A DNA stretch of 64,000 nucleotides, taken from NCBI RefSeq assembly GCF_988243305.1, contig NZ_OZ547136.1, one strand, 5' to 3'. Made by a program: the position numbers and the translations under genes. The stretch's first letter is position 1, and each line of letters begins with the position of its first letter. This document shows positions 1 through 64,000 of this stretch, one piece after another. The notes beneath the pieces were generated by a model. The model ran no database searches. It had not been told where the DNA came from and was given only the letters and a program-made list of their open reading frames with translations.

Positions 1-579
1 TGACAGCAACTGATCCTGACCGAGCTTAAAGCCATAGGCTTTTTCAAACGCGGGTAACGCATCGGCGCGTTCGATAAACTCTGCTGAGGCAGCCAGTTTG
101 AAGGTGCCGCCCTCTTTCAGATAACGACTCAGGTCAGCAAGCGAAGTGAGTTTGTTTTTCTCTGCCACATCCTGACGCACGGCGATGGTCCAGGTGTTAT
201 TCGCAGGTGCGGGCGTCAGCCAGATTAACTTGTTTTGCTCTGCATCGAGCTTTTTGACTTTCTCGTAGCCCTGCCCGGCATTTTTCCATGCCGCATCGTT
301 TTCATCTTTAAAGAAAAACGCGCCATTGCCGGTATATTCCGGATAGATATCCAGTTCACCGGAAGTAATCGCCCCGCGCACCACGGGAGTCGTTCCCAGT
401 TGCACTTTATTTACCGTAGGAACACCGTGACTTTCCAGCACCTGCAAAATGATATTGCCGAGCAGCGCGCCTTCGGTATCGATTTTTGAACCGACCTTAA
501 CGGGGGAAGCCGCCTGTAGCGGCAGGCTCACGGCTGCCATCAGAACCAGTGAACCTGCCCAGACCTTTGAGAGTGGCAT
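1..579 (-). CDS. osmF: Glycine betaine/osmoprotectant ABC transporter periplasmic binding protein, 5-prime part only (C-terminus lies beyond window start)
   Basis: Minus-strand translation from the ATG at 577-579 gives MPLSKVWAGSLVLMAAVSLPLQAASPVKVGSKIDTEG..., matching OsmF/YehZ; ORF runs off the window edge. Confidence 0.85.
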   Translation of the reverse strand, partial: MPLSKVWAGSLVLMAAVSLPLQAASPVKVGSKIDTEGALLGNIILQVLESHGVPTVNKVQLGTTPVVRGAITSGELDIYPEYTGNGAFFFKDENDAAWKNAGQGYEKVKKLDAEQNKLIWLTPAPANNTWTIAVRQDVAEKNKLTSLADLSRYLKEGGTFKLAASAEFIERADALPAFEKAYGFKLGQDQLLS

Positions 580-704
580 GATGCTTTCCTCATTCTTTTA
601 CTGTTGTTTTCAGCGAATTAAGAGAAAAGCATAGTTGATAATGGCGGGGTTAGCCTGAGCGGAAGGATTCAGTTGCAGAATCAGATAAATACTTAAGAGG
701 CATA

Positions 705-760
705 TTCGGTCCGGCGTTTCCTGCCGGATGCGGCGCGAGCGCCTTATCCGGCCTACAAAG
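705..760. repeat. REP-type extragenic palindrome between osmF and bglX
   Basis: GC-rich imperfect palindrome tgccggatgcggcgcgagcgccttatccggcctaca in an intergenic gap. Confidence 0.6.
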
Positions 761-830
761 GGCGAAAATTCAGCAAGTTAAGATATGAACATCAGGCAAA
801 GGGCGCAAACGTCGCGCCCTTACTAAAGCA

Positions 831-3128
831 TTACAGCAACTCAAACTCGCCTTTCTTAACGCGTGCGGAATCAGTGCCGATAAAGACATTGAACTTGCCA
901 GGCTCGGCGTCATATTTCATCTGTTGATTCCAGAACTTCAGCGCCTCAATATCAATCGGGAAGCTGACGGTCTGGGTTTCGCCTGGTTTCAGGGTGATTT
1001 TCTCAAAGCCTTTCAGCTGCTTCACCGGACGACTCATGGAAGCCGTCACATCCTGCAAGTACATCTGCACTACCGTCGCCCCTTCGCGCTTACCGGTGTT
1101 CGTCACCTGCACACTGGCGGTCACTTTGCCGTCACGCTTCATGGTCGGCGCAGAAAGTTTCACATCAGAGACGGTGAAAGTGGTATAGCTCAGACCATAG
1201 CCGAACGGATAAAGCGCCCCGTTAGCTTCATCAAAATAACGCGAAGTGTATTTGTTCGGCTTGTCGGCATTATACGGACGCCCGGTGTTCAGATGGCTGT
1301 AGTACACCGGGATCTGCCCGACAGAACGCGGGAAGGACATCGGCAGCTTGCCGGACGGGTTGTAATCGCCAAACAATACATCGGCAATCGCATTCCCCCC
1401 TTCAGTCCCCGCAAACCAGGTTTCCAGAATCGCATCAGCCTGCTGATCTTCTTTCACCAGCGCCAGCGGACGCCCATTCATCAGCACCAGCACCAGCGGT
1501 TTACCGGTGGCTTTCAGCGCCGCAATCAAGTCACGTTGGCTTTGCGGAATAGTGATATCGGTACGGCTGGAAGCCTCGTGCGCCATCCCCTGTGCTTCAC
1601 CGACCACAGCCACCACCACATCAGATTGTTTCGCGGTTTGCACCGCTTCATCAATCATCTCTTGCGGCGAGCGCGGGTCGACTTTGACCGCCTCTTCATA
1701 CTGATTCAGGAAATCGATAATGCCTTTGTCACTGGTAACGTTCGCCCCTTTGGCGTACAGCACTTTACCGTTTTCACCGACGGCATTTTTAATCCCGGTC
1801 AGTACGGTCACGGATTGATCGGCAACACCGGCTGCGGACCAGCTGCCCATCACGTCACGTTTGCTGTCTGCCAGTGGCCCAACCACCGCAATGGTGGCTG
1901 ATTTTTTCAGCGGTAACGTTTCGAGACGGTTTTTCAGTAACACCAGGCTTTCGCGTGCCACTTCACGCGCTTCTTTACGGTGCAGGCGGCTTTCGGCATT
2001 GGTATCCACCGGGTCAGACTCTTTCGGACCGAGATGGCTGTACGGGTCGTTAAACAACCCCATATCATATTTAACGTTCAGTACATGACGGGCAGCGTCA
2101 TCCAGCTCTTCCATCGTCACTTTGCCGGATTTGATCAACCCAGGCAGATACTTCGAGTAATACTCGTCGCTCATACTCATGTTGATGCCGGATTTCAGCG
2201 CCACGCGCACCGCATCTTCCGGGTCTGCCGCCGTGCCATGTTTAATCAGCTCTTTGATTGCGCCGTGATCGGAAACGGTGATGCCTTTAAAGCCCCACTG
2301 GTCGCGCAGAACATCTTTCAGCAGCCAGGAGTCGGAGGTGGCTGGCGTACCGTTCAGCGAGTTCAGCGCCACCATCACCGCGCCGCTGCCTGCGTCCAGC
2401 CCCGCTTTGTACGGCGGCATATAATCATTAAACAGGCGCTGCGGACTCATATCGACGGTGTTGTACTCTTTACCGCCTTCTACCGCGCCGTATGCGGCAA
2501 AGTGTTTGACGCTGGTCATCACCGAGTAGCGATCTGCCGGGCTTTTACCCTGCATCGCTTCCACCATGGTTTTACCCATTGTTGAAGTGAGATACGTATC
2601 TTCGCCAAAACCTTCGGAAGCACGTCCCCAGCGCGGATCGCGCGAGACATCGACCATCGGTGCCCAGGTCATATTCAGGCCATCATCTGCCGCTTCATAA
2701 GCAGAGACACGTCCGACCGTTTTCACCGCATCGAGGTTAAAAGACGAGGCCAGACCGAGGCTAATCGGGAACACCGTGCGCTGACCGTGCAGCACGTCGT
2801 AAGCAAAGAAAAGAGGAATTTTCAGGCGGCTTAATTCCATCACCTGATCCTGCATGGCGCGGATATCCTGACGGGTTACGGTGTTGAAAATCGCCCCAAC
2901 CTGCCCGTCTTTGATCATCTCGCGGATCGCCTCTTTCGGATTATCCGGGCCGACGCTGATTAAGCGCAGCTGACCAATTTTCTCATCAACCGTCATTTTC
3001 TTAAGCAGTTCGGTGACGAACGCATCCCGCGCTTCAGGCGTTAAGGGATGGTTACCGAATAAATCATCCGCCAGTGCTGGCTGCAGGGCCAGACTCACCG
3101 CGATTCCTACTGAACATAGCCATTTCAT
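831..3128 (-). CDS. bglX: Periplasmic beta-D-glucoside glucohydrolase (GH3)
   Basis: 765-aa product starting MKWLCSVGIAVSLALQPALA (signal peptide); ORF-track N-terminal extension rejected. Confidence 0.95.
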   Translation of the reverse strand: MKWLCSVGIAVSLALQPALADDLFGNHPLTPEARDAFVTELLKKMTVDEKIGQLRLISVGPDNPKEAIREMIKDGQVGAIFNTVTRQDIRAMQDQVMELSRLKIPLFFAYDVLHGQRTVFPISLGLASSFNLDAVKTVGRVSAYEAADDGLNMTWAPMVDVSRDPRWGRASEGFGEDTYLTSTMGKTMVEAMQGKSPADRYSVMTSVKHFAAYGAVEGGKEYNTVDMSPQRLFNDYMPPYKAGLDAGSGAVMVALNSLNGTPATSDSWLLKDVLRDQWGFKGITVSDHGAIKELIKHGTAADPEDAVRVALKSGINMSMSDEYYSKYLPGLIKSGKVTMEELDDAARHVLNVKYDMGLFNDPYSHLGPKESDPVDTNAESRLHRKEAREVARESLVLLKNRLETLPLKKSATIAVVGPLADSKRDVMGSWSAAGVADQSVTVLTGIKNAVGENGKVLYAKGANVTSDKGIIDFLNQYEEAVKVDPRSPQEMIDEAVQTAKQSDVVVAVVGEAQGMAHEASSRTDITIPQSQRDLIAALKATGKPLVLVLMNGRPLALVKEDQQADAILETWFAGTEGGNAIADVLFGDYNPSGKLPMSFPRSVGQIPVYYSHLNTGRPYNADKPNKYTSRYFDEANGALYPFGYGLSYTTFTVSDVKLSAPTMKRDGKVTASVQVTNTGKREGATVVQMYLQDVTASMSRPVKQLKGFEKITLKPGETQTVSFPIDIEALKFWNQQMKYDAEPGKFNVFIGTDSARVKKGEFELL

Positions 3129-3323
3129 ATGGATTTTTCTTCCTCTGTTGCCCGACGAGGCAGCGAAAATGGTGCAAAAACCGTAGTTTGCCATAAGCAT
3201 GGTGGAGAGAGAAAAAGAATGCTCAGTTTATTGTCTGAATTTTCAAAATATTCACTCGCTGAATTGTCATACAAGGCGCTATTCTAGTTTGTGATATTTT
3301 TTCGCCACCACAAGGAGTGGAAA

Positions 3324-5039
3324 ATGTCTTCCATGACAACAACTGATAATAAAGCCTTTTTGAATGAACTTGCCCGACTGGTGGGTTCTTCACACCTGCT
3401 CACCGATCCCGCAAAAACGGCCCGCTATCGCAAGGGCTTCCGTTCTGGTCAGGGCGATGCACTGGCTGTCGTTTTCCCTGGCTCACTACTGGAATTGTGG
3501 CGGGTGCTGAAAGCCTGCGTCACCGCTGACAAAATTATTCTGATGCAGGCTGCCAATACAGGCCTGACCGAAGGATCGACGCCAAACGGTAACGATTATG
3601 ATCGCGATATCGTGATCATCAGCACCCTGCGTCTCGATAAGTTGCACGTCCTCGGTAAGGGCGAACAGGTGCTGGCCTATCCTGGCACCACGCTTTATTC
3701 GCTGGAAAAAGCCCTCAAACCTCTGGGACGCGAACCGCACTCAGTGATTGGATCATCGTGTATAGGCGCATCGGTCATCGGCGGTATTTGTAACAACTCC
3801 GGCGGCTCGCTGGTGCAACGTGGCCCGGCGTATACCGAAATGTCGTTATTCGCGCGTATAAATGAAGATGGCAAACTGACGCTGGTGAACCATCTGGGGA
3901 TTGATCTGGGCGAAACGCCGGAGCAGATCCTTAGCAAGCTGGATGACGATCGCATCAAAGATGACGATGTGCGCCACGATGGTCGTCACGCCCACGATTA
4001 TGACTATGTCCACCGCGTTCGTGATATTGAAGCCAACACGCCCGCACGTTATAACGCCGATCCGGATCGGTTATTTGAATCTTCTGGTTGCGCCGGGAAG
4101 CTGGCCGTCTTTGCGGTACGTCTTGATACCTTCGAAGCGGAAAAAAATCAGCAGGTGTTTTATATCGGCACCAACCAGCCGGAAGTACTGACCGAAATCC
4201 GCCGTCATATTCTGGCTAATTTCGAAAATCTGCCGGTTGCCGGGGAATATATGCACCGGGATATCTACGATATTGCGGAAAAATACGGCAAAGACACCTT
4301 CCTGATGATTGATAAGTTAGGCACCGACAAGATGCCGTTCTTCTTTAATCTCAAGGGGCGCACCGATGCGATGCTGGAGAAAGTGAAATTCTTCCGTCCG
4401 CATTTTACCGACCGTGCGATGCAAAAATTCGGTCACCTGTTCCCCAGCCATTTACCGCCGCGCATGAAAAACTGGCGCGATAAATACGAGCATCATCTGC
4501 TGTTAAAAATGGCGGGCGATGGCGTCGGTGAAGCCAAATCGTGGCTGGTGGATTATTTCAAACAGGCCGAAGGCGATTTCTTTGTCTGTACGCCGGAGGA
4601 AGGCAGCAAAGCGTTTTTACACCGTTTCGCCGCTGCGGGCGCAGCAATTCGTTATCAGGCGGTGCATTCCGATGAAGTCGAAGACATTCTGGCTCTGGAT
4701 ATTGCTCTCCGGCGTAATGACACCGAGTGGTATGAACATTTACCGCCGGAGATCGACAGCCAACTGGTGCACAAGCTCTATTACGGCCATTTTATGTGCT
4801 ATGTCTTCCATCAGGATTACATCGTTAAAAAAGGCGTGGATGTGCATGCGTTGAAAGAACAGATGCTGGAACTGCTACAGCAGCGCGGCGCGCAATACCC
4901 TGCCGAGCATAACGTCGGTCATTTGTATAAAGCACCGGAGACGTTGCAGAAGTTTTATCGCGAGAACGATCCGACCAACAGCATGAATCCGGGGATCGGT
5001 AAAACCAGTAAGCGGAAAAACTGGCAGGAAGTGGAGTAA
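3324..5039 (+). CDS. dld: FAD-dependent D-lactate dehydrogenase (quinone)
   Basis: 571-aa product starting MSSMTTTDNKAFLNELARLVG; ATG at 3324 is preceded by aaggagtgg RBS. Confidence 0.95.
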   Translation: MSSMTTTDNKAFLNELARLVGSSHLLTDPAKTARYRKGFRSGQGDALAVVFPGSLLELWRVLKACVTADKIILMQAANTGLTEGSTPNGNDYDRDIVIISTLRLDKLHVLGKGEQVLAYPGTTLYSLEKALKPLGREPHSVIGSSCIGASVIGGICNNSGGSLVQRGPAYTEMSLFARINEDGKLTLVNHLGIDLGETPEQILSKLDDDRIKDDDVRHDGRHAHDYDYVHRVRDIEANTPARYNADPDRLFESSGCAGKLAVFAVRLDTFEAEKNQQVFYIGTNQPEVLTEIRRHILANFENLPVAGEYMHRDIYDIAEKYGKDTFLMIDKLGTDKMPFFFNLKGRTDAMLEKVKFFRPHFTDRAMQKFGHLFPSHLPPRMKNWRDKYEHHLLLKMAGDGVGEAKSWLVDYFKQAEGDFFVCTPEEGSKAFLHRFAAAGAAIRYQAVHSDEVEDILALDIALRRNDTEWYEHLPPEIDSQLVHKLYYGHFMCYVFHQDYIVKKGVDVHALKEQMLELLQQRGAQYPAEHNVGHLYKAPETLQKFYRENDPTNSMNPGIGKTSKRKNWQEVE

Positions 5040-5044
5040 AAATT

Positions 5045-5070
5045 ACGGATGGCAGAGTATCGCCATCCGT
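5045..5070. terminator. Hairpin between convergent dld and pbpG, probable bidirectional terminator
   Basis: acggatggc-agagtatc-gccatccgt stem-loop immediately after the dld stop. Confidence 0.55.
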
Positions 5071-5077
5071 CATTCAT

Positions 5078-6010
5078 TTAATCGTTCTGTGCCGTCTGCC
5101 CCGCCGCCGCCATCTGGGCGGCTTTTTGTTTTTTATAGCTCAACGCTGCTGCCGGAACAGGCATCACTTTACCGGTTTCAATCCAGGTACGCAGGCGGCT
5201 GGCATCGGCAAAATGGGTATATTTGCCAAACGCGTCCATCACTACCAGCGCCACCGGTTTATTATTGATAACCGTACGCATCACCAGACAATGGCCCGCC
5301 GCATTGGTAAAGCCGGTTTTGGTTAACTGAATATTCCAGTTATCGCGATACACCAGATGGTTAGTATTGCGGAACGGCAGCGTATACGTCGGGTTAGAGA
5401 AGGTTGCCATATCTTCCCGGGTAGTACTTAACTGCCCGATCAACGGATATTGTTTGCTGGCAATGAGCAGTTTGGTTAAGTCACGGGCGGTTGAAACGTT
5501 ATGCACCGACAATCCGGTCGGTTCAACAAAGCGCGTGTTGTTCATTCCGAGCGATTTCGCTTTCGCATTCATCGCCTTAATAAAGGCTTTGTAACCACCG
5601 GGATAATGGTGCGCAAGGCTTGCCGCCGCGCGGTTTTCTGAAGACATCAGCGCCAACAACAGCATATCTTTACGGCTGATTTCGCTGTTCAGTCGTACGC
5701 GCGAATAGACCCCTTTCATCTCCGGCGTCTGGCTGATATCCACTTTTAGTTTTTCATCCAGCGGCAGTCGCGCATCCAGCACGACCATCGCGGTCATTAA
5801 TTTGCTGATAGACGCAATCGGACGCACCAGATCCGGGTGGTTCGAATAGATCACTTTGTTGGTATTCAGATCAACAATCATCGCGCTACCGGAGGCAATT
5901 TCCGGCTGTGAAGCGGTGGTAGCGGCTGCCGTTTTCGCAACGGCCTGCGGTGCCAAAGGCACAGCCAGCATCAGGGCCAGGCTAAATAAAGAAACTCGAA
6001 ATTTCGGCAT
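5078..6010 (-). CDS. pbpG: D-alanyl-D-alanine endopeptidase, penicillin-binding protein 7
   Basis: Product [18 protein letters not shown]... with signal peptide; 310 aa. Confidence 0.9.
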
Positions 6011-6183
6011 GATGAGCATTCAGATAGTGGTTCACGCGCACGGGTTGCGCACCGCCGGAGTAAGGATTTACTGAGGCTAGCGACGCCATCATAACGAGCA
6101 AAAAGTGCGATCGTCAAAGGAGAATCGTGAGGAAATGCTGCATTGCTGACATTTACGCCAGCAATGCAACACAAAAGAACTTT

Positions 6184-6771
6184 CTAGAACAAACGATAAC
6201 CGTAACCCCATAGTATAACGGTAAGGGCGAGCAGCACTTCCAGCACCAGCACGCCTATCGCCAGCGTCGAACTGGAGAAGCTAAGGCCTTCCTCTTTGTT
6301 GATATTCAGGAAGCTCGGAATACCGAGGTAAAGCAGGTAGCCGGTGTAAAACAGCGCCACCGTGCCGACCAGCGCACACAACCAGACCAGCGGATAAAGC
6401 GCCACCAGACCGCTTAAAAACAGCGGAGTTGCAACGTAGCCCGCGAAGACCATGCAGTGCGCAAGTGACGGACGCTGCGGATAATTACGCGCCATCCACC
6501 AGATGACCCGCCCCATCACCGCGACCCCAGCGAGCATAACGCCATAAAACAGGACAGCCAGCGCCAGTCCGGTAAACCAGGATAACTTCAGGATAGTGCC
6601 ATCGCCAAAATTCCAGCCAATTTGTGTGGTGCCAATGAAGGCGCAAATCACCGGAATCGCCGCCATCAGCAAAACGTGGTGGGTGTAGTGATGAGAAATC
6701 GTTTCGTTTTCGCGATTAATCACCTGCATTTCACGATCGGGATGGGAAAACAGTCCCCAGACATGGCTCAT
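6184..6771 (-). CDS. yohC: Inner membrane protein, Yip1-like
   Basis: Product MSHVWGLFSHPDREMQVINR..., multi-span hydrophobic, 195 aa. Confidence 0.85.
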   Translation of the reverse strand: MSHVWGLFSHPDREMQVINRENETISHHYTHHVLLMAAIPVICAFIGTTQIGWNFGDGTILKLSWFTGLALAVLFYGVMLAGVAVMGRVIWWMARNYPQRPSLAHCMVFAGYVATPLFLSGLVALYPLVWLCALVGTVALFYTGYLLYLGIPSFLNINKEEGLSFSSSTLAIGVLVLEVLLALTVILWGYGYRLF

Positions 6772-6940
6772 ACCGCCCCCTTGTTGTGAGTTCATGAACC
6801 TGACAGTTCAAGTATAAGTCAGCTTGTGATTATTTTTTGTTCACTCATGTAATTTGCACCGTCTGATGTACGTCCTTTTTCAGCGTGAACTATTCACAGG
6901 GTGTATGCTTACAGGCAAGCAAAGGGAGACAGACTGGCCT

Positions 6941-7519
6941 ATGGATCTCAATACACTCATCTCACAATATGGTTATGCCGCGCTGGTGATCGGTAGCCTG
7001 GCGGAAGGTGAAACCGTGACTTTGCTGGGAGGCGTTGCGGCACATCAGGGGCTATTAAAGTTCCCGCTGGTGGTACTTTCTGTGGCGCTTGGCGGCATGA
7101 TTGGCGACCAGGTGCTTTATCTGTGCGGGCGGCGGTTTGGCGGCAAGCTGTTACGCCGTTTCTCGAAACATCAGGATAAAATTGAGCGGGCGCAGAAACT
7201 TATCCAACGCCATCCGTATCTGTTTGTCATTGGTACGCGTTTTATGTATGGCTTTAGGGTGATTGGCCCGACGCTGATTGGTGCCAGCCAGCTGCCGCCG
7301 AAAATCTTTCTGCCACTGAATATCCTTGGCGCATTTGCCTGGGCGTTGATTTTTACCACTATCGGTTACGCTGGTGGTCAGGTGATTGCGCCGTGGTTGC
7401 ACAATCTCGACCAGCATTTGAAGCACTGGGTCTGGTTGATTCTGGTCGTGGTTCTGGTGGTAGGCGTGCGCTGGTGGCTGAAACGGCGCGGGAAGAAAAA
7501 GCCGGATAATCAGGCGTAA
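6941..7519 (+). CDS. yohD: DedA-family inner membrane protein
   Basis: Product MDLNTLISQYGYAALVIGSLAEGE...; ATG at 6941 is preceded by aaagggag RBS; 192 aa. Confidence 0.85.
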   Translation: MDLNTLISQYGYAALVIGSLAEGETVTLLGGVAAHQGLLKFPLVVLSVALGGMIGDQVLYLCGRRFGGKLLRRFSKHQDKIERAQKLIQRHPYLFVIGTRFMYGFRVIGPTLIGASQLPPKIFLPLNILGAFAWALIFTTIGYAGGQVIAPWLHNLDQHLKHWVWLILVVVLVVGVRWWLKRRGKKKPDNQA

Positions 7520-7524
7520 AGCAG

Positions 7525-7610
7525 TTGCCACAGATAAGCATTCACGCCACATCCGGCACCGGGTGTTCCATGCCTGATGCGACGCTGGCGTGTCTTATCT
7601 GGCCTAACCC
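7525..7610. repeat. REP element(s) between yohD and yohF
   Basis: Palindromic units ...cacgccacatccggcaccgg... and ...gcctgatgcgacgctggcgtgtcttatctggcc... Confidence 0.6.
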
Positions 7611-7637
7611 AATGAAATATCCACGCACCTCACTGCG

Positions 7638-8399
7638 CTATTCTGGGTTGAACTGCGGATTCGCCAACATAAAGCCGCCATCCACTATCAACGACTGCCC
7701 GGTGGTGTAATTTGCGCCCTCTGAGCACAGCCACGCTACCAGGCTGGCAATCTCATGCGTTGCGCCAAAACGCCGCAAGGGAATCGAAGGCTCCGCGCCG
7801 GGCTTCACGTCGCCATCATCCATGCCGTTCATTGGCGTGGCGATCGCCCCAGGTGCAACCGCATTCACCAAAATCTTATGCCTGACCAGCTCCAGCGCCA
7901 TCGCTTTGGTTAACCCGCCGAGCGCATGTTTAGCGGCTGTGTAGGCGCTGGCATCCGGCAACGGCGTATGTTCATGCACCGACGTAATGTTGATGATGCG
8001 ACCACCCTGCCCTTGTTTCACCATCTGGCGGGCAGCAATTTGCGAGCATAAAAATGCACCATCGACATCAACGGTAAAAATCTTGCGCCACTCATCGAAA
8101 GCCATATCAAGAAACGGCGCTTTGGTCATTGCGCCCGCATTATTCACCAGCACATCAATACGCCCCAGCCGTTGAATGAGTTTCTCCAGCGCCAGTGCCC
8201 CTTCTGGTAGATTGCCGAGATCCAGCTGCACGATCTCCGCACGTACGCCGTGGCTAACCACCTCACGCGCGGTATCTTTTGCCCCTTCTTCATCAGAGTG
8301 CCAGGTAATACCAATATCAAACCCCTGCTGCGCCAGTAATAACGCGCACTCTTTGCCGATCCCCGAATCGGAGGCGGTAATAATCGCGACCTGTGCCAT
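7638..8399 (-). CDS. yohF: Short-chain dehydrogenase/reductase family oxidoreductase
   Basis: Product MAQVAIITASDSGIGKECALLLAQQGFDIGITW... with the SDR TGxxxGxG and NNAG motifs. Confidence 0.9.
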   Translation of the reverse strand: MAQVAIITASDSGIGKECALLLAQQGFDIGITWHSDEEGAKDTAREVVSHGVRAEIVQLDLGNLPEGALALEKLIQRLGRIDVLVNNAGAMTKAPFLDMAFDEWRKIFTVDVDGAFLCSQIAARQMVKQGQGGRIINITSVHEHTPLPDASAYTAAKHALGGLTKAMALELVRHKILVNAVAPGAIATPMNGMDDGDVKPGAEPSIPLRRFGATHEIASLVAWLCSEGANYTTGQSLIVDGGFMLANPQFNPE

Positions 8400-8451
8400 C
8401 GAGTTCTCCACTTAACGCTGAATAAACGTTAAGTATAGAAGGCGCATATCA

Positions 8452-9888
8452 TCAACGTTTGTAACCCCCGCCCAACGCACCAGTGAGTTGAATGGAGGCA
8501 TCCAGCCACTGCCCTTGCAATAACAGGCCATTGGCCCGCTCACGCAGCGCGGGGATTCTGGCTTCGCTGACGCGGGAACCCGCAATGATGCCCGCGTTAA
8601 AGCGCGCCTGCGCAAGACCTACTACACGCAAGGCATCGCGCTCAATTTGCGCCTGATGCTGGTTTTTCTCCGCCAGTGTCTGAACCTGACTAGCTGCCCG
8701 CGCCACGTCATTCACCGCTTCAACCACCGCTTTGTTGTAGCTGGCGATAGACAAGTTGCTTTCGGCTTTTGCGATATCGAGGTTGGCGTTAAGACGGCCA
8801 CTATCGAAAATGGGTAGCGTCAGGCCTGCCGTAACGCCCATTTGCTGCGCGGAATGACGGAACAGATCGCTTAAGTGCAACGCATCCTGTTGCAGGAAGG
8901 CCATCAGGTTGATGTCAGGATAAAATGCCGCTTTTGCCGCATCAATAGTGCTTAACGATGACTCAACGTACCAGTGCGCCGCCTGCAAATCTGCCCGCCG
9001 GGCCAGTAAGGAGTACCCCAGTTCATCAGGAAGCTGGCTTGCCACTTTCGGCAACGCGACCGGATTAAGCTTCAATGCCTTTGTCTGGTGATTTGTAAGT
9101 GCGCTTAACCGTGCCTCAATAATTTTCATTTTCCCCGCGACATCGTTGAGCTGCTGCCGGGTTTTGCTGGCATTAATATCGGTTTCCACACCTTCAACTG
9201 AAGAAGTAATCCCGTTCTGATATAGCTGGCGATCGGTGGCGATAATGGTGTTCTGCTCTTTTTCGATTTGCTGTAAGACAGTGTTTAACGCCGCCTGGGT
9301 TTGCCACTCCCAGTACAGGCGGGCTACGCTGCCAGCCAGCAATTGGCGGGTTTGCTCGCGTTCCGCCGCTCGTGCTTTAACCGTACCCAGGCGAGCAGTA
9401 ACCTCCGCCCGATTCTTTCCCCAGATATCGAGATGCCAGCCCGCCGTTAAGCCAAAAGTACCGTTGGTGTACCACGGACCGGTCGTACCTGCGGCAGGAT
9501 CGTTCAGAGCAAACGGCCCCATTAACCCTTCTGCCGACATTTTTTGCCGCTCCATATCCGCAGAAAAGTCGATCTGCGGACCATCCTGAGTGGCAACTGC
9601 CTTCGCCTGGGCTTCAGCCAGCTGAATGCGCTGTTCAGCCACCTGCATATCCGGTGCGTTCTGTAGTGCATTGTTAATTAAGGAAGTGAGCTGATTATCG
9701 TGATACTTCAGCCACCATTGGCTGTCTGGCCAACCATTTTTCAGCGCCGTGGGTAATGCGGTGTCAACTTGCACAGCGGGCGTTTGCTGGCTTAACGCCT
9801 GGCGGGTTTCATGCATAGGCGCACACCCGGCCAGCATCAGTAACAGCGGAAAACAGGCGATGGCGGGATAAAAGGAATCACGATTCAT
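8452..9888 (-). CDS. mdtQ: Outer-membrane efflux lipoprotein (OprM/NodT family); reads as an intact 478-codon ORF here
   Basis: Product MNRDSFYPAIACFPLLLMLAGCAP... (lipobox LAGC), uninterrupted to ...LTGALGGGYKR; outer membrane factor family by similarity. Confidence 0.8.
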   Translation of the reverse strand: MNRDSFYPAIACFPLLLMLAGCAPMHETRQALSQQTPAVQVDTALPTALKNGWPDSQWWLKYHDNQLTSLINNALQNAPDMQVAEQRIQLAEAQAKAVATQDGPQIDFSADMERQKMSAEGLMGPFALNDPAAGTTGPWYTNGTFGLTAGWHLDIWGKNRAEVTARLGTVKARAAEREQTRQLLAGSVARLYWEWQTQAALNTVLQQIEKEQNTIIATDRQLYQNGITSSVEGVETDINASKTRQQLNDVAGKMKIIEARLSALTNHQTKALKLNPVALPKVASQLPDELGYSLLARRADLQAAHWYVESSLSTIDAAKAAFYPDINLMAFLQQDALHLSDLFRHSAQQMGVTAGLTLPIFDSGRLNANLDIAKAESNLSIASYNKAVVEAVNDVARAASQVQTLAEKNQHQAQIERDALRVVGLAQARFNAGIIAGSRVSEARIPALRERANGLLLQGQWLDASIQLTGALGGGYKR

Positions 9889-10111
9889 GGGGGAATAATC
9901 AGGTAAGAAAAGGTGCGCGGAGATTACCGTGTGTTGCGATATATTTTTTAGTTTCGCGTGGCAAAACATCAGTGGCAATAATATGACATATCCAGAAAAA
10001 TATACACTAAGTGAATGATATCTTCCGATTTATCTTAATCGTTTATGAATAACGGCAAAGGGCTTCGTTTTTTCCTATACTTATTCAGCACTCACAAATA
10101 AAGGAACGCCA

Positions 10112-10195
10112 ATGAAAATTATACTCTGGGCTGTATTGATTATTTTCCTGATTGGGCTACTGGTGGTGACTGGCGTATTTAAGATGATATTTTAA
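10112..10195 (+). CDS. yohP: Small hydrophobic membrane protein, 27 aa
   Basis: ATG at 10112 preceded by aaggaa RBS; product MKIILWAVLIIFLIGLLVVTGVFKMIF. Confidence 0.75.
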   Translation: MKIILWAVLIIFLIGLLVVTGVFKMIF

Positions 10196-10447
10196 AATTA
10201 ATTAATGTCATCAGATCCGAAAATAACGAGAATATTTCAGTCTCTCATCCTGTTGCGCTCCTGTCATGTGCATTGCTTCATATAATCACTGGCGCAAGGA
10301 GCGCGCAGGGGGCGACCAATCGCCGCTGCGCGGTGCCCTCGGCTTATCCCTTACGGCTACCGGGTCGGCGATTTTGACGCCACCAAACAACCGTGCGGCC
10401 TATTGATAAAGAGCTAACACATTGTCAAAAAACATCACTATGGTTTT

Positions 10448-11395
10448 TTAGAGTTTCTCGATATCAATTGCCTGAATAGCCCTTGCAATATCAGGGGAAT
10501 TATTCAACACCCGAACATGCTGAAATAATTCCGTTGCTTCATCGTATTCTTTACGCAAATAACTCAACCACTGTTTAATCCGCGCAACGTGATATAACCC
10601 GGTATCGCCCTGCTTTTCCAGACGGGTATATTTTTGCAGCAAAGCAACTACCTCCGGCCACGGCATTCGCGGTTCGTTATATTTTACCACCCGGCTCAGG
10701 TTGGGAATATTGAGCGCCCCGCGACCAATCATCACTGCGTCGCAGCCGCTGATCGCCATGCATTGTTGCGCGCTCTGCCAGTCCCAGATTTCACCGTTGG
10801 CAATCACCGGAATATTCAGCCGCTGGCGAATCTCGCCAATCGCCTGCCAGTCAATATGCTCCGCGCGGTAACCCTGCTCTTTTGTCCGCCCATGCACCAC
10901 CAGCTCCGTAGCGCCAGCCTGTTGAACCGCATCGGCGATTTCAAATTTCTTCTCACCGCTGTCCCAGCCCAGACGCACTTTTACGCTGACGGGCAAATGC
11001 GCTGGTACAGCTTCACGCATCGCTTTTGCACCCTGGTAGATGAGTTCAGGATCTTTGAGTAACGTCGCGCCGCCGCCGCTACCGTTAACCGTTTTCGACG
11101 GGCAGCCGCAATTGAGATCCACGCCCCAGGAACCTAACTCCACCGCACGGGCGGCGTTCTCTGCCAGCCATTGTGGGAACTGACCTAACAACTGCACGCG
11201 CACCAGCGTACCAGATGGTGTCCGGCTGGCGTTTTGTAGCTCAGGGCAAATGCGATGAAAGACTTTTACCGGCAGCAGTTGATCCACCACGCGGACAAAC
11301 TCGGTGATGCACAGATCGTAGTCGTTAACTTCGGTCAGCAATTCACGCACCAGAGAGTCAAGCACTCCCTCCATCGGTGCCAGTAACACACGCAT
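10448..11395 (-). CDS. dusC: tRNA-dihydrouridine(16) synthase
   Basis: Product [33 protein letters not shown]..., Dus family, 315 aa. Confidence 0.95.
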
Positions 11396-11597
11396 ATCAT
11401 CACCCGCAAAAAAATGAGGCGCTATGTTAGCGCCTATGGTCAGCGGATTAAAGGTCTGCAAAGAGGGATTGCTGCAAACTGCAATCCCTCTCTATGCTTG
11501 ATGTATGCCTGAGTTCGCTGCTCATTGCGTAATACCGGGGAGCGAAAAAATAAGCGCTGATTTCTTAATGTGATCGGTAGCACGTTTTACGAATTAA

Positions 11598-12724
<1,127 letters not shown>

Positions 12725-12853
12725 AATTTGCGATGCGTCGCGCATTTTTGATGTAAGTTTCACGCGTTGCATAATTAATGAGATTCAGATCACATATAAA
12801 GCCATAACGGGTTCGTAAACTGTTATCCCATTACATGATTATGAGGCAACGCC

Positions 12854-14849
<1,996 letters not shown>

Positions 14850-15042
14850 TATTTTCTCTTTTCTGTTAATTATTGAGAATAATTATTACTTCACTCAATA
14901 AGCTGCGGATATAACATTCTGAACCGCAGCTATTTGTGAATCCTTTCACAGTATAAATTTCCCCACGCGCATAGCCTTAATATCAGCACGCAATATTTAT
15001 TTAGCGTTCGCCTTAATTACTCATAGCATTAAGGAAGATCAC

Positions 15043-16281
15043 ATGCCGCAACAAAATTATCTGGATGAACTCACTCCGGCTTTTACACCGTTACTGGCGA
15101 TTAAAGAAGCCTCTCGCTGTTTATTATGCCATGACGCCCCCTGTAGTCAGGCTTGCCCGGCACAGACCGATCCGGGGAAATTTATTCGCTCAATCTACTT
15201 TCGTAATTTTAAAGGCGCTGCCGAAACAATTCGTGAAAATAATGCCCTCGGTGCCGTTTGTGCCAGAGTGTGCCCGACGGAGAAATTATGCCAAAGCGGT
15301 TGTACCCGTGCCGGTGTTGATACTCCCATTGATATCGGTCGCTTACAGCGTTTTGTTACTGATTTTGAACAACAAACTGGGATGGAAATTTATCAGCCCG
15401 GTACTAAAACGCTCGGCAAAGTCGCCATTATTGGCGCAGGTCCTGCCGGATTGCAGGCCAGTGTGACGCTGACAAACCAGGGTTATGACGTCACGATCTA
15501 TGAGAAAGAAGCACAACCCGGTGGCTGGTTGCGTAACGGCATTCCGCAATTCCGGTTACCGCAATCAGTACTGGATGCAGAAATCGCCCGTATTGAAAAA
15601 ATGGGCGTGACCATTAAGTGCAATAACGAAATCGGTAAAACACTCACCCTGGAGCAGCTGAAAGCGGAAAACCGCGCGGTACTGGTCACCGTGGGGTTAT
15701 CAAGCGGTTCGGGGCTACCACTGTTTGAGCATAGCGACGTTGAGATTGCCGTCGACTTCTTGCAACGTGCACGACAGGCGCAAGGCGATATCAGCATTCC
15801 ACAAAGCGCATTAATTATCGGCGGCGGTGATGTCGCGATGGACGTAGCCAGCACGCTGAAAGTTCTCGGCTGTCAGGCAGTAACTTGCGTAGCGCGTGAA
15901 GAGTTAGATGAGTTTCCGGCAAGCGAAAAAGAGTTTGCCAGCGCCCGGGAGCTGGGCGTTTCGATCATTGATGGATTCACGCCAGTAGCCGTGGAAGGCA
16001 ATAAAGTCACGTTTAAGCATGTACGGTTACCGGGCGAACTGACGATGGCGGCAGATAAAATTATTCTCGCCGTCGGTCAGCATGCCAGACTGGATGCCTT
16101 TGCGGAGTTAGAGCCGCAGCGTAACACCATCAATACACAAAATTACCAGACCCGCGATCCGCAAGTCTTTGCTGCTGGCGATATTGTTGAGGGGGACAAA
16201 ACCGTGGTCTATGCCGTGAAAACCGGGAAAGAAGCCGCCGAGGCGATTCATCACTATTTAGAGGGAGCTTGCTCATGTTAA
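15043..16281 (+). CDS. preT: NAD-dependent dihydropyrimidine dehydrogenase, subunit PreT
   Basis: 412-aa product with Fe-S cysteine cluster and FAD/NAD GAGPAG Rossmann motif. Confidence 0.95.
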
Positions 16282-17510
16282 CGAAAGATCTTTCGATTAC
16301 TTTTTGCGGCGTGAAGTTTCCCAACCCGTTCTGCCTCTCTTCTTCGCCGGTAGGCAACTGCTATGAGATGTGTGCCAAAGCCTACGACACAGGCTGGGGT
16401 GGCGTGGTGTTTAAAACGATCGGTTTTTTTATCGCCAACGAAGTCTCGCCGCGTTTTGATCATCTGGTGAAAGAAGATACCGGTTTTATCGGCTTCAAAA
16501 ATATGGAGCAGATTGCTGAACATCCGTTGGAAGAGAATCTGGCCGCCCTGCGTCGGCTGAAGGAAGATTACCCGGACAAAGTATTGATAGCTTCAATCAT
16601 GGGGGAAAATGAGCAGCAGTGGGAAGAGCTGGCGCGCCTGGTGCAAGAAGCTGGCGCGGATATGATCGAGTGTAACTTCTCCTGTCCGCAAATGACTTCT
16701 CATGCGATGGGTAGCGATGTCGGGCAAAGCCCGGAGCTGGTAGAAAAATATTGTCGGGCAGTGAAACGGGGTTCCACGCTGCCGATGCTGGCGAAGATGA
16801 CGCCGAATATCGGTGATATGTGCGAAGTGGCGCTGGCGGCGAAGCGCGGCGGCGCAGATGGCATTGCGGCGATTAACACCGTTAAATCCATCACCAATAT
16901 CGATCTTAATCAGAAAATCGGTATGCCGATCGTTAACGGTAAATCGAGTATTTCCGGATATTCCGGTAAAGCGGTAAAACCGATCGCCCTGCGCTTTATT
17001 CAGCAAATGCGCACCCATCCAGAGCTGCGCGATTTCCCGATCAGCGGTATCGGCGGTATCGAAACCTGGGAAGATGCGGCAGAGTTTTTATTGCTCGGTG
17101 CAGCGACGTTGCAGGTGACCACCGGCATTATGCAGTACGGCTATCGCATCGTAGAAGATATGGCGAGCGGGTTGTCGCATTATCTCGCCGATCAGGGATT
17201 TGATTCGTTGCAGGATATGGTAGGTCTGGCGAATAACAATATTGTCCCGGCGGAAGATTTAGACCGCAGTTATATTGTCTATCCCCATATCAATCTCGAT
17301 AAATGTGTTGGCTGTGGACGCTGTTATATTTCCTGTTACGACGGCGGTCACCAGGCGATGGAATGGAGCGAGAAAACACGCACGCCGCATTGTAATACCG
17401 AGAAATGTGTTGGTTGCCTGCTTTGTGGTCACGTCTGCCCGGTGGGTTGTATTGATCTCGGAGAAGTGAAGTTTAAGAAGGGAGAGAAAGAACACCCGGT
17501 AACGTTGTAA
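16275..17510 (+). CDS. preA: NAD-dependent dihydropyrimidine dehydrogenase, subunit PreA
   Basis: Product [19 protein letters not shown]..., dihydroorotate-dehydrogenase-like fold plus C-terminal ferredoxin-like cysteines; overlaps the preT stop. Confidence 0.95.
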
Positions 17511-17514
17511 AACC

Positions 17515-17575
17515 AGAGACGCATCCGGCATTTGGCACCGATTGCCGGATGCGGCGCATCCGGCAATACCCACAT
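17515..17575. repeat. REP element between preA and mglC
   Basis: gcatccggcatttggcaccgattgccggatgcggcgcatccggcaat palindromic units. Confidence 0.6.
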
Positions 17576-17580
17576 TCACA

Positions 17581-18591
17581 TCATTTCTTACGCGCGTATT
17601 TCAGTGAATCCAGCGCCACGGCGAAGATAATAATCGCCCCTTTGATGATGTACTGCCAGTATGGGTTTACGCCGATATACGTCAGGCCATAGTTGATGAC
17701 GGTAAAAATAATCACCCCGGTCACCACGCCAATCACCGTCCCTACACCACCGCTGAACGATACACCGCCTACCACACACGCCGCGATAGCATCCAGCTCA
17801 TACATAAAGCCGAGGTTGTTGGTGGCAGAGCCGATACGTCCGGCTTCTAACATCCCGCCGAAGGCATAGAACACACCAGACAACGCGTAGATCATCAGCA
17901 GGTTCAGGCCGACGTTGACACCAGATACTTTCGCCGCTTCCGGGTTACCGCCAATGGCAAAAATGTTCTTGCCGAAGCGGGTTTTGTTCCACAACACCCA
18001 GACGAACGCCACCGCAATCAACGCGTAGAAGGTGATGTAAGAGAGACGGAAACTCCCCAGCGCGACAAAGCCCTGAGCAAAGGTAGAGAAGCCACTGTCA
18101 AAACCAGAAATTGGCGACGCCCCGACAAAGTCGTAATAGAGCGAGTTGATGCCATAGACGATGATCATCGTGCCGAGCGTGGTAATGAACGGCGTCACGT
18201 TGAGATAAGCGATAATCAGGCCGTTGATCAAACCGATCACCGCACCAATGGCACAGACAATCAGAATAACCAGCGCAATCGGCATCGTCGCCATTTCCGG
18301 GAACACTTTGTTGGCGTTATCCATGGACTGCAATAACGTCGCCGCTACTACTGCCGCCAGCCCCACCTGGCGACCTGCAGAAAGGTCGGTCCCCTGGGTG
18401 ACAATTAACCCTGCCACACCGAGCGCGATAATAATACGCACCGATGACTGGGTGAGAATATTACTTAAGTTCAACAGACTTAAAAATGTTGGGTCCTGGA
18501 AAATAATAATCGCCAGCAAAACTAAAAGAACGACGTAAATACCGCCCTCTTTCAGGTAAGTAAGAAAACTTTTCTTATTTAACGCACTCAT
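17581..18591 (-). CDS. mglC: Galactose/methyl-galactoside ABC transporter permease
   Basis: 336-aa polytopic membrane protein at the end of the mglBAC operon. Confidence 0.97.
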   Translation of the reverse strand: MSALNKKSFLTYLKEGGIYVVLLVLLAIIIFQDPTFLSLLNLSNILTQSSVRIIIALGVAGLIVTQGTDLSAGRQVGLAAVVAATLLQSMDNANKVFPEMATMPIALVILIVCAIGAVIGLINGLIIAYLNVTPFITTLGTMIIVYGINSLYYDFVGASPISGFDSGFSTFAQGFVALGSFRLSYITFYALIAVAFVWVLWNKTRFGKNIFAIGGNPEAAKVSGVNVGLNLLMIYALSGVFYAFGGMLEAGRIGSATNNLGFMYELDAIAACVVGGVSFSGGVGTVIGVVTGVIIFTVINYGLTYIGVNPYWQYIIKGAIIIFAVALDSLKYARKK

Positions 18592-18606
18592 GGGAAGCCC
18601 CTAATC

Positions 18607-20127
18607 TTAAAGGTGCAAAGACGCAAGACGCAGAATTTCGTTTTGCGTTGTTGTTTTTGTATCGACAATTCCGGAAACGAGACCATTGCTCATGACCAGA
18701 ATACGGTCTGTTATCCCTAACAACTCAGGCATTTCAGAGGAGATAATAATAATCCCTTTGCCTTTCTTCGCCAGTTCGGCAATTAACTGATAGATCTCAA
18801 ACTTCGCTCCGACATCAATACCGCGCGTCGGTTCATCGAGCATTAATATTTCTGGTTGCGTTAGTAGCCAGCGACCAATAATCACCTTTTGCTGATTACC
18901 GCCGGAGAGCGAACCAATTTGCGTCCGATGCCCCGGTGTTTTTACCCGCATCGAATCAATCACCCACTGGGTATCGCTTTTCATCCGCGAGTTATCCAGT
19001 AAACCAACTTTATTTTTGTAGTTGCGAATATTGGAAATTAACGAGTTAAAACCGATATCCAGATAGGCATAAATTCCCGTTGAGCGGCGCTCCTCAGTTA
19101 CCAGAGCAAATCCGTGGTTTATGGCTTCGTTGGCATTATGGTTATTGATCTTTTTGCCGTGCAGCGTAATGGTGCCAGCCGATTTCTCGCGAATACCAAA
19201 TAACGTCTCAACAATATCGGTACGTTTCGCCCCCACCAGACCGGCAATACCGAGGATCTCCCCTTTATGCAGGTCAAACGAGACATCGCGAATCGACGGC
19301 TGGCGCAGTGACGTCAGGTTACGCACTTCGAGGATCACTTCGCCCGGCTTGTTTTCTTTATCCGGGAAACGCTGGTTAAGAGAACGACCAACCATCATGG
19401 CGATGATCTTGTCCATCGTCAGCCCTGCCAGCGGTTCGGTAGCGATCCACTGACCGTCGCGCAATACGGTAACTTCATCACATAACTGGAAGATTTCTTC
19501 CATTTTATGCGAGATATAAACAATACCGCAGCCGCGCTCTTTTAATTTACGGATAATAGTGAACAGATGATTGACCTCTTTTTCGGTTAACGAAGAAGTC
19601 GGTTCATCCATAATCACAATTTTCGCGTTATAGGAAAACGCTTTGGCGATTTCGATCATCTGCATTTGCGAAACGGATAATGTGCCGACGCGCGCACGCG
19701 GATCGATATCAATATCCAGTTCATCAAAAATCGCTTTGGTTTCGCGGTACATTTTGTCCTGATCGACAAACATGCCTTTGGTGGGATATCGCCCCAGCCA
19801 CATGTTATCCATCACCGAACGTTGTAATACCAGGTTTAACTCCTGGTGTACCATCGAAATACCATTTTCCAGGGCTTCTTTTGCAGAATGGAAATCGATC
19901 TCTTTACCCTGGAATAAAATGGTGCCGGAGTCTTTTTGATAAATACCAAACAGGCATTTTAATAATGTTGATTTTCCTGCGCCGTTTTCCCCCATTAATG
20001 CATGGATAGAATGTGGCCGGACTTTTAAATTAACGTTATCAAGTGCCTTAACACCAGGAAAAGACTTGTTGATACCGCTCATTTCCAACAAGTATTCCCC
20101 GGAAGACGGAGTCGTTGAGCTGACCAT
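18607..20127 (-). CDS. mglA: Galactose/methyl-galactoside ABC transporter ATP-binding protein
   Basis: 506-aa duplicated ABC ATPase (Walker [10 protein letters not shown]). Confidence 0.97.
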
Positions 20128-20187
20128 ATAATTTTACCTTGTTGGCCATACAATAAGGGCGCAGTAAACGACTGCGCCCAATCAGTC

Positions 20188-21186
20188 TTATTTCTTGCTG
20201 AATTCAGCCAGGTTGTCTTTATCTACGCCAACATAAGGTACGCGGACCACTTTGTTGTCGATTTTCCAGTTGGTGCCATCAGCCGCACCTTTGCCATCGG
20301 CCAGGTTTTTCGCCAAATCAAAGGTCGCTTTCGCCTGGTTGTTAGCATCGTTCAGTACGGTGCCCGCCAGTGCACCGGATTTCACCAGCGCCAGCGCTTC
20401 TGGCAGCGCATCGACGCCAAACACCGGAATGCTGGACTTGTTGTGTGCTTTCAGTGCTTCTACCGCGCCCATTGCCATCGCATCGTTGTTGGCGATAACC
20501 ACTTCGATTTTGTTGGCGTTCGGGCCAGACAGCCAGGCGTCCATCTTATCTTTCGCCTGAGCGGTATCCCACATAGCGGTATCTAACTGTAACTGTTCAG
20601 TTTTGATGCCTTTGTCGTTTAATTCTTTAATCACGTAAGTGGTACGTGCTTCTGCATCCGGATGGCCCGGCTCACCTTTCAGCAGTACGAACTGAATCTG
20701 ACCGTCTTTGTTCAGATCCCAACCCTGATTCGCCGCCCAGTGTTTAGCAATCAAATCGCCCTGAATAATGCCGGACTCTTTGGAGTCAGTGCCAACGTAG
20801 TAGGCTTTGTCGTAGCTATCCAGCGCCTTACGAGACGGTTCTTTGTTGAAGAAAACCACCGGCACATTTTGCCCACGCGCTTTCTCAATCACCGTACCCG
20901 CAGCTGCCGGGTCAACCAGGTTGATTGCCAGTGCCTTCACCCCTTTCGCCAGCAATACGTCGATCTGATCGTTCTGCTTGGACTGGTCATTCTGAGAATC
21001 ATTCATCAGCAGCTGAACATCTGGCGCGGCTTTCGCATCTTGCTCAATAGCCTTGCGCACTACAGACATAAAGTTATCGTCGTACTTATAGATTGTTACA
21101 CCAATGCGAGTATCAGCAGCGTGTGCAGCGGCACCGAATAACATGCTGGCCATCACAGCAGACAGGGTTAACACCTTCTTATTCAT
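20188..21186 (-). CDS. mglB: D-galactose/D-glucose periplasmic binding protein
   Basis: 332-aa product [45 protein letters not shown]... Confidence 0.97.
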
Positions 21187-21437
21187 GGTATCTCCGGTTT
21201 TTCTTATGCAGGGTAGTGCTTGAGATAAATGCTCGGCGGGGCAGTAGAGTTAATGAAGTGTTACTGAACGCCGAAGCTCACTTTTTAAAATTCGTTCTTC
21301 CATGCCCGGTAACGCTCCAGAAAACGGCTTTAATTGTTGTTATGACGCTATTACCTCGGTGAAAGTGATTATTCACTGTTACATACGGGTTACAACGTTA
21401 AAACGGTGCAATCATAGCTATCACATTGTTAAGATAC

Positions 21438-21453
21438 TGTGAAATCACTCACA
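21438..21453. promoter_or_regulatory. CRP-like binding site upstream of mglB
   Basis: tgtgaaatcactcaca matches the CRP consensus TGTGA-N6-TCACA. Confidence 0.6.
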
Positions 21454-21455
21454 GA

Positions 21456-21471
21456 TTGAAAGCGGTTACAT
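21456..21471. promoter_or_regulatory. GalR/GalS operator-like sequence upstream of mglB
   Basis: ttgaaagcggttacat resembles gal operator half-sites (..agcggttacat); overlaps the galS stop codon. Confidence 0.45.
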
Positions 21472-22506
21472 CGCCTGATTTGTTGAGTTAGTGATCGCCG
21501 CCGCATTCTGGCGCGTTGCGACAGAATGGCGACGCACTAACGTCGGCATAAAACAGTGGCTAGCACGAGGATCAATATTGCCTGCTGCCCCCTGCAAGGC
21601 CAGTTCGGTGGCTAATTTAGCCATTGAAGCAATGGGATAGCGCACAGTCGTTAATTGCGGGTCGGTGTAACGGGCGATGGGAATATCATCGAAACCGATG
21701 ATTGAGAGATGTAACGGAATCGCAATGCCATTATCTTTTAATGCTGTCAGTGCGCCAGCGGCCATATTGTCGTTATAAGCAAATACAGCGGTAAGTTGTA
21801 GATTGCGCCCCAGCAGTTCAACCATCGCCGCCTCACCGCCCGGCATGTCCGGCGTGCCAGTGCCAATCCAGCTTTCCGGCGGAATAATATCCTGCTCTTT
21901 CAACGCACTCATCCAGCCTGCTTTACGCATGGCGTCATCTTCAATGCCGTGACTGGAAGAAAGATAACCAATACGTTGATGACCGTTATTCAGCAACATG
22001 CGCGTCGCCATTCGGGCACCGCTGAGATTATCCAGGCAAACGCAACGATGGGCGTACCCCGGCACAACGCGGTTGATTAACACCATACCGGGAATGTTAT
22101 CCATAAATTGTGCCAGTTCATCGTCACTCAATGCTTTTGAGTGAACAATCAATGCATTACAACGCTGGCGAATTAACACCTCAATGGCGTGACGCTCTTT
22201 TTCCGCTTCATGATAGCTATTGCCGATTAGCACGTATTTCTGATGCTGCTGGGCGACCAGATCCACCGCTTTTACCAGCGCGCCGAAAAACGCATCAGAA
22301 ACGTCCATCACCACCACGCCAATGGTGTCGCTAACCTGAGTTGCCAGCGCCTGGGCATTGGCATTTGGTCGATAATCCAGCTCACTAACGGCTTTCATTA
22401 CTGCTTCACGCGTGTCGGCACTGACCAGCGTGCTGTTATTGAGCACTCGAGAAACCGTTGCCACAGAGACGCCAGCCTGACGCGCTACATCACGAATGGT
22501 GATCAT
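21466..22506 (-). CDS. galS: Galactose isorepressor, LacI/GalR family
   Basis: Product [23 protein letters not shown]... with N-terminal HTH; 346 aa. Confidence 0.95.
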
Positions 22507-22647
22507 ATTCACTACCTGTTATGAGATTGCAGTAAATGACTGCTTGCTGGCGGCTATTTTGTCAGCACTGAATACAGGACTTCGTGAATCGAGTCACAGC
22601 AATGGAAACGGTTACAGCCGTTTTGTTAACGAATGTGATCCAGATCG

Positions 22648-23805
22648 TTATCTTGATGTTTTAGATATTGCCGGTCCGGCAGCACGCAAAGTTAACTGAC
22701 GCCAGAGCCATTCCACCGGCCCCTGGCGGAAGTAACGCAGCCAGATAACAGAGAAGAGGATATTCGCCAGCCATACCGGAATAACAAACGCCAGCAGCTC
22801 CAGACGGTCAAACAGCATAAACAAACCGAGGTGGTAAAAAAGCGTGGTACAAATCAGCGTTTGCAATAGATAGTTGGTTAGTGCCATCCGTCCGACGCAG
22901 GCGATTGCCAGTACCAGCTTAAAGCGGCTTAATTGCGGCCAGAAGCCATAAAACAGCGACGCATAGCCAATCGCCTGAAACGGCGCACTCAGTTCCCGCG
23001 GCATCTGAAGTAAGAAGGCGCACCAGCGATACGCCCAGTCCAGCCGCCATTGCAGGGCGATAGCAGGAAGGTTAATGATCACCCCAATCGCCACCAGCAC
23101 AAAACCAGTACGACGATAGTGACGTAAGCTGAACTGCCCTTTCAGCCAGCCGCTGCGCATCAGCGCCGCACCAATGAGCATCATCCCTGCCAGTTGCCAG
23201 CCATACTGTGCGCCCAGTGCCAGTAAACTGTTTCCAACACCATCGGCACGATTACTGATCGCTTCAACGCCGCCGTGAAGCTTCCAGTATTTTTCATACA
23301 AAATAGCCGATGCATCCGGCGTCCAGGCGCGGCTGGTCTGGCTGTCGGAAATCAGCCCCAATAACATCAAAACGCCAAGCCCCACCAGATAAAGCATGAC
23401 GCCTGTATTAAACAGGCTTTTTACCGATGGCGCATCGCGCACCAGCCGCCAGCAGATTAAGCCCACCAGCCCGTAAGCCAGCAGAATATCGCCGTCCCAG
23501 AACAATAAACCGTGAATAAAGCCCAGCAAGACTAACAGCGTTAACCGCGACTGGATCCAGCGTCTGCCACGGGGCAGCAACATTTGCAGGCCAGCACCAA
23601 ACAGCAGCGCAAAAAGCGTGAGGAATTTCACCTGGCCGATGAGATCGAGAAATGCCCAGGTCCATGCATCCTGCGGCGTAATAGCGCCGTACCAGGCGGG
23701 ATTAAGATAAGCCGCCTTTGGTAGCCCAAAGGCGCTGATGTTTAATAGCAGGATCCCCAGAATGGCGACGCCGCGAACAAAATCGAGCGTGACGTTGCGC
23801 TCCAT
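22648..23805 (-). CDS. yeiB: DUF418-family inner membrane protein
   Basis: 385-aa polytopic protein MERNVTLDFVRGVAILGILLLNISAFGLP... Confidence 0.85.
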   Translation of the reverse strand: MERNVTLDFVRGVAILGILLLNISAFGLPKAAYLNPAWYGAITPQDAWTWAFLDLIGQVKFLTLFALLFGAGLQMLLPRGRRWIQSRLTLLVLLGFIHGLLFWDGDILLAYGLVGLICWRLVRDAPSVKSLFNTGVMLYLVGLGVLMLLGLISDSQTSRAWTPDASAILYEKYWKLHGGVEAISNRADGVGNSLLALGAQYGWQLAGMMLIGAALMRSGWLKGQFSLRHYRRTGFVLVAIGVIINLPAIALQWRLDWAYRWCAFLLQMPRELSAPFQAIGYASLFYGFWPQLSRFKLVLAIACVGRMALTNYLLQTLICTTLFYHLGLFMLFDRLELLAFVIPVWLANILFSVIWLRYFRQGPVEWLWRQLTLRAAGPAISKTSR

Positions 23806-23821
23806 GGTTCCTGCCTTTTAA

Positions 23822-24490
23822 TCAGTTGTGATGACGCACAGCGCGCAGAAATTCGTGGCGCGTATTCTGACTGGATTTGAACAATCCACCAAGAGAGGTC
23901 GTTGTTGTGGCACTGGTTGCGTCGCGGATGCCACGCGCTTTCACGCAGTAATGCACCGCGTCGATAGAGACAGCCACGTTATTGGTGCCCAGCAGCGTTT
24001 GTAGCGCAATGAGAATTTGCTGGGTCAGACGTTCCTGCACCTGCGGACGCTGGGCAAAGAACTGCACGATGCGGTTAATTTTTGACAGACCGATCACCGA
24101 ATCTTTCGGGATATAAGCCACCGTCGCTTTGCCATCTATGGTAACAAAATGGTGTTCACAGGTGCTGGTCAGGGTGATATCGCGCACGGTGACCATTTCA
24201 TCGACCTTCATTTTGTTTTCAATGAGGGTGATTTTCGGGAAATTGGCGTAATCCAGACCGGAGAAAATTTCATCGACATACATTTTAGCGATGCGATGCG
24301 GCGTTTCCATCAAACTGTCATCAGCCAGGTCGAGATTCAGCAGCTGCATGATTTCGGTCATATGACCAGCAATAAGGCTTTTGCGCGTTTCGTTATCCAT
24401 TTCATGCACGGGCGGGCGCAGCGGTGTTTCCAGTCCTCGCGCAACTAACGCTTCATGAACCAGGGCCGCTTCTTTACTGAGTGATGGCAT
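23822..24490 (-). CDS. folE: GTP cyclohydrolase I
   Basis: 222-aa product [27 protein letters not shown]... Confidence 0.97.
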
Positions 24491-24714
24491 TTATGATTTC
24501 TCCTGCAGGTGTGACGCCTCCGCCCTGCGTGGGGGCAAAGTTATTAAGCTGATTTACAGCCTGATTATTGTGCGTGAGGCGGCGCACATAATCCAGTATT
24601 CACAGCGATAATTATTGTAATTGCCGCTGCCTTTCATCAGCAGATGTTAAAACATCGTTATGCAAATACGGAAGTGAAAGTTACTCACAGCACATTGAAT
24701 AAACGGTATGATGA

Positions 24715-25584
<870 letters not shown>

Positions 25585-25589
25585 AGTCT

Positions 25590-25605
25590 GCCCGGTTCGC
25601 CGGGC
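25590..25605. terminator. Hairpin between convergent yeiG and cirA
   Basis: gcccggttcgccgggc perfect stem-loop in a 30-bp gap. Confidence 0.55.
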
Positions 25606-25614
25606 ATCTTCCTG

Positions 25615-27594
25615 TCAGAAGCGATAATCCACTGCCATAAAGTAACGACGTCCGTCTTCGTTATAGCTGTAGTCGTCACGACTGAGATCCTTGTCGCCAA
25701 GGTTCAGCACGCCTGCGCGCAGTTTGACGTCTTTAGTCACCTGCCAGGCCGCACCGGTATTCCAGATGGTATAACCGCCCGGTGTTTTAGCCGTCGCGCT
25801 GTCGGCGCGTTTCTGCCCGGTATAGTGACCAGAAACATAGAATGACCAGTCTTCCAGCGCCAGCGGTTTCCAGTCCAGCGTACCGTTAGCGGTATGGAAC
25901 GGCAGATCGGATAAAGGTTTATTTTCGCCGTTGCTGACATCACGACCATCGTTGTAGGTGTAGTTGAGTGACAGTTTCCATTCATCGTTGAACGGAATTT
26001 TCAGTTCGGTTTCCACGCCCTGAATACGAGCTTTGTTAACGTTGTAGTAGCTAAATACCGGCACACCGTTCGCTGTAAAACCAACAAAGTTTTGGTAGCC
26101 TGGTGCAGCATTGACGTCAGACGTACGGCTGATGCTGATACGATCTTTCACATCGTTACGGAAAACGGTAACGCTGGATTCAACCCCTTCCAGCCAGCCT
26201 TCTTCACCCATGTAGTAAAGCCCCAGCTCCCAACTTTCGCTCGTTTCTGGTTTCAGATCCGGGCTACCCACAATCTTACATGCGCCACGGCAAGAATTGC
26301 TCGTCCAGTCAGGGCTAAGTTGCAACAGAGAAGGTGCTTTAAATGCCGTCGCCCAGCCCCCTTTTACCGTTACGGTGTCGGTGGCGTTATAAACCAGGTA
26401 GGCACGCGGACTCCAGTGTTCACCGTAGGTTTCATGATCGTCCATACGTACGCCGGTCGTCAGCGCCAGCGGCTCGAAGATCCGCCATTCATCTTCCACA
26501 AACAGCGCGTACTGGCTGGCAGACGTTTTGGAGCTGGTTCCCCCAGTCAGGTTCACCGCATCGCTAAGTTTGTCGTGACGCCATTCACCGCCAACCGTGA
26601 GAAACTGATTAATCGCCGTCAGCGGCAACGTGTATTTGCCGTCGACCGTATTGCTTTCGGAAGTTATCGGGCTGCTGTTGCCAGGGTTTTTGTTCTCGAC
26701 TTTCTCACCGTAGTATTTCAGTTCGCTGGTGCCGTAATCCCAACGCCCATTATGGCTGACGGATTAGTTCTGGCGTTCCAGGCGGTTTTTGTCCAGCGAG
26801 TCGGAATCACGATCCTGACGGTCGAAACCGTATCCGGCAGTAAAATCGTGATTTTGATTCGGTGTCCAGGCAAATTCGACATTGCCGTCGCGGCTGGAGA
26901 ATCCTTCAATACGCGGCGTTTCTCCGGTATCGGTGGTCGTTGAGTTTTGCGGGTCATCCTTTTCACGTTTTGCCAGGCTGCCGTAAGCTTTCATTCCCAG
27001 CACACCGTCAATTAATGGTCCGCTGGTAAAGAACTGACCGTTATAGGTATCACCGCGATCGCGATGTTCCTGAATGGTGGTATCGACGGTAACGGTACCC
27101 GACCATTTCTGACCGATTTTTTTGGTGATGATATTCACTACACCGCCGAGCGCATCGGAACCGTACAGCGACGACATCGGGCCACGGACCACTTCAATAC
27201 GTTCGATGGAATCGACCGGGATCCAGTTCAGATCGAAATCATTGTGGCGGAAGACGGCATTGCGGGAGTTAACGCGTTTACCGTCGACGAGAATCAGGGT
27301 GTAGCTGCTGTCCAGACCACGAATACTAACGCCCTTACGGTTATCCCCTTCGTTCGTCAGTTGTACGCCAGGCACTTCTTTGAGGACATCCTTCAGATTC
27401 TGTACCGGTTTTCGCTGCAGGTCTTCCTGGGTAATGACGCTGATACTGGCAGGTGCATCTTTAAGGTTTTGTTCAACGGAAGATGCAGTGACAACCATCG
27501 TTTCGCCATCATCATCGACCGCTAACACAGGCCATGCACAAGAAATAGCGGACAAACACAGCCCGACCCGTACGAAAGGGTTCAACCTAAACAT
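25615..27594 (-). pseudogene. cirA: TonB-dependent catecholate siderophore / colicin Ia-Ib receptor CirA, interrupted by an in-frame TAA stop (plus-strand tta at 26764-26766)
   Basis: N-terminus [35 protein letters not shown]... (signal peptide, TonB box) runs to ...DKNRLERQN, then TAA; the same frame continues without further stops ([21 protein letters not shown]...) to the TonB-dependent-receptor C-terminus ...[11 protein letters not shown]. Confidence 0.8.
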
Positions 27595-27762
27595 TCCATA
27601 TCTCCATGAGGTAACTACGAAAATAAAATGGGTATCGCTCACATCTTCTTTACGTCCCCTTGCGTACGGCAGCATCGCGGTGGACTTATTTGTATGCAGG
27701 TGATCATCCCAGAAAGCCGGAACAGCCTCTGATTTGTCAGCCTTTTTTGATTGCGGCGTAAC

Positions 27763-27787
27763 GATAATGCAAACGATAACAATTATC
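27763..27787 (-). promoter_or_regulatory. Fur box in the cirA upstream region
   Basis: gataatgcaaacgataacaattatc resembles the Fur consensus GATAATGATAATCATTATC. Confidence 0.5.
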
Positions 27788-27840
27788 AATCCAAATGATA
27801 AATTTTATATCCGCATGATTTGTCAGGGAAATGGAATTGA

Positions 27841-27864
27841 AAAAGCCCTCTCGGTTGAGAGGGC
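27841..27864 (-). terminator. Intrinsic terminator downstream of lysP
   Basis: gccctctc-ggtt-gagagggc hairpin followed by a T-run on the minus strand. Confidence 0.7.
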
Positions 27865-27885
27865 TTAGCAAGGAAGGGAGGAAAC

Positions 27886-29355
27886 TTATTTCTTATCGTT
27901 CTGCGGGAACTTCATTTCGCTGTAACGTACGAAGTGTGTTCCTTTAATCAGCTTGTAGCCGAACCAAATAATCAGGAACAGCGGGATACCAATATACGTT
28001 GCCGCTACGCCGCCCCAGTCAATGGTATCTTTCAGGAACGCTTCGTAGTTCTGGCCTAAAGTGATAATCAGACACAGAATGAATGCGAAGATCGGCCCCA
28101 GTGGGAAGAAACCTGAACGGTACGGCAGATCGTTAATGTCGTGTCCCTGCAATACGTAACCGCGACGGAAGCGATAGTGGCTAATGGCAATCCCCAGCCA
28201 GGCGATAAAACCGGTCATCCCGGAGGTGTTCAGCAGCCACAGGTATACCGTCTGGTTGCCAAACATGGAGGTCAGGAAGCACAGACCGGCAATCACCGTC
28301 GTCGCATACAGCGCATTACGCGGCACGCCACCACGCGACAGTTTAGCGAAAATGCGCGGCGCTTTACCGTCACACGCCAGGGTGTACAGCATACGAGTAG
28401 ACGCATACATACCGGAGTTACCCGCTGACAGCACCGCCGTCAGAATAACTGCATTCATCACCGCCGCCGCAGAGAGCAGACCCGCGTGCTGGAACACCAG
28501 GGTGAACGGACTAACGCTGATGTCTTTAACATCGTTACGCAGCAGGCTCGGATCGGTGTACGGAATAATCAGGCTGATAATCAGGATCGCGAACACATAG
28601 AACAACAGGATTCGCCAGAACACCTGACGTACCGCGCGTGGAATGTTTTTCGCCGGATCTTCGGACTCGCCTGCAGCAATACCGATCAGCTCGGTTCCCT
28701 GGAAAGAGAAGCCGACAATCATAGCTACGCCGATCATCGCCGCAAAACCACCAGCAAACGGCGCTTCGCCGATTGTCCAGTTGCTCCAGCCCGCAGGCTG
28801 CGCGCCTTTGAAGATACCGATAATCATCAGCACGCCAACGATGATAAAGACAATAACTGTCGTGACTTTGATCAGTGAGAACCAGTATTCCGCTTCACCA
28901 AAGCCGCGAACTGAGATGTAGTTCAGCAGGAAGATAACGCCGAGGAACAGCGCACTCCAGATCCAGCCCGGTGTATCCGGGAACCACCAGCTCATGACCA
29001 GCTGAGCTGCAACCAGGTCAACGGCGATAGTCACCGCCCAGTTGTACCAGTAGTTCCAGCCCAGCGCGAAGCCAAAGCCTTCTTCAACATAGTTCTGACC
29101 GTAAGTGGCAAACGAACCGGAAACCGGCATATATGCAGCCAGTTCACCGAGACTGGTCATCAGGAAGTAAACCATCAGGCCAATCAACATATACGAGAGC
29201 AATGCCCCGCCCGGACCTGCCTGAGAAATCGTTGCGCCAGAGGCAACAAAAAGACCTGTACCGATGGAACCGCCAATGGCAATCATCGTCAGGTGACGCG
29301 CCTTTAATTCACGGCGTAAGCCCGGCGCTTCTGTAGTTTTAGTTTCGGAACCCAT
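27886..29355 (-). CDS. lysP: Lysine-specific permease (APC family)
   Basis: 489-aa product MGSETKTTEAPGLRRELKARHLTMIAIGGSIGTGLFVASG... Confidence 0.97.
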   Translation of the reverse strand: MGSETKTTEAPGLRRELKARHLTMIAIGGSIGTGLFVASGATISQAGPGGALLSYMLIGLMVYFLMTSLGELAAYMPVSGSFATYGQNYVEEGFGFALGWNYWYNWAVTIAVDLVAAQLVMSWWFPDTPGWIWSALFLGVIFLLNYISVRGFGEAEYWFSLIKVTTVIVFIIVGVLMIIGIFKGAQPAGWSNWTIGEAPFAGGFAAMIGVAMIVGFSFQGTELIGIAAGESEDPAKNIPRAVRQVFWRILLFYVFAILIISLIIPYTDPSLLRNDVKDISVSPFTLVFQHAGLLSAAAVMNAVILTAVLSAGNSGMYASTRMLYTLACDGKAPRIFAKLSRGGVPRNALYATTVIAGLCFLTSMFGNQTVYLWLLNTSGMTGFIAWLGIAISHYRFRRGYVLQGHDINDLPYRSGFFPLGPIFAFILCLIITLGQNYEAFLKDTIDWGGVAATYIGIPLFLIIWFGYKLIKGTHFVRYSEMKFPQNDKK

Positions 29356-29559
29356 ACAAAAATGCTATCCATCTTAAAAATGAGGCGCGATTGTAGCAGA
29401 CGATTGGCAATCCTTCCGGCAGAAATACACGGTTATAAGACACCTTCATGATCGCCCAGGGATTATAAGTAAAGCAGCCAATCTCTTTTCTGGCGAATGC
29501 ATGCTGAGGGCGCTGCGTCACGAAATCGACACAGCACCAGCATGTTCTTGTACAGCAAC

Positions 29560-30441
29560 TTAACGCGGTACATTCGCGGGATCGCAATAGTCCAGAAAGC
29601 GCCGTAGCGCGTTGGAAAGGTGTTTTTGCCGATGATGTATACGCCACAACGTACGCATCAGGCGCGGCAGAGGGACCGCAACTTCACTTAATGTGCCTGC
29701 CTGCAATTGATCTTCAATCACCCGCCGCGACAGGCAACTAATTCCCAACCCATGACGCACCGCATGTTTGATTGCCTCGGAGTTACCTAATTCCATCGCC
29801 ATCTCAAACTTCGGTAAATGTGACAGCAACAGATAATCGACAATCTCCCGCGTGCCGGAGCCGCGTTCACGCAGGATCCACGGCGCAGCGGCCAGCTGTT
29901 CTAAGGTGACAGGTCCACGAGCCAATGGCGAAGTCGGCGCGGCGAAAACCACCAGCTCGTCTTCCAGCCACGGTTCAGAAATGATTTCAGTGCTGTGGCA
30001 CGGTCCTTCAATAAAGCCAATATCAACGCGGAAATCCAGCACCGCTTGCATCACGTCCTGGCTGTTCCCAACGCTAAGTTCAATCGGCAACTGCGGATAA
30101 TCATGGCGATAACGGGCAATGACTGCAGGCAGAATGTAGTTACCGATAGTACTACTGGCATAGATACGAATCGCGCCGTTGTCTTCGCGAAACAGTTGTT
30201 CGATTTCAACCGCCTGTTCAAGCAGTGCCAACGCGCGCGGATAGAGCAGCCGCCCGTGTTCATTAACAACCAGTCTTTTCCCCACGCGATCAAACAGTTG
30301 CACGCCAAGCTGCCCTTCCAGGTCGGTCAAGGCTGCGCTCACTGCTGATTGCGACAACGCCAGCATCACCGACGCCTGGGTGGTTGATCCACTTTTCAAT
30401 ACTTCTGCAAAAACTTCCAACTGCCGGAGGGTGATGTGCAT
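29560..30441 (-). CDS. yeiE: LysR-type transcriptional regulator
   Basis: 293-aa product [42 protein letters not shown]... (HTH). Confidence 0.9.
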
Positions 30442-30539
30442 AGTCGCTTACCACTTATAAAGATTAATTATAAATATATAATCAATTTTATTTTTAAACC
30501 AGTTAGTCGTAACCTTATGCCCGGTTAAAGGAGAGGGTT

Positions 30540-31589
30540 ATGACGAATATCACCTTACAGAAACAACATCGTACACTGTGGCATTTTATTCCGGGGTTAG
30601 CCCTGAGTGCAGTTATCACCGGGGTCGCCCTGTGGGGTGGTTCCATTCCCGCGGTTGCGGGTGCCGGGTTTAGTGCCCTCACCCTCGCAATCTTGTTGGG
30701 GATGGTTTTAGGCAACACCATCTATCCGCACATCTGGAAAAGCTGTGACGGTGGCGTGCTGTTTGCCAAGCAATATTTATTACGTCTGGGTATCATTCTT
30801 TATGGCTTCCGTCTGACGTTCTCGCAAATTGCCGATGTCGGTATCAGTGGGATCATCATTGACGTGTTGACGCTGTCCAGTACCTTCCTGCTGGCTTGCT
30901 TCCTGGGGCAGAAAGTGTTTGGTCTGGATAAGCACACCAGCTGGTTGATCGGTGCCGGTAGCAGTATTTGTGGTGCTGCCGCGGTACTGGCGACTGAGCC
31001 GGTAGTGAAAGCGGAAGCCAGTAAAGTAACCGTGGCTGTTGCAACCGTTGTTATCTTCGGGACCGTGGCGATTTTCCTCTACCCGGCGATATATCCGCTG
31101 ATGTCTCAATGGTTTAGTCCGGAAACTTTCGGTATCTACATTGGTTCTACTGTGCACGAAGTGGCGCAGGTGGTGGCGGCAGGTCATGCCATCAGCCCGG
31201 ATGCAGAAAACGCAGCAGTTATTTCCAAAATGCTGCGCGTGATGATGCTGGCTCCGTTCCTCATCCTGCTGGCGGCGCGTGTTAAACAGCTGTCTGGGGC
31301 GAACAGCGGCGAGAAAAGCAAAATCACTATTCCGTGGTTTGCCATCTTGTTCATCGTAGTTGCCATCTTTAACTCGTTCCACCTGTTACCGCAGAGCGTG
31401 GTGAACATGCTGGTAACGCTGGATACCTTCCTGCTGGCAATGGCGATGGCGGCGCTGGGTCTGACCACTCACGTCAGCGCGCTGAAAAAAGCCGGGGCGA
31501 AACCTCTGCTGATGGCACTGGTACTGTTTGCCTGGCTGATTGTTGGTGGTGGTGCGATTAACTATGTGATTCAAAGCGTCATCGCATAA
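30540..31589 (+). CDS. yeiH: Inner membrane protein, UPF0324/YeiH family
   Basis: 349-aa polytopic protein, divergent from yeiE. Confidence 0.9.
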
Positions 31590-31603
31590 ACCACTACATC
31601 TTG

Positions 31604-31655
31604 CTCCTGTTAACCCGCTATCATTACCGTTTTCCTCCAGCGGGTTTAACAGGAG
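31604..31655 (+). promoter_or_regulatory. Long hairpin between yeiH and nfo whose 3-prime arm contains the nfo Shine-Dalgarno
   Basis: ctcctgttaacccgct ... agcgggtttaacaggag (about 16-bp arms, one bulge, 19-nt loop), ending 7 nt before the nfo ATG. Confidence 0.5.
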
Positions 31656-31662
31656 TCCTCGC

Positions 31663-32520
31663 ATGAAATACATTGGAGCGCACGTTAGTGCTGCTGGCGG
31701 TCTGGCAAATGCCGCAATTCGCGCCGCCGAAATCGACGCAACCGCGTTTGCCTTGTTCACCAAAAACCAACGTCAGTGGCGTGCCGCACCGCTCACGACG
31801 CAAACCATCGATGAATTCAAAGCCGCCTGTGAAAAATATCACTACACATCGGCGCAAATTCTTCCCCACGACAGTTATCTGATTAACCTCGGACATCCGG
31901 TCGCTGAAGCTCTGGAAAAATCGCGCGATGCGTTTATAGATGAAATGCAGCGTTGCGAACAGCTGGGGCTTTCTTTGCTCAACTTCCACCCTGGCAGCCA
32001 TCTGATGCAGATTTCAGAAGAGGATTGCCTTGCGCGTATTGCCGAATCCATCAACATTGCGCTGGATAAAACTCATGGTGTGACAGCGGTGATTGAAAAC
32101 ACCGCCGGTCAGGGCAGTAACTTAGGGTTTAAATTCGAACATCTCGCGGCGATTATCGACGGCGTTGAAGATAAATCCCGCGTCGGCGTCTGCATTGATA
32201 CCTGCCATGCTTTCGCTGCCGGGTATGATTTGCGTACTCCAGCCGAATGCGAGAAAACGTTCGCGGATTTTGCCCGTATTGTCGGCTTTAAGTATCTGCG
32301 CGGGATGCACCTTAACGATGCGAAAAGCACCTTTGGCAGCCGCGTTGACCGCCATCATAGCCTCGGTGAAGGCAATATCGGTCATGATGCGTTCCGCTGG
32401 ATCATGCAGGACGACCGTTTCGACGGCATTCCGCTGATCCTTGAAACCATCAACCCGGATATCTGGGCAGAAGAGATCGCCTGGCTGAAAGCGCAACAAA
32501 CTGAAAAAGCGGTAGCCTGA
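31663..32520 (+). CDS. nfo: Endonuclease IV (AP endonuclease)
   Basis: 285-aa product [39 protein letters not shown]... Confidence 0.97.
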
Positions 32521-32522
32521 AG

Positions 32523-33611
32523 ATGAACAACCGGGAGAAGGAGATCCTTGCAATTTTACGGCGTAACCCGCTGATTCAGCAGAACGAAATTGCGGATATG
32601 CTGCAAATCAGCCGTTCGCGCGTTGCGGCGCATATTATGGATTTAATGCGCAAAGGCCGGATTAAAGGCAAAGGTTACATTCTCACCGAGCAGGAATACT
32701 GCGTAGTGGTGGGGACAATCAATATGGATATTCGCGGGATGGCGGATATCCGTTACCCGCAAGCGGCTTCTCATCCCGGTACCATTCATTGCTCGGCAGG
32801 CGGCGTTGGACGCAATATCGCCCACAATCTGGCGCTGTTAGGCCGCGACGTCCATTTGCTTTCAGTGATTGGCGATGACTTTTATGGCGAAATGCTCCTG
32901 GAAGAAACGCGCCGCGCCGGCGTGAATGTCTCCGGCTGCGTTCGTTTACATGGCCAAAGCACATCGACGTATCTGGCAATTGCCGATCGAGACGATCAAA
33001 TCGTGCTGGCGATTAACGATACCCATCTGCTGGATCAGTTGACACCGCAACTACTGAACGGGTCGCGCGATTTACTTCGTCATGCGGGCGTGGTACTGGC
33101 TGATTGCAACCTGACAGCCGAGGCGCTGGAGTGGGTCTTTACCCTCGCTGATGAAATCCCGGTGTTTGTCGATACCGTTTCAGAATTCAAAGCGGGCAAA
33201 ATCAAACACTGGCTGGCGCATATTCACACCCTGAAACCCACTTTACCGGAGCTGGAAATTTTATGGGGACAGGCGATCACCAGCGATGCTGACCGTAATG
33301 CCGCAGTGAATGCGTTGCATCAGCAAGGCGTTCAGCAACTGTTTGTTTATTTGCCCGATGAGTCTGTTTATTGCAGCGAAAAGGATGGAGAACAATTTTT
33401 GCTGACAGCGCCAGCGCATACGACAGTAGACAGTTTTGGTGCTGACGATGGTTTTATGGCGGGCCTGGTATATAGCTTTCTGGAGGGAAACAATTTCCGT
33501 GACAGCGCCCGTTTTGCGATGGCCTGCGCGGCAATTTCACGCGCCAGCGGCAGCTTAAACAACCCTACCCTGTCTGCCGATAATGCGCTGTCATTAGTGC
33601 CAATGGTGTAA
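32523..33611 (+). CDS. yeiI: PfkB-family carbohydrate/nucleoside kinase with N-terminal winged-helix DNA-binding domain
   Basis: 362-aa product; N-terminus MNNREKEILAILRRNPLIQQNEIADMLQISRSRVAAHIMDLMRKG, then ribokinase-like domain. Confidence 0.9.
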   Translation: MNNREKEILAILRRNPLIQQNEIADMLQISRSRVAAHIMDLMRKGRIKGKGYILTEQEYCVVVGTINMDIRGMADIRYPQAASHPGTIHCSAGGVGRNIAHNLALLGRDVHLLSVIGDDFYGEMLLEETRRAGVNVSGCVRLHGQSTSTYLAIADRDDQIVLAINDTHLLDQLTPQLLNGSRDLLRHAGVVLADCNLTAEALEWVFTLADEIPVFVDTVSEFKAGKIKHWLAHIHTLKPTLPELEILWGQAITSDADRNAAVNALHQQGVQQLFVYLPDESVYCSEKDGEQFLLTAPAHTTVDSFGADDGFMAGLVYSFLEGNNFRDSARFAMACAAISRASGSLNNPTLSADNALSLVPMV

Positions 33612-33616
33612 CAATG

Positions 33617-33652
33617 TTGCCGGATTCGACGCTTGACCGCATCTAATCCGGC
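33617..33652. repeat. Palindromic element between yeiI and nupX
   Basis: ttgccggattcgacgcttgaccgcatctaatccggc imperfect inverted repeat. Confidence 0.5.
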
Positions 33653-33666
33653 TCATAAATTGCACA

Positions 33667-34917
33667 CTACGCTAAACCAATAAAGAACCCGGCAATGGTG
33701 GCACTCATCAGATTAGAAAGTGTCGCCGCCGCCAGCGCGCGTAAACCAAGCTGGGCGATTTCCGGCGCACGGTGTGGCGCAACCGCAGAAAACGCCCCCA
33801 CCACCACCCCGATAGAACCAAAGTTAGCGAAACCGCACAACGCGAAAGAAATAATCGCCACGGTTTTAGCATCCAGAGTGCCAGCTGTTTGCAGATAAGG
33901 TGAGAAATTGAGGTAAGCGACAAATTCATTAATCGCCAGTTTCTGTCCAATCAAACTCCCGGCAAGATTCGCATCACTCCAGTCAACCCCCATCACCCAC
34001 GCCAGCGGGGCCAGCAGGTAACCTAAAATGGACTCCAGCGAGGCATGTTCAAAACCAAACCAGCCGCCAACGCCGCCGATAATACCGTTAATTAACGCAA
34101 TGATGGCGACAAATGCCATCACTACTGTCGCCACACCTGCGGCGATTTTCAGCCCGGTCATTGCCCCTGTAGCGGCGGCTTCAATAATGCTTTTTGGCGG
34201 TGTTTCGGTGAAAGAGAGGTTATTAAAGGAAACCTGCGAAGATTCGGTAGCCGGGCTTAACAGGCGGGCAAACAAGATCCCGCCAGGGATCGCCATTAAC
34301 GATGCCGCCAGCAGATATTCCACAGGCACGCCCAGTGCAGCGTAACCAATCATTGTCGAACCAGCAATCGAGGCCATGCCACTACAAATCGCTGTAAATA
34401 ATTCATTGCGATTCAGCCGATCGATAAAGGGTTTGACGATTGCCGGAATTTCGTTTTGCCCGAGGAAAATGGTAGTGACCGCGACGAATGACTCGATCTT
34501 GCTGATATTTAATGCTTTCTGGAAGATACCGCCGAGAATGCGAATTAAGATCCCCATCACACCGATGTAGTAGAGAATACTCACCAGTGCTGTAACGAAG
34601 ATAATTGCCGGTAATACCCTGAAACCAAAGATAAATCCTGCGCCATCAAATAAGGTATCCATTTTCGGTCCGACCAGAGAACCAAAGATAAATGCGCTAC
34701 CTGCATCGCTGTACGCCATCACTTTATGCACGCCAAAAGCGACTTTTTCTGCGACCCAACGCCCTGGTGGTAACCAAAGCATAATGCCGCCAATCACGAC
34801 CTGTAACACTAACGCCGCGCCAACGGTACGCAGGCTGATCTTCTTCTTGTTTACTGACAGCAAAAACGCAATTGCCAGTAATACCACCATTCCCAGAACA
34901 CTTCTCATGACATCCAT
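33667..34917 (-). CDS. nupX: Concentrative nucleoside transporter (CNT/NupC family)
   Basis: 416-aa product MDVMRSVLGMVVLLAIAFLLSVNKK...; close paralogue of psuT in this window. Confidence 0.9.
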   Translation of the reverse strand: MDVMRSVLGMVVLLAIAFLLSVNKKKISLRTVGAALVLQVVIGGIMLWLPPGRWVAEKVAFGVHKVMAYSDAGSAFIFGSLVGPKMDTLFDGAGFIFGFRVLPAIIFVTALVSILYYIGVMGILIRILGGIFQKALNISKIESFVAVTTIFLGQNEIPAIVKPFIDRLNRNELFTAICSGMASIAGSTMIGYAALGVPVEYLLAASLMAIPGGILFARLLSPATESSQVSFNNLSFTETPPKSIIEAAATGAMTGLKIAAGVATVVMAFVAIIALINGIIGGVGGWFGFEHASLESILGYLLAPLAWVMGVDWSDANLAGSLIGQKLAINEFVAYLNFSPYLQTAGTLDAKTVAIISFALCGFANFGSIGVVVGAFSAVAPHRAPEIAQLGLRALAAATLSNLMSATIAGFFIGLA

Positions 34918-35016
34918 AGTTATTATCTCTTCATGTCATTTTGGGCGACGGCTTTCTGCCCATCAGAAATAGCCGGGCCTGCATCTTGCGATACTGTCCC
35001 GGCTTGTTATCAACAC

Positions 35017-35958
35017 TTAATGGGTTTTGATGTAGCCGCGCACGCACTCTTCGACTAATCCCCAGAACCAGTCGGTATCAATAGTGATGCCGACTTTGGT
35101 ATTGGCGGGCTTGCCAAGAACGCCCAGCTCGTCGCAGACGGTACGCCCATAGCAAGGGCCACTGTTAACGTCCACGTCGACGTACATCTCCTGGGTTTTA
35201 ATGCCATCAGGGTTAATCAGATAACCGATGCAGGTGGCGTCATGCACCGGGCCGCCAGCAAGGCCGTAGTTTTCGAACTGCGTTTTGAGAGTGAAGTTCA
35301 TGATGTCGCTGAACAGCTCTCCGGCGGGGCCGCCTGCCCTTTCCATCCGTGCAATCACGTCCGGGGTGCAAACGGTCTGGTTGGTGAGATCGAGGCCCAT
35401 CATCACTAATGGAACGCCGGAGGTGAACACCACGCGTGCCGCTTCCGGGTCAGCAAAGATGTTGAACTCGGCGGATGGCGTAAAGTTGCCAGTACCGTAA
35501 GCGCCGCCCATCAGCACAATTTCACGGATTTTCGGCAGGATCGCGGGTTGCATACGCATTGCCACCGCGATGTTTGAAAGTGGACCAACCGGCACCAGAG
35601 TGATATCGCCATCGCTTGCCATCAGGGTATCGATGATATATTTCACCGCATGAGTGCTTTCTGCCTGGCGGGTCAGCGGCCCGAATACCGGGCCATCAAG
35701 TCCGGTTTCACCGTGAATATTATCGGCAACGATTTGTTGACGCATAATGGGCTGTGGCATCCCCGCATAAACCGGAACATTAATCTCCAGTTTCTGGCAA
35801 ACATTCAGGCCATTAATTAATGTTTTATCGAGGGTTTGATTACCCGCTACAATGGTGATACCTAATAAATCTATTGCCGGATGTTTCGCTGCCATCATTA
35901 TTGCAATAGCATCATCATGACCCGGATCACAATCCAGGATAATTTTTCTTTTTTCCAT
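35017..35958 (-). CDS. rihB: Pyrimidine-specific ribonucleoside hydrolase
   Basis: 313-aa product [27 protein letters not shown]... (IU-nucleoside hydrolase DxDxxxDD motif). Confidence 0.95.
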
Positions 35959-36126
35959 TGTTTATTTCCTCTGTTTCCAGTTGCGTTATTTTTTCTACAG
36001 CAAAGAAAATTCGACCGGGCCGATGATTGAATCTTAACAACAGCGTACGTATGCTAAATATGAGAAATCTCATAGCGGATAAACATCGTGAAAGAAATCC
36101 ACAATAATGATCTTAAGCAGCAATTG

Positions 36127-36786
36127 ATGAGTGAATCAGCGTTTAAGGATTGCTTTTCAACGGATGTTTCAGCCGATACGCGGCTGTTTCATTTTTTAGC
36201 GCGTGACTACATTGTGAAGGAAGGGCAACAGCCGTCCTGGCTGTTTTACCTGACGCGAGGCCGCGCCAGGCTTTACGCCACGCTTGCTAATGGTCGCGTG
36301 TCGCTGATCGATTTCTTTGCCGCGCCCTGTTTTATTGGCGAGATTGAGTTAATCGATAAAGACCATGAACCGCGTGCGGTGCAGGCTATTGAAGAGTGTT
36401 GGTGTCTTGCGCTCCCTATGAAACATTACCGCCCGCTGTTATTAAACGACACACTATTTTTACGAAAACTCTGCGTTAGTTTAAGCCATAAAAATTATCG
36501 CAATATTGTTTCTTTAACTCAGAATCAATCATTTCCGTTAGTGAATCGCCTGGCAGCTTTTATATTACTCTCACAAGAAGGTGATCTTTATCACGAAAAG
36601 CATACGCAAGCGGCAGAGTATTTAGGCGTTTCTTATCGACATCTTTTATATGTTCTCGCGCAATTCATTCACGACGGTTTATTAATTAAAAGCAAGAAAG
36701 GATATCTAATTAAAAACAGAAAGCAGTTGTCAGGACTGGCGCTGGAGATGGACCCGGAGAATAAATTCTCCGGGATGATGCAGTAA
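36127..36786 (+). CDS. yeiL: CRP/FNR-family transcriptional regulator
   Basis: Product [37 protein letters not shown]..., cNMP-binding-like domain plus C-terminal HTH; 219 aa. Confidence 0.85.
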
Positions 36787-36807
36787 AAAATAATCTGCAA
36801 TAGCACG

Positions 36808-36849
36808 ATTGCCGGATGTGACGCTTAATAAGCGCGTACATCCGGCAAT
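36808..36849. repeat. Palindromic REP-like element between yeiL and psuT
   Basis: attgccggatgt...acatccggcaat inverted repeat. Confidence 0.55.
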
Positions 36850-36854
36850 GACAC

Positions 36855-38105
36855 TCAAGCTAAACCAATAAAGAACCCGGCAATGGTCGCGCTCATCAGG
36901 TTGGAAAGCGTTGCTGCTGCCAGCGCCCTTAAACCAAGCTGAGCGATTTCCGGAGCACGTTTTGGCGAAATAGCCGAAAATGCCCCAACGACAACACCGA
37001 TAGAACCAAAGTTAGCAAAACCACAAAGCGCAAAGGAGATAATCGCAATGGTTTTCACTTCCAGCGTGCCGCCCGTTTGCAGGTATGGGGAGAAACTCAG
37101 GTAAGCGACGAATTCGTTAATCGCCAGTTTCTGCCCAATCAGGCTACCCGCAAGGTTGGCATCACTCCAGTCCACACCCATGATCCACGCCAGCGGTGCC
37201 AGCACATAGCCAAAAATACTTTCCAGAGAGGCATTGGCGAAACCAAACCAGCCGCCAATTCCGCCGATAATGCCGTTGATCAGCGCAATAATTGCGACAA
37301 ACGCCATTACCACCGTCGCTACACCAGCGGCGATTTTCAGCCCGGTCATCGCACCGCTCGCCGCCGCTTCGATAAAGCTTTTTGGCGGCGTTTCGCTGAA
37401 CGACAGATTTTCAAATGTCACCTGCGAAGGCTCGGTGGCTGGGCTAAGAATACGTGCAAACAAAATACCACCAGGGATCGCCATCAGCGATGCCGCTAAC
37501 AGGTAGTCAATTGGTACGCCCATTCCGGCATAACCAATCATCATCGAACCAGCAATGGACGCCATCCCGCTACAAATTGCGGTAAACAACTCGTTGCGAT
37601 TCATGCGATCGATAAACGGTTTAACGATCGCAGGGATCTCATTTTGCCCGAGGAAAATAGTGGTAACCGCAACAAAAGATTCGATTTTGCTGATGTTGAG
37701 GGCTTTCTGGAAAATGCTGCCAAGGATGCGGATTAGCAGCCCCATCACGCCAATGTAGTACAGCAGGCTGATGAGCGCAGTGACGAAGATAATCGCCGGG
37801 AGTACGCGAAAGGCGAAGATAAAGCCCGCGCCATCAAACAGGACATCCATTTTCGGCCCGACCAATGAACCAAAAATAAAGGCACTACCGGCATCACTGT
37901 AAGACATCACTTTATGAACGCCTAATGCCGCCTGCTCTACCGCCCATTTTCCTGGTGGAAAATAGAGCATGATGCCGCCAATGGCGATTTGTAGCAGCAG
38001 CGCGGCTCCAACCGTGCGCAAACTGATGCTCTTTTTATTCACTGACAACAAAAATGCTATTGCCAGTAACACCACCATCCCCACAACACTTCTCATTATA
38101 TCCAT
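36855..38105 (-). CDS. psuT: Putative pseudouridine/nucleoside transporter (CNT family)
   Basis: 416-aa product MDIMRSVVGMVVLLAIAFLLSVNKK...; paralogue of nupX. Confidence 0.9.
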   Translation of the reverse strand: MDIMRSVVGMVVLLAIAFLLSVNKKSISLRTVGAALLLQIAIGGIMLYFPPGKWAVEQAALGVHKVMSYSDAGSAFIFGSLVGPKMDVLFDGAGFIFAFRVLPAIIFVTALISLLYYIGVMGLLIRILGSIFQKALNISKIESFVAVTTIFLGQNEIPAIVKPFIDRMNRNELFTAICSGMASIAGSMMIGYAGMGVPIDYLLAASLMAIPGGILFARILSPATEPSQVTFENLSFSETPPKSFIEAAASGAMTGLKIAAGVATVVMAFVAIIALINGIIGGIGGWFGFANASLESIFGYVLAPLAWIMGVDWSDANLAGSLIGQKLAINEFVAYLSFSPYLQTGGTLEVKTIAIISFALCGFANFGSIGVVVGAFSAISPKRAPEIAQLGLRALAAATLSNLMSATIAGFFIGLA

Positions 38106-38198
38106 AATGATTTTCCCTTCATGCCAGTAAACCCGGCGTCAGCGCCAGGTTTTGGTATGTATGATCAGTACGGGCGACGGCTTTCTGCCCGTCAGAAA

Positions 38199-39137
38199 TT
38201 AACCCGCGAGACGCTGGTATTCTTTGGCAATTTCACTCGCCAGAATGGCGTTGTTGAACACCAGTTGGATGTTGGATTTCAGGCTGTCACCGCCAGTCAG
38301 TTCAGCAACACGAGCCAGCAGGAACGGTGTGCTTTCTTTACCAATAACGCCCTGCTCTTCGGCTTCGGCAACGGCTTGATCTATGGCTGCATTGATAGAT
38401 TCCTCCGGCATCGCAAACTGTTCCGGGATCGGATTTGCCACCACCAGGCCACCGTTCAGCCCGCTTTGCCATTTCACCGCCATTGCATGGGCAATTTCAC
38501 TGGCGCTGTCGAGACGAATACTGACGTCAAACGGGCTGGTACGGCAGAAAAACGCAGGCAGCGCTTTGGTCTGATAGCCAATTAACGGCACACCGAAGGT
38601 TTCTAAATACTCAGTGGTTAATCCTAAATCGAGAATAGATTTCGCCCCGGCACAAACAACGGTGACATTAGTATTTGCCAGTTCTTGCAAATCGGCAGAA
38701 ATATCGAAGGTATGTTCCGCCCCGCGATGCACACCACCAATTCCCCCTGTGGCAAATACTTTAATTCCGGCAAGCGCCGCAATAATCATCGTTGAAGCAA
38801 CGGTAGTTGCGCCATTTTTTCCGGCGGCAACAACAAAAGGTAAATCGCGACGACTAACTTTGGTCACGTTATGCCCTTCACGACCCAGCAATTCAATTTC
38901 TTCTTTGCTTAAACCCACTTTCATCACGCCGCCAATAATGGCGATAGTGGCAGGTACAGCGCCCTGTTTACGAATAGTTTCTTCAACTTCAATTGCGGTC
39001 TGGGCATTTTGTGGGAACGGCATCCCGTGAGAAATAATGGTCGATTCCAGCGCCACAACCGGTTTTTTGTTTTTTAAAGCGTCCTGCACTTCCGGGGAAA
39101 TTTGTAATAATTCAGGGGAAATTTTTAATTCAGACAT
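38199..39137 (-). CDS. psuG: Pseudouridine-5-prime-phosphate glycosidase
   Basis: 312-aa product MSELKISPELLQISPEVQDALKNKKPVVALESTIISHGMPFPQN... Confidence 0.95.
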   Translation of the reverse strand: MSELKISPELLQISPEVQDALKNKKPVVALESTIISHGMPFPQNAQTAIEVEETIRKQGAVPATIAIIGGVMKVGLSKEEIELLGREGHNVTKVSRRDLPFVVAAGKNGATTVASTMIIAALAGIKVFATGGIGGVHRGAEHTFDISADLQELANTNVTVVCAGAKSILDLGLTTEYLETFGVPLIGYQTKALPAFFCRTSPFDVSIRLDSASEIAHAMAVKWQSGLNGGLVVANPIPEQFAMPEESINAAIDQAVAEAEEQGVIGKESTPFLLARVAELTGGDSLKSNIQLVFNNAILASEIAKEYQRLAG

Positions 39138-40066
39138 TCTGCGTTCTCCACTAACGATATAACGTTGGCAATCGATAAATCGGGGTTATTGGTGTATTCA
39201 CAGGAGAGCGCCATTGACGAACATCCCTGTGCGAAACGAACAGATTCGGCAAACGGCATTCCGTCTACCCAACACGAAGCAAGCCCCGCCATCATGGCAT
39301 CGCCCGCTCCGGTAACATTAATAACATTGGTTTTGATCGGCGCAGACCAGCCACTTTCACCGCTGATATCACTGTAATAAACGCCATCGCCGCCCATGCT
39401 CAATACCAGTCGGTTCAGGCCATGTTGATGGAACCAGGCAGCAACTTTTGCCACATCTTCACGCCCTGACAGCGCAATCCCACTCAGGGTTTCCGCTTCA
39501 AGGCGGTTTGGCTTGAGAGTGTGGATTTGATTTAGACGGTCGCGCACTTTGACACATTTCCATGCGGAAACCGGATCGACAAATACGGGTACGTTGGCGG
39601 CATTATCCAGAATCCATGCCAGTGCCTCTTCACTGATATTACAGTCTGCGACAATGACCTTTGCCCTCTGAATAAATTCACGGTGCTGTGCGAGATATTC
39701 AGCTGTAATAGCGTTGCTAATATTCATGTCATTTATAGCAACCAGCATTTCACCGGTATTATCGAGTAATGATAAATAGCTTGACGTATTTTCTCCCGGC
39801 ACAATCAGGCATTTATCGACATAAACGCCAGATTGATTGGTTTGCGTTAGCAGCGATTGACCATAAAAATCACTGCCTACGGCGCTCAGTAGCCAGGCTT
39901 TGTTCTCCAGCAACGCCAGGTTTTGTGCAATATTGCGCCCGACTCCACCAGGCGTAAATTTTATTTTACCTGGATTTGAATCCGCATAATTTAATGATTC
40001 ATGTGAATATCCGGCGACATCAATATTCGCCGAACCTATAATTACGACATAATCCTTTTCGCGCAT
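39125..40066 (-). CDS. psuK: Pseudouridine kinase (PfkB family)
   Basis: 313-aa product MREKDYVVIIGSANIDVAGYS...; 13-nt overlap with psuG. Confidence 0.95.
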   Translation of the reverse strand: MREKDYVVIIGSANIDVAGYSHESLNYADSNPGKIKFTPGGVGRNIAQNLALLENKAWLLSAVGSDFYGQSLLTQTNQSGVYVDKCLIVPGENTSSYLSLLDNTGEMLVAINDMNISNAITAEYLAQHREFIQRAKVIVADCNISEEALAWILDNAANVPVFVDPVSAWKCVKVRDRLNQIHTLKPNRLEAETLSGIALSGREDVAKVAAWFHQHGLNRLVLSMGGDGVYYSDISGESGWSAPIKTNVINVTGAGDAMMAGLASCWVDGMPFAESVRFAQGCSSMALSCEYTNNPDLSIANVISLVENAECLN

Positions 40067-40305
40067 AGCACGTCCTCTGGTAAAAAATTACCACCCCTGT
40101 CAATCCACAAGAATATTGATACTGCAAAGACGGTTTAAACATGTGTTCATATTTAAACATGTGCTCATAGTATGCATGTTTTACGTAAAGTAAATTACCG
40201 CCAGAGAGGCAAAATGGGCAGATTTGAGCAGGCTCACAAAACGCGATTAAATGCCTGAATTATAAAAACGGGGAATTTGTGACGGGATGCACAGAACAGG
40301 AACAA

Positions 40306-40333
40306 TAAAAAAGGGCAGAAATTAATCTGCCCT
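40306..40333 (-). terminator. Intrinsic terminator downstream of fruA (fruBKA operon end)
   Basis: agggcagaaattaatctgccct hairpin followed by a T6 run on the minus strand; a second hairpin acagggcaggaaatttctgccctgt lies at about 40452-40476. Confidence 0.6.
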
Positions 40334-40489
40334 TGAGGAAATAACCTTAGTGTTTGATGAAGGTTTCAGGTTTCTACTAAAAGATAAAACCATTTAAATT
40401 CATAAAATTACATTCACAAACCGGTCATTCTCTTTGCGCGCATCAAATGTTACAGGGCAGGAAATTTCTGCCCTGTAACACACCTTTTA

Positions 40490-42181
40490 TTACGCTGCTT
40501 TCGCTACTGCGTCCACTTCCGGACGTTTCAGGAAGGCATAGGCCAGACCCGCCACCAGCGTACCGGCAATAATGGCTACCAGGTAACCCAATACCGGCGT
40601 AATCGCGCCAGGGATCAGCAGAACAAACAGACCACCGTGCGGTGCCATCAGTTTCGCACCAATCGCCATTGAGATTGCGCCAGTCAGCGCCCCACCCACG
40701 ATACAGCACGGCAGCACACGCATCGGATCACGGGCAGCAAACGGAATTGCACCTTCCGAAATAAAGCACAGTCCCAGTACCAGAGCGGCTTTGCCCCCTT
40801 CCTGCTGCGCTTTGTCGAATTTGCGACGCGCCACCATTGTTGCCAGGCCCATTGCCAGCGGTGGCACCATACCTGCCGCCATAATCGCCGCCATCGGGCC
40901 ATAGGTTTGAGTACTCAGCAGACCCACACCGAACGCGTACGCTGCTTTGTTTACCGGACCGCCCATGTCAGTACACATCATGCCACCGAGGATCGCCCCC
41001 AGCAGAACCGCATTCGCAGTCCCCATGGTCTGCAGCCAGTGAGTCAACCCTTCGAGAATGCCAGCAACCGGTTTACCGATCAGATAGATCATCGCCAGAC
41101 CGACCACCAGACTGGAAATTAGCGGAATGATCAGAATCGGTTTCAGCGCCTCCATACTCTGCGGCAGTTTCAATTGCGTACTGATTAACTTCGCAATGTA
41201 ACCAGCCAGGAAGCCCGCAATAATACCGCCAATGAAGCCAGAACCGGTGCTGACCGCCAGCATACCGCCAATCAGACCCGGCGTGAGACCCGGACGATCG
41301 GCAATGGAAAAGGCAATATAACCTGCCAGTACCGGCACCATCAACGCAAAGGCTGAACCACCACCAATCTGCATCAGCGCCGCAGCCAACGTACCCGGCT
41401 CTTTAAACGCTTCGATACCAAAAGCAAAAGAAAGCGCGATACACAGACCACCTGCAACGACCATCGGCAGCATGTAAGAGACGCCCGTCAGCAAGTGACG
41501 GTAAGCGCCTGCACTCTCTTTCTTACCTTCAGTGGTCGCTGTTTGAGTTTTGCCCGCCGGTTCATACGGCGTTGCTTCAGCAACCGCTTTATCCAGTTCC
41601 TGCGCGGTTTTCTTCAGCGCCAGACCGGTAGAGGTGCGATACATCGGTTTACCAGCAAATTTCGCCAGATCCACTTCAATATCTGCCGCCACAATCACCA
41701 GATCCGCTGCGGCTACTTCTTCAGGGGTGATTGCATTACCCGCGCCAACCGAACCACGGGTTTCAACTTTCACCCACCAGCCACGTTTTTTCGCTTCGGT
41801 TTCAATGGCTTCAGCCGCCATAAAGGTGTGTGCTACGCCAGTCGGGCAAGCAGTCACCGCAACTACGCGTTTCGGACCGCTGGCGGCAACCGGTGCTGTC
41901 GCAGCGACCGGCGCAGTGTAAGGTTTCGCATGGCCTTTGGCTTCACTCAGGAACAGCTCAGGGTGCGCAACTGCCCGGGAAATATCGCCCAGCCAGACAT
42001 TTTTACCGTTCAGCGCGCTGTCGTTCGGGATGGAATCACCGAGAACAATCGCCATTTCAGCGTCGTTCGGATTGTCGATGATTTCCAGTTTTGCTTTTCG
42101 CGCCGCCGCGCCCAGCAGGGTCTTCGCCATATAGGCGCGTGCCTGACCGAGATTAGCGTCAATAATCAGCAGCGTTTTCAT
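40490..42181 (-). CDS. fruA: Fructose PTS enzyme IIB'BC
   Basis: 563-aa product MKTLLIIDANLGQARAYMAKTLLGAAARKAKLEII... Confidence 0.97.
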   Translation of the reverse strand: MKTLLIIDANLGQARAYMAKTLLGAAARKAKLEIIDNPNDAEMAIVLGDSIPNDSALNGKNVWLGDISRAVAHPELFLSEAKGHAKPYTAPVAATAPVAASGPKRVVAVTACPTGVAHTFMAAEAIETEAKKRGWWVKVETRGSVGAGNAITPEEVAAADLVIVAADIEVDLAKFAGKPMYRTSTGLALKKTAQELDKAVAEATPYEPAGKTQTATTEGKKESAGAYRHLLTGVSYMLPMVVAGGLCIALSFAFGIEAFKEPGTLAAALMQIGGGSAFALMVPVLAGYIAFSIADRPGLTPGLIGGMLAVSTGSGFIGGIIAGFLAGYIAKLISTQLKLPQSMEALKPILIIPLISSLVVGLAMIYLIGKPVAGILEGLTHWLQTMGTANAVLLGAILGGMMCTDMGGPVNKAAYAFGVGLLSTQTYGPMAAIMAAGMVPPLAMGLATMVARRKFDKAQQEGGKAALVLGLCFISEGAIPFAARDPMRVLPCCIVGGALTGAISMAIGAKLMAPHGGLFVLLIPGAITPVLGYLVAIIAGTLVAGLAYAFLKRPEVDAVAKAA

Positions 42182-42197
42182 TATGCCTCTCCTGCTG

Positions 42198-43136
42198 TCA
42201 GTTAAAAGGTTGTAAGTCGACGCGCGCCATCATTGCGGCCAACTGCGGACGATCGGTAATACCCACATTGCTTTGACTTACCGCCAGGGCTGCAACAGCT
42301 GTCGCCAGACGCAGTGTGTGTTCACTGGATTCACGCATCAGCAAGCCATAAATCAGGCCACCAACCATAGAATCCCCTGCGCCAACGGTGCTTACGACAT
42401 CGACTGACGGTGGTTTGGCGATCCATTCGCCGGAGGCATTAACCCAAAGCGCGCCTTCGGCACCCAGTGAAATAACGACATGCGCGATACCCTGTTCACG
42501 CAGCGCATGCGCAGCTTCAATCACATCTTTCATTTCAGGCAGTTTACGGCCCGCCCAGATTTCCAGCTCGCGGCGGTTAGGTTTCACCAGCCACGGTGCC
42601 GCTTTCAAACCTGCTACTAACGCTTCACGGCTACTATCAAAGATAATGCAAGGACACTGACTACGCAGGCGAGTCATCCAGTCGGTGAACGCTTCCGGGC
42701 TGACGCCTGACGGTAAGCTTCCGCTGACACAGACCATATCGAACTGACCGAGCCAGCTCAGAGAATCAGTCACAAAGCGTTCCCAGTCGGCGGGAGTGAC
42801 TTCAAAACCCGAGAAGTTGAAGTCGGTCACTTCGCCGTCTTTTTCCGTCAGCTTAACGTTAATTCGGGTGCGCCCCTGTACAACCTGGAAACGGTTGGCA
42901 ATGCCCAGCTCGCTGAACAGTTGCTGAAAACCATCCTGATTGTCTTTACCGAGGAAGCCGCCAACGGTGACATCAATTCCCAGGTCTTTTAATACTTTGG
43001 CCACGTTGATGCCTTTACCCGCCGCATGCAGACCGGTGGTTTTCACCAGGTTCACTTCGCCGCGTTCAATTTCCGGGCAGAAACCAACAAGGTCATAAGC
43101 CGGATTAAGGGTGATAGTAGCAACACGTCTGCTCAT
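42198..43136 (-). CDS. fruK: 1-phosphofructokinase
   Basis: 312-aa product [49 protein letters not shown]... Confidence 0.97.
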   Translation of the reverse strand: MSRRVATITLNPAYDLVGFCPEIERGEVNLVKTTGLHAAGKGINVAKVLKDLGIDVTVGGFLGKDNQDGFQQLFSELGIANRFQVVQGRTRINVKLTEKDGEVTDFNFSGFEVTPADWERFVTDSLSWLGQFDMVCVSGSLPSGVSPEAFTDWMTRLRSQCPCIIFDSSREALVAGLKAAPWLVKPNRRELEIWAGRKLPEMKDVIEAAHALREQGIAHVVISLGAEGALWVNASGEWIAKPPSVDVVSTVGAGDSMVGGLIYGLLMRESSEHTLRLATAVAALAVSQSNVGITDRPQLAAMMARVDLQPFN

Positions 43137-44266
43137 TATGCGCCCTCCCCAAGACCAGCAGCGATAGCGTCGCCAATGGCTTTCAGCGCCTGTTCAGCAT
43201 CTGCACCCTGGGCGGTAAAGCGTAGGCGATGACCTTTCTTAACGCCAAGTGCCACAACTTTCATCAGACTACGTCCGTTTGCCGGTTTGCCGGTGCCATC
43301 AAGGTTTGTCACGGTAATATCACTGTTAAATTGTTTAATGGTATTGACCAGCATGGTACCTGGACGAGCATGCAGGCCGTGTTCATTGCGCACCACAAAC
43401 TCCGCGCTTAACACGTCGTCGGTCGGCGCATCATCGCTGGTCAGCAGCGCCAGCAACGTTGCCGCATCCGCTTTCAGCAAGCGGTCAGCTTTATTGTCGA
43501 GTAACAAATCAGCGAGACGCTTAAGAACCGCAATGGGCTGATCGTCATTCATCGCCACACTCACCAGCATGGCTGCCGTTTCGCCGTCCACATCAAAAGC
43601 ATTTGCCGCACGGCTTACCGCAATCGCGCTACGCAGATTGCCTTCGGCGCTATCGCTCAGCCAGATACCCTGTCCGAGGTTCAGCGGTTGTTCATTGATA
43701 GCTTTGGTGACGAAAGTGGCGTCAACTGCCCCCGCCTCTTTCAGACGAGCAGCGTTCAGCGCCTGAAGAGTCAGCAGATCGCTGGCGACGATATCCAGCG
43801 TCAGCATTTCGTTGTCGAGCTTCAGCTGCTCACTCTGCTTTTCGCCCATCAGCAATGCGCGAAGTTCTTCTGCTGTTGTTGCTGACTTCAGTTGTTCAGC
43901 AACGGAATCATCGCTCAGTACGTGGGTCAGCTGGCGTAGCAGGCCCAGATGTTCATCCGAGCTGGCAGCAATACCGATCGCCACGTACGCTACCTGGCCG
44001 TCACCCCAGGTGACGCCTTCCGGGAACTGAAATACCTGAACGCCGGTTTTCAGCACCTGATCGCGGGTGTCGGTAGTGCCGTGTGGAATAGCAATACCAT
44101 TGCCGAGGAACGTAGAGGTTTGCTGTTCGCGCGCCAGCATGCCATTGACGTAGCCTTCAGCTACATTACCGGCCTGCACCAGCGCCGCAGCGACATGGCG
44201 AATCGCCTCTTCTTTGTCTCCGGCCTTTTCGCCCGGATGGATGTCCTGTACGGATAACTGGAACAT
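43136..44266 (-). CDS. fruB: Fructose PTS diphosphoryl transfer protein (FPr; EIIA-M-HPr fusion)
   Basis: 376-aa product [35 protein letters not shown]... Confidence 0.97.
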
Positions 44267-44280
44267 AGTTCTCCTCTCTT

Positions 44281-44301
44281 GCTGAATTGAAACGATTCAG
44301 C
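44281..44301. promoter_or_regulatory. Cra (FruR) operator-like palindrome upstream of fruB
   Basis: gctgaattgaaacgattcagc, palindromic, matches the Cra half-site GCTGAA..TTCAGC. Confidence 0.6.
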
Positions 44302-44352
44302 TTCTATGAGAAAAAAAGCGCCAACCTGGCTTAGGGTTAAAGACAAGATCGC

Positions 44353-44368
44353 GCTGAAACGTTTCAAG
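44353..44368. promoter_or_regulatory. Cra (FruR) operator upstream of fruB
   Basis: gctgaaacgtttcaag matches the Cra consensus GCTGAAACGTTTCA. Confidence 0.7.
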
Positions 44369-44633
44369 AAAGCATAATACTTCTGTTTCAGCACGCAAGG
44401 AAAGCCGTAAAGTTATGAGCAAAAGTTTGATGTGCTGCACAATTTTTTGTCATTTTTCCTAATTGCTGATGGGAAAATCCGTTATCAGCAATTTCATTTC
44501 AGCAGCGTCAGCAGCCAATCAGCAACAGTGAAATGGCATTTTGATTATTCGTGGCGCTTTTGATTTCGCTGTCTGTTTATTTTCTGACAAGCAGCGTAAA
44601 CTCCGCGTCTTCCTCTTCCAGTGATCGACCAGC

Positions 44634-45815
44634 ATGCATAACTCCCCCGCAGTCTCCAGCGCGAAATCGTTTGACCTGACCTCGACGGCGTTTTTAATCG
44701 TTGCTTTTCTCACCGGTATTGCGGGCGCTCTGCAAACCCCGACACTCAGTATTTTTCTTACTGATGAAGTACATGCCCGCCCGGCGATGGTGGGATTCTT
44801 CTTTACCGGCAGCGCTGTCATTGGGATTCTGGTAAGTCAGTTTCTCGCCGGGCGCTCTGATAAGCGCGGCGATCGCAAATCGCTGATTGTCTTTTGCTGC
44901 CTGTTAGGCGTGCTGGCCTGCACTCTTTTTGCCTGGAATCGCAACTACTTTGTTTTGCTATTCGTTGGCGTCTTTCTTAGCAGCTTTGGCTCGACTGCTA
45001 ACCCGCAAATGTTTGCCCTCGCCCGTGAACATGCTGACAAAACCGGACGTGAAGCGGTGATGTTCAGCTCTTTTTTACGCGCTCAGGTTTCACTGGCATG
45101 GGTCATTGGCCCGCCGCTGGCTTATGCCTTAGCGATGGGTTTCAGCTTTACGGTAATGTATCTGAGCGCAGCGGTAGCGTTTATTGTTTGCGGCGTGATG
45201 GTGTGGCTGTTTTTACCGTCGATGCAAAAAGAACTTCCACTGGCGACCGGCACGGTTGAAGCGCCGCGCCGTAACCGTCGCGATACGCTGCTGCTGTTTG
45301 TCATTTGTACATTGATGTGGGGCTCGAACAGCCTGTACATCATCAACATGCCGCTATTTATTATCAACGAACTGCATCTTCCCGAGAAACTGGCCGGTGT
45401 GATGATGGGGACCGCCGCCGGGCTGGAAATCCCGACCATGTTGATTGCCGGATATTTCGCCAAACGTCTGGGTAAGCGTTTCTTAATGCGCGTTGCTGCC
45501 GTGGGTGGCGTCTGTTTTTACGCAGGAATGCTGATGGCGCATTCACCTGTCATTCTGTTGGGCTTGCAGCTGCTAAATGCTATTTTTATTGGCATTCTGG
45601 GTGGCATCGGGATGCTCTATTTTCAGGATTTGATGCCCGGTCAGGCAGGTTCAGCCACCACGCTCTATACCAACACTTCGCGCGTGGGCTGGATCATCGC
45701 AGGATCAGTGGCGGGCATCGTCGCCGAGATCTGGAATTATCACGCTGTGTTCTGGTTTGCGATGGTGATGATTATCGCCACTCTGTTTTGCTTACTACGG
45801 ATTAAAGATGTTTAA
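44634..45815 (+). CDS. setB: MFS sugar efflux transporter
   Basis: 393-aa product [36 protein letters not shown]... Confidence 0.9.
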
Positions 45816-46066
45816 GGCGCGGTCAGGATTTCCAGATCGATAAGCCAGGTCATCGCCTGCTGACGCGAGTTACCGCACATTTCAGCGCTGGCTTGTAAGC
45901 CTGCACAGACTTTCGGTCGCAGTGGCGAGGTGAAAATTTTACAGCGTTGCTGTTCATCAAGCTGAATGCAGGGCGTATTGGCGGGCTTGCCATCTGGCAT
46001 ACCGGGAATAGGGCTGGAAATTGAAGGGGCAGTGCAACACGCCCCGCAACCCGGACGGCATTCCAT
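45812..46066 (-). CDS. yeiW: Small cysteine-rich protein (UPF0153-like)
   Basis: 84-aa product [45 protein letters not shown]...; its stop codon overlaps the setB stop on the opposite strand. Confidence 0.8.
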
Positions 46067-46220
46067 ACGTTGTTCTCTTAAGGTTAACCACCGGATTGAT
46101 GAGCGCGCACAGTACCACCTTTTTTGCACCAGCAAAAGTGCGAATACCACTTGCCCGAAAGGCCCGTCGCGAGTACTTTGTCGCGATATTTTTGACATTT
46201 TCGACTACAGGAATTTTTCG

Positions 46221-46793
46221 ATGCCAAGAGCGAACGAAATTAAAAAAGGTATGGTACTGAATTACAACGGCAAACTGCTGCTGGTTAAGGATATTGATAT
46301 TCAGTCGCCCACTGCCCGCGGTGCCGCTACGCTGTACAAAATGCGTTTTTCTGATGTCCGTACCGGGCTGAAAGTAGAAGAGCGTTTCAAAGGAGATGAT
46401 ATCGTTGACACCGTGACGCTGACCCGCCGTTACGTTGACTTCTCCTATGTCGATGGCAACGAATATGTCTTTATGGATAAAGAAGACTATACCCCGTATA
46501 CCTTCACCAAAGATCAGATTGAAGAAGAGTTGCTGTTTATGCCAGAGGGCGGCATGCCGGACATGCAGGTGCTGACCTGGGACGGTCAACTGCTGGCGCT
46601 TGAGCTGCCGCAGACCGTTGATCTGGAAATCGTTGAAACCGCACCTGGCATCAAAGGGGCATCTGCCAGCGCCCGTAACAAACCGGCGACATTGAGCACT
46701 GGTCTGGTGATTCAGGTACCAGAATACTTAAGCCCGGGCGAAAAAATTCGTATCCATATCGAAGAACGCCGTTATATGGGTCGTGCTGACTAA
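46221..46793 (+). CDS. yeiP: Elongation factor P-like protein
   Basis: 190-aa product [30 protein letters not shown]... Confidence 0.95.
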
Positions 46794-46809
46794 CTTCAGC
46801 CGCATGCAG

Positions 46810-46838
46810 AAAAGGGATAGCTCAGGCTGTCCCTTTTT
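46810..46838 (+). terminator. Intrinsic terminator after yeiP
   Basis: aaagggatagctcaggctgtccctttttt hairpin plus T-run. Confidence 0.65.
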
Positions 46839-47015
46839 TAATTTATTATACCAATCTTCTATTTTGCGCTTCCTGAACACCTTACGTCCTCAATTTTCAC
46901 TCGTTGATTGATCGCCCTCACACTTCATCGCATTAACAATCCAGACCAATTTCAATTGCTGTCATATAACTTTACACTGTCATTGTTAATTAATCGTTAC
47001 TAAGACGTGACTCCT

Positions 47016-48482
47016 ATGAATACAATCGCCTCCGTTACGCTCCCGCATCATGTACACGCTCCACGCTACGATCGCCAGCAGTTGCAATCACGTATCGTTC
47101 ATTTTGGCTTTGGAGCCTTTCACCGCGCACATCAGGCGTTACTGACCGATCGTGTGCTGAATGCCCAGGGCGGTGACTGGGGGATCTGTGAAATCAGCTT
47201 GTTCAGCGGTGATCAACTGATGAGCCAGCTCCGCGCACAGAACCATTTATATACCGTGCTGGAGAAAGGGGCGGACGGCAATCAGGCGATAATTGTCGGT
47301 GCCGTTCACGAATGCCTTAATGCAAAACTGGATTCCTTAGCGGCAATTATTGAGAAATTTTGCGAGCCACAGGTGGCAATTGTTTCCCTGACGATTACCG
47401 AAAAAGGCTATTGTATTGACCCGGCCACCGGTGCACTCGACACCAGCAATCCGCGGATTATTCACGATCTACAAAACCCTGAAGAACCTCACTCCGCGCC
47501 GGGTATTCTCGTCGAAGCACTGAAACGACGCCGTGAACGCGGCCTTGCACCGTTTACCGTACTCTCCTGCGACAATATTCCCGACAATGGCCATGTGGTG
47601 AAAAACGCGGTGCTGGGGATGGCGGAAAAACGTTCACCAGAACTCGCCGGGTGGATAAAAGAACACGTCAGTTTTCCGGGAACCATGGTCGACCGTATTG
47701 TTCCGGCAGCAACCGACGAATCACTGGCGGAAATCAGCCAGCATCTGGGGGTGAATGATCCCTGCGCGATTAGCTGCGAACCGTTTATCCAGTGGGTGGT
47801 GGAAGATAACTTCGTCGCTGGGCGTCCTGCCTGGGAAGTCGCAGGTGTACAAATGGTGAATGATGTCCTGCCATGGGAAGAGATGAAACTGCGTATGCTT
47901 AATGGCAGCCACTCTTTTCTCGCTTATCTGGGTTACCTCTCAGGATTCGCCCATATCAGTGATTGCATGCAGGATCGCGCATTTCGCCATGCCTCCAGAA
48001 CATTAATGCTGGATGAGCAAGCGCCAACACTGCGAATTAAAGATGTCGATTTAACACAATATGCGGATAAGTTAATTGCACGTTTTGCTAATCCGGCGCT
48101 GAAACATAAGACCTGGCAAATCGCAATGGATGGTAGCCAGAAATTACCGCAACGCATGCTGGCAGGTATTCGCATACATCTGGGGCGCGAAACGGACTGG
48201 TCGATGCTGGCATTAGGCGTTGCAGGCTGGATGCGTTACGTCAGCGGCGTTGATGATGCCGGAAATGCCATTGATGTTCGCGATCCGCTTAGCGATAAAA
48301 TTCGCGAACTTGTTGCGGGCAGTAGCAGTGAACAACGCGTAACCGCCCTGCTTTCCCTGCGTGAAGTTTTCGGTGATGATCTGCCAGATAACCCGCATTT
48401 TGTGCAGGCTATCGAACAAGCCTGGCAACAAATCGCACAATTCGGCGCGCATCAGGCGCTATTAAACACCCTCAAAATTTAA
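47016..48482 (+). CDS. yeiQ: Mannitol-dehydrogenase-family oxidoreductase
   Basis: Product MNTIASVTLPHHVHAPRYDRQQLQSRIVHFGFGAFHRAHQA...; 488 aa. Confidence 0.9.
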   Translation: MNTIASVTLPHHVHAPRYDRQQLQSRIVHFGFGAFHRAHQALLTDRVLNAQGGDWGICEISLFSGDQLMSQLRAQNHLYTVLEKGADGNQAIIVGAVHECLNAKLDSLAAIIEKFCEPQVAIVSLTITEKGYCIDPATGALDTSNPRIIHDLQNPEEPHSAPGILVEALKRRRERGLAPFTVLSCDNIPDNGHVVKNAVLGMAEKRSPELAGWIKEHVSFPGTMVDRIVPAATDESLAEISQHLGVNDPCAISCEPFIQWVVEDNFVAGRPAWEVAGVQMVNDVLPWEEMKLRMLNGSHSFLAYLGYLSGFAHISDCMQDRAFRHASRTLMLDEQAPTLRIKDVDLTQYADKLIARFANPALKHKTWQIAMDGSQKLPQRMLAGIRIHLGRETDWSMLALGVAGWMRYVSGVDDAGNAIDVRDPLSDKIRELVAGSSSEQRVTALLSLREVFGDDLPDNPHFVQAIEQAWQQIAQFGAHQALLNTLKI

Positions 48483-48599
48483 CGATTTCTGCGGTTAAAG
48501 CGGATGAAGCTCGCCTTCGTCCGCTCCCCCCTTCTCTTTTCTGCCTTTTTTAGCCAGGATTAACGCTCAGTTAACTTTTAAGAGTATTGCGGAGCCGTT

Positions 48600-49586
48600 G
48601 TGACCAGGACCAACCTCATCACCGGTTTTCTCGGCAGCGGGAAAACTACGTCGATTCTTCATCTTTTAGCCCATAAAGATCCCAACGAAAAATGGGCGGT
48701 ACTGGTTAATGAATTTGGGGAAGTCGGAATTGATGGTGCTTTGCTCGCCGATAGCGGCGCATTGCTGAAAGAGATCCCCGGCGGCTGCATGTGCTGCGTT
48801 AATGGTTTACCCATGCAGGTAGGGTTGAATACCTTACTGCGTCAGGGAAAACCAGACCGCTTGTTGATAGAGCCGACCGGACTGGGTCATCCGAAACAGA
48901 TCCTAGATCTCTTAACCGCGCCCGTGTATGAACCGTGGATAGATCTGCGCGCCACGTTGTGCATTCTCGATCCACGCCTGCTGCTGGACGAAAAAAGCGC
49001 CAGCAATGAAAACTTCCGTGACCAGCTGGCTGCCGCAGACATTATTGTCGCCAATAAATCCGACCGTGCGACGCCCGAAAGTGAGCAAGCGCTACAGCGC
49101 TGGTGGCAGCAAAATGGTGGCGATCGGCAATTAATTCACAGCGAGCATGGGAAAATTGACGGTCATCTTCTGGATTTGCCGCGTCGCAATTTAGCCGAGT
49201 TGCCCGCCAGCGCCGCACATTCTCATCATCATAGCGTGAAAAAAGGGTTAGCAGCGTTAAGCCTGCCAGAGCATCAACGCTGGCGTCGCAGTCTGAACAG
49301 CGGGCAAGGATATCAGGCCTGCGGCTGGATATTCGACGCTGATACGGTATTCGACACCATTGGCATTCTGGAATGGGCGCGACTTGCATCGGTAGAACGC
49401 GTCAAAGGCGTGCTGCGTATTCCCGAAGGGCTGGTGCGAATCAACCGTCAGGGCGATGACCTGCACATTGAAACGCAAAACATTGCGCCACCGGACAGCC
49501 GTATTGAGCTGATTTCCAGCAGCGAAGCTGACTGGAATGCCTTGCAGAGCGCGCTGTTGAAGCTTCGTTTAGCGACTACCGCGTAA
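48600..49586 (+). CDS. yeiR: COG0523/CobW-family GTPase (putative zinc metallochaperone)
   Basis: 328-aa product with GTG start; GFLGSGKTT P-loop and GCMCC motif. Confidence 0.9.
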   Translation: MTRTNLITGFLGSGKTTSILHLLAHKDPNEKWAVLVNEFGEVGIDGALLADSGALLKEIPGGCMCCVNGLPMQVGLNTLLRQGKPDRLLIEPTGLGHPKQILDLLTAPVYEPWIDLRATLCILDPRLLLDEKSASNENFRDQLAAADIIVANKSDRATPESEQALQRWWQQNGGDRQLIHSEHGKIDGHLLDLPRRNLAELPASAAHSHHHSVKKGLAALSLPEHQRWRRSLNSGQGYQACGWIFDADTVFDTIGILEWARLASVERVKGVLRIPEGLVRINRQGDDLHIETQNIAPPDSRIELISSSEADWNALQSALLKLRLATTA

Positions 49587-49624
49587 GGTTGCCTGCGTTT
49601 TTCAGTAAGATAATTAGAGAAAAT

Positions 49625-50338
49625 ATGATTAAAAATTTGCCGCAAATAGTGTTGTTGAATATTGTCGGCCTCGCGCTGTTTCTTTCCTGGTATATACCCG
49701 TTAATCATGGATTCTGGTTGCCGATTGATGCGGATATTTTTTATTTCTTTAATCAGAAACTGGTCGAAAGTAAGGCCTTTTTGTGGCTGGTTGCATTGAC
49801 CAACAATCGCGCTTTCGACGGTTGTTCACTGCTGGCGATGGGAATGTTGATGCTGAGTTTCTGGCTGAAAGAACACGCCCCAGGCAGACGACGTATCGTG
49901 ATTATTGGTCTGGTCATGCTATTAACTGCAGTGGTATTAAACCAGCTGGGTCAGGCATTAATTCCTGTAAAACGGGCCAGCCCAACATTGACTTTTACCG
50001 ATATTAACCGCGTCAGCGAACTGCTCTCTGTTCCCACGAAAGATGCCTCACGAGATAGCTTTCCCGGCGATCACGGTATGATGCTGCTTATTTTTTCGGC
50101 ATTCATGTGGCGTTATTTCGGCAAAGTTGCAGGCCTTATCGCCCTTATTATTTTTGTGGTTTTTGCGTTTCCCAGAGTAATGATTGGCGCACACTGGTTT
50201 ACTGACATCATTGTCGGTTCGATGACCGTGATATTGATCGGTTTGCCCTGGGTGTTGCTGACGCCATTAAGTGATCGATTAATCACCTTTTTTGACAAAT
50301 CACTACCGGGAAAAAACAAACATTTCCAAAACAAATAA
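49625..50338 (+). CDS. lpxT: Lipid A 1-diphosphate synthase (undecaprenyl-pyrophosphate phosphotransferase)
   Basis: Product MIKNLPQIVLLNIVGLALFLSWYIPVNHGFWLPIDADIFYFF..., PAP2 family; 237 aa. Confidence 0.9.
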   Translation: MIKNLPQIVLLNIVGLALFLSWYIPVNHGFWLPIDADIFYFFNQKLVESKAFLWLVALTNNRAFDGCSLLAMGMLMLSFWLKEHAPGRRRIVIIGLVMLLTAVVLNQLGQALIPVKRASPTLTFTDINRVSELLSVPTKDASRDSFPGDHGMMLLIFSAFMWRYFGKVAGLIALIIFVVFAFPRVMIGAHWFTDIIVGSMTVILIGLPWVLLTPLSDRLITFFDKSLPGKNKHFQNK

Positions 50339-50749
50339 CTCACAGTAATTAACATCATCAGGGTTATTTTTATAGTGAGGATAATCCTGATGATGCGCAC
50401 CGTGCTTTCATCTATCGAACGCAAAAATCATTCTCTAAGTAAATGAATGGATTGCATGCGTTTCACTCAATCGTACTTTAATTGACCAATCCCGCTTATT
50501 AACTTTCTGTATCACTTTTTCTTATAAAAAATCATGTAAAACCGCTCGCCAAGACCGCACCAATCGGGTAATCTCGAACTCGTTTTGCCTCGGCGGTAGA
50601 TTATCCTCACAGCATATAATTTTGTGCGTTAGTCCACAGATTTGGCCTTAAGGAATTGTTTCAACATGCCCAGGTAATTAGTCTCGTGTCGCTTGGCATT
50701 TTTTTATAACGATATTTGTCGTTAAGGACTTCAAGGGAAAACAAACAAC

Positions 50750-51316
50750 ATGGTCAAATCTCAACCGATTTTGAGATATATCTTGCGCGGGATCCCCGCG
50801 ATTGCAGTAGCGGTTCTGCTTTCTGCATGTAGTGCAAATAACACCGCAAAGAATATGCATCCTGAGACACGTGCAGTGGGTAGTGAAACATCATCACTGC
50901 AAGCTTCTCAGGATGAATTTGAAAACCTGGTTCGTAATGTCGACGTAAAATCGCGAATTATGGATCAGTATGCTGACTGGAAAGGCGTACGCTATCGTCT
51001 GGGCGGCAGCACTAAAAAAGGTATCGATTGTTCTGGTTTCGTACAGCGTACATTCCGTGAGCAATTTGGCTTAGAACTTCCGCGTTCGACTTACGAACAG
51101 CAGGAAATGGGTAAATCTGTTTCCCGCAGTAATTTGCGTACGGGTGATTTAGTTCTGTTCCGTGCCGGTTCAACAGGACGCCATGTCGGTATTTATATCG
51201 GCAACAATCAGTTTGTCCATGCTTCCACCAGCAGTGGTGTTATTATTTCCAGCATGAATGAACCGTACTGGAAGAAGCGTTACAACGAAGCACGCCGGGT
51301 TCTCAGCCGCAGCTAA
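50750..51316 (+). CDS. mepS: Murein DD-endopeptidase MepS (Spr), NlpC/P60 lipoprotein
   Basis: 188-aa product [30 protein letters not shown]... (lipobox). Confidence 0.95.
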
Positions 51317-51362
51317 TAAACCGTTTGGATGCAATCCCTTGGCTATCCTGACGAGTTAACTG

Positions 51363-51390
51363 AAAGCACTGCTTAGGCAGTGCTTTTTTG
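51363..51390 (+). terminator. Intrinsic terminator after mepS
   Basis: aaagcactgcttaggcagtgcttttttg hairpin plus T-run. Confidence 0.75.
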
Positions 51391-51496
51391 TTTTCATTCA
51401 TCAGAGAAAATGATGTTTCCGCGTCTTGATCCAGGCTATAGTCCGGTCATTGTTATCTTTTAAATGTTGTCGTAATTTCAGGAAATTAACGGAATC

Positions 51497-53053
51497 ATGT
51501 TCATACGCGCTCCCAATTCTGGACGTAAGCTCCTGCTTACCTGCATTGTTGCAGGCGTGATGATTGCGATACTGGTGAGCTGCCTTCAGTTTTTAGTGGC
51601 CTGGCATAAGCACGAAGTCAAATACGACACACTGATTACCGACGTACAAAAGTATCTCGATACCTATTTTGCCGACCTGAAATCCACTACTGACCGGCTC
51701 CAGCCGCTGACCTTAGATACCTGCCAGCAGGCTAACCCCGAACTGACTGCCCGCGCGGCGTTTAGCATGAATGTCCGTACGTTTGTGCTGGTAAAAGATA
51801 AAAAAACATTCTGTTCATCTGCGACTGGTGAGATGGACATTCCACTCAATGAATTGATTCCGGCGCTCGACATTAATAAAAACGTCGATATGGCGATCTT
51901 ACCCGGTACGCCGATGGTGCCGAACAAACCCGCAATCGTCATCTGGTATCGCAACCCGTTGTTGAAAAATAGCGGCGTCTTTGCCGCGCTGAATCTCAAC
52001 CTGACGCCTTCACTCTTTTATAGTTCACGGCAGGAAGATTACGATGGCGTCGCCCTCATTATTGGCAATACTGCGCTATCTACCTTTTCTTCACGTTTGA
52101 TGAACGTTAATGAATTAACCGACATGCCGGTCCGTGAAACTAAAATTGCGGGCATTCCTCTGACCGTTCGGCTTTATGCGGATGACTGGACATGGAACGA
52201 TGTGTGGTACGCATTTTTACTGGGCGGCATGAGTGGAACTGTCGTTGGCCTGCTTTGCTATTACCTGATGAGCGTACGTATGCGCCCCGGCAGAGAAATC
52301 ATGACCGCCATCAAGCGCGAACAATTTTACGTGGCGTATCAACCGGTGGTGGATACACAAGCTTTGCGGGTAACGGGCCTGGAAGTACTGCTACGCTGGC
52401 GGCATCCTGTAGCGGGAGAAATTCCCCCGGATGCCTTCATTAACTTTGCCGAATCGCAAAAGATGATTGTGCCGCTGACTCAGCACCTGTTTGAGTTAAT
52501 TGCCCGCGATGCCGCAGAATTAGAAAAAGTACTGCCGGTAGGCGTCAAATTTGGCATTAACATTGCGCCGGACCATCTGCACAGCGAAAGCTTTAAAGCA
52601 GATATCCAGAAACTGCTCACTTCCCTGCCCGCACACCATTTCCAGATTGTGCTGGAAATTACCGAGCGCGATATGCTGAAAGAGCAAGAAGCCACGCAAC
52701 TCTTTGCCTGGCTACACTCGGTCGGCGTAGAAATTGCTATTGATGACTTCGGTACCGGGCACAGCGCGCTTATCTACCTTGAGCGTTTTACGCTCGATTA
52801 TCTGAAAATTGACCGTGGATTTATCAACGCCATCGGTACGGAAACGATCACTTCACCCGTACTTGACGCGGTGCTGACGCTGGCGAAACGTCTCAATATG
52901 CTGACGGTTGCTGAAGGGGTCGAAACGCCGGAACAGGCGCGATGGCTAAACGAACGCGGCGTTAATTTCATGCAAGGCTACTGGATTAGTCGCCCGTTAC
53001 CGCTGGACGATTTTGTCCGCTGGCTGAAGAAACCGTATACGCCGCAGTGGTAA
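51497..53053 (+). CDS. rtn: c-di-GMP phosphodiesterase (CSS-motif sensor plus EAL domain)
   Basis: 518-aa product MFIRAPNSGRKLLLTCIVAGVMIAILVSCLQFLVAWHKHEV...; EAL-type C-terminal domain. Confidence 0.9.
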   Translation: MFIRAPNSGRKLLLTCIVAGVMIAILVSCLQFLVAWHKHEVKYDTLITDVQKYLDTYFADLKSTTDRLQPLTLDTCQQANPELTARAAFSMNVRTFVLVKDKKTFCSSATGEMDIPLNELIPALDINKNVDMAILPGTPMVPNKPAIVIWYRNPLLKNSGVFAALNLNLTPSLFYSSRQEDYDGVALIIGNTALSTFSSRLMNVNELTDMPVRETKIAGIPLTVRLYADDWTWNDVWYAFLLGGMSGTVVGLLCYYLMSVRMRPGREIMTAIKREQFYVAYQPVVDTQALRVTGLEVLLRWRHPVAGEIPPDAFINFAESQKMIVPLTQHLFELIARDAAELEKVLPVGVKFGINIAPDHLHSESFKADIQKLLTSLPAHHFQIVLEITERDMLKEQEATQLFAWLHSVGVEIAIDDFGTGHSALIYLERFTLDYLKIDRGFINAIGTETITSPVLDAVLTLAKRLNMLTVAEGVETPEQARWLNERGVNFMQGYWISRPLPLDDFVRWLKKPYTPQW

Positions 53054-53134
53054 GGTGTGCTTACGTCCCTTATTATTCATAGTGAAAGCATGCCGGATTG
53101 CGGCTAATGATGAGTAAAAGGAAATCCGTTGCAG

Positions 53135-54949
53135 ATGATTGTGCGCATACTGCTGCTGTTTATCGCTCTGTTCACCTTCGGTGCGCAGGCGCAGGCTATC
53201 AAGGAAAGCTATGCCTTTGCCGTGCTGGGCGAACCCCGGTACGCGTTTAATTTCAACCATTTTGATTATGTGAACCCCGCCGCGCCAAAAGGGGGGCAGA
53301 TAACGTTGTCAGCCCTCGGCACCTTCGATAATTTCAACCGCTATGCACTGCGCGGCAACCCGGGCGCACGCACCGAGCAGCTGTACGACACGCTATTTAC
53401 AACTTCCGATGACGAACCAGGCAGTTATTACCCGCTGATTGCCGAAAGCGCACGCTATGCTGACGATTATTCCTGGGTGGAGGTCGCTATTAATCCGCGC
53501 GCCCGTTTTCATGATGGTTCGCCCATTACTGCCCGCGATGTAGAGTTTACTTTTCAAAAATTTATGACCGAAGGCGTGCCGCAATTTCGTCTGGTCTACA
53601 AAGGCACCACCGTCAAAGCCATTGCACCATTAACCGTGCGTATTGAGTTAGCGAAACCCGGCAAAGAAGATATGCTGAGCCTGTTTTCGCTGCCGGTCTT
53701 TCCAGAAAAGTACTGGAAGGATCACAAACTTAGCGACCCGCTCGCCACGCCTCCGCTTGCCAGTGGTCCGTACCGAATTACGTCCTGGAAAATGGGGCAA
53801 AATATTGTCTATTCCCGCGTGAAAGATTACTGGGCAGCAAACTTACCAGTAAACCGTGGACGCTGGAATTTCGACACCATTCGCTACGATTATTACCTCG
53901 ATGATAATGTCGCCTTTGAAGCGTTTAAAGCCGGTGCCTTTGATTTGCGTATGGAAAACGACGCCAAAAACTGGGCCACGCGCTATACCGGTAAAAATTT
54001 CGATAAGAAATACATCATCAAAGATGAGCAAAAGAACGAATCAGCCCAGGATACGCGCTGGCTGGCGTTTAATATCCAACGTCCGGTATTCAGCGATCGC
54101 CGGGTGCGGGAAGCGATCACCCTCGCCTTTGACTTTGAATGGATGAACAAGGCGTTGTTTTACAACGCCTGGAGTCGCACGAACAGTTATTTTCAGAATA
54201 CCGAATACGCGGCCAGAAATTACCCCGACGCCGCGGAGCTTGTGCTTCTGGCACCAATGAAAAAAGATCTACCGCCAGAAGTCTTCACGCAAATCTACCA
54301 GCCGCCGGTATCCAAAGGCGATGGCTACGATCGTGACAACCTGTTAAAAGCCGACAAACTTCTCAACGAAGCGGGCTGGGTGCTGAAGGGTCAGCAACGC
54401 GTAAATGCCACAACGGGTCAGCCGCTCAGCTTTGAGTTATTGCTACCTTCGAGCAGCAATAGTCAGTGGGTATTGCCGTTCCAGCACAGCCTGCAACGGC
54501 TGGGTATCAACATGGACATTCGCAAAGTGGATAACTCGCAAATCACCAACCGCATGCGCAGTCGCGACTATGACATGATGCCGCGCGTATGGCGGGCGAT
54601 GCCGTGGCCCAGTTCCGATTTACAGATTTCCTGGTCATCGGAATATATCAATTCCACTTATAATGCCCCCGGCGTGCAAAGCCCGGTTATCGACTCGCTG
54701 ATCAACCAAATTATTGCCGCGCAGGGAAATAAAGAAAAATTACTGCCGTTGGGGCGAGCACTGGATCGCGTATTAACGTGGAATTATTACATGCTGCCAA
54801 TGTGGTACATGGCGGAAGACCGTCTCGCCTGGTGGGATAAATTCTCCCAACCCGCTGTACGCCCTGTTTACAGCCTGGGTATCGATACCTGGTGGTATGA
54901 CGTTAATAAAGCGGCCAAACTGCCGTCAGCCAGACAACAGGGAGAGTAG
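53135..54949 (+). CDS. yejA: Oligopeptide/microcin C ABC transporter periplasmic binding protein
   Basis: Product [21 protein letters not shown]...; 604 aa. Confidence 0.95.
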
Positions 54950-56044
54950 ATGGGCGCTTATCTGATTCGCCGTCTGTTGCTGGTGATCCCAACGTTATGG
55001 GCGATTATCACTATCAACTTTTTCATCGTGCAAATTGCGCCTGGCGGTCCGGTCGACCAGGCCATCGCCGCCATTGAGTTTGGTAATGCCGGAGTATTAC
55101 CCGGCGCAGGCGGTGAAGGTGTTCGCGCCAGCCATGCGCAAACGGGCGTCGGCAATATCAGCGACAGTAATTACCGTGGCGGACGCGGATTAGATCCAGA
55201 AGTGATCGCCGAGATCACTCATCGCTACGGTTTCGATAAGCCGATCCACGAACGTTACTTCAAAATGCTCTGGGACTACATCCGCTTTGATTTTGGCGAC
55301 AGCCTTTTTCGCAGCGCCTCGGTACTGACGCTGATTAAAGATAGTCTGCCGGTTTCCATCACCCTCGGATTATGGAGCACGCTGATTATCTATCTGGTGT
55401 CGATTCCGTTAGGCATTCGCAAAGCTGTTTATAATGGTAGCCGCTTTGACGTCTGGAGTAGTGCATTTATCATCATCGGCTACGCCATTCCGGCCTTTTT
55501 GTTTGCCATCCTGCTGATTGTCTTCTTCGCGGGCGGCAGCTATTTCGACCTGTTCCCTCTACGCGGCCTGGTTTCCGCTAACTTTGATTCGCTGCCGTGG
55601 TATCAGAAAATCACCGATTATCTGTGGCATATCACGCTGCCGGTGCTGGCGACAGTGATTGGCGGCTTTGCGGCGCTGACCATGCTGACAAAAAACTCAT
55701 TCCTTGATGAAGTGCGCAAGCAATACGTGGTGACCGCCCGTGCGAAAGGGGTAAGTGAAAAAAATATTCTCTGGAAACATGTGTTCCGCAACGCCATGCT
55801 GCTGGTGATTGCCGGTTTTCCGGCGACGTTTATCAGCATGTTTTTTACCGGCTCGCTGCTGATTGAGGTGATGTTTTCACTCAATGGTCTTGGCTTACTG
55901 GGCTACGAAGCGACCGTCTCGCGCGATTATCCTGTAATGTTTGGTACCTTGTATATTTTCACCCTGATTGGCCTGCTGCTGAATATTGTCAGTGATATCA
56001 GCTATACGCTGGTCGATCCGCGTATAGATTTTGAGGGACGTTAA
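54950..56044 (+). CDS. yejB: ABC transporter permease
   Basis: 364-aa permease immediately after yejA. Confidence 0.95.
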
Positions 56045-57069
56045 TGTCGCGACTCAGCCCCGTCAATCAGGCCCGTTGGGCGCGTTTTCGTCATAACCGT
56101 CGCGGCTACTGGTCGTTATGGATTTTCCTCGTTTTGTTTGGTTTGAGTTTGTGTTCTGAACTGATCGCCAACGATAAACCGTTGCTGGTACGTTATGACG
56201 GCAGTTGGTATTTCCCGTTGTTGAAAAACTACAGCGAAAGCGATTTTGGCGGCCCGCTGGCAAGCCAGGCTGATTATCAGGACCCGTGGCTGAAACAGCG
56301 GTTGGAAGATAAAGGCTGGGTACTGTGGGCACCGATTCGCTTTGGCGCTACCAGTATCAACTTTTCTACTGACAAGCCCTTCCCCTCCCCACCCTCCCGG
56401 CAAAACTGGCTGGGAACGGATGCCAATGGCGGCGATGTGCTGGCGCGCATTCTCTATGGCACGCGGATCTCAGTTCTGTTTGGCCTGATGCTGACCCTCT
56501 GCTCCAGCGTGATGGGCGTGCTGGCGGGGGCGCTACAAGGCTATTACGGCGGTAAAGTCGATCTCTGGGGGCAACGTTTTATTGAAGTATGGTCGGGGAT
56601 GCCGACGCTGTTTTTGATTATTTTACTTTCCAGCGTCGTACAGCCTAACTTCTGGTGGCTGTTGGCAATTACCGTCTTGTTTGGCTGGATGAGTCTGGTC
56701 GGCGTGGTGCGGGCGGAGTTTTTACGTACCCGTAATTTCGACTACATCCGCGCGGCGCAGGCGCTTGGCGTCAGCGATCGCAGTATCATCCTGCGTCATA
56801 TGTTGCCAAATGCCATGGTCGCTACCCTCACTTTTTTACCGTTTATTTTATGTAGTTCGATCACCACCCTGACCTCACTCGATTTCCTCGGCTTCGGTCT
56901 GCCGCTCGGTTCACCGTCACTCGGCGAACTGCTGTTACAAGGGAAAAATAACCTTCAGGCCCCGTGGCTTGGGATCACCGCCTTCTTGTCGGTGGCGATA
57001 TTGTTGTCTTTGCTGATCTTTATTGGTGAAGCCGTCCGCGACGCATTTGATCCTAATAAGGCGGTGTAG
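56044..57069 (+). CDS. yejE: ABC transporter permease
   Basis: 341-aa permease overlapping the yejB stop. Confidence 0.95.
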   Translation: MSRLSPVNQARWARFRHNRRGYWSLWIFLVLFGLSLCSELIANDKPLLVRYDGSWYFPLLKNYSESDFGGPLASQADYQDPWLKQRLEDKGWVLWAPIRFGATSINFSTDKPFPSPPSRQNWLGTDANGGDVLARILYGTRISVLFGLMLTLCSSVMGVLAGALQGYYGGKVDLWGQRFIEVWSGMPTLFLIILLSSVVQPNFWWLLAITVLFGWMSLVGVVRAEFLRTRNFDYIRAAQALGVSDRSIILRHMLPNAMVATLTFLPFILCSSITTLTSLDFLGFGLPLGSPSLGELLLQGKNNLQAPWLGITAFLSVAILLSLLIFIGEAVRDAFDPNKAV

Positions 57070-57070
57070 C

Positions 57071-58660
57071 ATGACGCAAACTCTGTTAGCGATTGAAAAT
57101 TTGTCGGTGGGTTTTCGCCATCAGCAAACCGTACGTACAGTAGTCAATGATGTTTCACTTCAGATTGAGGCTGGCGAAACGCTGGCGCTGGTGGGTGAGT
57201 CTGGTTCAGGTAAGAGCGTTACCGCGCTGTCAATTTTACGCCTGCTCCCTTCCCCGCCGGTTGAATATCTCTCCGGCGATATTCGTTTTCATGGCGAATC
57301 GCTGCTTCATGCCAGCGATCAAACGTTGCGCGGTGTACGCGGTAATAAGATCGCCATGATTTTTCAGGAGCCGATGGTGTCATTAAATCCATTGCATACC
57401 CTGGAAAAACAGCTTTATGAAGTGCTTTCACTCCACCGCGGGATGCGTCGGGAAGCGGCTCGTGGCGAAATTCTTAACTGCCTTGATCGCGTCGGTATCC
57501 GCCAGGCGGCAAAACGGCTGACAGATTATCCGCATCAGCTCTCCGGCGGCGAACGCCAGCGGGTGATGATTGCGATGGCGCTGTTAACGCGACCGGAATT
57601 ATTAATTGCCGATGAACCAACCACCGCACTGGACGTCTCTGTTCAGGCGCAGATTTTACAGCTGTTGCGCGAACTGCAAGGCGAGCTGAATATGGGTATG
57701 CTGTTTATTACTCATAACCTCAGCATTGTCAGAAAACTGGCCCATCGCGTGGCGGTAATGCAAAACGGTCGCTGTGTCGAGCAAAATAACGCCGCTACGC
57801 TATTTGCCTCACCCACTCATCCTTACACACAAAAGCTACTCAACAGTGAACCGTCAGGCGACCCGGTACCATTGCCAGAACCTGCCTCAACGTTGCTGGA
57901 TGTTGAACAGCTTCAGGTTGCCTTCCCCATTCGCAAAGGGATTTTGAAGCGCATTGTGGATCATAATGTGGTGGTGAAAAACATCAGTTTTACGCTACGA
58001 GCGGGTGAAACACTGGGTTTAGTAGGCGAGTCAGGTTCCGGGAAAAGCACGACGGGACTGGCGCTGCTGCGACTGATTAACTCTCAGGGCAGCATTATCT
58101 TTGACGGTCAGCCACTGCAAAATTTAAATCGTCGCCAGCTGTTACCTATTCGTCATCGCATTCAGGTGGTATTTCAGGATCCAAACTCCTCGCTCAACCC
58201 ACGACTCAACGTTTTGCAGATTATTGAGGAAGGCTTACGGGTTCACCAGCCGACGCTTTCTGCCGCACAACGCGAACAACAAGTGATAGCCGTGATGCAT
58301 GAAGTGGGATTAGATCCTGAAACACGCCACCGTTATCCGGCGGAGTTCTCTGGTGGTCAGCGGCAACGTATTGCGATTGCCAGGGCGTTAATTCTTAAGC
58401 CCTCGCTGATCATTCTTGATGAACCAACATCATCGCTCGACAAAACGGTACAGGCGCAAATATTGACGCTATTGAAATCATTGCAACAAAAGCATCAACT
58501 GGCCTATTTGTTTATCAGTCACGATTTGCACGTTGTCCGCGCGTTATGTCATCAGGTTATCGTACTGCGACAAGGGGAAGTAGTGGAACAAGGACCGTGC
58601 GCGCGCGTGTTTGCCGCACCGCAGCAGGAGTATACGCGTCAGCTACTGGCGTTGAGCTGA
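57071..58660 (+). CDS. yejF: ABC transporter ATP-binding protein (duplicated ATPase)
   Basis: Product [15 protein letters not shown]...; two Walker A motifs (GESGSGKS twice); 529 aa. Confidence 0.95.
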
Positions 58661-58663
58661 CGC

Positions 58664-59008
58664 TTAAAAAGGATTGTAGTTTGAGAAGGGTTCGGCAATT
58701 GCCACACCAAAATTTTTCAATCGGCATGTTGCAGCAAACTCGTCCTGGCGATTTACAAACAGGCACGGCTCACCTTCACACTCCAGTACCGAACATGGAA
58801 CTTCGATGTCGCTTAACGCCTGGCTGAGTTTGTACATCACCGACCATGCATTATCACCATCCGGGCTAAGCAATTTAAGCGCCACCAGGCTGTTGTCACC
58901 GCACGGTCCATTTTGCGGAATCGGTTCAACCTTCGAACCTGCGAAACCAGCAGACCAGCGATAGTTCTGCGGCAGTCGATGGACGATTGAGAGTTGTAAT
59001 GAAGTCAC
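58664..59008 (-). CDS. yejG: Uncharacterized protein YejG
   Basis: 114-aa product [35 protein letters not shown]... Confidence 0.85.
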
Positions 59009-59299
59009 TTATTTTCCCCGGAAGCACATTTACTTCACAATTTGTTTACATCAATTTTAACACATCATCAACAATCCGTCTTTATACAGATCGTAAAGAT
59101 TGATGCCTCGCCAGCGTGGCCTCTATGGCTCTGATTTAAATAATATCTGCGGGCGTGGTCACGTTTGCGGGGCTATATGTACCCGTTTCTGCGATCTAAC
59201 TCAACCTTTTTAACTACAATGATGTGACTTTTTACATAAATTGATTTTACATAAAATAAACATATATCGGGGGAATGATGGATTTATGGTTGACATGCA

Positions 59300-59326
59300 T
59301 CAACAAAGGAAGCCTTTTAGCTTCCT
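59300..59326 (-). terminator. Intrinsic terminator downstream of bcr
   Basis: aggaagc-cttttag-gcttcct hairpin followed by a T-rich tract on the minus strand. Confidence 0.6.
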
Positions 59327-59340
59327 CGTTGTGCAATAGA

Positions 59341-60531
59341 TCACCGTTTTTTCGGCCGACTGGCGTACAGACAGAAGAGAATGGAGCTGGTTGCGCAGAA
59401 TGCAATTGACCAAATCATCGGCCATGCAGAGTTAAAGGTCGCAAGAGAAAGCAATGCGCCAACAATTGCCCCTATGCCGAAACGGAAGGTTCCTGCCAGC
59501 GAAGATGCCGTTCCCGCCATATGGGGAAACTCATCCAGAATGACCGCCATCGCATTGGATGACACCATCGACACGCAGCCCACAAACGCCGCAACGCCAA
59601 CCACCAGCGACCAGAATCCCAGCCCCAGCAGCGCACTGATGACCATCCACGCCGCCATAATAAACTGTATCCACAACCCCGAGCGGAACATATTTAACGC
59701 GCCAATTCGGCGGACAAAGCGGCTGTTAAAGATGGTCATCACGAACAGGAAAACAATGTTTAGCGCAAAGTAATAACCAAAGTTTTCCGGCGCGACGTGG
59801 TTAATTTCAATGTAGACAAACGGTCCGGCGCTTAAGAACGAGAACATCCCGGCAAAGCTGAAACCACTGGCAAGCATATAACTCAGGACACGCTTATGAC
59901 GGAACAGCGCCGCAAAGTTACCAATAGTAGTACGAATGTGAAAAGGCTGGCGACGCTCCGGTGGTAAGGTTTCTTTGATCAGAAAGAAGATCATTGCCGA
60001 AGCCAGAATCGCCGCCACAGCGAGGATCCAGAAGATGTAATGCCAGCTCAGCCACACCAGCACCCAGCCGCCAACTATCGGTGCCATCAGCGGTGCAATG
60101 GTCGTCACCAGCATGACAAACGACATCATCCGCGAGAACTCTTCTTTCGGGTAGATATCACGCATCAAAGCGTTGATAACCACGCTGGCCGCAGCCGCAG
60201 CCAGACCGTGGAAGAAACGCATCACAATCAGCTGATCGATGGTTTGTGCCAGCGCACACGCCACCGCGGCGGCGGCAAACACCAGCGTACCGCCAAGAAC
60301 CACCGGCTTACGCCCGAAACTGTCTGCCATCGGCCCGTAGATTAACTGCCCCAACGCAAAGCCCAGAATATAAGTACTGAGGGTCATCTGCGTACTGCCC
60401 GCCGGTACGCCAAACTGCGCTGAAATTACCGGTAGCGCGGGCAGATACATATCAATCGACAGCGGCATCAACATGGCCAGCAGGCCAAGGATAAAAACAA
60501 TAGCAAACGACGAATGCTGTCGGGTGGTCAC
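59341..60531 (-). CDS. bcr: MFS multidrug efflux transporter (bicyclomycin resistance)
   Basis: 396-aa product [40 protein letters not shown]... Confidence 0.95.
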
Positions 60532-60558
60532 AACGGGCTCCTGAAAGTCATTAAAAAG

Positions 60559-61254
60559 TTAGACGACGCTGGCAATTTCTTCTTCAGTTAACGGACGATA
60601 TTCACCGGGGGCTAAATCAGCATCCAGCGTAATGCCGCCAATACGTTCACGATGCAGCTCAACCACATGGTTACCCACGGCGGCGAACATACGTTTCACC
60701 TGATGATAACGCCCTTCGCTGATGGTCAAACGAACCTGCGTTGGGGTAATCACTTCCAGCACCGCCGGCTTAGTGAGATCTTTTTCGTTATGCAGCTGCA
60801 CGCCTTTAGCAAATTGCTCTGCCGTATCGTCAGCTACGGGTGATTCCAGCGTCACCAGATAGGTCTTCTCGCAATGATGGCGCGGAGAAGTAATGCGGTG
60901 CGACCACTGACCATCATCTGTCATTAGTACCAGACCGGTGGTATCGATATCCAGACGCCCTGCGGCGTGCAGTTTCCACGCTACCGGTTCATCCAGAAAA
61001 TAGAGCACCGTTGGGTGATCAGGGTCGTCCGTGGAGCAAACATAGCCCTGAGGCTTATTGAGCATGAAGTAACGTGGACCGTGTTGCTGCGCCAGCGGGT
61101 TGCCATCGTAAGCGACATCATGTTCAGGGAGCAGTTTGAACGCTGCATTACGGACGATTTCGCCATCGACGGTGACACGATTGCCGCGGATTTCACGCCC
61201 GGCAATAGCACGGCTAACGCCGAGTTGCTGTGCGATAAATTTATCAAGTCGCAT
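60559..61254 (-). CDS. rsuA: 16S rRNA pseudouridine(516) synthase
   Basis: Product [36 protein letters not shown]... (S4 domain plus PSU synthase); 231 aa. Confidence 0.95.
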
Positions 61255-61403
61255 GTGTGTGATTTTGCCTGTAAAAAACGGAGGTCGGGTAATGACCCGA
61301 AAATCTGAACTGTTGTCTGCCCAGTATAGCGGTCTAATAACTTCCCTCAAGGGAAAAAGATCCGTGGCATACTATTAGCAGAATAATCTACCTACGCGAG
61401 ACC

Positions 61404-63164
61404 ATGATTTTTACACTCCGCCCATATCAGCAAGAAGCCGTGGATGCCACGCTCAACCATTTTCGTCGTCATAAAACCCCTGCCGTTATCGTGCTGCCCA
61501 CCGGTGCAGGTAAAAGCCTGGTGATAGCGGAACTGGCACGGCTGGCTCGTGGTCGCGTGCTGGTGCTGGCACACGTTAAAGAACTGGTGGCGCAAAACCA
61601 TGCAAAATATCAGGCGCTGGGGCTGGAAGCCGATATTTTTGCCGCCGGGCTAAAGCGCAAAGAGAGCCACGGTAAAGTGGTATTTGGCAGCGTGCAGTCG
61701 GTCGCCCGTAATCTTGATGCCTTTCAGGGTGAATTTTCGCTGTTGATTGTCGATGAATGTCACCGTATTGGTGACGATGAAGAGAGCCAGTATCAGCAAA
61801 TCCTCACTCACCTGACCAAAGTGAATCCCCACTTACGCCTGCTGGGGCTGACTGCCACGCCTTTTCGACTGGGCAAAGGCTGGATTTATCAGTTCCATTA
61901 TCACGGCATGGTACGCGGGGATGAGAAAGCCCTTTTCCGTGACTGCATTTATGAGCTGCCGCTGCGTTATATGATTAAACACGGCTATCTGACGCCGCCA
62001 GAACGGCTGGATATGCCGGTAGTGCAATACGATTTCAGCCGCTTGCAGGCACAGAGTAACGGGCTTTTCAGCGAAGCCGATCTCAACCGCGAGCTGAAAA
62101 AACAACAACGTATTACCCCGCACATCATCAGCCAGATTATGGAGTTTGCTGTAACGCGCAAAGGGGTGATGATTTTCGCCGCCACCGTTGAACACGCCAA
62201 GGAGATAGTGGGACTGCTGCCTGCCGAAGATGCAGCACTAATTACTGGCGACACACCCGGCGCTGAGCGCGATGTGTTAATTGAAGATTTTAAAGCCCAG
62301 CGTTTTCGCTATCTGGTCAACGTCGCGGTACTGACCACTGGATTTGACGCCCCGCACGTCGATCTTATTGCTATTCTGCGCCCTACCGAATCGGTGAGTC
62401 TTTACCAACAAATTGTCGGGCGCGGTCTGCGTCTCGCTCCAGGCAAGACTGATTGCTTAATTCTTGATTATGCGGGTAACCCTCACGATCTCTACGCGCC
62501 GGAAGTTGGTACACCGAAAGGCAAAAGTGACAACGTCCCGGTACAAGTTTTCTGCCCTGCCTGCGGTTTTGCCAACACCTTTTGGGGGAAAACGACCGCC
62601 GACGGGACATTGATTGAACACTTTGGTCGTCGTTGTCAGGGATGGTTTGAAGATGACGACGGTCATCGCGAACAATGTGACTTCCGTTTCCGTTTTAAAA
62701 ATTGCCCGCAATGTAACGCGGAAAACGATATTGCCGCCCGCCGCTGCCGCGAATGTGACACCGTACTGGTTGATCCGGATGATATGTTAAAAGCGGCGCT
62801 ACGACTGAAAGACGCGCTGGTATTACGCTGTAGCGGCATGTCTTTGCAGCATGGGCACGACGAGAAAGGCGAATGGTTGAAAATCACCTATTACGATGAA
62901 GACGGCGCGGATGTGAGTGAGCGTTTCCGTCTGCAAACGCCCGCCCAGCGTACCGCCTTCGAGCAGCTTTTTATCCGCCCGCATACGCGCACACCGGGCA
63001 TCCCTCTGCGCTGGATCACCGCCGCTGATATCCTCGCCCAGCAAGCATTACTGCGACACCCGGATTTTGTCGTCGCCCGCATGAAAGGTCAGTACTGGCA
63101 AGTGCGTGAAAAAGTGTTCGATTACGAAGGTCGTTTTCGTCGGGCGCACGAATTACGCGGTTAA
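61404..63164 (+). CDS. radD: Superfamily-2 DNA helicase/ATPase RadD (YejH)
   Basis: 586-aa product [38 protein letters not shown]... with DECH box and C-terminal zinc-finger cysteines. Confidence 0.95.
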
Positions 63165-63180
63165 TGGTAGTTTTGATTGA

Positions 63181-63573
<393 letters not shown>

Positions 63574-63589
63574 TTGCTGAATAAGTTGT

Positions 63590-63618
63590 AAAAAACCCCG
63601 CTCCGGCGGGGTTTTTTG
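63590..63618 (+). terminator. Intrinsic terminator after rplY
   Basis: aaaaaccccgctccggcggggttttttg hairpin plus T-run. Confidence 0.85.
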
Positions 63619-63654
63619 TCTCTGCAAATTATGCCTGATTACGGTATTGCTATT

Positions 63655-63700
63655 TTTTGCAGGCCAGATAAGGCGTTCACGCCGCATCTGGCATTCAGAA
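63655..63700. repeat. REP element between rplY and yejK
   Basis: gccagataaggcgttcacgccgcatctggc palindrome. Confidence 0.6.
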
Positions 63701-63711
63701 CACAAAACCGA

Positions 63712-64000
63712 TTAATTGCCGCCAGACGTCCGGCGCTGCAATTGATCGCGCAAATTCGGCGGCGTGCCTTTAATGGTCAAGGTATCGGTTGCTGGATCCC
63801 AGAAGATGCGTTCACCTAACAGCATCGCATCAAAATTAATAGTCAAGCCACCGCCGCTACCGGCAAACTTCGTCAACTGACGCAGTGTGCTACGGTCTGC
63901 CGGGAAGCTCTCTTCCAGTTCGTAGCCTTTTTCAGCCGCAAACTCCGTGAAGCTCACTTCGCTGACGCCTGCCAGCTCTTTCGACAGCGACTCCAGCTCA
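63712..64000 (-). CDS. yejK: Nucleoid-associated protein NdpA (YejK), 3-prime part only (N-terminus beyond window end)
   Basis: Minus-strand C-terminus ...[23 protein letters not shown]; ORF runs off the window edge. Confidence 0.9.

Follow-up and report, generated by a model that had tools for sequence, protein, structure and literature searches.

The fruB upstream region and its two palindromes

The question raised by the region upstream of fruB is whether its two palindromes are operators of Cra (FruR), as an initial annotation had proposed, and what the leader between them contains. The whole stretch of DNA that was analysed, 64 kb in length and referred to as the window, is from E. coli, and the 601 bases around both sites are found in 5,417 of 5,426 complete E. 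coli genomes. The fruBKA genes are located on the minus strand with setB divergent from them:

44634-45815, plus strand: setB, an ORF divergent from fruBKA
43136-44266, minus strand: fruB, an ORF of 376 amino acids, annotated as fruB in RefSeq
42198-43136, minus strand: fruK, 3' of fruB
40490-42181, minus strand: fruA, 3' of fruK

The two strings quoted in the initial annotation, gctgaattgaaacgattcagc at 44281-44301 and gctgaaacgtttcaag at 44353-44368, are both present where they had been placed, upstream of the fruB ORF. The match to the Cra consensus in the first string is restricted to 44286-44301, with positions 44281-44285 outside it. The two operators, designated O1 and O2, are the following:

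44353-44368: Cra operator O1 (promoter-proximal), with the sequence GCTGAAACGTTTCAAG (plus strand) or CTTGAAACGTTTCAGC (sense strand of fruB), overlapping the putative transcription start
44286-44301: Cra operator O2, the promoter-distal site within the leader, with the sequence GCTGAATCGTTTCAAT (sense strand of fruB), 20-35 nt before the ATG

Relative to the putative start, O2 is found at roughly +63 to +78. The order is thus promoter, O1, leader, O2 and fruB, a position compatible with repression if the start site is as deduced below. The earlier description of the sites as belonging to the leader and promoter region was right, O1 overlapping the putative start and O2 preceding the ATG.

The Cra consensus was taken as a core of the two half-sites TGAAWC and GWTTCA and, in its longer form, as the 16-mer GCTGAAWCGWTTCAGC, of which the left half is the better conserved. 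The core TGAAWCGWTTCA has only two exact matches in the 64-kb window, and these are the cores of O1 (TGAAACGTTTCA, 44355-44366) and O2 (TGAAACGATTCA, 44288-44299). The mean number expected by chance was 0.02, and none of 100 dinucleotide-preserving shuffles reached two matches. Compared with the 16-mer each operator has two mismatches, all located in the outer, weak half.

Weaker matches elsewhere in the window were rejected as Cra sites. Those at 14937 (tGTGAatccttTCACA) and 22585 (cGTGAatcgagTCACA), with one mismatch to the core, are CRP-type boxes of the form TGTGA/GTGA-N6-TCACA, showing that the Cra core pattern cross-matches CRP sites. The match at 58915 has three mismatches and is situated within yejG. 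The CRP boxes are TGTGAATCCTTTCACA at 14936-14951 in the preT-yeiS spacer and GTGAATCGAGTCACA at 22583-22598 in the yeiB-galS spacer upstream of galS, the latter followed by a GalR/GalS-like sequence, TGGAAACGGTTACA.

Identity with the published operators

The sites are the published fruB operators, proximal (O1) TTCTTGAAACGTTTCAGC and distal (O2) GCTGAATCGTTTCAA. In Table 1 of PMC10760178 the proximal operator is given as TTCTTGAAACGTTTCAGC and the distal one as GAGGCTGAATCGTTTCAA, both attributed there to Ramseier 1993. On the sense strand of the window ttcttgaaacgtttcagc (44370..44353) equals the published proximal operator, and gaagctgaatcgtttcaa (44304..44287) equals the published distal operator save for one flanking SNP at 44302. 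This position is one base outside O2; the sense strand has A in the window and G, the published base, in K-12, and BL21 also differs from the window. The GAG/GAA mismatch to the published distal oligonucleotide is therefore due to a strain SNP. In K-12 MG1655 both 16-mers are identical to those of the window, and so is the rest of the leader except for 44302.

Cooperative binding of Cra to O1 (TGAAACGTTTCA) and O2 (given as TGAATCGTTTCA) has been reported (PMC4050194), and the FruR operator of Saier & Ramseier 1996 is quoted as GCTGAAACGTTTCAAG, which is the second of the two strings (PMC6263354). For enteric bacteria, the FruR sites of fru are described as lying downstream of the transcription start, with fructose-1-phosphate as the inducer (PMC7897506).

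The sequence identity with published operators supports the interpretation given in the initial annotation and shows that the element is already known. With cores that are exact, non-random and conserved, it is practically certain that O1 and O2 are Cra operators at the start site and in the leader, cooperatively bound and released by fructose-1-phosphate. The sequence identity, non-randomness, position and conservation were found here; the binding, the cooperativity and the induction by fructose-1-phosphate are taken from the literature. Nothing contradicting Cra binding was met in this analysis. When fructose is lacking, Cra, a dimer of the LacI/GalR family, occupies O1 and O2 and keeps fruBKA off; fructose uptake gives fructose-1-phosphate, by which Cra is released. 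The exact start and the way in which O2 contributes to repression are inferred. The sites had been put forward mainly as a positive control and are suited to that use, being the ordinary, long-known Cra (FruR) sites of the fructose operon. It is only as such a control that they matter, and fruB and its operators had been placed correctly.

Conservation of the operators

For comparison, one genome per species was used, giving 80 Enterobacteriaceae loci with a FruB identity of 80-99% and alignments of 81 sequences. The genera include Escherichia, Citrobacter, Salmonella, Enterobacter, Klebsiella, Raoultella, Kosakonia, Leclercia and Atlantibacter. All 80 other species have an exact O2 core. An exact O1 core is found in 74 of the 80, with a single outer base changed in the other six. 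The core-to-core spacing is 66-68 bp across species.

The inward-facing halves are invariant, GTTTCAGC of O1 (81/81) and GCTGAA of O2, and it is the outer halves that vary. Such a distribution agrees with the asymmetry known for the Cra consensus, reportedly described by Ramseier in 1995. At the W positions of O2, Escherichia, Citrobacter and Salmonella have T..T, Kluyvera has T..A and the remaining genera have A..A. A loop inversion in the O2 palindrome (TGAATCGTTTCA versus TGAAACGATTCA) was considered and rejected, because only the two W positions change and Kluyvera is intermediate.

Promoter and upstream region

The elements upstream of O1 are:

44398..44393 and 44376..44371, minus strand: putative fruB promoter built of conserved elements, -35 TTGCGT, 16-nt spacer and -10 TATGCT
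44426-44441: CRP-like site TGTGCAGCACATCAAA (TGTGC-N6-TCAAA, 44441..44426), about 70 bp upstream of the putative start

The CTTG of the -35 element is invariant across the aligned sequences. The -10-like hexamer, which is AAGACT in most genera, follows 16-17 nt after the -35 and has a fixed distance from O1. Judged from these elements, transcription probably starts at about 44363-44365, inside O1. In RegulonDB the fru start is reportedly placed 97 nt upstream of the ATG.

A consensus scan of 44200-44700 for promoters and terminators reported neither. The promoter was missed because the putative hexamers match at 8 of 12 positions with a cut-off of 9, and the leader terminator described below because its hairpin is long and interrupted. 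With both elements below the thresholds, the negative outcome of the scan is uninformative.

Upstream of O1, 78 of the 81 sequences have a motif TGTG[CG]-N6-T[CT][ATG]A, and in 72 its distance is fixed. The conserved CRP-like site agrees with the single CRP site that genomic SELEX gave for both fruBKA and setB (PMC3105977).

Some further repeats were observed in this region. An isolated half-site, GCTGAAAC on the sense strand (44385-44392), follows closely on the -35 within the spacer of the promoter and makes up an 11-nt inverted repeat together with the distal half of O1. GCTGAA is present at this position in 30 of the 81 species, mostly of Escherichia, Citrobacter and Salmonella. Upstream of the CRP site there is a perfect 10-bp inverted repeat, AATTGCTGAT/ATCAGCAATT (44461-44470 and 44484-44493), with a 13-bp spacer; the arm nearer to fruB aligns with a motif, (T/A)TCAGCAA, that most genera have retained.

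An intrinsic terminator between the operators

The leader between O1 and O2 contains two adjoining features:

44317-44355, minus strand: terminator hairpin with the stem base AGCGC/GCGCU, its first 3 nt being the last 3 nt of O1
44310-44317, minus strand: U7 tract (44317..44311) and a C (44310), which is the mapped RNA 3' end

The hairpin is part of the MFE fold, with the U7 tract directly after a G+C-rich stem. The stem is seen in the folds or the alignment of all 81 sequences, with a median of -15.5 kcal/mol (two rows being without a score), and at least six T in the best 8-nt window are found in 71 of the 81. Five stem pairs show compensatory changes; one is CG in 31, UA in 26 and UG in 21 sequences and another CG in 43 and UA in 22. 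The upper stem and the loop diverge freely while the base of the stem is kept. For the whole leader structure tested, 91.6% of cells are paired compared with 43-62% for slid partners, and there are 75 double-change cells compared with 13.8 in shuffles, values that apply to a structure derived from the same, related sequences.

An RNA 3' end mapped by Term-seq at MG1655 2263539 corresponds to window position 44310 (K-12 coordinate = window + 2,219,229), and the flanking sequence in the Term-seq table matches. The average number of 3' end reads was 218,310 in LB at OD 0.4 and 431,335 in LB at OD 2.0, and the end is included on the third condition sheet too (PMC7815308). The same source gives it a Rho score of 0.26 ('No') and an intrinsic-terminator score of 9.61, and no label as 'characterized regulatory element' (PMC7815308). 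The name fruB was not found in the text of that article (Adams et al. 2021, PMC7815308), and the literature searched contained no discussion of a terminator or a roadblock at fruB. Rfam, searched at a permissive E-value, gave only meaningless eukaryotic matches and no known RNA family in the leader. The leader sequence shows no ORF for a leader peptide, and the supplements of Bar 2021 gave nothing on a named sRNA or a RIL-seq partner of the leader RNA.

O1 and O2 thus bracket a conserved, experimentally mapped intrinsic terminator, and this is the only new point besides the pairing at the Shine-Dalgarno sequence described below. The abundance of the terminated leader RNA in LB, to which no fructose was added and where Cra is assumed to be active, suggests that O1 does not fully shut off initiation. 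The abundance fits with much of the control being exerted after initiation, and a high stability of the short RNA would explain it equally well. The abundant leader RNA might also have a function of its own.

Predicted pairing of the U-tract with the Shine-Dalgarno region

Downstream of the stem, the U-tract has a second possible partner:

44308-44316, minus strand: anti-Shine-Dalgarno segment UUUUUUCUC, which shares the terminator U-tract and includes CUC
44270-44278, minus strand: Shine-Dalgarno region of fruB, GAGAGGAGA, 4-12 nt before the ATG (44266)

When the full leader is folded (MFE, z -2.1), UUUUUUCUC (44316..44308) is paired with GAGAGGAGA (44278..44270) in a helix that encloses a hairpin at O2. 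RNAalifold recovers this helix, which is 96.5% paired across species. Two of its pairs are swapped on both sides, UA in 61 to AU in 10 sequences and UA in 64 to AU in 7, and CUC:GAG is replaced by CAC:GUG in leaders of the Leclercia/Pseudescherichia type. From the helix a masked ribosome-binding site is predicted for the read-through mRNA, the U-tract covering the fruB Shine-Dalgarno sequence in those transcripts that pass the terminator.

O1 and O2 with their flanks (44353-44374 with 44280-44301) form a 22-nt inverted repeat that is 82% complementary. A pairing between the O1 and O2 RNA, enclosing the terminator, is predicted at -24 to -30 kcal/mol versus -31 kcal/mol for the fold with the masked Shine-Dalgarno region. 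It was rejected as a switch, being probably no more than what two palindromes of similar sequence give automatically.

A natural deletion between the operator cores

The two cores share a direct repeat, and the unit between the repeats is the following:

44288-44354: 67-bp unit delimited by TGAAACG, the direct repeat present in both operator cores, and equal to the deletion in BL21

In an evolved E. coli BL21 lineage a 67-bp deletion in the fru 5' UTR was described as loss of the Cra binding site (PMC10101011). The deleted sequence is TGAAACGATTCAGCC...GATCGCGC (Table S1 of PMC10101011). In the product a complete TGAAACGTTTCA core is kept at the start site, and the separate O2, the terminator and the anti-Shine-Dalgarno segment are lost. 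Strains with the deletion have more than twofold raised fru mRNA on all four media including 0.5% fructose, with the largest rise on glucose, and they also carry the substitution A39S in FruK (PMC10101011).

The deletion, which collapses both operators into one, derepresses the operon and in this respect counts for the Cra operators. Because it removes the terminator and leaves an intact core, the phenotype may not come from lost Cra binding alone. The rise on fructose, where Cra is already released, gives a hint of a negative element independent of Cra. The presence of such an element within the deleted 67 bp is only suggestive, as the strains have FruK A39S as well.

A possible role of Cra at O2 in leader termination

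The position of the terminator immediately before O2 leads to a further explanation of the distal operator, in which Cra bound there blocks the polymerase at the leader terminator. Early termination would in that case be governed by Cra and fructose-1-phosphate, and the transcripts that read through would be poorly translated. This is a tentative proposal that is more probably wrong than right. The release point would be 44310 with O2 9 nt beyond it, and Cra bound to O2 would halt the polymerase at the U-tract or shortly before it and so promote release. RNA polymerase extends over roughly 15-20 bp in front of its active site, and on reaching 44310 it would therefore run into a protein bound at 44301-44286.

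Between O1 and O2 there is the conserved hairpin with a U-tract and covariation, and the abundant Rho-independent 3' end from Term-seq is exactly at the end of the U-tract. The distance from the U-tract to O2 is without insertions or deletions in the 81 sequences, and variation in length is found in the hairpin loop and in the linker of O2. The 67-bp deletion is also in favour, a core being kept at the start while fru mRNA rises on every sugar tested. However, the points that support a roadblock by Cra are geometric throughout. The terminator may be a constitutive damper, and the FruK A39S substitution of the deletion strains could change the fructose-1-phosphate level. That there are two operators is already accounted for by their classical cooperativity, and the silence of the searched literature on such a mechanism at fruB also counts against it.

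Taken together the fruB module would consist of operator, terminator, operator and Shine-Dalgarno clamp, with most transcripts terminated at about 55 nt, a roadblock dependent on Cra and fructose-1-phosphate, and a masked ribosome-binding site. As a whole this scheme is speculative and deserves rather more doubt than belief. If Cra does act at O2 by way of the terminator, the model of how a classic repressor of the LacI family silences its best-known target would change. It would be explained why O2 is found in the leader, and deletions from evolution experiments described as affecting the Cra site would need to be reinterpreted. To a specialist on Cra or the PTS it might be unexpected that a textbook operator system has a conserved, Term-seq-mapped and unstudied leader terminator, predicted to clamp the Shine-Dalgarno sequence.

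The second symmetry at O2

The first string had been described as an unusually extended palindrome. The 21-mer at 44281-44301 is indeed a perfect inverted repeat of 7+7 bases with a 7-base loop, but it has its centre at 44291, 2.5 bp off the dyad of O2 (44293.5). It is a second, offset symmetry rather than an extension of the operator palindrome, and it arises from a pentamer next to O2:

44281-44285, minus strand: TCAGC pentamer, 3' of O2 on the sense strand, completing GCTGAAT/ATTCAGC and thereby a predicted RNA hairpin (44301..44281)

The hairpin is predicted at -7.7 kcal/mol in a 29-nt context, with z -2.8 in E. coli. In every species an RNA hairpin of 5-7 bp is predicted at O2, with energies from -3.6 to -8.5 kcal/mol. 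CAGC or CGGC is kept in 81 of 81 sequences, the U.G-compatible CGGC occurring in five sequences of the Citrobacter type. Taken together with the pentamer, O2 measures 21 nt in 53 sequences and 22 nt in 26, with single cases of 20 and 25 nt. No covariation is seen in the 81 sequences, the left arm of this hairpin being the invariant operator half.

Instead of an RNA hairpin, GCTGA/TCAGC could be an extra Cra half-site with the register shifted by 5 bp, providing two alternative placements of Cra. TTCAGC is the outer part of the right half of the consensus, GWTTCAGC, the pentamer is conserved in all 81 sequences, and GCTGAAAC in the promoter spacer is another isolated half-site. An extra half-site is nevertheless improbable. 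The distance between the operator and TCAGC varies, which a rigid protein-DNA register would not tolerate, and in the shifted register the left half (ATCGTTTC) matches the consensus at only 3 of 8 positions. The CGGC of the five Citrobacter-type sequences alters the DNA motif and keeps the RNA U.G pair. With the variable linker and the U.G-compatible changes, the conserved GCTGA/TCAGC fits better with an RNA hairpin than with a protein half-site in a fixed register.

That the two sites are chance matches, or are recognised mainly by another regulator with a similar box (such as CRP or a LacI-family protein like RbsR, PurR or GalR/GalS), is extremely unlikely: LacI-family operators do have the central AAACGTTT in common and the one-mismatch core matches elsewhere in the window are CRP boxes, but the sites are identical to the operators in published Cra binding experiments, two exact cores stand against an expectation of 0.02, neither O1 nor O2 has GTGA...TCAC arms and a separate, conserved CRP-like site is present about 70 bp upstream.

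Comparison with known systems

The operators agree in locus, sequence and order with O1 and O2 of fruB in E. coli K-12 and S. typhimurium, which were defined in Ramseier 1993 and later employed in Chavarria 2014 and by the Swint-Kruse laboratory in 2023/24. The only difference from the K-12 operators is the SNP just outside O2 at 44302, and they are thus a known element in another strain. In the Term-seq catalogue of premature 3' ends and 5'-UTR RNAs (Adams et al. 2021) the end of the fruB leader is one entry.

Multiple operators for one repressor are likewise found in lac (O1, O2 and O3) and gal (OE and OI), and fruB has one operator at the start and one downstream, bound cooperatively. The spacing of 67 bp at fruB corresponds to about 6.4 helical turns, and O1 and O2 are therefore not in phase for a simple loop. 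By AFM, Cra was seen as a dimer on each fruB site (PMC10760178). Unlike in lac and gal, looping at fruB is only proposed, possibly by bridging through FruK.

The fruB operons of Vibrio cholerae and Pseudomonas putida share the regulator family, the core motif and the target operon with the system described here. The functional fruB operator O1 of V. cholerae is located between -35 and -10, and FruR with fructose-1-phosphate is an activator there (PMC7897506). For P. putida a repressor role of FruR is described, with its site or sites downstream of the fru transcription start (PMC7897506). The order operator, terminator, operator is enterobacterial and is not described for V. cholerae or P. putida.

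Repressors that act as roadblocks include PurR within purB, CcpA and CodY, and LacI on downstream operators. Like the sites of these repressors, the Cra operator O2 is situated downstream of the start, in the path of the elongating polymerase. Unlike them it comes immediately after an intrinsic terminator, to which the binding of Cra would hypothetically be coupled.

Follow-up and report, generated by a model that had tools for sequence, protein, structure and literature searches.

The 411-bp stretch between lpxT, which ends at position 50338, and mepS, which starts at position 50750, raises the question of what occupies so long a gap and whether the imperfect palindrome that directly follows lpxT is part of the answer. 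We studied this gap in an Escherichia coli window of 64,000 nucleotides (i.e., the whole stretch of DNA analyzed), which is collinear with K-12 MG1655, such that the window coordinate plus 2,219,229 gives the NC_000913.3 coordinate. The RefSeq annotation of the gap holds no feature in any of its 411 bp. The original prediction gave the same length, which we also found in K-12 MG1655, and the region from 50200 to 50900 was present as a single copy in 5425 out of 5426 complete genomes. The description of the gap as unusually long is accurate only in part: according to the K-12 annotation, it is the second longest of the ~52 gaps in the window, with only the psuK-fruA gap being longer (422 bp), while other long gaps are those between yohP and dusC (372 bp) and between fruB and setB (367 bp).

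For comparison, we collected the mepS locus from 80 Enterobacteriaceae species, in 79 of which lpxT is the upstream neighbor. The distance between the two genes ranged from 410 to 426 bp in most of these 79 species, despite an LpxT identity of just 64 to 82%. Cross-genus conservation was low from 50396 to ~50498 and increased steeply from 50499 on. Two further observations concern the borders of the gap. The sequence AATTAAC (50346–50353), located just 3′ of the lpxT stop codon, shows cross-genus conservation that has no obvious explanation, and AAAACAAATAAC at the end of lpxT (50328–50339) recurs as AAAACAAACAAC (50738–50749) directly before the mepS ATG, with 11 of 12 positions being identical.

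Based on the evidence presented below, the gap very probably consists, from end to end, of ordinary elements, namely the 3′-end hairpin of the lpxT mRNA followed by the control region and leader of mepS (Table 1). This accounts for the unannotated 411 bp and carries little significance for the window itself.

Table 1. Elements of the lpxT-mepS gap in window coordinates, listed in the direction of transcription
Feature	Position	Strand	Basis or details
lpxT 3′-end hairpin	50353–50395	+	Inverted repeat, RNA fold, cross-genus hairpin, covariation
Mapped RNA 3′ end	50398	+	Term-seq (Adams et al. 2021), 3 nt past the last paired base
Spacer, slightly C-rich and G-poor, with possible Pho box remnant at 50406–50423	50396–50498	+	Low cross-genus conservation
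Deeply conserved block upstream of P2	50499–50544	+	TTAACTTTCTGTATCAC then CTTATAAAAAATCA; −82 to −38 from the P2 start
mepS P2	50546–50581	+	−35 TCGCCA 50546–50551; −10 TAATCT 50569–50574; TSS 50581; boxes conserved
CRP binding site TGTGCGTTAGTCCACA	50623–50638	.	ChIP-seq, E. coli 042
mepS P1	50656–50691	+	−35 TTGTTT 50656–50661; −10 TAGTCT 50679–50684; TSS 50691
Leader hairpin UAACGA-loop-UCGUUA	50707–50724	+	RNAalifold, 30 species
OxyS pairing site GACUUCAAGGG	50727–50737	+	Overlaps the Shine-Dalgarno region; near-invariant across genera
Term-seq 3′ ends	50744–50746	+	K-12 2269973 and 2269975; 4–6 nt before the mepS ATG

The palindrome is most plausibly the 3′-end hairpin of the lpxT mRNA, a reading absent from the original prediction, which had described an imperfect inverted repeat lacking a terminator U-run. 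Both parts of that description proved accurate. The arms (50353–50367 and 50381–50395) are complementary at 14 out of 15 positions with 13 nt between them, and the tail that follows the stem, CGCACCGTGC, has a single T in its first 10 nt. As RNA of the (+) strand, the segment begins 14 nt past the lpxT stop codon and forms a stem of 20 bp, four of them G-U pairs, capped by a 3-nt loop (−25.8 kcal/mol versus a mean of −11.9 for shuffled sequences; z = −4.84), and none of 200 shuffles yielded an equally good fold. The stem is AT-rich, with only 5 of its 20 pairs being G-C.

An RNA 3′ end has been mapped right next to this hairpin by Term-seq, at K-12 position 2269627 on the (+) strand (score 1323; Adams et al. 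2021, PMC7815308, supplementary file 1). We verified the offset from K-12 to the window for this end against the sequence printed in the Adams 2021 table. The end is represented by a single, low-scoring entry in the three-condition table of that study (PMC7815308), where it was labeled as an "orphan" because it lies 60 nt beyond the lpxT stop codon; it can now be attributed to lpxT. The gene itself is weakly expressed, with two TSS reads (Kim 2012), and our literature searches returned no coverage of the lpxT 3′ UTR.

The original prediction had left the conservation of the palindrome across Enterobacteriaceae for checking, and 74 out of 81 sequences proved to have a hairpin with 8 or more base pairs downstream of the lpxT stop codon, most commonly in the form CATCAGGGATCG-TTTT-CGATCCCTGATG. 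By a loose criterion, 18 of these 74 hairpins carry a T-rich tail, and a GC-rich, terminator-like hairpin followed by a T-run is clear in Kluyvera, Cedecea, and Siccibacter and also found in Buttiauxella. In an alignment of 69 sequences, both sides of the stem change at all 15 pairs, and paired cells make up 79.4% of the total, compared with 68.2% in shuffled alignments and 30 to 47% when partners are slid. Doubly changed cells numbered 127 versus 53.5 in shuffles, and the observed value was reached by none of 500 shuffles on any measure. Against the hairpin reading, the core CAGGGATCG..CGATCCCTG shows a degree of sequence conservation above that of most terminator stems. Among the sampled E. 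coli strains, the sole variable base of the stem (50363) belongs to an already imperfect pair, in which G forms a G-U pair and T or C leaves a mismatch. We rejected the idea of a repeated element, with the hairpin core occurring once per locus and the E. coli region once per genome.

Across genera, G-U cells (n = 39) were not in excess over A-C cells (n = 50). Hence, pairing alone cannot tell which strand is selected, or whether selection acts on RNA or DNA, and we dropped the assignment of strand by these counts. It is the mapped 3′ end, not the pairing pattern, that points to (+)-strand RNA as the selected molecule. Taken together, the hairpin structure is under selection, its position is that of a terminator, and it coincides with a mapped RNA end.

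Since the hairpin lacks a U-tract and the RNA ends 3 nt past the stem, a stop farther downstream followed by trimming is the likeliest mechanism. In the lpxT transcript, the palindrome folds into an extended stem-loop, which sets where the steady-state mRNA ends; transcription would stop farther downstream, probably through the action of Rho on a C-rich, G-poor stretch, and 3′-5′ exonucleases would trim the RNA back to the hairpin, which may thereby shield the lpxT message. Stable stem-loops without a U-run have been reported to shield Rho-terminated transcripts from exonucleases, with the 3′ end located immediately downstream of the stem-loop and rut sites just after it (Dar & Sorek 2018, PMC6061677). 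GC skew is negative throughout 50370–50570 (−0.04 to −0.53), being weak in the first 100 nt (−0.04 to −0.14) and strongest (to −0.53) at 50470–50549. Supplement 2 of Adams 2021 (PMC7815308) lists no Rho-termination region within 2269.5–2269.9 kb and lpxT expression is low, such that absence from this list represents weak evidence.

The second option is weak, U-tract-independent termination at the hairpin itself. We consider it unlikely, though the best of the alternatives, that the hairpin is a true intrinsic terminator working without a U-tract. In its favor, the hairpins found at the homologous position in other genera are canonical terminators, and the Adams 2021 list has no Rho region for the lpxT end. 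Like an intrinsic terminator, it presents a stable stem-loop directly 3′ of the gene; however, the 10 nt 3′ of the stem contain a single T in place of a U-tract, the RNA ends at +3 rather than ~7–9 nt into a U-run, the stem has only five G-C pairs, and a terminator consensus scan of the region did not call the hairpin. That scan also produced a terminator-like call at 50564–50582, which we set aside, as it overlaps the P2 −10 box and start site.

Another reading takes the palindrome as a DNA operator, i.e., a symmetric site for a dimeric regulator of mepS or lpxT. The core CAGGGATCG-TTTT-CGATCCCTG is conserved in many genera, often with two GATC sites, while its flanks are not, and the lack of a cross-genus bias of G-U over A-C also fits a DNA site. 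We nevertheless regard an operator as improbable, given that two-sided compensatory changes preserve pairing at all 15 pairs, that an unrelated GC-rich hairpin with a T-run occupies the same spot in some genera, and that the inner stem and loop of E. coli have nothing in common with the usual core. Furthermore, an RNA 3′ end has been mapped 3 nt past the palindrome, the closest mapped promoter start (P2, 50581) is ~230 bp farther downstream, and no factor has been placed on the palindrome by ChIP.

The original prediction also raised the possibility of an unannotated small RNA in the gap. A processed 3′-UTR fragment might be capped by the hairpin, which is stable and has a mapped RNA end, and a promoter-like TTAACA-16-TATAGT at 50349–50376 could provide a start. 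This proposal gained no support. A scan of 49000–52000 with Rfam 15 gave a best E-value of 0.53, with eukaryotic miRNA and snoRNA models far below their gathering scores, and the RNA ends mapped in the gap are two transcription start sites, the hairpin 3′ end, and the 3′ ends before the mepS ATG. The two starts, those of P1 and P2, are the only ones that the tables of Mendoza-Vargas 2009 and Kim 2012 list for the gap. The hairpin does not carry the U-tail typical of Hfq-dependent small RNAs. The promoter-like match, which we rejected, has its TATAGT in the E. coli-specific loop, is not conserved, and belongs to a class of matches that is no more frequent than chance (1 in the region versus 3.4 expected).

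A small protein fares no better, as the original prediction had stated in finding no convincing ORF. The best candidate, an 18-codon ORF starting at the ATG at 50390 and extending to 50446, is preceded by a well-spaced, SD-like GAGGA, but its frame and stop differ in other Escherichia (E. albertii and two further lineages of the genus carry a frameshift or a truncation), and it accumulates several amino acid changes inside E. coli; we rejected it as not conserved. Overall, we think it very improbable that the gap encodes either a 3′-UTR-derived small RNA ending at the hairpin or a small protein.

Least probable of all is a conjectural long-range pairing of the 3′ half of the hairpin (GUGAGGAUAAUC, 50375–50386) with the P2 leader (50599–50610), by which lpxT read-through or a 3′-UTR fragment would be coupled to mepS. 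The two segments (GTGAGGATAATC and GATTATCCTCAC) form an inverted repeat without mismatch over 12 nt, a length that first-order Markov simulations of the gap reach in only 1.3% of cases (nominal p ~0.013). However, the observation is post hoc, and the segment is sequestered within the stem. Moreover, E. albertii and two other Escherichia lineages have a different inner hairpin and therefore lack the complementarity, which is thus specific to E. coli proper.

With the palindrome assigned to the 3′ end of lpxT mRNA, the remainder of the gap (~350 bp) concerns mepS. The original prediction had suggested an extended mepS leader or a regulator-binding site, and both suggestions are correct but already published, and neither involves the palindrome. 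Published tables place two transcription start sites in the gap, at 50581 (P2) and 50691 (P1), i.e., at −169 (Mendoza-Vargas 2009) and −59 (Kim 2012) from the mepS ATG. For P2, the supplement of Mendoza-Vargas 2009 lists a spr TSS at −169 with 9 reads and sigma-70 boxes CGCTCGCCA and GGTAATCT separated by a 17-nt spacer, and its position at 50581 fits the 109-nt offset between the long and short mepS mRNAs (PMC10798246). For P1, the supplement of Kim et al. 2012 gives a TSS at NC_000913.2 2267942 with 188 reads and a 59-nt UTR, and the upstream sequence printed there ends at window position 50691. The P1 hexamers, which we read from the sequence, are conserved across genera. P2 is the more active of the two promoters during exponential growth, and P1 during stationary phase (Elgrably-Weiss 2024, PMC10798246).

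Upstream of P2, the segment TTAACTTTCTGTATCAC...CTTATAAAAAATCA (50499–50534, −82 to −47) is near-invariant in the 80 species, which goes beyond the needs of a UP element alone. Its A-tract sits at the UP-element position relative to P2, and the conserved block as a whole probably combines a UP-like A-tract with a site for some factor.

The leader is almost invariant from 50675 to the ATG in 30 species. Its hairpin (50707–50724) consists of six near-invariant pairs and a covarying inner pair (UA in 14, UG in 6, CG in 3, and AU in 1), and it is the only covarying structure that found support in the 169-nt leader. A "helix" between TGTG and CACA was rejected, being invariant and better explained as a CRP site. 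Pairing of OxyS with mepS has been assigned to G37–G47 of the short mRNA and G146–G156 of the long mRNA (PMC10798246), which together with the start at 50691 places the site at the position given in Table 1. Of the Term-seq 3′ ends just before the ATG, both were classed as "upstream ORF" and 2269975 was scored as not Rho-dependent ("No") (Adams 2021, supplements 1 and 3; PMC7815308). A further Term-seq 3′ end at 50907 (K-12 2270136), 157 nt inside mepS, was likewise scored as not Rho-dependent (Adams 2021). No structure accounts for the ends at 50744–50746 and 50907.

The regulator-binding site proposed for the gap does exist, although away from the palindrome, in that ChIP-seq shows CRP at 50623–50638. 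In E. coli 042, which is 99.9% identical to the window over 50200–50900, the site has a score of 3525 with the exact motif at −119.5 and is marked "N" for listing in RegulonDB (PMC12360894, Table S2). We had marked it as a CRP candidate before the ChIP-seq entry was found. Compared with the CRP consensus TGTGA-N6-TCACA, the sequence TGTGC-GTTAGT-CCACA agrees at 4 + 4 of the 10 core positions, i.e., 4 of 5 per half-site, and neither its TGTGCG nor its CACA varies among 30 species. The pattern TGTG-N8-CACA occurs four times in the window versus 1.03 expected; other matches are located at 40278–40293 in the psuK-fruA gap and at 14935–14950 early in preT.

The center of the CRP site (50630.5) lies at −60.5 from the P1 start at 50691 and at −119.5 from the mepS ATG. 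In class I CRP promoters of the lac P1 type, the site is centered at −61.5. From this near-match in geometry, which is one bp off, CRP is predicted to activate mepS P1, and the position of the site fits a strengthening of the promoter in stationary phase. RegulonDB lists no CRP regulation of mepS, and our search found no data on CRP-dependent mepS expression. A RegulonDB-unlisted CRP site at class I distance would offer a possible route from carbon status to the amount of MepS, a cell-wall endopeptidase.

The spacer (50396–50498) that separates the lpxT hairpin from the conserved block is weakly constrained in Escherichia and has a mildly negative GC skew (−0.10 to −0.30); E. coli polymorphisms cluster within it at 50399–50421. 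In one strain, E. coli NMBU-W12E19, an IS5 family element is inserted at the equivalent of ~50421 (locus ~2622–3990), with the hairpin and both promoters intact. Outside Escherichia, the block aligned to 50406–50423 reads TGTCAT-N5-TGTCAT. Table 1 of Fitzgerald et al. 2023 gives 59 PhoB ChIP-seq sites, from which we derived a weight matrix; the median score is 15.0 for known sites, and scores of 12 or more have a background frequency of 1.5e-5 per position. The matrix recovers the published mglB-region ChIP site TGTAACCCGTATGTAACA at 21377–21394 on the (−) strand of the window.

Upstream of mepS, a Pho box (e.g., TGTCATTCTCCTGTCATC) scoring from 12 to 19.5 was found in 52 out of 77 non-Escherichia Enterobacteriaceae species, including members of Citrobacter, Enterobacter, Klebsiella, Kosakonia, Leclercia, Kluyvera, and Phytobacter. 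Almost all of these boxes are on the mepS strand at a fixed position of −339 to −346 from the mepS ATG (~2655–2680 in the fetched loci), and a TAnAAT-like −10 hexamer follows 10–11 nt after the box, compared with 9 nt at pstS, phoA, ugpB, and phoB. A strong Pho box is absent from all four Escherichia sequences, Escherichia having lost the second Pho repeat and the −11 A. The aligned E. coli 18-mer, TTTCATCTATCGAACGCA, has a score of only 2.6 and the top-scoring site of the gap one of 6.3, neither of them showing TGTCA repeats with an 11-bp period, and the K-12 PhoB ChIP-seq table has no peak between 2240543 and 2438961.

The simplest reading of the cross-genus Pho box is an ancestral module that decayed in Escherichia, and it is conceivable, although we hold this view tentatively, that 50396–50460 is the wreck of such a PhoB-dependent module. 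If true, the module would have provided a third mepS promoter responding to phosphate starvation, with a leader of ~300 nt, or else a small transcript. Full-text literature searches returned no link between PhoB or phosphate and mepS. A PhoB ChIP site upstream of yhjJ has been reported at K-12 3682037, outside the window (Fitzgerald 2023), and YhjJ (BipP) is described in a 2026 review as restraining the degradation of MepS by NlpI-Prc. Speculatively, E. coli may therefore retain a PhoB-MepS link indirectly through the yhjJ (bipP) site. Of the leads from this gap, only the Pho box of other genera goes beyond ordinary elements. The conserved gap length and blocks, together with the loss of the Pho box in Escherichia, suggest that mepS is regulated differently in E. 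coli than in its relatives, a difference that matters when results from E. coli are carried over to Klebsiella or Enterobacter.

Compared with known systems, the elements of the gap show varying degrees of likeness. The mepS leader matches the OxyS-mepS system (Elgrably-Weiss 2024, PMC10798246) without any difference, having the same two promoters and the same OxyS site, to which we add only the window coordinates and the cross-genus invariance. The CRP site resembles those of class I promoters in its TGTGN8CACA sequence, in being bound by CRP in vivo, and in lying one helical position upstream of the weak −35 box of a promoter that is stronger in stationary phase, but its center is one bp off and each half-site agrees at only four of five positions. 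The box found in 52 species scores as bona fide E. coli PhoB sites do and, like the Pho-box promoters of pstS, phoA, ugpB, and phoB, is followed by a −10-like TAnAAT; in contrast to these, it is missing in E. coli (score of 2.6 and no ChIP peak) and the distance to the −10 hexamer is 10–11 rather than 9 nt.

For the palindrome, there are two systems to consider. As in canonical intrinsic terminators, a stem-loop stands just after the stop codon of lpxT, and the orthologues in Kluyvera, Cedecea, and Siccibacter are GC-rich with a T-run, whereas the E. coli hairpin combines an AT-rich 20-bp stem and an end at +3 with no U-tract. The class described by Dar & Sorek differs from lpxT in that here we infer both Rho dependence and exonuclease protection, with no Rho region recorded in Adams 2021; in its architecture, however, the lpxT 3′ end resembles this class, having a stem-loop without a U-rich tail, an adjoining RNA 3′ end, and C-rich, G-poor sequence after it, although the skew is weak in the first 100 nt.

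Follow-up and report, generated by a model that had tools for sequence, protein, structure and literature searches.

What do two identical 11-nt sequences in direct orientation signify in the intergenic space upstream of yejG? In the window, i.e., the whole stretch of 64,000 nt analysed here (contig NZ_OZ547136.1 of assembly GCF_988243305.1, an E. coli chromosome), the sequence TTTTACATAAA occurs exactly two times, at positions 59230-59240 and 59245-59255 of the plus strand with TTGA between the copies, and the identity of the copies ends at 11 nt on either flank. A first-pass annotation had read this arrangement, with its fixed phase of 15 bp, as one to which a dimeric or tandem-binding regulator could bind. 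The sequence and the coordinates given there, with a separation of 4 bp, proved to be exact, and the gene context was right as well, the repeat being situated in the gap between yejG and bcr, beyond the bcr terminator. We consider it likely that both copies are recognition elements for ArcA, (A)TGTAAA(A), in yejG2, the upstream operator for phosphorylated ArcA at the yejG promoter P2, and that yejG is shut off by this operator together with the operator at promoter P1. The genes and the terminator are located as follows.

58664..59008, minus strand: yejG.
59341..60531, minus strand: bcr, separated from yejG by a gap of 332 bp.
59301..59325, minus strand: intrinsic terminator of bcr, with a GGAAGC/GCUUCC core stem at 59308-59325 followed by a UUUGUUG tail.

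All but one of 5426 complete E. coli genomes (i.e., 5425) possess the yejG-bcr gap, and in K-12 MG1655 it has the same length of 332 bp and contains the identical repeat. The hairpin of the bcr terminator folds with -22.3 kcal/mol (z = -5.3), and none of the shuffled sequences folds as well.

Taken by itself, the repeat is weakly above chance and only mildly unusual. As a tandem unit of 15 bp, the two copies match at 13 of 15 positions, and Tandem Repeats Finder does not call an array in the repeat region. In composition-preserving shuffles, 0.17-0.25 loci with perfect direct repeats of at least 11 nt at an offset of 11-30 bp are expected per 64-kb window, 2 are observed, and 15-22% of the shuffles contain at least one such repeat. 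If up to one mismatch is allowed, TTTTACATAAA occurs 3 times in the window, 1.3 occurrences being expected, and the sole 1-mismatch relative is situated at 40179. The significance of the repeat is due to its conservation and to published binding data, both described below, and not to repeat statistics. The same numbers, together with the silence of Tandem Repeats Finder, favor the view that the 11-nt identity itself is functionless, having arisen by chance or by ancient slippage in AT-rich DNA upstream of a promoter, and that only the short elements within it matter. We regard this view as moderately probable, and it is compatible with the ArcA explanation, not opposed to it.

The only other short-range perfect direct repeat of at least 11 nt in the window, TTTAAACATGTG, is present at 40134-40145 and 40152-40163 with a period of 18 bp, in the gap between an ORF of 313 aa (39125..40066, minus strand) and an ORF of 563 aa (40490..42181, minus strand). 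In Table S3 of Shimada et al., this gap seems to correspond to the pscK-fruA spacer, and the repeat adjoins TTTTACGTAAA (40179) as well as two CRP-like boxes (40223 and 40278) given by the same authors.

Two sigma-70 binding events have been reported at yejG, and both were validated by primer extension (Chung et al., 2013; PMC3798280, Table 1). The two starts, and the promoter elements belonging to them, are positioned in the window as follows.

59168, minus strand: start of yejG P2 (U00096.2 position 2,276,419; primer extension, PMC3798280, Table 1).
59199..59204, minus strand: -35 hexamer TTGAGT of P2, assigned from the sequence, 17 bp upstream of TACATA and invariant in most species.
59176..59181, minus strand: -10 hexamer TACATA of P2, likewise assigned from the sequence, conserved and 7-8 nt upstream of the mapped start.
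59048, minus strand: start of yejG P1 (U00096.2 position 2,276,299; PMC3798280, Table 1), with an extended -10 element TGtTAAAAT at 59062..59054.

Positions of U00096.2 were converted to window positions with an offset of -2,217,251, which was checked by three sequence anchors, namely the ArcA site, an FNR-like site and a GalR/Cra-like site (the last one via a separate offset from NC_000913.3 to the window). The published primer-extension primers fit this mapping, primer yejGP2 falling at 59121-59141. With TTGAGT, a 17-bp spacer, TACATA and a mapped start, P2 has the make-up of a sigma-70 promoter, and this arrangement is conserved across genera. The repeat extends from -62 to -87 relative to the P2 start. 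Besides the two starts, published experiments have established that occupancy by sigma-70 is aerobic only, the ChIP signal at yejG being 1462 under aerobic versus 56 under anaerobic conditions (PMC3688515). A generic consensus scan for promoters and terminators over 58950-59400 called neither P1, nor P2, nor the bcr terminator. P2 was missed because the scan accepts only -10 hexamers with T as the sixth base, and as its criteria are too stringent both for TACATA and for the T-tract of the bcr terminator, published start sites and the fold were used instead. Having missed a hairpin of such stability and two mapped promoters, the scan provides no evidence of absence where it is negative. At the P2 start (59148-59172), CCGCAAACGTGACC is similar to the left arm of the PurR consensus, ACGCAAACGTTTGCGT; this likeness is restricted to Escherichia, the right half is poor, and it is probably due to chance.

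ArcA is a response regulator of the OmpR/PhoB family that binds to tandem direct repeats. Comparison with published ChIP-seq data, one of the checks proposed in the first-pass annotation, places the repeat on an ArcA site, yejG2 (Park et al., 2013, PLoS Genet 9:e1003839; PMC3798270). The suggestion of a dimeric or tandem-binding regulator was therefore right in kind, the repeat lying inside an ArcA ChIP-seq site upstream of yejG P2, but the site as such had already been published.

59233..59263, minus strand: ArcA site yejG2, ATGTTTATTTTATGTAAAATCAATTTATGTA (U00096.2 positions 2276484-2276514; -65 to -95 of P2; PMC3798270, Tables S1, S2 and S4).
59245..59255, minus strand: distal copy of the repeat, TTTATGTAAAA in the sense of yejG, containing the ArcA element DR2, ATGTAAA, at 59252..59246.
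59230..59240, minus strand: promoter-proximal copy, with an orphan ArcA-type element ATGTAAA at 59237..59231, 15 bp from DR2, and providing also the left half-site of a weak CRP candidate.
59031..59074, minus strand: ArcA operator yejG1, with four repeat elements (2276282-2276325), covering P1 from -26 to +18.

The published sequence of yejG2 is identical to the window from 59263 to 59233 on the yejG strand, and its boundary falls within the proximal copy. An ArcA operator upstream of yejG that covers the distal copy and part of the proximal copy is thus already known. The ChIP-seq peak of yejG2 is centered at 2,276,488 (59237 of the window), inside the predicted site; it was called in one of two replicates with 1.9-fold enrichment, and the ArcA box reaches 17.6 bits, with 8.0 bits for DR1, 8.5 bits for DR2 (at 2276500) and 1.4 bits for DR3 (PMC3798270). 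For yejG1, enrichment was about 8-fold in both replicates and the score is 18.8 bits (PMC3798270, Tables S1, S4 and S6); the yejG2 peak, at a distance of 214 bp from this strong peak at P1, could be a shoulder of it. Expression of yejG is increased 11.9-fold in an arcA mutant of E. coli and the gene was classed as directly repressed (PMC3798270, Tables S5 and S6), while a table of ArcA-regulon promoters of Salmonella includes yejG, for which it gives a predicted ArcA box and expression ratios of 5.84, 2.41 and 2.94 (PMC3848847). Both ArcA occupancy of this region and ArcA-dependent repression of yejG are established by these published experiments. Neither a footprint nor a mutational test of yejG2 was found in the literature.

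In order to define the register in which ArcA would read the repeat, an 18-nt matrix was rebuilt from 114 published ArcA boxes (Park et al., 2013, Table S3) with yejG1 excluded; the training mean is 15.7 bits. The rebuilt matrix reproduces the value of Park Table S1, 17.6 bits, for 59263..59246.

59246..59263, minus strand: ArcA box ATGTTTATTTTATGTAAA, consisting of DR1 and DR2, 11 bp apart from centre to centre, 17.6 bits.

With its two elements 11 bp apart (element consensus TGTTAA), this box stands at 17.6 bits versus a family mean of about 15.6 bits, and it ranks 4th of approximately 128,000 positions in the window. Seven boxes of at least 14 bits exist in the 64-kb window, and three of the seven are situated within the 332-bp yejG-bcr gap, where the two boxes of yejG1 score 18.9 and 18.8 bits with the rebuilt matrix. 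Elsewhere in the window, strong matches are encountered at 46983-47000 (20.7 bits), 24644-24661 (17.3 bits), 21426-21443 (15.4 bits) and 21247-21264 (15.2 bits), and the 20.7-bit and 15.4-bit boxes are the sequences of the published yeiQ1 and mglB ArcA boxes. When the ArcA box is slid over the repeat, one strong register appears, which is the sole positive one and in which the distal copy is DR2 and ATGTTTA is DR1. With a 7-nt element matrix, the proximal copy scores 8.6 bits, equal to the 8.6 bits of DR2; placed in the 18-nt box, it scores -7.3 bits as DR1 and -4.1 bits as DR2. With a spacing of 15 bp, the two copies do not constitute both elements of one ArcA box, for which 11 or 22 bp was considered. 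The fixed 15-bp phase that had been put forward as a binding register was not borne out: the ArcA box pairs the distal copy with the non-identical ATGTTTA 11 bp upstream, and the proximal copy fits no register of the 18-nt box. As 15 bp correspond to about 1.4 helical turns, this is not the register of a head-to-tail dimer of the OmpR/PhoB type, which again favors a functionless 11-nt identity. Most likely, the presence of perfect copies at a 15-bp phase is incidental, without any functional periodicity.

OmpR and CpxR belong to the same family of winged-helix response regulators as ArcA and recognize similar AT-rich elements, TTTACA or GTAAA, at a phase of 10 bp. In contrast to their tandem sites, the spacing at yejG is 11 bp (DR1 to DR2) or 15 bp (between the copies) and not that of GTAAA-N5-GTAAA, and the in vivo data are for ArcA; no OmpR or CpxR data for yejG were found in the literature. 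The closest comparison is with the yejG2 entry of Park et al. (2013), which concerns the same DNA, a 31-nt site at an ArcA-repressed gene with two TGT elements 11 bp apart. That entry includes a weak third element (DR3) 10 bp after DR2 but makes no mention of the second perfect ATGTAAA, which follows DR2 at 15 bp. Such a spacing is outside the architectures described by Park et al. (10-12 or 22 bp), and at putP even a 12-bp spacing abolished the protection of the third repeat element (PMC3798270). Also, most ArcA sites overlap the core promoter, but yejG2 is located upstream of it. A site at -65 to -95, clear of the P2 core promoter, is atypical for ArcA repression and counts against the ArcA reading.

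The repeat can be judged further by its history in the enterobacteria. Loci of yejG were taken from 80 species representatives, and the 412 nt upstream of each gene were aligned, the alignment comprising 82 sequences. The genera sampled include Escherichia, Salmonella, Citrobacter, Klebsiella, Kluyvera, Enterobacter, Kosakonia, Leclercia, Mangrovibacter, Siccibacter and Serratia.

59172..59263, minus strand: conserved island of 92 bp, comprising the P2 core promoter and its upstream region, with 10-nt bins that are 0.86-0.95 identical to the window.

The borders of this island are sharp, since the flanks show identities of 0.25-0.61 and the 3' end of bcr is 64-80% identical (82 sequences). It begins just upstream of the P2 start, includes both hexamers of P2 and ends at about -95. 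Among E. coli genomes, 5138 of 5425 retain at least 99% identity in the island, versus 614 for the whole gap. Of the 82 aligned sequences, 77 have no gap in the 41-nt segment carrying both copies, and in these the spacing between the TGTAAA cores is invariant. Among the 77 ungapped species, DR2 is invariant in all, the ArcA box reaches at least 14 bits in 70 and the proximal element at least 6 bits in 67. The perfect 11-mer repeat is kept in only 31 of the 77, while the 7-nt cores persist, as would be expected if the 11-nt identity itself is functionless. Both cores are highly conserved and the spacing between them is free of indels in 77 of 82 sequences, and therefore both copies are constrained even if the periodicity is not. 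An absence of conservation in related species had been named in the first-pass annotation as a result that would speak against its proposal; the region turned out to be nearly invariant across the Enterobacteriaceae, although this applies less to the perfect identity of the 11-mer. In two subspecies of Salmonella enterica, diarizonae and arizonae, about 45-60 bp are inserted just after the bcr stop codon, ahead of the terminator. The insert contains an inverted repeat, GTCCCTCAA...TTGAGGGAC, is absent in all other aligned genera and might represent a small mobile or REP-like element.

A degenerate ArcA box would require far less conservation than the whole 92-bp island displays, which counts against ArcA as the full explanation, and other constraints must therefore be at work in it, such as the core promoter, an UP-like A-tract, CRP and Fis. 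A nucleoid-associated protein (Fis or H-NS) might bind to the AT-rich block, or curved or UP-like DNA might stimulate P2. The block does contain A/T tracts and, judging from the sequence, AAAAAG as a proximal UP-like subsite at -43 to -38, and Fis ChIP-seq coverage was flagged at the adjacent FNR-like site at 59290, which is not bound by FNR (Myers et al., 2013). However, visual inspection of 59225-59265 gave no convincing match to the Fis consensus of 15 bp (G at -7, C at +7 and the Y/R positions), the cited Fis ChIP data are of low resolution, and near base-by-base invariance across genera is untypical of composition-driven binding of nucleoid proteins. We think that this explanation is quite unlikely.

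The repeat might also encode a small protein, as a 17-codon ORF, MFILCKINLCKKSHHCS, runs from an ATG at 59264 to a TAA at 59211, with each copy of the repeat encoding L-C-K, and it is present in E. coli, Citrobacter and Salmonella. This ORF lacks a Shine-Dalgarno sequence, and it is preceded by the bcr terminator and followed by the P2 start. In many genera its start codon is TTG, and its substitutions show no third-position bias. In three Kluyvera sequences an in-frame TAA occurs at codon 9 (ATT-TAA) although the DNA is still conserved. With the in-frame stop in Kluyvera, the variable start codon and the missing ribosome-binding site, a coding function is effectively refuted, and we consider it extremely improbable. 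An RNA element was rejected as well, as no Rfam match attains its gathering score and the searches gave only sub-threshold chance hits (ST7-AS2_1 with 20.9 bits versus 80, and CRISPR-DR41 with 18.3 versus 36).

For the proximal copy, CRP is a competitor of ArcA. At class I promoters, CRP sites are centered near -61.5, -71.5, -82.5 or -92.5. The proximal copy could be the left half of such a site (T[A/G]TGT-AAAAAG-TCACA), from which cAMP-CRP would activate P2, and the repeat would then be due to an accidental resemblance of a CRP half-site to the neighbouring ArcA element.

59223..59238, no strand assigned: weak candidate class I CRP site TGTGACTTTTTACATA, TGTGA-CTTTTT-ACATA on the plus strand.

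The likeness to lac-type class I CRP promoters (site near -61.5) consists in a sequence resembling TGTGA-N6-TCACA, whose centre at 59230.5 is located at -62.5 of the mapped sigma-70 start at 59168, i.e., at a class I distance. The candidate matches 8 of 10 core positions, its TCACA is widely conserved, and a core of 8-9 out of 10 is encountered in 60 of the 77 species. With a common A-to-G variant, the CRP core reaches 9 out of 10 in 9 species while the ArcA element drops from 8.6 to 6.5 bits. In addition, the yejG-bcr spacer was bound by CRP in genomic SELEX (Shimada et al., 2011; PMC3105977). However, with a matrix made from 148 SELEX-derived boxes (training median 11.1 bits, 25th percentile 8.2 bits), the candidate scores 7.4 bits, i.e., under the 25th percentile, and ranks 63rd in the window and 3rd in the gap. 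The two better boxes in the gap, at 59330 (11.6 bits, overlapping the bcr stop codon) and at 59190 (10.1 bits, overlapping the P2 -35 hexamer and spacer), are those that Shimada et al. themselves give for the yejG-bcr spacer (PMC3105977). Matches to 8 of 10 CRP core positions are as frequent as expected by chance, with 26 observed in the window versus 23.9 expected, and the right half ACATA lacks one of two key C positions. No report of CRP-dependent yejG expression was found in the literature. On balance, a CRP site in place of an ArcA element seems somewhat unlikely. A combination of both, in which the proximal copy is a deeply conserved, deliberately out-of-phase ArcA element doubling as the left half of a class I CRP site, so that cAMP-CRP and ArcA-P spreading from DR1 and DR2 compete for these 11 nt and P2 is subject to anti-activation by ArcA, is in our opinion distinctly unlikely. 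If it were true, the sequence identity of the copies would reflect dual use in a composite operator and not a single dimer.

Returning to ArcA as the preferred explanation, regulation of yejG might proceed in the following way. Under anaerobic or micro-aerobic conditions, phosphorylated ArcA would bind to DR1 (ATGTTTA) and DR2 (ATGTAAA) as a head-to-tail dimer, and its footprint probably reaches across the weak DR3 into the proximal copy, with which ArcA may make contact. Together, yejG2 and the stronger four-repeat operator over P1, 189 bp downstream, would shut off transcription of yejG. Repression of P2 from -65 to -95 may be exerted by blocking an activator or the alpha-CTD, or by cooperation with the P1 operator. 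The 11-nt identity and the 15-bp spacing would be by-products of two similar elements in a dense, conserved regulatory block. The distance between the starts of the yejG1 and yejG2 operators (59263 - 59074) corresponds to 18.0 turns of a helix with 10.5 bp per turn, which would place both operators on one face of the helix and would therefore permit a repression loop around P2; cooperation of the two operators by looping is pure inference from this geometry.

The near-invariance of the ArcA box and of the P2 upstream block in about 80 enterobacterial species supports a ChIP-seq call that had been made in one replicate. In addition, a second full-strength ArcA-type element is held at a conserved, out-of-phase distance. 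Beyond annotation these results have little weight, as the site is an ArcA target already catalogued in a well-studied regulon.

Several other regulators were considered at the repeat and rejected. As judged by eye from their consensus sequences, a TyrR box (TGTAAA-N6-TTTACA), CpxR (GTAAA-N5-GTAAA), FNR, IHF, NarL and PhoB do not fit. A palindrome with FNR consensus is located just after the bcr terminator at 59290-59303 (GTTGACATGCATCAAC, 59289-59304), reading TTGAT-GCAT-GTCAA on the yejG strand; it is conserved in most aligned species, and in many other genera it is a perfect TTGAT-N4-ATCAA. Position 2276541 was reported as a predicted FNR site of 14.1 bits without FNR ChIP peak and with overlapping Fis ChIP-seq signal (Myers et al., 2013). 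Cra was rejected at the repeat because its published signal most likely corresponds to GCGGAATCGGTTCAAC at 58915-58930, inside the yejG coding region. This sequence is an operator of the LacI family (Cra/GalR-like), given in PMC5110547 as a match to the GalR motif. The intragenic Cra ChIP-exo peak in yejG (PMC5888115) probably originates from it, as probably do the Cra binding in EMSA and the repression described in PMC8085971.
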